DNA from: an uncultured Chroococcidiopsis sp. | GTDB lineage: Bacteria; Cyanobacteriota; Cyanobacteriia; Cyanobacteriales; Chroococcidiopsidaceae | Assembly (NCBI GenBank): GCA_964248365.1 | Contig: CAXTYC010000060.1 | Location: 1-15,342 of the forward strand | Reading direction: 5' to 3' | Length of the DNA stretch: 15,342 nt | Shown here: positions 1 through 15,342 of the stretch, in pieces | How the letters are laid out: every line of letters begins with the position of its first letter | Numbering within the stretch: position 1 is the stretch's first letter | The notes under the pieces: generated by a model | What the model was told of the DNA's origin: nothing | Databases searched by the model: none | Seen by the model: only the letters and a program-made list of their open reading frames with translations | Program-made: the position numbers and the translations under genes

Positions 1-144
1 TAAAAACTGTAGTCCTTATCCTGTATACCTCAGAGCTTTTCTTCGTGCCATTCGTCCAAGCCCAATGAATTAATTCGTGGGTAGGAGAGATATCTATAAG
101 ACCTTGCCTTATTTTTTCTAGTTTTATCTCTGACTATAACCAAG

Positions 145-819
145 CTACAATGACTCGTTATCGGGGGATAGAGAGCAGTCAACTTCCTTCTTTTGCGTGT
201 CTAGGTCTGTGTCTATGTCGTGATAAGAGGGTTTCCCGACAGGCGACAGCATCGACAACGCCGCGATCGCTCCCCTGACTTGATCGGGGCGCACCTCTAA
301 ATATTTTTGTAATTCATCCAAGGTGCGGTGTCCTGACACTTCCTGTATGACTCGCAGCGGGATTCCGGTGTCGCTCATCATCGTCAAGGCTGTGCGTCGG
401 AATGAATGGGTACTAGCCCCTTCTATCCCAACACGAGTTGTGGCTTCTCGCAATATTCTAGCTGCTGAATCTGGGTTTATGTGTCCTTTGCCTAGACGAC
501 CTGGAAACAGAAACCATTGATAGGATGGGGGGTTGTAGTCAACCAACAAATTTCTAAGCTCCTCACCCACCCAAATCGTCCTCGTTGCCAGCTTGCCTTT
601 GGTGTTGCCTTTGCGAATGATTAGTTCTTGTCGCACTCGTCTTTTTTCGTCGAAAACATCTTTTCGCCTTAAGGTGCAGGCTTCCATTATCCGGCAAGCG
701 GTGAAAAGGCAGATGCCAAACAAGGCGCGAACTCGACTGTTCTGTAGCCCTTCATTAAATAGCAACTGGATTTCAGCGGAGGTAAGTATTTTTGCTCTGC
801 CGTGCCGATCGATTTTCAT
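145..819 (-). CDS. Tyrosine recombinase (XerC/D-like, compact catalytic-domain type), probable plasmid multimer resolvase, 224 aa
   Basis: Catalytic residues in order: TAC-R-IMEA, T-K-GK, H-SF-R-RT, SG-H-RT, QK-Y-LEV. The ATG at 819 (MKIDRHGRAKIL) is preferred over the ORF-track start at 933, whose extra 38 codons cross the palindromic site region. Confidence 0.93.
   Translation of the reverse strand: MKIDRHGRAKILTSAEIQLLFNEGLQNSRVRALFGICLFTACRIMEACTLRRKDVFDEKRRVRQELIIRKGNTKGKLATRTIWVGEELRNLLVDYNPPSYQWFLFPGRLGKGHINPDSAARILREATTRVGIEGASTHSFRRTALTMMSDTGIPLRVIQEVSGHRTLDELQKYLEVRPDQVRGAIAALSMLSPVGKPSYHDIDTDLDTQKKEVDCSLSPDNESL
263..270. repeat. HIP1 octamer GCGATCGC (further copies at 1429-1436, 5655-5662, 5870-5877)
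   Basis: Four exact copies seen; HIP1 enrichment is a known cyanobacterial signature. Confidence 0.85.
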
Positions 820-830
820 TCCAAGCGCTT

Positions 831-887
831 TAGGTCGGTCTAAGTACAGGCTACACCTAGCTCGGACTATAGTACAGTCTAAGCTAG
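831..887. other. Candidate recombination/binding site of the tyrosine recombinase (two tandem related ~30-bp units)
   Basis: 857-887 reads CTAGCTCGGACT-ATAGTAC-AGTCTAAGCTAG: 12-bp inverted arms (10/12 match) around a 7-bp asymmetric spacer. 831-860 is a degenerate copy. It lies immediately upstream of the recombinase start. Confidence 0.6.
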
Positions 888-899
888 AAAAGTGCGAGC

Positions 900-915
900 G
901 CCGGATTAATCCGGC
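900..915. promoter_or_regulatory. Perfect 16-bp palindrome GCCGGATTAATCCGGC in the divergent promoter region
   Basis: Directly visible; function inferred from position only. Confidence 0.4.
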
Positions 916-973
916 TAATTGGTCTGAAATCACTTGATTTGAGGGCTATAAGCATCGATTAAGAATCCCTATT

Positions 974-1031
974 TGTCAGACAATGCAATACAGTGTAATC
1001 TAGATGGCAAGTGTTAGGCAATGTAAGATAT
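974..1031 (+). repeat. Degenerate 10-bp direct repeats (approx. TGYWAGRCAR), probable operator of the RHH gene
   Basis: TGTCAGACAA 974, TGCAATACAG 984, TGTAATCTAG 994, TGTTAGGCAA 1012, TGTAAGATAT 1022. Confidence 0.5.
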
Positions 1032-1368
1032 GGCGAAAACGAGCAACTCATCAAAGTCTGAATCGGTAACGCTCAGAATCCCCAATGAAATATTCAACTC
1101 AGTTCTGGATTACGCAAAATCAAACACTAAAGGCAACCGCTCCGAAGCGATCGTTGAACTCCTAGAGCTAGGGCTAACCGTCGCCCAGAGTCAGCAATCC
1201 ACAAGGATTGAAGTAACAGTGCAAGACATTGTTAGGCAAAGAGAATTGAGTGAAACTGTCACGGCGCTAGCCGACGAGGTAGAACAGCTAACCCATCTTG
1301 TGCAAGGTACTGTATTGCAGCGGCTAACAGCAATGGAGACTGAACTGTTGGGGGAGTTCAACGCCTGA
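1030..1368 (+). CDS. Ribbon-helix-helix DNA-binding protein with C-terminal coiled coil, 112 aa (short form)
   Basis: N-terminal SVTLRIPNEIFNSVLDYA...NRSEAIVELLELGL fits the RHH pattern. The C-terminal half has a heptad pattern and ends LLGEFNA*. Confidence 0.8.
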   Translation: MAKTSNSSKSESVTLRIPNEIFNSVLDYAKSNTKGNRSEAIVELLELGLTVAQSQQSTRIEVTVQDIVRQRELSETVTALADEVEQLTHLVQGTVLQRLTAMETELLGEFNA

Positions 1369-1532
1369 GAGTGGAAAACGAGACTCTCAGGCAACAGACC
1401 GGGCAGCTGCCAGATCTTGAGGCTATCCGCGATCGCATCCTTTCCAGGCTGAAGGTGGGGAAGCAGTCACCGGAGTACAAGCGTACAAAGGCAGCAATAG
1501 ACCGCTTTATATCTGAAGTGCGCTCAAAGTGA
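1350..1532 (+). CDS. Unannotated -1 frame extension of the RHH gene (or a separate 53-aa ORF from GTG 1371)
   Basis: The frame is open from 1344 to TGA 1530-1532: VQRLRVENETLRQQTGQLPDLEAIRDRILSRLKVGKQSPEYKRTKAAIDRFISEVRSK*. It is amphipathic-helical, contains a HIP1 site, and resembles a small domain I recall from cyanobacterial plasmid proteins. Confidence 0.7.
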   Translation, partial: GGVQRLRVENETLRQQTGQLPDLEAIRDRILSRLKVGKQSPEYKRTKAAIDRFISEVRSK

Positions 1533-2005
1533 AGAGCTGCACTACTAGGTCAATCTGACTCCAAAGACGCTCGCTAGAGTGTCAGAATCAATAGGATTTG
1601 TAACTTGCCTGCTGATTTAGAAGCAGTAGAGCAGTAAAATATCTAAGGTGTATAGTACACCTATACCACAAGAGAGAAAAACCTGAAAATTGCCTAAAGC
1701 ACAGACATCTATGCAAAAATATTCCATCCTGGTAAGCATATCTACAGTGTAATTTTGTCTCTCTTGTAAGCAGTTTAATATTTATAGAGATTCTTCAATG
1801 TTGAGTTTAGCGTATTCTTCTTGACTTGCCCTGGGAGCGACTGATTAGAAAAGGGCAAATTCTAAGAGTTGAAAAAGAGGAGATCTTGGAACAATTCAAA
1901 TTTATTACCAGAATTTTCGGAGGCTCTGCCTAAATTTCACTCAATCCAAGGGATTTTCATAACCTTAACGAGGTTTTGCAACACAACTACCCAAAGTTAA
2001 TACCG

Positions 2006-2443
2006 TTAATTATGCCTCCTCGCATACCATCGCCAAGCTATATAAGCTGTCACGAGTACTGGTAAAATCCAGCCCACCCATATTATGGTATCGATAAACT
2101 GCTGGAATCTACCCGTCGTTAGTAAGTGAACCCAAAACTCCGTCGGGATGAGATGAAATATGATATCAAAGCCGCTAATACCGACAAAAACAAGAAGCAA
2201 CAAAATAGAGCCGCACCATTTGGCTTCGTATTCAATGATTAACCGGATTCCGAGAATTGTCAGAACCAGACCTGTCATAAAATGAGAAACTCGGTACAGT
2301 TCGGTCTTATGAGCTGGAGATATTGCGATAAGTCCAAGTCCATCATATTTGTAGAGGAAGGACAGAAACAAAGCTATCCCGGCGAGCGTGAGGTGCAGGA
2401 GGTTAATGGGTTTCAATAGTTGGCGGAAAAATCCTTCCATCAC
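2006..2443 (-). CDS. Hypothetical integral membrane protein, ~4 TM helices, 145 aa
   Basis: Four hydrophobic stretches (LLHLTLAGIALFLSFLY; FMTGLVLTILGIRLII; ILLLLVFVGISGFDIIF; IIWVGWILPVLVTAYIAW) and a basic tail RWYARRHN. Confidence 0.7.
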   Translation of the reverse strand: MMEGFFRQLLKPINLLHLTLAGIALFLSFLYKYDGLGLIAISPAHKTELYRVSHFMTGLVLTILGIRLIIEYEAKWCGSILLLLVFVGISGFDIIFHLIPTEFWVHLLTTGRFQQFIDTIIWVGWILPVLVTAYIAWRWYARRHN

Positions 2444-2492
2444 ATATTTCTTAATTAAGGTTGTATATGTCTATTAATATGCTATTGGGAAA

Positions 2493-2525
2493 GTTGGTCG
2501 ATTGTTAGCTTGTCCATCGACCAAC
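2493..2525 (-). terminator. Intergenic stem-loop; possible weak terminator or mRNA stabiliser after the 538-aa gene
   Basis: GTTGGTCGAT / ATCGACCAAC perfect 10-bp stem with a 13-nt loop, followed by only UUU on the minus strand. Confidence 0.4.
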
Positions 2526-2572
2526 CAGTAATACGCAATGCACCTAACTTGAGAACGATTATCTAAGTGCGT

Positions 2573-4189
2573 TTACTTTTTAATTTCGATCTTGCCTTTT
2601 AGAGAGCCAGTAACCCGATACCCATTCGAGAGACTAACCGAAACTGTGAGTCCTTTACCCTGTGTGCTGTCAACGGTGGCAATAATTCGGAATGTACCAG
2701 ATCTGCCGTCTTTGGTTTGATAAGTGCCATCCACAACAACTAAATCATCAAGCATCACCGCACGAGTGACTTGGCTGTTTTTAATCTCAAAACCACTGGC
2801 GCAATCTTTCAGGCTGAAACTACCTTCTATGGTAGATGCACTACTGCCCTTCTGTTTTGCCTTTGCTTCAAACTTCACATCTACCTGGCTTCCGTCAGAC
2901 TTAGAGAGCGTGCCCTGACCTTTAACTTCTTGTCCAGGTGATAACGGTACTGCATTATCTAGGGCAAAGTTGAGCAGGGCTTCTGACGCATCAGCAAGAG
3001 CAGCGTCAAGCTCCGCATTCGTGAGGTCTGTCGGGAAAGAGCCTGCGATTTCGTTAAGATCCTGTACATAGGCAAGTTCGCGGATTTGCTCAATTGTGGC
3101 AGCATCAGCACCGAAGTTAGTTAGATTTTGAACAATGGAGGGTGGCAAGCCGTTGTAGAGGACGTTGATCTCAAAGTTGAGTGCATCATTAGGGGAAATG
3201 GTAATTGTTGGAAATCCCGCCGCAAGCAGCGCATTCTTCACATTAGCCCGTAATGCATTTTGAGCGTCTAGTAACTTGTTTAGCTCAAGAGCATACTTGC
3301 TTGCCGCAGCCATCTGCTTGTTCTCCCAAACAGTATTACCAGCCTCGGAAGCACCCTGCGCCCGATTAATAGAAGTGATTATGGCGTTGACTAGACCTAT
3401 AGCCTGTGTCTGATTGGTTAGGAGAGCGTTAAAGCTATCTGCTTCGCCTTGTGTTATGCCTGGTTCAACGACTAAGGGGGTGAATGGAGGGGTGATAGGA
3501 ACAGCGATCTGAGTGAAGTTGGGATCGACTGGATCTAGAGCCAATTCATTGAGCTTAGCGGAGAGAATCCAAGTGCCAACGCTTGTAGCCCCAAACCCAA
3601 AACTACATATTTTGGTGATACTCGGATCGGGGACCAAAAGACACGCGACCGCGATAGCTGAATACACCCCTGCTTGGGTGTTAAGCTTTGCAGATGCGTT
3701 GGCAAATTTATCCTTTTGCTCTTGAGTGAATCGCTTCTTTTGGTTGACATCAACAGTAACGGTAGCAGACTCATCTCCGTCATACCCGTCAATATTGACT
3801 AATAGCGACTCTCCATCTACGGTGGCAGGAAAGCTGAAAGCTCTGGGTTGTGCATATTTGCTGATGGTAGCACTAAAACCACTGCTAGAACTTTTGATGA
3901 TTAGTGGTTCCCCTTCACCGTTTTCGTTAACATCATTTGTACGCAAGGTGGCTTCAATGTTAATCGTATCTCCTTTATGAACTGTCGGAAGGCTGATTGT
4001 ACCTGAGTCGGTAATTGTTGTTGTAACAGGAACCGCCAATACCTGTTTAGAAGAAACTGCCACTATTACTGCGGCAGCTAGCATGGAAGGTAACCCAGGA
4101 TGGAAGCGCTTGATATGACCTTGAGAGTGTTTGTAAAAAAGATGCTGTGCAATCATAATGTTTTTTCTAATTTCTACGACTGATTTCAT
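2573..4189 (-). CDS. Probable secreted multidomain protein of unknown function, up to 538 aa (start could be ATG 4156 or later)
   Basis: Long ORF. Signal-like segment MLAAAVIVAVSSKQVLA|VP, a beta-rich N domain, a hydrophobic hairpin with a Cys pair, an Ala/Asn/Leu-rich helical middle, and a beta-rich C domain ending SNGYRVTGSLKGKIEIKK. Confidence 0.85.
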   Translation of the reverse strand: MKSVVEIRKNIMIAQHLFYKHSQGHIKRFHPGLPSMLAAAVIVAVSSKQVLAVPVTTTITDSGTISLPTVHKGDTINIEATLRTNDVNENGEGEPLIIKSSSSGFSATISKYAQPRAFSFPATVDGESLLVNIDGYDGDESATVTVDVNQKKRFTQEQKDKFANASAKLNTQAGVYSAIAVACLLVPDPSITKICSFGFGATSVGTWILSAKLNELALDPVDPNFTQIAVPITPPFTPLVVEPGITQGEADSFNALLTNQTQAIGLVNAIITSINRAQGASEAGNTVWENKQMAAASKYALELNKLLDAQNALRANVKNALLAAGFPTITISPNDALNFEINVLYNGLPPSIVQNLTNFGADAATIEQIRELAYVQDLNEIAGSFPTDLTNAELDAALADASEALLNFALDNAVPLSPGQEVKGQGTLSKSDGSQVDVKFEAKAKQKGSSASTIEGSFSLKDCASGFEIKNSQVTRAVMLDDLVVVDGTYQTKDGRSGTFRIIATVDSTQGKGLTVSVSLSNGYRVTGSLKGKIEIKK

Positions 4190-4238
4190 AATTTGTACGA
4201 GTTATAGGAGTTGAGCCGAGATGCTTGTCACAAGATGC

Positions 4239-4345
4239 AATTAGGGCTGAAAAAGCTTGAGTTTCTAGAGGTAAGCATGGCTGATTCTCGCTTGAAGTCA
4301 CCAATTTTCTTTTCCCAGACAGAACGAAGCTTTTCAGCCCTAATT
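4239..4345. repeat. 19/20-bp inverted repeat pair enclosing 68 nt, upstream of the 538-aa gene
   Basis: AATTAGGGCTGAAAAAGCTT (4239-4258) and AAGCTTTTCAGCCCTAATT (4327-4345) are complementary apart from one extra A. Confidence 0.7.
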
Positions 4346-4469
4346 CCCGTAAACACAGGGATCTTGACTCAACCCTTTGTTAGTTCCAAAAGTCTCTGGA
4401 CTTACCATTCCTAACCCCTTATCTGTGATGAATTATTTAGTGTCAAACGTTTAAGTTCATGACACGAGG

Positions 4470-4515
4470 GCTGGCGAGGGCGGTGAGTTCATTAGAAGCC
4501 GCCGCCCTCGCCAGC
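4470..4515. repeat. GC-rich perfect 14-bp inverted repeat
   Basis: GCTGGCGAGGGCGG (4470-4483) / CCGCCCTCGCCAGC (4502-4515), 18-nt loop. Confidence 0.75.
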
Positions 4516-5146
4516 GCGGTTGGCTGCCTAGGAGTTAGAGCGTCCCGCGCTTGGATGCCAATAAAACCCAGATACCTCGTGGCAATAGCGCTATTTTTAC
4601 CAGCGACTCTCCACTCTTGTGGAATGTAGCTACTGATTTAGTTATAGAAACAATTTATGCTCACTACCTCAGAAATTTTGCCTAAGTTGTTATTTCAGTA
4701 GAAGTCAGGCAACTTTCGAGTCTGATTTTGAAAACTTGTTGAGATTTGCCACCTTATTGATGAATCCGCTGTAAAGTTGCAGCTAGTTTACGCTGATAAT
4801 CCCTTACAGTACCTTGCCCCTAGTAGTACTTTTACTTAAGTAGTAGTTTATACTGCACTCGCGCTCTTAAACACTAGCTCTCAACCATTACTAGCTGCTA
4901 ACAATCGGCTAATTTCTTGTGTTATCTTGCCGTACCAAATTTTTTCTCCATCCGCTGGAGCTTGGTATTTGCCCATCCTGTACGCTGCCAGATTTCTTCA
5001 AGATACGCCATAGTGTCAGCTGGGGTACGAGGGGGAATATTGCCGACCCAATCCCGGAAAGAATAAAAAATAAGACCAGGAAAGGGGTAGCAACAAGTAT
5101 CGGAACAGAAAACTGGTTTAAGGCTGTAATGCAAAGAGATAAGTTG

Positions 5147-5174
5147 TTTCAGCCCTCGTCTTTAAGGGCTGAAA
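5147..5174. repeat. 10-bp stem-loop sharing the AGGGCTGAAA core with the 4239-4345 repeat
   Basis: TTTCAGCCCT-CGTCTTTA-AGGGCTGAAA. Confidence 0.6.
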
Positions 5175-5346
5175 AGGTGACTGTTCAATAGAGCCGTTGG
5201 CTGATTTTCACCATATATATACATGGCGAAACTCTTTGGCGTGTGCAACAGAATCTCTTATTCCGGTTTATTGTTGGGTTGCTTGTCGCAGCCCTATACT
5301 CCAACTGATTAAAAATGAGCTAACACTTCCCTACTAAGTAGATGCA

Positions 5347-5446
5347 GGGGCGGGTCGCCGCGCCCTCTATTGCTGGGCTTGTTACCTCTGACTCTCATCA
5401 ATAAGCTCTCGCCCCAGCAATAAAGGTGCTGGCGGCGACTCGCCCC
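5347..5446. repeat. Long imperfect GC-rich hairpin (~31-bp arms) just downstream of the relaxase frame
   Basis: GGGGCGGGTCGCCGC pairs with GCGGCGACTCGCCCC (14/15 plus one G-T). TATTGCTGGG pairs with CCCAGCAATA. The loop is about 35 nt. Confidence 0.75.
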
Positions 5447-5476
5447 ACCCAACAGGCAACTCTCCGTCTGCACAAA

Positions 5477-6025
5477 TCATAGGCTGAAACCCCGACCGCG
5501 TGAGTGCTGATGACGTTGCGCCTGGAGGAGTTGCTGATAAGTAGCTAAGTCCGTATGCCGTGCTTCAACAATCTTCTCTGACAGCGGTAGACCGCGCTGG
5601 TAATCAGCCGTGACTTCTCCAATTTGTTCCACATAGTCGGCAGGTTTACCCAGAGCGATCGCTGCCTTGTGCCACTGCTCTAGCAGTTTCAAGTTGTGTT
5701 GTCGTTCAAGCTGCTGCTGTTGCTGGCGCTCTTTGGCAATGCGCTGCTGCTCCTGCTGCTGGCGTTCTATCTCCAATGCAGCACGGTACTAGTCAAGATC
5801 AGGTCGCCAGGTTGCTTGATTATCACTAGCCTGGGATTGGCAATACTGGGAATAGCTGTGGGCATAAGAGCGATCGCGCTTAAGTAACTCCTGCACAGCG
5901 GGACTTTGTGCCAATACAAAGGTGATTTCGTTGGGGGTCTGCTGCTGTGACTGCATCAGAAACGCAATTCGCCCGTCAACGTCCTGTGGTGATTCAACTT
6001 GATATACCGCTCTAGCAAGGCTAGC
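5477..6025 (-). pseudogene. Detached C-terminal part of the relaxase gene (same frame, beyond premature stops)
   Basis: After TGA 6026-6028 the same frame stays open for 78 codons (ASLARAVYQVESPQDVDGRIAFLMQ...PAVQELLKRDRS...) to TAG 5789-5791. It then runs through the 5477-5776 ORF, which ends in the relaxase-like tail QHSRGRGFSL*. Confidence 0.75.
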
Positions 6026-7078
6026 TCACTGTTGATAGGCAGCAGAGGCTTGTTCAAGTTGCCTATTAGCGTTGTCGGCTCTTTTAGTGTCCAACTCAAA
6101 TGGATGCTCTGGGATAGCTCGAATCAAGTCCTGCACAGCGGGAATTCCATATTGCGGCGACCAAACCGACTGAGGTTTCTGCTCTGGTTGGGGTTGCTCT
6201 GACACACTTTCCATCTGTGGTTGAGGAGATTGTAATTCCAGATTTGGGGTTACAGTTTCTCTTGCTGGTTGTAATTCCTGATGTTGTTGTCGTGCGCTTT
6301 GAACAATGTACGCTAGTTGCTGATTATCCCTGGCTGAGTCATAGCTCACTTTCAGGTACTTCTGCAATCCTGGGAAGCTGTATGCTTTACCCAAGGCATT
6401 ACCAGCAACTTTCTCCCCGTCTGTCGTTTGGTATGTGATGCCTTTGGGTTTACCATTGCGGGTAAATCCTACTTCGGCTCGAACTTGACGTGATGCCAAG
6501 CGCTGAAAAAATTCCGGCATTGTCGGGCTGCCAATAGCTGCTATTTCTATTTCTTTCGTCAATTTTTGACGACCGGATATTTCTCGATTCTGTTCTAGTT
6601 CGCGCTCTTTATTCCTGATTTTCAGCCAACTTGGAGCAACTTGTTCTAAGCCATAAGTTTGCTCTAACTGACGAATAATTTCCTGACTGCGGTAACGCTC
6701 AAAGCTATCGACTACAATCTTACCACTGACCATATCTATCCGGTTAATAGCCATGTGCGCGTGTTCATGCTCAGTGTCTTTGTGACGGACAATTAGATAT
6801 TGATTCTTGGTCAAGTCAAAGCCCATCTTCTCCATCCAGGTTTCACAGGCTTCTCTAAACTGTTCGTCACTTAAGGACTCACTAGGTAACAGGGATAGCG
6901 AGGCGTGTAACACAGGTTTTTTAATTCCTGGGTTCAAGTCACGAATTGCCATAAATTCAGCAGTCAATTCTCTACTGCCCTGACCATACATATTTGTTCC
7001 AAGGACAACTGCATCCTCTTTATCCAGGTACTCCACTAAATTTTTAAAGCTGCCACCTTTAGATATTTTACAGATCAT
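6026..7078 (-). CDS. Relaxase/mobilisation nuclease, MOB-P type, 350 aa as encoded
   Basis: Motif I GGSFKNLVE-Y-L, motif II VL-H-ASLSL, motif III RHKDTE-H-E-H-A-H-MAINRI. ATG 7078 (MICKISKG) overlaps the end of mobC. Confidence 0.93.
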   Translation of the reverse strand: MICKISKGGSFKNLVEYLDKEDAVVLGTNMYGQGSRELTAEFMAIRDLNPGIKKPVLHASLSLLPSESLSDEQFREACETWMEKMGFDLTKNQYLIVRHKDTEHEHAHMAINRIDMVSGKIVVDSFERYRSQEIIRQLEQTYGLEQVAPSWLKIRNKERELEQNREISGRQKLTKEIEIAAIGSPTMPEFFQRLASRQVRAEVGFTRNGKPKGITYQTTDGEKVAGNALGKAYSFPGLQKYLKVSYDSARDNQQLAYIVQSARQQHQELQPARETVTPNLELQSPQPQMESVSEQPQPEQKPQSVWSPQYGIPAVQDLIRAIPEHPFELDTKRADNANRQLEQASAAYQQ

Positions 7079-7517
7079 CCTCGTTACTAATTCCAGCATT
7101 CAACAGGACAATCGCACGACCTAGCTCTTTTAATTCCAGTTCTAATTCTGATAGTTTATCAATACAGTGCTGTAAATATTCCAATGATATTCCCGAAAAG
7201 GTATGTTGAATTTTCGCAGTGTTCAAAGCCCTTGCTTGTTGATTGAGCAAGGAGCCTATCCGGTTTAACTGCACTAATGTTTCACGGTTAATAGCAGGAA
7301 CATTTGCACGAGGAATGGTCAGGCGCTGCTTGAAGATAACAGAGCGCAGGTACTCACTCAACTTGATTCCGCCTCTTGCAGTATTGAGCAGATCTAACTC
7401 CTCATCACTCACAACAAAGCTGAGTTTGTTCTTGCGCTCTATTTTTCCAGGTAGCTCTAGTTGAGAGTTTTCAAATACTCCTTGCAATATCTCTGATAGA
7501 GGGGTGCGGTCATTCAC
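7068..7517 (-). CDS. mobC: Relaxosome accessory protein MobC (RHH); probable start GTG 7517
   Basis: RHH segment KLSFVVSDEELDLL...LSEYLRSVI and MobC signature LNRIGSLLNQQARALN. It lies directly upstream of and overlaps the relaxase. The start is uncertain; the ORF-track extension to 7643 runs through the oriT hairpins. Confidence 0.85.
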   Translation of the reverse strand: MNDRTPLSEILQGVFENSQLELPGKIERKNKLSFVVSDEELDLLNTARGGIKLSEYLRSVIFKQRLTIPRANVPAINRETLVQLNRIGSLLNQQARALNTAKIQHTFSGISLEYLQHCIDKLSELELELKELGRAIVLLNAGISNEDDL

Positions 7518-7554
7518 AACATTTTCTTGGTTTGAGTGAGCAGCATATCCGGGG

Positions 7555-7760
7555 GACGGGGGTTCAGGGGAACTCCCCTGACAAGCTTGAACGGTCGCGC
7601 AGCGATGAGGAAAACAGCGCAGCGTTGTTTTCCGAAAGTTCACAGCTTACTCCCTGGGGTAAGTTATCTGTGAGGCAATACCAGAGTATATCATTGCCCA
7701 GGGACGTATTCACGGGGGATGTCACTTGCCATCACGGATTATCTGGCAGGACTTGGGCAA
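7555..7760. other. Probable origin of transfer (oriT)
   Basis: Lies between the divergent mobC-relaxase and TraKLM-like genes. Clustered inverted repeats at 7564-7581, 7609-7633, 7640-7673 and 7674-7699. Nic-like sequences GTCACTTG^CCA (+, 7728/7729) and GTCCTG^CCA (-, 7744-7752) resemble MOB-P nic sites. Confidence 0.65.
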
Positions 7761-7855
7761 TGTTATCAACTGTAATAATTCTTTAATAGCATACTGCTGT
7801 AATATTAGATCTATCTAATGTTGGGCGCAATACAATACTTTAGGCGCTGTCTTCC

Positions 7856-8248
7856 ATGCCGACTGAATCTAAGTCTAAAAAATCTTCAAATCCTGTTAAT
7901 GAAACCCAGCCCTCGGATGCTCAACCTAATCCAGATGGGTTTCTGGCAGAACTTAATGAATGGGGAACTAAGCCTAATCCCGCTTCTTTTGAGAAATTGT
8001 TAGAGACAAATCAAGAGAAGTTTGCTCGCGCTCTATCACAGGGATATAGCGCTGAAGACATTTGTAGGCTAGCAGCTTCTTATGGAATTCAGGTCAAAGC
8101 AAGTACGTTTCGTAAGTATTGGCAGAAAGTGAATGCCAAGCAATCTTCAGATGCACCGTCAGCCAAGTCTAAACAACCAGTACAAAAACAATCAGCCCTT
8201 CCAGATTCTACTGCCAGCACGAATGCTAACTCTGCTGTTAATTTCTAG
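7856..8248 (+). CDS. Mobilisation accessory DNA-binding protein (TraK / pTF-FC2 MobC-like position and motif), 130 aa
   Basis: ALSQGYSAEDICRLAASYGIQVKASTFRKYW helix-turn-helix-like motif and a low-complexity tail; first gene divergent from oriT. Confidence 0.6.
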   Translation: MPTESKSKKSSNPVNETQPSDAQPNPDGFLAELNEWGTKPNPASFEKLLETNQEKFARALSQGYSAEDICRLAASYGIQVKASTFRKYWQKVNAKQSSDAPSAKSKQPVQKQSALPDSTASTNANSAVNF

Positions 8249-8266
8249 TAGTGGGAGATATTAACC

Positions 8267-9082
8267 GTGAGTAATGCGATTAATTTGTGGTCTGGGGAGA
8301 AGGGGGGAACTGGTAAGTCGTGGCTTGCCAGGTTAGATTGTCAGCGTCATTTGGATCGGCAACAGGATTTTTTTCTGATTGACACTGACAAGAGTAATGC
8401 CACGACAAGCAATTATTACGGCAGCTATAAGTTTGACAAGCAGGCGTTTTTTAGTGAAGCAAAAGAAAGAGCAAGTACAGCAAATCCTATACTAGATGCA
8501 GCTTTACTCCGTCCTGTTGTAGCAAATTGCCGTGCAGGGACGAATGAAAGTTTACTCACCTGGCTGGTGACGAAGAAAGTGCCGCAAACTGCTACTCGCT
8601 TGGGCATTAAGATGCGTTATCTGTTTGTGAGCGACTTGGAGAACGATTCTCTTAACTTATTTGAGCCGACAGCCAAGGCAATCGGTCAATATATGCCGAT
8701 TATCTTTGTGGCTAATATAGGGCGCAATACAACGGATCTGGAGTTTTTTGAATCTTCTGGTTTTCAAGCGTTGCTGTCACGTTTTGAAGTGCCAGTGATA
8801 AGTCTTGGATTGTTCGACTTGGAAATGAAGAAGGTAGTAGATGGGCGTAACCCAGAGCGAAAGCTCCTGACTTGGGGGGAGGCGCGGGATTATCCCGATT
8901 TTGGAATTTTGGGACAGCAGGAAATTCAAACTTATCTGGAAGATTTCTATGCCCAACTTGATAGAGCCGAACGACTCGCCGATAATGCGTTTTCTCAACG
9001 AGAGGCATCCAACTCTTCCAACGGAACTGAAACAGAAACTCTTCCAACTCCTACTAGAAAGCGGAATTCCACCAACGGATAA
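8267..9082 (+). CDS. P-loop ATPase of the ParA/MinD superfamily (TraL/MobD/StbB-like), 271 aa
   Basis: N-terminal deviant Walker A GEKGGTGKS and LIDTDKSN motif. GTG start preceded by GGGAG. Second gene of the oriT-divergent trio. Confidence 0.85.
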   Translation: MSNAINLWSGEKGGTGKSWLARLDCQRHLDRQQDFFLIDTDKSNATTSNYYGSYKFDKQAFFSEAKERASTANPILDAALLRPVVANCRAGTNESLLTWLVTKKVPQTATRLGIKMRYLFVSDLENDSLNLFEPTAKAIGQYMPIIFVANIGRNTTDLEFFESSGFQALLSRFEVPVISLGLFDLEMKKVVDGRNPERKLLTWGEARDYPDFGILGQQEIQTYLEDFYAQLDRAERLADNAFSQREASNSSNGTETETLPTPTRKRNSTNG

Positions 9083-9572
9083 AATTTTCCCTTGGGTGGT
9101 GGAAACGGCTCTAAACCGAATAGAAATGGCTGAACTTCAGGCACAATTGCGGCAAACGGATCTGAACCTGGCATCACTACCCTCACAGCTGAAGGAAACT
9201 CTGAATCTGGTACTGAAGCCATACTTGTCAGAAGTAGGTCTTGTGAGGATTGCTTCAAACGAACTGACGAAGGAACTTCGGGCGGCGGCAATCATTGACG
9301 CTAGTATTGCTGAATCTGGCTGGCGGGGAATTGGGGCAGCTATAGCTGCTATTTTTAAGCATCAAAATCTTCGGATAGTGGTTGGGATACTCATGGCGAT
9401 GAGTGGGGTGTTAGGGTTTGCGATTGCCTGGAATTATGGGGCGCAGAATCGACTGTTGGTAGAACGGAATCGACAGGTGATCCAAAAGTGCAACACTCAA
9501 AGCGCCTCTGACCCAGACAAGAATGGCTGGTACACCTGTCCGTTGTGGCAGTTACCCATGCCAGAGAAATAG
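8949..9572 (+). CDS. Coiled-coil protein with C-terminal TM segment (TraM/MobE position; resembles cyanobacterial DUF6753); start 8949 or 8985
   Basis: ELKQKLFQLLLESGIPPTDKIF motif, a coiled coil, TM segment IVVGILMAMSGVLGFAIAW, and a C-terminal Cys pair. Confidence 0.65.
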   Translation: MPNLIEPNDSPIMRFLNERHPTLPTELKQKLFQLLLESGIPPTDKIFPWVVETALNRIEMAELQAQLRQTDLNLASLPSQLKETLNLVLKPYLSEVGLVRIASNELTKELRAAAIIDASIAESGWRGIGAAIAAIFKHQNLRIVVGILMAMSGVLGFAIAWNYGAQNRLLVERNRQVIQKCNTQSASDPDKNGWYTCPLWQLPMPEK

Positions 9573-9613
9573 TGAAAGAGGTGGCTTTAGGGGCGCGCTT
9601 GTCAGGGTTCGGG

Positions 9614-10171
9614 TCATGCCTGCAATGGCTTGCAATGCGAGGGTGGGAAATATTTCGGGCGCTCTCCTGTCCCTAACTGCCATTGGGTTATCTTAGCTAG
9701 GTATTTTTCTTCTGTCATCCTTTCTGCTTCCGCCTGCCGCTTTAATGCAGTTGGCGATATGTCCAGACGGCGCATGATTTCTGTTTTACTCAACCCCTCA
9801 GAGGCTTCTTTGACTGTGTAGGTGAATTGTCCGCTACTGATGGTGGTATTCTCTGCCAGATGTTCTTCTACACCTGTTGCTAGGCTTCTGGCTCCAGCGG
9901 CGATTAGGGCTTCTCTCACCAGCTGCATCTGCTCTTCTAGCGAGGCTAGCCTGGGTGGTAGGTTGGCGGATTCTAGAGCAGCTACTCTAGGGGCTAGATC
10001 GGTGTCTCCTAGGGGGCGACCGTCTTTTTTGAGGAAGTGTTCTACTATCAGGGATACGGCTTGAGAGACAGATCGCTGGTAGTTGTCATCCATCCATTCC
10101 TTGAGTTGGTCTAGTACTTCCTTGGGTAAATAGGTGGTAACTTGTACGCTCTTTTTATCGCTTGACTCCAT
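9614..10171 (-). CDS. Putative DNA-binding protein: N-terminal RHH, coiled coil, C-terminal HTH-like domain, 185 aa
   Basis: SVQVTTYLPKEVLDQLKEW...SVSQAVSLIVEHFL (RHH); duplicated LAPRVAALE / LPPRLASLE; GLSKTEIMRRLDISPTALKR (HTH-like). SD AGGAG upstream. Confidence 0.75.
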   Translation of the reverse strand: MESSDKKSVQVTTYLPKEVLDQLKEWMDDNYQRSVSQAVSLIVEHFLKKDGRPLGDTDLAPRVAALESANLPPRLASLEEQMQLVREALIAAGARSLATGVEEHLAENTTISSGQFTYTVKEASEGLSKTEIMRRLDISPTALKRQAEAERMTEEKYLAKITQWQLGTGERPKYFPPSHCKPLQA

Positions 10172-10634
10172 ACATTGCTCCTACTGCTATTCCATGTATA
10201 ACCCATGTGGTCTAACTGTTAATTGCATCTTCTAAGCATGGTTATAACTGTTATCCCAGTCAGAAACAGTGTAGTATGGCTTTTAATCACATTGGTTTAG
10301 CATAGGTTTTACTAGCTATTCCAGTCATAATTCATGTGTTATCAATGTTATACACATTAAGTAAGCATAACTAAATACTGCTTTTCCAATTTATACTTAT
10401 GTGTTTAAACATTGAAGTCATGTAAATCTACTGCTTTATTGACGCTCAGGCAAGTTGGTTTAAACTTGGTAGTCACTGGAGAGTGGTGTGACAGCAGAAA
10501 AGCTCTTACCTTGAGTGCCAACCACTACCCAATGGGTAGTAGTCACTGCTTTGAGAAAGGTTCGCTCCCTAGTAGGGAAGCAGCTTTTCACTTAGGATAT
10601 GTTGTAGAAAGCTTTCACCCTCGTCTTACGCCTG

Positions 10635-10997
10635 ATGACATCACACTCTGAGTGGTACTCACAACGATACGGCGACGCTTCTGGTTTTCAAAAGCGTGCA
10701 GAGGCGACAGCAGCTCATGCCGACAAGTACAAAGCTTTAAACGAGAAAAAACAGACACAAAGACAGCAGAACTTAGCCAAAGCTGAGCTGGTCTTCCTTG
10801 AAAATCAAGTCCCCTATCAGGTTGTAAGGTCTGGGGTATGGCTAGTCAATTACTTAGGAGAAGAGATTTACTTCTATCCGACGACAAACCGATGGCGGGT
10901 CAAAGGTAAGAAGACGACCTACTATAGCCGTGGAGCGCTCGACTTTCTTGGCAAGGTCTGGAAGTTTCAGAACCCAGAATTAATCCGTGAGGACTAG
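10635..10997 (+). CDS. Hypothetical protein, 120 aa
   Basis: ATG start. Helical N-half and aromatic/basic beta C-half (IYFYPTTNRWRVKGKK). Converges neatly with the rep stop. Confidence 0.65.
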   Translation: MTSHSEWYSQRYGDASGFQKRAEATAAHADKYKALNEKKQTQRQQNLAKAELVFLENQVPYQVVRSGVWLVNYLGEEIYFYPTTNRWRVKGKKTTYYSRGALDFLGKVWKFQNPELIRED

Positions 10998-11036
10998 GTA
11001 GTGGCAACGCTTCTGGCAATTAAGTTGTCGGAGCGA

Positions 11037-13115
11037 TTATGGGCTTTCTGACTGGATGAAAGCAATAACTATTTCTCCAATGTCTGGATTAGCTCTAGCC
11101 CAAGCTAGTACCTCATCCATCAGCATTGGTTCGCCCGACGACCAAAGATACCGCATTTTGGCAATGGTTTCCCGTTGCTCTCGCGTGGGGGGGCTGAATA
11201 TTCTTCCCTCAATCTGGGACTGCACATCTACTGCTTTTTTGGCGATGCTAATTGCAGCAAGCCAAATTCGGGTATGGCGGCGAGTGACAAGAGGGTCGGC
11301 TGCTATTGGGATTTTTGGGGCAGTTGGAGCAACTGGGGGACTCTTACTCTTGTTGGACACAGGCACAGCTGGCGGCACATCTCCCCTGGAATATTGCCTT
11401 GAGGTAGATTGCCCAAGCAGTTGCTCTGATGCAATAATGTGGGTAGCATCCACGATGCTAGCATCGTCGATTGATAAGTCTGGTTTATGTAATTTTTCCG
11501 CCGCGCTGCCGGAAGTAGGGGATTTGTAATTCTTATCAGAGCTGCTATTCGATTCTGTTGGTAAAGAGTTTGAAGAATTTAAAGAATTTTTAGAGTTAGC
11601 TTCTGACTCAGGGGAATGGGGTTGGAGATCTTCTTTTGCCTGCGGCAAGCACAAGACCTTCATTATAGGGAAAGGTGTGTACAGATTGCTCTGTCCTTGA
11701 CTGGGCGCGGGTTGTGGCGTTTCTGGTTCGAGCCAGGGATCGGGTATTTGGGCGAATTTTGGGCTAGTAAAATCGGCTGTAACTGGCTCACAGTGCGGTT
11801 GTACACACCTTTGTTCATCACTTGGGTAATTTCGGGGATGCCACAGGGCTAAGTACTCTGGCTTGTGTAGGGTTGTTTTGGATACACCTACATGGTATAG
11901 CTGTTTGGATGTGGCGATGATGGCTGTTGCTCGCAATGCTGGAGTTAGTGGTAATTCTCCTGCAAGCTCTAGGTGGGCGACGATATTACGGATTCTCTCC
12001 TGGGTATTAAGCTGCAATTCATTGTTGAGATTGGGGCGGGGAAAGTCTACTACGTTGTTGGCTGCGCCAAAGTGTGAGCGGTAGTTGCGCTTGCGATTGG
12101 GGATTGACGGATAGGGGGTGTAGAATCCCATGCAGCAATATGCCCATTCTCTTGCTCGCTGCTCTATATTGTGTTGGTGACGGCAAAATTCGTGGTAGCC
12201 TGGGGAGGAGGTAGCTGTTTCTACAATGTATTCCACTAGGGCTTCGTCTGCTAGCGCTTTGAAGACTATGCCGTAACAAGCGATGTCTTTGAGCAGTGAG
12301 TTTGTCTGTCCGTAGTCAGTCCAGCCTTCTGAAATTCTTTGTTTTAGGTCTATTCGCCAAAGTTCGGCTTTAATTGAGTTAGCTGGCTTGTAGAGTTTTT
12401 GCTGGCGAAGTGACGCGGCTTTGAGGGCAAGTTTTAGGGTTAAATAGTCTTGACCTGCTGCTGACCAATCGGCGGCATCTAAAAACGAATGTAGGTCGTT
12501 GGTATACGGTTCATCGCTGGAATCCAGCAGGAACGAACCTGCTTGCAAGGGTAGCCGCAGGGCGTTGTAGTTACTGGGTAGGGCTGTCCAAGCTTTGAGG
12601 TTGGGGAAGATTTCTAGCCAGCCCTGCTTAATTTCAAATCCGGCATCCGTAAGTGCGTCAAAGCAGGCGCAGGCTAGGGGGAAGGTAGGGAGTTCTTCTG
12701 AAAAGAAGTAGTAAACGTGAATTCCACCGCTATCGCTGGATATGATTGCTACGGGTTTGCACAGCCCGATTTCTTCTAGTGCGGCTAACACCGATTTATA
12801 TGCTGTTGGGTTGAGTGCAGGATGGTAAGGGCTGTTAATATCCAGATCGATGGCGAAGTAACGGGTGTTTTTGCCGAATCGCAGTCCCAAGAATGTTTTG
12901 GGGTTTTGGTACTGCTGCCACAGGTTACGCGGTTGAAGTGGATAGCGGGTTTCTGTCTGCCAGTGCGGTTTTTCAAAGCGTATTGCTGGGGCGTAGATGA
13001 AGCCCCAAGGATGGTTGAAATACTGGCAGAATCTGACTCCTAGCGGGTCGGCGGGGGCGATTGGCTTCTCTGCGCCCTTTGGGGCAAATGATTTTTCTTT
13101 TGTAGTGGTAAGCAT
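11037..13115 (-). CDS. Probable plasmid replication initiator with an archaeo-eukaryotic primase (AEP)/prim-pol-like N-terminal domain, 692 aa
   Basis: Motif I YFAI-D-L-D-INSPYHP, motif II SSDSGGI-H-VY, later LEIFPN and LRLPLQ. A helical primase-C-like region is followed by a P/S-rich linker. SD GGAG upstream of the ATG. Confidence 0.75.
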   Translation of the reverse strand: MLTTTKEKSFAPKGAEKPIAPADPLGVRFCQYFNHPWGFIYAPAIRFEKPHWQTETRYPLQPRNLWQQYQNPKTFLGLRFGKNTRYFAIDLDINSPYHPALNPTAYKSVLAALEEIGLCKPVAIISSDSGGIHVYYFFSEELPTFPLACACFDALTDAGFEIKQGWLEIFPNLKAWTALPSNYNALRLPLQAGSFLLDSSDEPYTNDLHSFLDAADWSAAGQDYLTLKLALKAASLRQQKLYKPANSIKAELWRIDLKQRISEGWTDYGQTNSLLKDIACYGIVFKALADEALVEYIVETATSSPGYHEFCRHQHNIEQRAREWAYCCMGFYTPYPSIPNRKRNYRSHFGAANNVVDFPRPNLNNELQLNTQERIRNIVAHLELAGELPLTPALRATAIIATSKQLYHVGVSKTTLHKPEYLALWHPRNYPSDEQRCVQPHCEPVTADFTSPKFAQIPDPWLEPETPQPAPSQGQSNLYTPFPIMKVLCLPQAKEDLQPHSPESEANSKNSLNSSNSLPTESNSSSDKNYKSPTSGSAAEKLHKPDLSIDDASIVDATHIIASEQLLGQSTSRQYSRGDVPPAVPVSNKSKSPPVAPTAPKIPIAADPLVTRRHTRIWLAAISIAKKAVDVQSQIEGRIFSPPTREQRETIAKMRYLWSSGEPMLMDEVLAWARANPDIGEIVIAFIQSESP

Positions 13116-13334
13116 GACTCGTCTCCTTGGTGTGGAGAGTCGGAGACTTCACCTGCGTTCCTTATTTACTTTTCTCCCTACCGCCGAAAAAGCACCTTCC
13201 AAGGGATTGCACCAAGAGCGCATCTCACTTATATAGATCTCTGCGCTTCGCCAGCATTACCAAGTCTTCCCCAAATTGGCAACCAAAGCGGGAAAATAAC
13301 TTGACTAATGTACGTAGGCGAAAACTTATTTCCA

Positions 13335-13340
13335 TATAAT
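13335..13340 (+). promoter_or_regulatory. Consensus -10 box TATAAT just upstream of the hairpin array
   Basis: TATAAT ends 7 nt before the first hairpin. No canonically spaced -35; TTGACT at 13301 is 28 nt away. Confidence 0.45.
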
Positions 13341-13346
13341 GAATAC

Positions 13347-13575
13347 AGTGGGAGTTAGGTTTTCTTAGGATCAAACCGACTCTTGCAGTGCGGGTTGGTT
13401 AAGTTTCTCAGGCTTAAACCGACTCAGTGGAACCCCTTGGTTCTATTTGTTGGCGGCGGGAGTCGGTAGTAGTTTCTCAGGCTGACAGCCGACTCTTGTG
13501 CCGTTACAGATTTAAGCGTTATTAATAATTGGACAGCGCCAGATTCCCTCGCCGGAGTTTGGCGCTCTCTATTTC
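13347..13575 (+). ncRNA. Candidate structured RNA (or ssDNA origin element): three repeated hairpins plus a terminal hairpin
   Basis: Units 13348-13386, 13390-13428 and 13456-13499 share a GGGAGTYGGT-like 5' arm, TTTCTYAGG and a CCGACTC 3' arm. A fourth 13-bp stem (13535-13566) is followed by a pyrimidine run. Non-Watson-Crick pairs are G-U on the plus strand. Confidence 0.6.
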
Positions 13576-13657
13576 ATTCATTCGTTGCCTCCATATTTTT
13601 CAAGTAGTGCAAGTCCTCGTTTTAAGAAGCTGCAATAGATTCTAACGGCAATCGCCC

Positions 13658-13816
13658 TTAGCGAGGCTCCTCAAGTTTCTTTAACGCCTCATCCAAAATC
13701 CGATCTGCCAACTCTCCCATCGTTACCCCCATTTTGACGGCTTGAATTCTCAACCGTGTCCTAGTGGATTCCCGAACATCTACCTGTAGGACTACTATCT
13801 TCTCATTTTCTGTCAT
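13658..13816 (-). CDS. Small CopG/ParG-like ribbon-helix-helix protein, 52 aa (not in the ORF track; alternative ATG 13825)
   Basis: Manual translation MTENEKIVVLQVDVRESTRTRLRIQAVKMGVTMGELADRILDEALKKLEEPR* is a typical RHH; co-oriented upstream of rep. Confidence 0.85.
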   Translation of the reverse strand: MTENEKIVVLQVDVRESTRTRLRIQAVKMGVTMGELADRILDEALKKLEEPR

Positions 13817-14036
13817 TGCTAGCATTGCCAACCTTCTAAGTCATTATTAAATATTGTGATGTTGACTTGGTATCATGCCTGCATTGTCAACAATACTAAT
13901 CAGTATAGCATTATCGGATTAACGTCAGAAGCCAATGTTTCCCAACGTGGGAGAGCAGAGAAAGGGCTGCGAGGGATAAGGATAGCCTAAAAGGGTTGTA
14001 TTGCAAAAACTTTATTAGTTTCAGAATTAGCTCTCC

Positions 14037-14615
14037 TCAAATTTCTGGCATTTCATTAAACAACTCGCGCAGCGATGCCGCTGACTGCCTTAGTCCTTGC
14101 CGAATAAGGGTGTCTAGGTATTCATCCCGCGTTCGTGGTGGATTTTTGAGCGTGCTTAGTTGCCTAGATGCGGCTTTCAAGACCTCTACCGCGTCAAGGT
14201 CAATCAGTTGCAGAATAAACTCATCAGGGTGAATTGCGTCGATGCCATACGGTGCAAGAGCCACCATCGGAAAATCCTTGAGGTTGAAGGTGACGATAAA
14301 ACTAGCACCAGAACGAATTGCCGCAGCTAGAACGTGGAGATCGTCTGGATCTGGTAGTTCAAGACTTGGGATGAGTGATTCATAATCTGTGACTAGACAA
14401 TCTCTGACATTGGCATTCATCAGATTTTTAGTTCGGGTGAGTTGCGCTAGCGTCAGGTCAGGACGGTTCAAAAGAACGTTTCTCATCCATTCGTCATGAA
14501 TTTCATCCGTCCAACGAGCCTTAAACAGGTCGGTGAGCGCCAGCCACATCAAGAAATCCCGCAGCGGTGCTGGATATAAAACAGAGGCATCGTAGACAGC
14601 GGTGAAAAAAGCCAC
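14037..14615 (-). CDS. PIN-domain ribonuclease (VapC-like toxin), 192 aa
   Basis: AVYDASVLYP N-terminal PIN motif, LPDPDDLHVLAAAI, IVTFNLKDFP; GTG start 4 nt after the partner's stop. Confidence 0.92.
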   Translation of the reverse strand: MAFFTAVYDASVLYPAPLRDFLMWLALTDLFKARWTDEIHDEWMRNVLLNRPDLTLAQLTRTKNLMNANVRDCLVTDYESLIPSLELPDPDDLHVLAAAIRSGASFIVTFNLKDFPMVALAPYGIDAIHPDEFILQLIDLDAVEVLKAASRQLSTLKNPPRTRDEYLDTLIRQGLRQSAASLRELFNEMPEI

Positions 14616-14619
14616 TTAG

Positions 14620-15093
14620 CTATTCGTAACCCATGTTTAGTTCTTGGGCTTGGGCTGCCAACTGGTCTAGGGTTTGCTCTCGTTGAGCGTCAATCCGGTG
14701 TTTGTATGTCATCAAATCTTGATAGAGAATCCGGCGACGGGTTCCAACTTTGCGGAAAGGAATTTTTCCCGACTCCAGTAACTCCACTAAGTAGGGACGG
14801 GAGACATTCAGAATGTCAGCTGCCTCCCCTGTGGTGAGTTCCTTTTTGATGGGAACGATGCTGACAGCATTGCCTTTAGCCATCTGGGTCAAAATGTCAA
14901 CGAAAAGACGCAACGCAGATGTTGGGATAGTAACCGCTTCACCTTGTGTGCCATCTAGCATCACCCTAATTGTGCAATGAGATGCGTCCGAGTCCACAAT
15001 TGATGCCAAAATTTGGCTGCTGGCTTGGGCTATTGCAGAATCTTCTGCTGTCGGTGCAATGGTGTCGAAGGAACGGGGAGCTGATAGTGTCAT
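14620..15093 (-). CDS. Excisionase-type HTH protein, probable antitoxin of the PIN toxin, 157 aa
   Basis: ELTTGEAADILNVSRPYLVELLESGKIPFRKVGTRRRI (HTH_17-like); C-terminus AQAQELNMGY; coupled to the PIN gene. Confidence 0.92.
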   Translation of the reverse strand: MTLSAPRSFDTIAPTAEDSAIAQASSQILASIVDSDASHCTIRVMLDGTQGEAVTIPTSALRLFVDILTQMAKGNAVSIVPIKKELTTGEAADILNVSRPYLVELLESGKIPFRKVGTRRRILYQDLMTYKHRIDAQREQTLDQLAAQAQELNMGYE

Positions 15094-15191
15094 GTTTCCA
15101 AAGGTGTCGAAATAGTCATTTGCTGTATGGTGTCCGACCGATCGCTTTTGAGAGATCGGATTGTCAAAAGGGCGAGCTACCTATACTAACA

Positions 15192-15225
15192 ATTATACGA
15201 AACGAGCAAAACATACGAAATGAAC
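15192..15225 (-). promoter_or_regulatory. Probable promoter/operator of the TA operon
   Basis: Minus-strand TATAAT at 15192-15197 overlapped by direct repeats ATACGAAACGAGC (15195) and ATACGAAATGAAC (15213), 18-bp period. Confidence 0.5.
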
Positions 15226-15342
15226 GCTCGCAGCACCCCGCACGCGCCGCTGACCTTGAATGATGAACAAAAAAATAAGGCAAGGTCCAAGCCCGAATGG
15301 CACTAAGAAAAGCCGAAACGCTTGTGGTTTAAGCAGTTTGCA

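Follow-up and report, generated by a model that had tools for sequence, protein, structure and literature searches.

Locus and gene content

The window analysed here is an entire contig of 15,342 nt (contig C60 of the source genome, G000). A domain scan identified genes for a relaxase (PF03432), a NikA/MobC-like protein and a tyrosine recombinase, and because of these three genes the contig was called plasmid-like. The features at the locus of interest were as follows.

145-933 (-): divergent tyrosine recombinase gene (PF00589, E 3.8e-19), a possible target of the regulator
1030-1368 (+): 0-frame ORF encoding the short product of 112 aa, with an RHH/CopG-like N-terminus and then a helical stretch (coiled coil)
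1324-1409 (+): leucine heptad repeat across the junction; predicted leucine zipper
1334-1338 (+): TGGAG, internal SD-like; its GGAG (1335-1338) lies 11 nt 5' of the G5 run; possible 5' stimulator
1341-1343 (+): TGA closing the -1 frame on its upstream side
1350-1356 (+): shift-prone heptamer G_GGG_GAG, G5 run at 1350-1354, Gly108-Glu109 in the 0 frame
1350-1532 (+): -1 frame extension of 60 codons and stop (frame open 1344-1529, stop 1530-1532)
1357-1362 (+): 6-nt spacer
1363-1392 (+): 30-nt hairpin, 10-bp stem (1363-1372 / 1383-1392) and 10-nt loop; predicted 3' stimulator
1366-1368 (+): 0-frame stop TGA, within the 5' arm and three codons past the heptamer
1413-1529 (+): tail domain with two helices, without a named family, represented by 490 clusters at 50% identity

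A preliminary description of this DNA had placed the GGAG, the G5 run, the heptamer, the spacer, the stem and a GTG at 1371, and all of these coordinates were found to be correct. Its statement that the -1 frame opens only at 1344 and encodes about 60 residues was confirmed. The two isoforms proposed there, of 112 aa and about 167 aa, follow from the frames: 108 codons to 1353 and 59 codons from 1353 to 1529 give, by arithmetic, a trans-frame product of 167 aa. Both products are predicted from the sequence.

A promoter scan at the locus found none, no clear operator repeat was found upstream of the 0-frame ORF, and an Rfam search of 900-1700 gave nothing near the gathering score. The tyrosine recombinase gene was near only 4 of 89 cassette elements in relatives, so its linkage to the regulator is without conservation. 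A terminator-like hairpin, scored on the minus strand, was observed at 1646-1662 (-), 114 nt beyond the tail stop. Two further RHH-like genes are present in the window, at 9614-10171 (-) (RHH_5, E 0.0034; 185 aa, one continuous frame that includes a coil and an additional C-terminal region) and at 13658-13831 (-) (RHH_10, E 0.00013). Two long ORFs, 2573-4189 (-) of 538 aa and 11037-13115 (-) of 692 aa, were without a Pfam match at E 0.1; the latter may, as a guess, encode a replication protein.

Slip site and hairpin in the window

The TGA at 1341-1343 is in the -1 frame, and the tail frame can therefore be entered only at or after 1344. The internal SD had a strong duplex energy of -6.4 kcal/mol with the anti-SD sequence. 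The two stem arms (1363-1372 and 1383-1392) were 100% complementary, and GTG 1371 is located at the top of the 5' arm. Folding gave this hairpin as both the MFE and the centroid structure, at -24.1 kcal/mol for 1357-1420 with a z of -2.96, and 0 of 200 shuffles were as good.

The arrangement of slip site and hairpin at 1350-1392 exceeds chance. Four slip-type heptamer patterns occur 12,417 times in the source genome, and 20 of these occurrences have a stem of at least 7 bp at the exact geometry. Among those 20, a long 0-frame ORF ending in the stem was found only in the window and in a paralogue on contig C7. A candidate on contig C43 was rejected, as it lies inside a gene that just continues in the -1 frame.

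The heptamer had been described as non-canonical. G_GGG_GAG does fail the canonical X_XXY_YYZ in the 0-frame register, but it is not unprecedented: GGGGGAA is the common slip site of actinophage tail-assembly-chaperone genes (PMC10885494), and the family of the window gene swaps in canonical heptamers.

Conservation of the frame break and the cassette

Homologues of the 0-frame protein with lengths of 61-196 aa were searched, and the best-scoring 120 of the 163 found were taken as the orthologue set. The length was 112 aa in 97 of the 120 orthologues examined. A Gly five residues from the end was present in 114 of 120 and a Glu four from the end in 113, in line with the expectation that homologues would keep the frame break. 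In-frame fusion through a run of six Gs had been named as the observation that would speak for a sequencing error or recent indel; no six-G homologue was found, and the single in-frame fusion with the tail among the 120, P0036 (172 aa, from one contig), is due to another change. The 0-frame stop was lost in 2 of 120 orthologues, in which the tail was not reached. The source genome itself holds two further split copies with other N-termini and the break at the same place.

A second set was selected by the tail alone. In this set 121 loci were read, including 41 fetched loci and two plasmid regions, the weakest matches of the profile search being left out, and 91 unique domain hits were obtained. 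Thirty-three of these were split in the -1 geometry (31 with a slip heptamer) and one in the +1 geometry, while 26 were single in-frame ORFs of at least 100 aa, many with an RHH-like head by eye, and 31 were fragments.

A third set was selected by the cassette itself, using a pattern of heptamer and stem arms that matched at least 119 stretches in the genome collection. Among the 80 matches listed, 73 had cyanobacterial titles and 75 spanned exactly 43 nt, although 35-51 nt was allowed. The stop position was shared by 100 of the 103 unique 43-nt elements. The -1 frame of these elements ran for at least 25 codons (median 35), compared with a median of 9 for the +1 frame. Three pattern matches, two of them of the 43-nt type, were observed in viral contigs. 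A pattern of the loop and 3' arm was present in 76 of the 301 genomes of family f5, and the reversed control of this pattern gave none among the matches listed for the same 301 genomes.

A search with the hairpin pattern returned 274 rows on both strands. After 138 rows without any of five slip heptamers and 4 with a short 0 frame had been dropped, 132 elements in 66 clusters remained. Nearly all of the dropped rows listed were the reverse-strand image of the same hairpin, and one, L081, was a decayed copy.

Genes neighbouring the cassette include DUF3854, Bro-N and Rha genes. Together with an unnamed divergent gene family, they suggest that the cassette sits in mobile elements. The divergent family (300-385 aa or more) lies upstream of and adjoins 41 of 89 elements, e.g. 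L158, L186, L194 and L271, and another gene family is found downstream of 16 of 89. A Pfam scan of three members of the divergent upstream family and two of the downstream family gave no match. One family member, NPUN_RS35390, was found in Nostoc punctiforme PCC 73102, a cultured strain, on its plasmid pNPUN02. In RefSeq only the short CDS was annotated for the two plasmid members checked. By these comparisons, heptamer, spacer, hairpin and stop are a conserved cassette in genes of cyanobacterial mobile elements.

Heptamer exchange and stem covariation

Two sets were blind to the slip site: 13 metagenome loci, some of them near-duplicates, and 30 loci from family f5 (one place each, from 30 of the 76 genomes). 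A shift-prone heptamer was observed at the same position in all 43 (13/13 metagenome and 30/30 f5), as G_GGG_GAA in 27, G_GGG_GAG in 7, G_GGA_AAA in 6, A_AAA_AAA in 2 and G_GGG_AAG in 1. The exchange is among shift-prone heptamers, some of them not SD-like and encoding other amino acids, and therefore fits a frameshift and not a model of SD plus start codon. The slip Gly codon was GGG in 60 of the 66 clusters, which are partly pattern-selected, compared with 23 of 109 upstream Gly codons. Four tail-selected loci (L010, L021, L022 and L056) had the canonical G_GGA_AAA/G, followed 6 nt downstream by a hairpin of unrelated sequence. MFE folding of 31 pattern-free loci gave a 6-nt spacer in 22, a stem reaching into the spacer in 8 and a 10-nt spacer in 1.

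An alignment of 38 elements, of which 27 were tail-selected, had 92% of its stem cells paired. Seven of the ten stem pairs had changes on both sides, which are the compensatory changes predicted in the preliminary description, and a change of the stop from TGA to TAA was accompanied by a compensatory change in the 3' arm. The paired share was reached by 0 of 500 shuffles and slid controls gave 25-44%; these tests, like the counts above, overstate independence because the loci are kin.

The internal SD was less constant. An SD tetramer was present in 26 of 66 clusters, and a strong SD in 29 of 66 against 25.8 expected (p 0.21). The mean SD energy across clusters was modestly better than in codon-shuffled controls (p 0.004). 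The internal SD described earlier therefore stands as far as the window is concerned, but it seems to be optional in the family.

The -1 frame as coding sequence

Tail matches were found in 23 of 401 genomes of the phylum and, by profile search, in 68 of 401 genomes of the order. Matches were also found in 25 plasmid records, all cyanobacterial. For 42 disjoint pairs, pooled and aligned under guidance of the -1 protein, the dN/dS of the tail was 0.27 for the -1 frame, compared with 0.80 and 1.92 for the others. Five ungapped close relatives of the window gave 0.23 in the -1 frame and 1.41 and 2.51 in the others. The purifying selection anticipated for the -1 frame was thus observed (0.23-0.27 versus 0.8-2.5 in the other frames). 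The three loop codons had dN/dS values of 0.06 for the -1 frame and 1.30 for the 0 frame. Upstream of the break the close-relative set gave 0.73, an unreliable value as the ungapped alignment takes in the diverged head.

The -1 frame was open for at least 23 codons in all 66 clusters and the +1 frame in 10 of 66. No ATG, GTG or TTG was present in the first 15 codons of the -1 frame in 89 of 103 elements. Initiation at GTG 1371, raised earlier as the competing explanation of the tail, finds little backing, since this codon was kept in just 6 of 103. By its sequence evolution, the -1 frame is protein-coding, under purifying selection and without a conserved start of its own. A terminator-like hairpin was found at or in the end of short tails in 20 of 49 short-tail clusters (e.g. 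L300:1275-1320), and it may explain part of the short-tail conservation and the shared last residues.

Predicted proteins

The window protein alone gave only below-cut-off matches to RHH families, and NikR was matched at E 0.043. Among family members (n=58), matches at E 0.01 or lower were obtained to RHH_1 (10), NikA-like (9), ParG (8) and Arc (2), and JGI names five orthologues as CopG/Arc/MetJ family. The RHH identity given in the preliminary description is therefore weakly supported for the window protein itself, which stays below the cut-off, and better for the family, whose members match RHH-clan families. AF2 of the natural fusion P0036 was of low confidence (pLDDT 50) and contained no strand.

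In the 0 frame of the window the heptad positions are Leu 1324 and Leu 1345; in the -1 frame they are Val 1356, Leu 1365, Asn 1377, Leu 1386 and Leu 1407. Across the 66 clusters, hydrophobic residues were found at -16, -9, -2, +5, +12 and +19 relative to the slip Gly; position +2 was Ile or Val, and position +9 was Asn (54 of 66). Positions +5 and +12 were set by the search pattern; the upstream phase and +19 were not. The upstream heptad phase had a hydrophobic share of 0.55, compared with 0.15-0.38 in the other phases, and +19 had 0.79. Heptad hydrophobics with such Ile/Val and Asn residues are the pattern of a dimeric leucine zipper. A leucine zipper completed only through the shift is thus predicted. 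In loci with a canonical heptamer, L010 and L021 among them, the zipper pattern fails to follow the junction.

Other RHH-like proteins also carry the tail domain, as an in-frame C-terminal part. AF2 of the window tail gave helices at residues 21-31 and 39-57 with a mean pLDDT of 79. Tails of 40 codons or fewer were found in 49 of 66 clusters. Searches of the tail against Pfam, NCBIfam, PDB sequences and the ESM Atlas returned no named family. Fold searches returned generic helical hairpins (best Foldseek E 2.5; best Z 6.0 with an rmsd of 2.8 over 57 aligned residues) and therefore say nothing on tail function. A complex prediction with two copies of the tail scored 0.34 against a mark of 0.42 and was counted neither way.

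Alternative explanations

Translational coupling would make GGGGGAG the SD of a separate small gene, starting at CTG 1365 over the TGA or at GTG 1371. The GGAG at 1353-1356 is well spaced to act as an SD for CTG 1365, 8 nt further on, and overlaps of a start with a stop codon, as in CTG/TGA, are common. The codon overlapping the stop was CTG in 91 and TTG in 3 of the 103 elements, for which the search pattern could not return ATG. However, it was CTA in the other 9, and the 31 pattern-free loci had CTG in 23, GTA in 4, TTG in 3 and CTA in 1 but never ATG. Together with the 89 elements lacking a start in the first 15 codons, no conserved start codon with an SD for a second gene was found. Furthermore, 5 of the 30 slip-blind f5 loci have A_AAA_AAA or G_GGA_AAA, neither of them SD-like, at the same place, the proposed start is buried in the stem, and the heptad register runs on from the upstream protein. 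Coupling was considered very unlikely.

Equally improbable is that the hairpin serves otherwise, in mRNA stability or as a palindromic DNA site for the RHH protein, with frameshifting a rare event without function. RHH proteins bind inverted repeats, and the two arms, whose sequence is strongly conserved, make up such a repeat around a 16-nt spacer. One-sided changes of the G-U type are nevertheless tolerated (17 cells), as suits an RNA structure rather than a DNA site. It would also be left unexplained why the heptamer is fixed 6 nt upstream and why the -1 frame is under selection past the hairpin.

Slightly less probable again is transcriptional slippage, by which the polymerase would add a G in the G5 run and the resulting mRNA would join both frames. 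It would yield the same fused product and is known for the plasmid regulator mxiE (PMC5009743). By reasoning, however, the hairpin 6 nt downstream is still untranscribed when the polymerase is on the run, and elsewhere the run is replaced by G_GGA_AAA/G with the spacer kept. No insertion at 1350-1354 was seen in relatives' contigs from three sequencing runs, one a metatranscriptome; this is weak evidence, as contigs drop rare variants and the runs matched relatives only, as contigs with shares below 0.2.

That a sequencing error or recent pseudogene formation removed one base from a 167-aa gene can practically be dismissed: P0036 is fused in frame and 26 of the 91 tail-domain loci are single ORFs, but the break lies at the same place in 114 of 120 orthologues and in the two source-genome paralogues with other N-termini, and its conservation refutes the sequencing-error reading.

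Proposed mechanism

The gene very probably carries a programmed -1 ribosomal frameshift, with predicted products of 112 aa and 167 aa, the longer form having an extended zipper and the two-helix tail. In the paused ribosome the P site would contain GGG (1351-1353) and the A site GAG (1354-1356), with the mRNA entrance obstructed by the hairpin. The tRNA-Gly would re-pair perfectly on GGG one base back, and the tRNA-Glu would re-pair on GGA, third-position wobble being traded for a second-position G-U. Alternatively, the tRNA-Glu would leave and Gly would be inserted. At the window locus the SD 11 nt upstream may assist the slip. Ribosomes that do not slip would terminate three codons later, within the stem.

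The source genome has a single tRNA-Glu, UUC. Slip efficiency may be low, because G_GGG_GAG needs the second-position G-U. A G to A change at the wobble position is favourable according to a thermodynamic study whose scope does not extend to second-position changes (PMC6787027). A re-pairing like this tRNA-Gly/tRNA-Glu scheme has been proposed for GGGGGAA at about a thousand actinophage sites (PMC10885494). As its likeliest purpose, at roughly even chances, the shift would fix the ratio of zipper-short to zipper-long forms on one DNA-binding head and would thereby tune oligomer state and repression strength.

Comparison with known systems

The window shares its layout with dnaX and the IS3 family (IS911), namely a heptamer, a 3' stem-loop at the known distance of 5-9 nt and an SD 9-14 nt upstream (PMC5009743). 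As in those systems, the heptamer is conserved independently of the amino acids, a 3' structure follows, and the -1 frame is coding and without a start of its own. The shift in IS3 elements lengthens a short DNA-binding protein, as is predicted for the window. In contrast to dnaX and IS3, the heptamer of the window is not X_XXY_YYZ and the SD is optional in its family. The shift in Escherichia coli dnaX truncates the product, whereas the shift in the window would extend it. The -1 frame encodes no DDE transposase of the IS3 orfAB kind but a 60-codon helical tail without a Pfam or NCBIfam match.

The heptamer type is shared with the -1 frameshift of actinophage chaperone genes (GGGGGAA, the PRFect 'fivetwo' motif; lambda gpG/gpGT type). 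The window gene is, by contrast, an RHH-like regulator of cyanobacterial mobile elements, and its neighbours are relaxase, mobilisation and recombinase genes instead of major tail and tape-measure genes. The GAG variant of the window does not occur in the main text of PMC10885494. By analogy, the window site would work like dnaX/IS3-type -1 frameshifting; the gene itself is neither an IS nor a phage gene.

The preliminary description took the site as recoding in a plasmid regulator and not in a transposase. No transposase domain was found. Recoding of a mobile-element regulator is already known from FseA (msi172-msi171 of ICEMlSymR7A), a transcription regulator made by programmed frameshifting (PMC4755241). 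FseA is the nearest precedent. Its homologues occur as single and split ORFs, like the tail domain of the window, and a +1 shift at UUUC with 4-13% efficiency joins its activator halves (PMC4755241). The window differs from FseA in that its shift would be -1 and would involve a 3' hairpin, and in that the predicted DNA-binding domain is already part of the short product. Relative to the RHH/CopG plasmid regulators CopG, ParG, NikA and Arc, the family adds a C-terminal coiled coil and the recoded extension.

Literature searches found no published recoded RHH gene. A full-text search, with subscription journals and one GeneTack and bioRxiv supplements outside its scope, found no published description of this frameshift family. 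The family was also absent on word look-up in the available text of PMC12873609, PMC5009743, PMC3711429 and bioRxiv 10.64898/2025.12.20.695498. Outside insertion sequences and phage tail genes, the review literature consulted names few bacterial genes with -1 frameshifts (dnaX, copA and cso2). If true, the present finding would add a large recoded family from cyanobacteria, the long products of which are missing from annotation. Four heptamer types before one hairpin would form a natural series for second-position G-U re-pairing, and the member on the plasmid of cultured N. punctiforme PCC 73102 makes a direct test possible.

Variation among mobile elements

A wider reading, held tentatively and with somewhat more doubt than confidence, is that the 43-nt unit acts as a recoding cassette that can be carried from gene to gene and also encodes half a leucine zipper. 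Cyanobacterial mobile elements would have attached it to unrelated heads and different tails in hundreds of genes, dialling the ratio of short to long forms in mixed oligomers. The heads would be several RHH lineages, a domain of the L010/L024 type and a longer fusion in L019/L021. The tails would be a short zipper, a zipper with the two-helix domain, and long coils.

Several loci with unusual arrangements were observed. In L010 and at G000:C7:35,384 (L024) the cassette follows a different N-terminal domain, belonging to no tested family, and in L015 a similar-looking N-terminal domain is joined in frame to the same tail. L077 is an in-frame gene with the tail in which a trace of the 3' stem arm is present and the heptamer is absent. 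L093 is also an in-frame gene with the tail, and its head is the same as that of the split gene in L016. L077 and L093 may be fused descendants. In the paralogue L031 (G000:C20, about 69,750-70,140) the cassette is intact, but the frame of the RHH-like head is broken at an A8 run; the homologue in L175 is in frame at that position. The frame break in L031 may represent a broken copy, an assembly error or a second slippage site.

Two cassette-like matches 430-650 nt apart were found in L193 and on G840:C1, G896:C95, G909:C331, G857:C348, G919:C533 and G925:C1, which suggests tandem regulator genes. In L193, the only pair read, the two copies differ in heptamer. Finally, the class of in-frame RHH-plus-tail genes is multicopy and, by eye, lies beside a transposase-like end (G242, with six identical copies, L008, L020, L025 and L027); it may be carried as a passenger by an insertion sequence.
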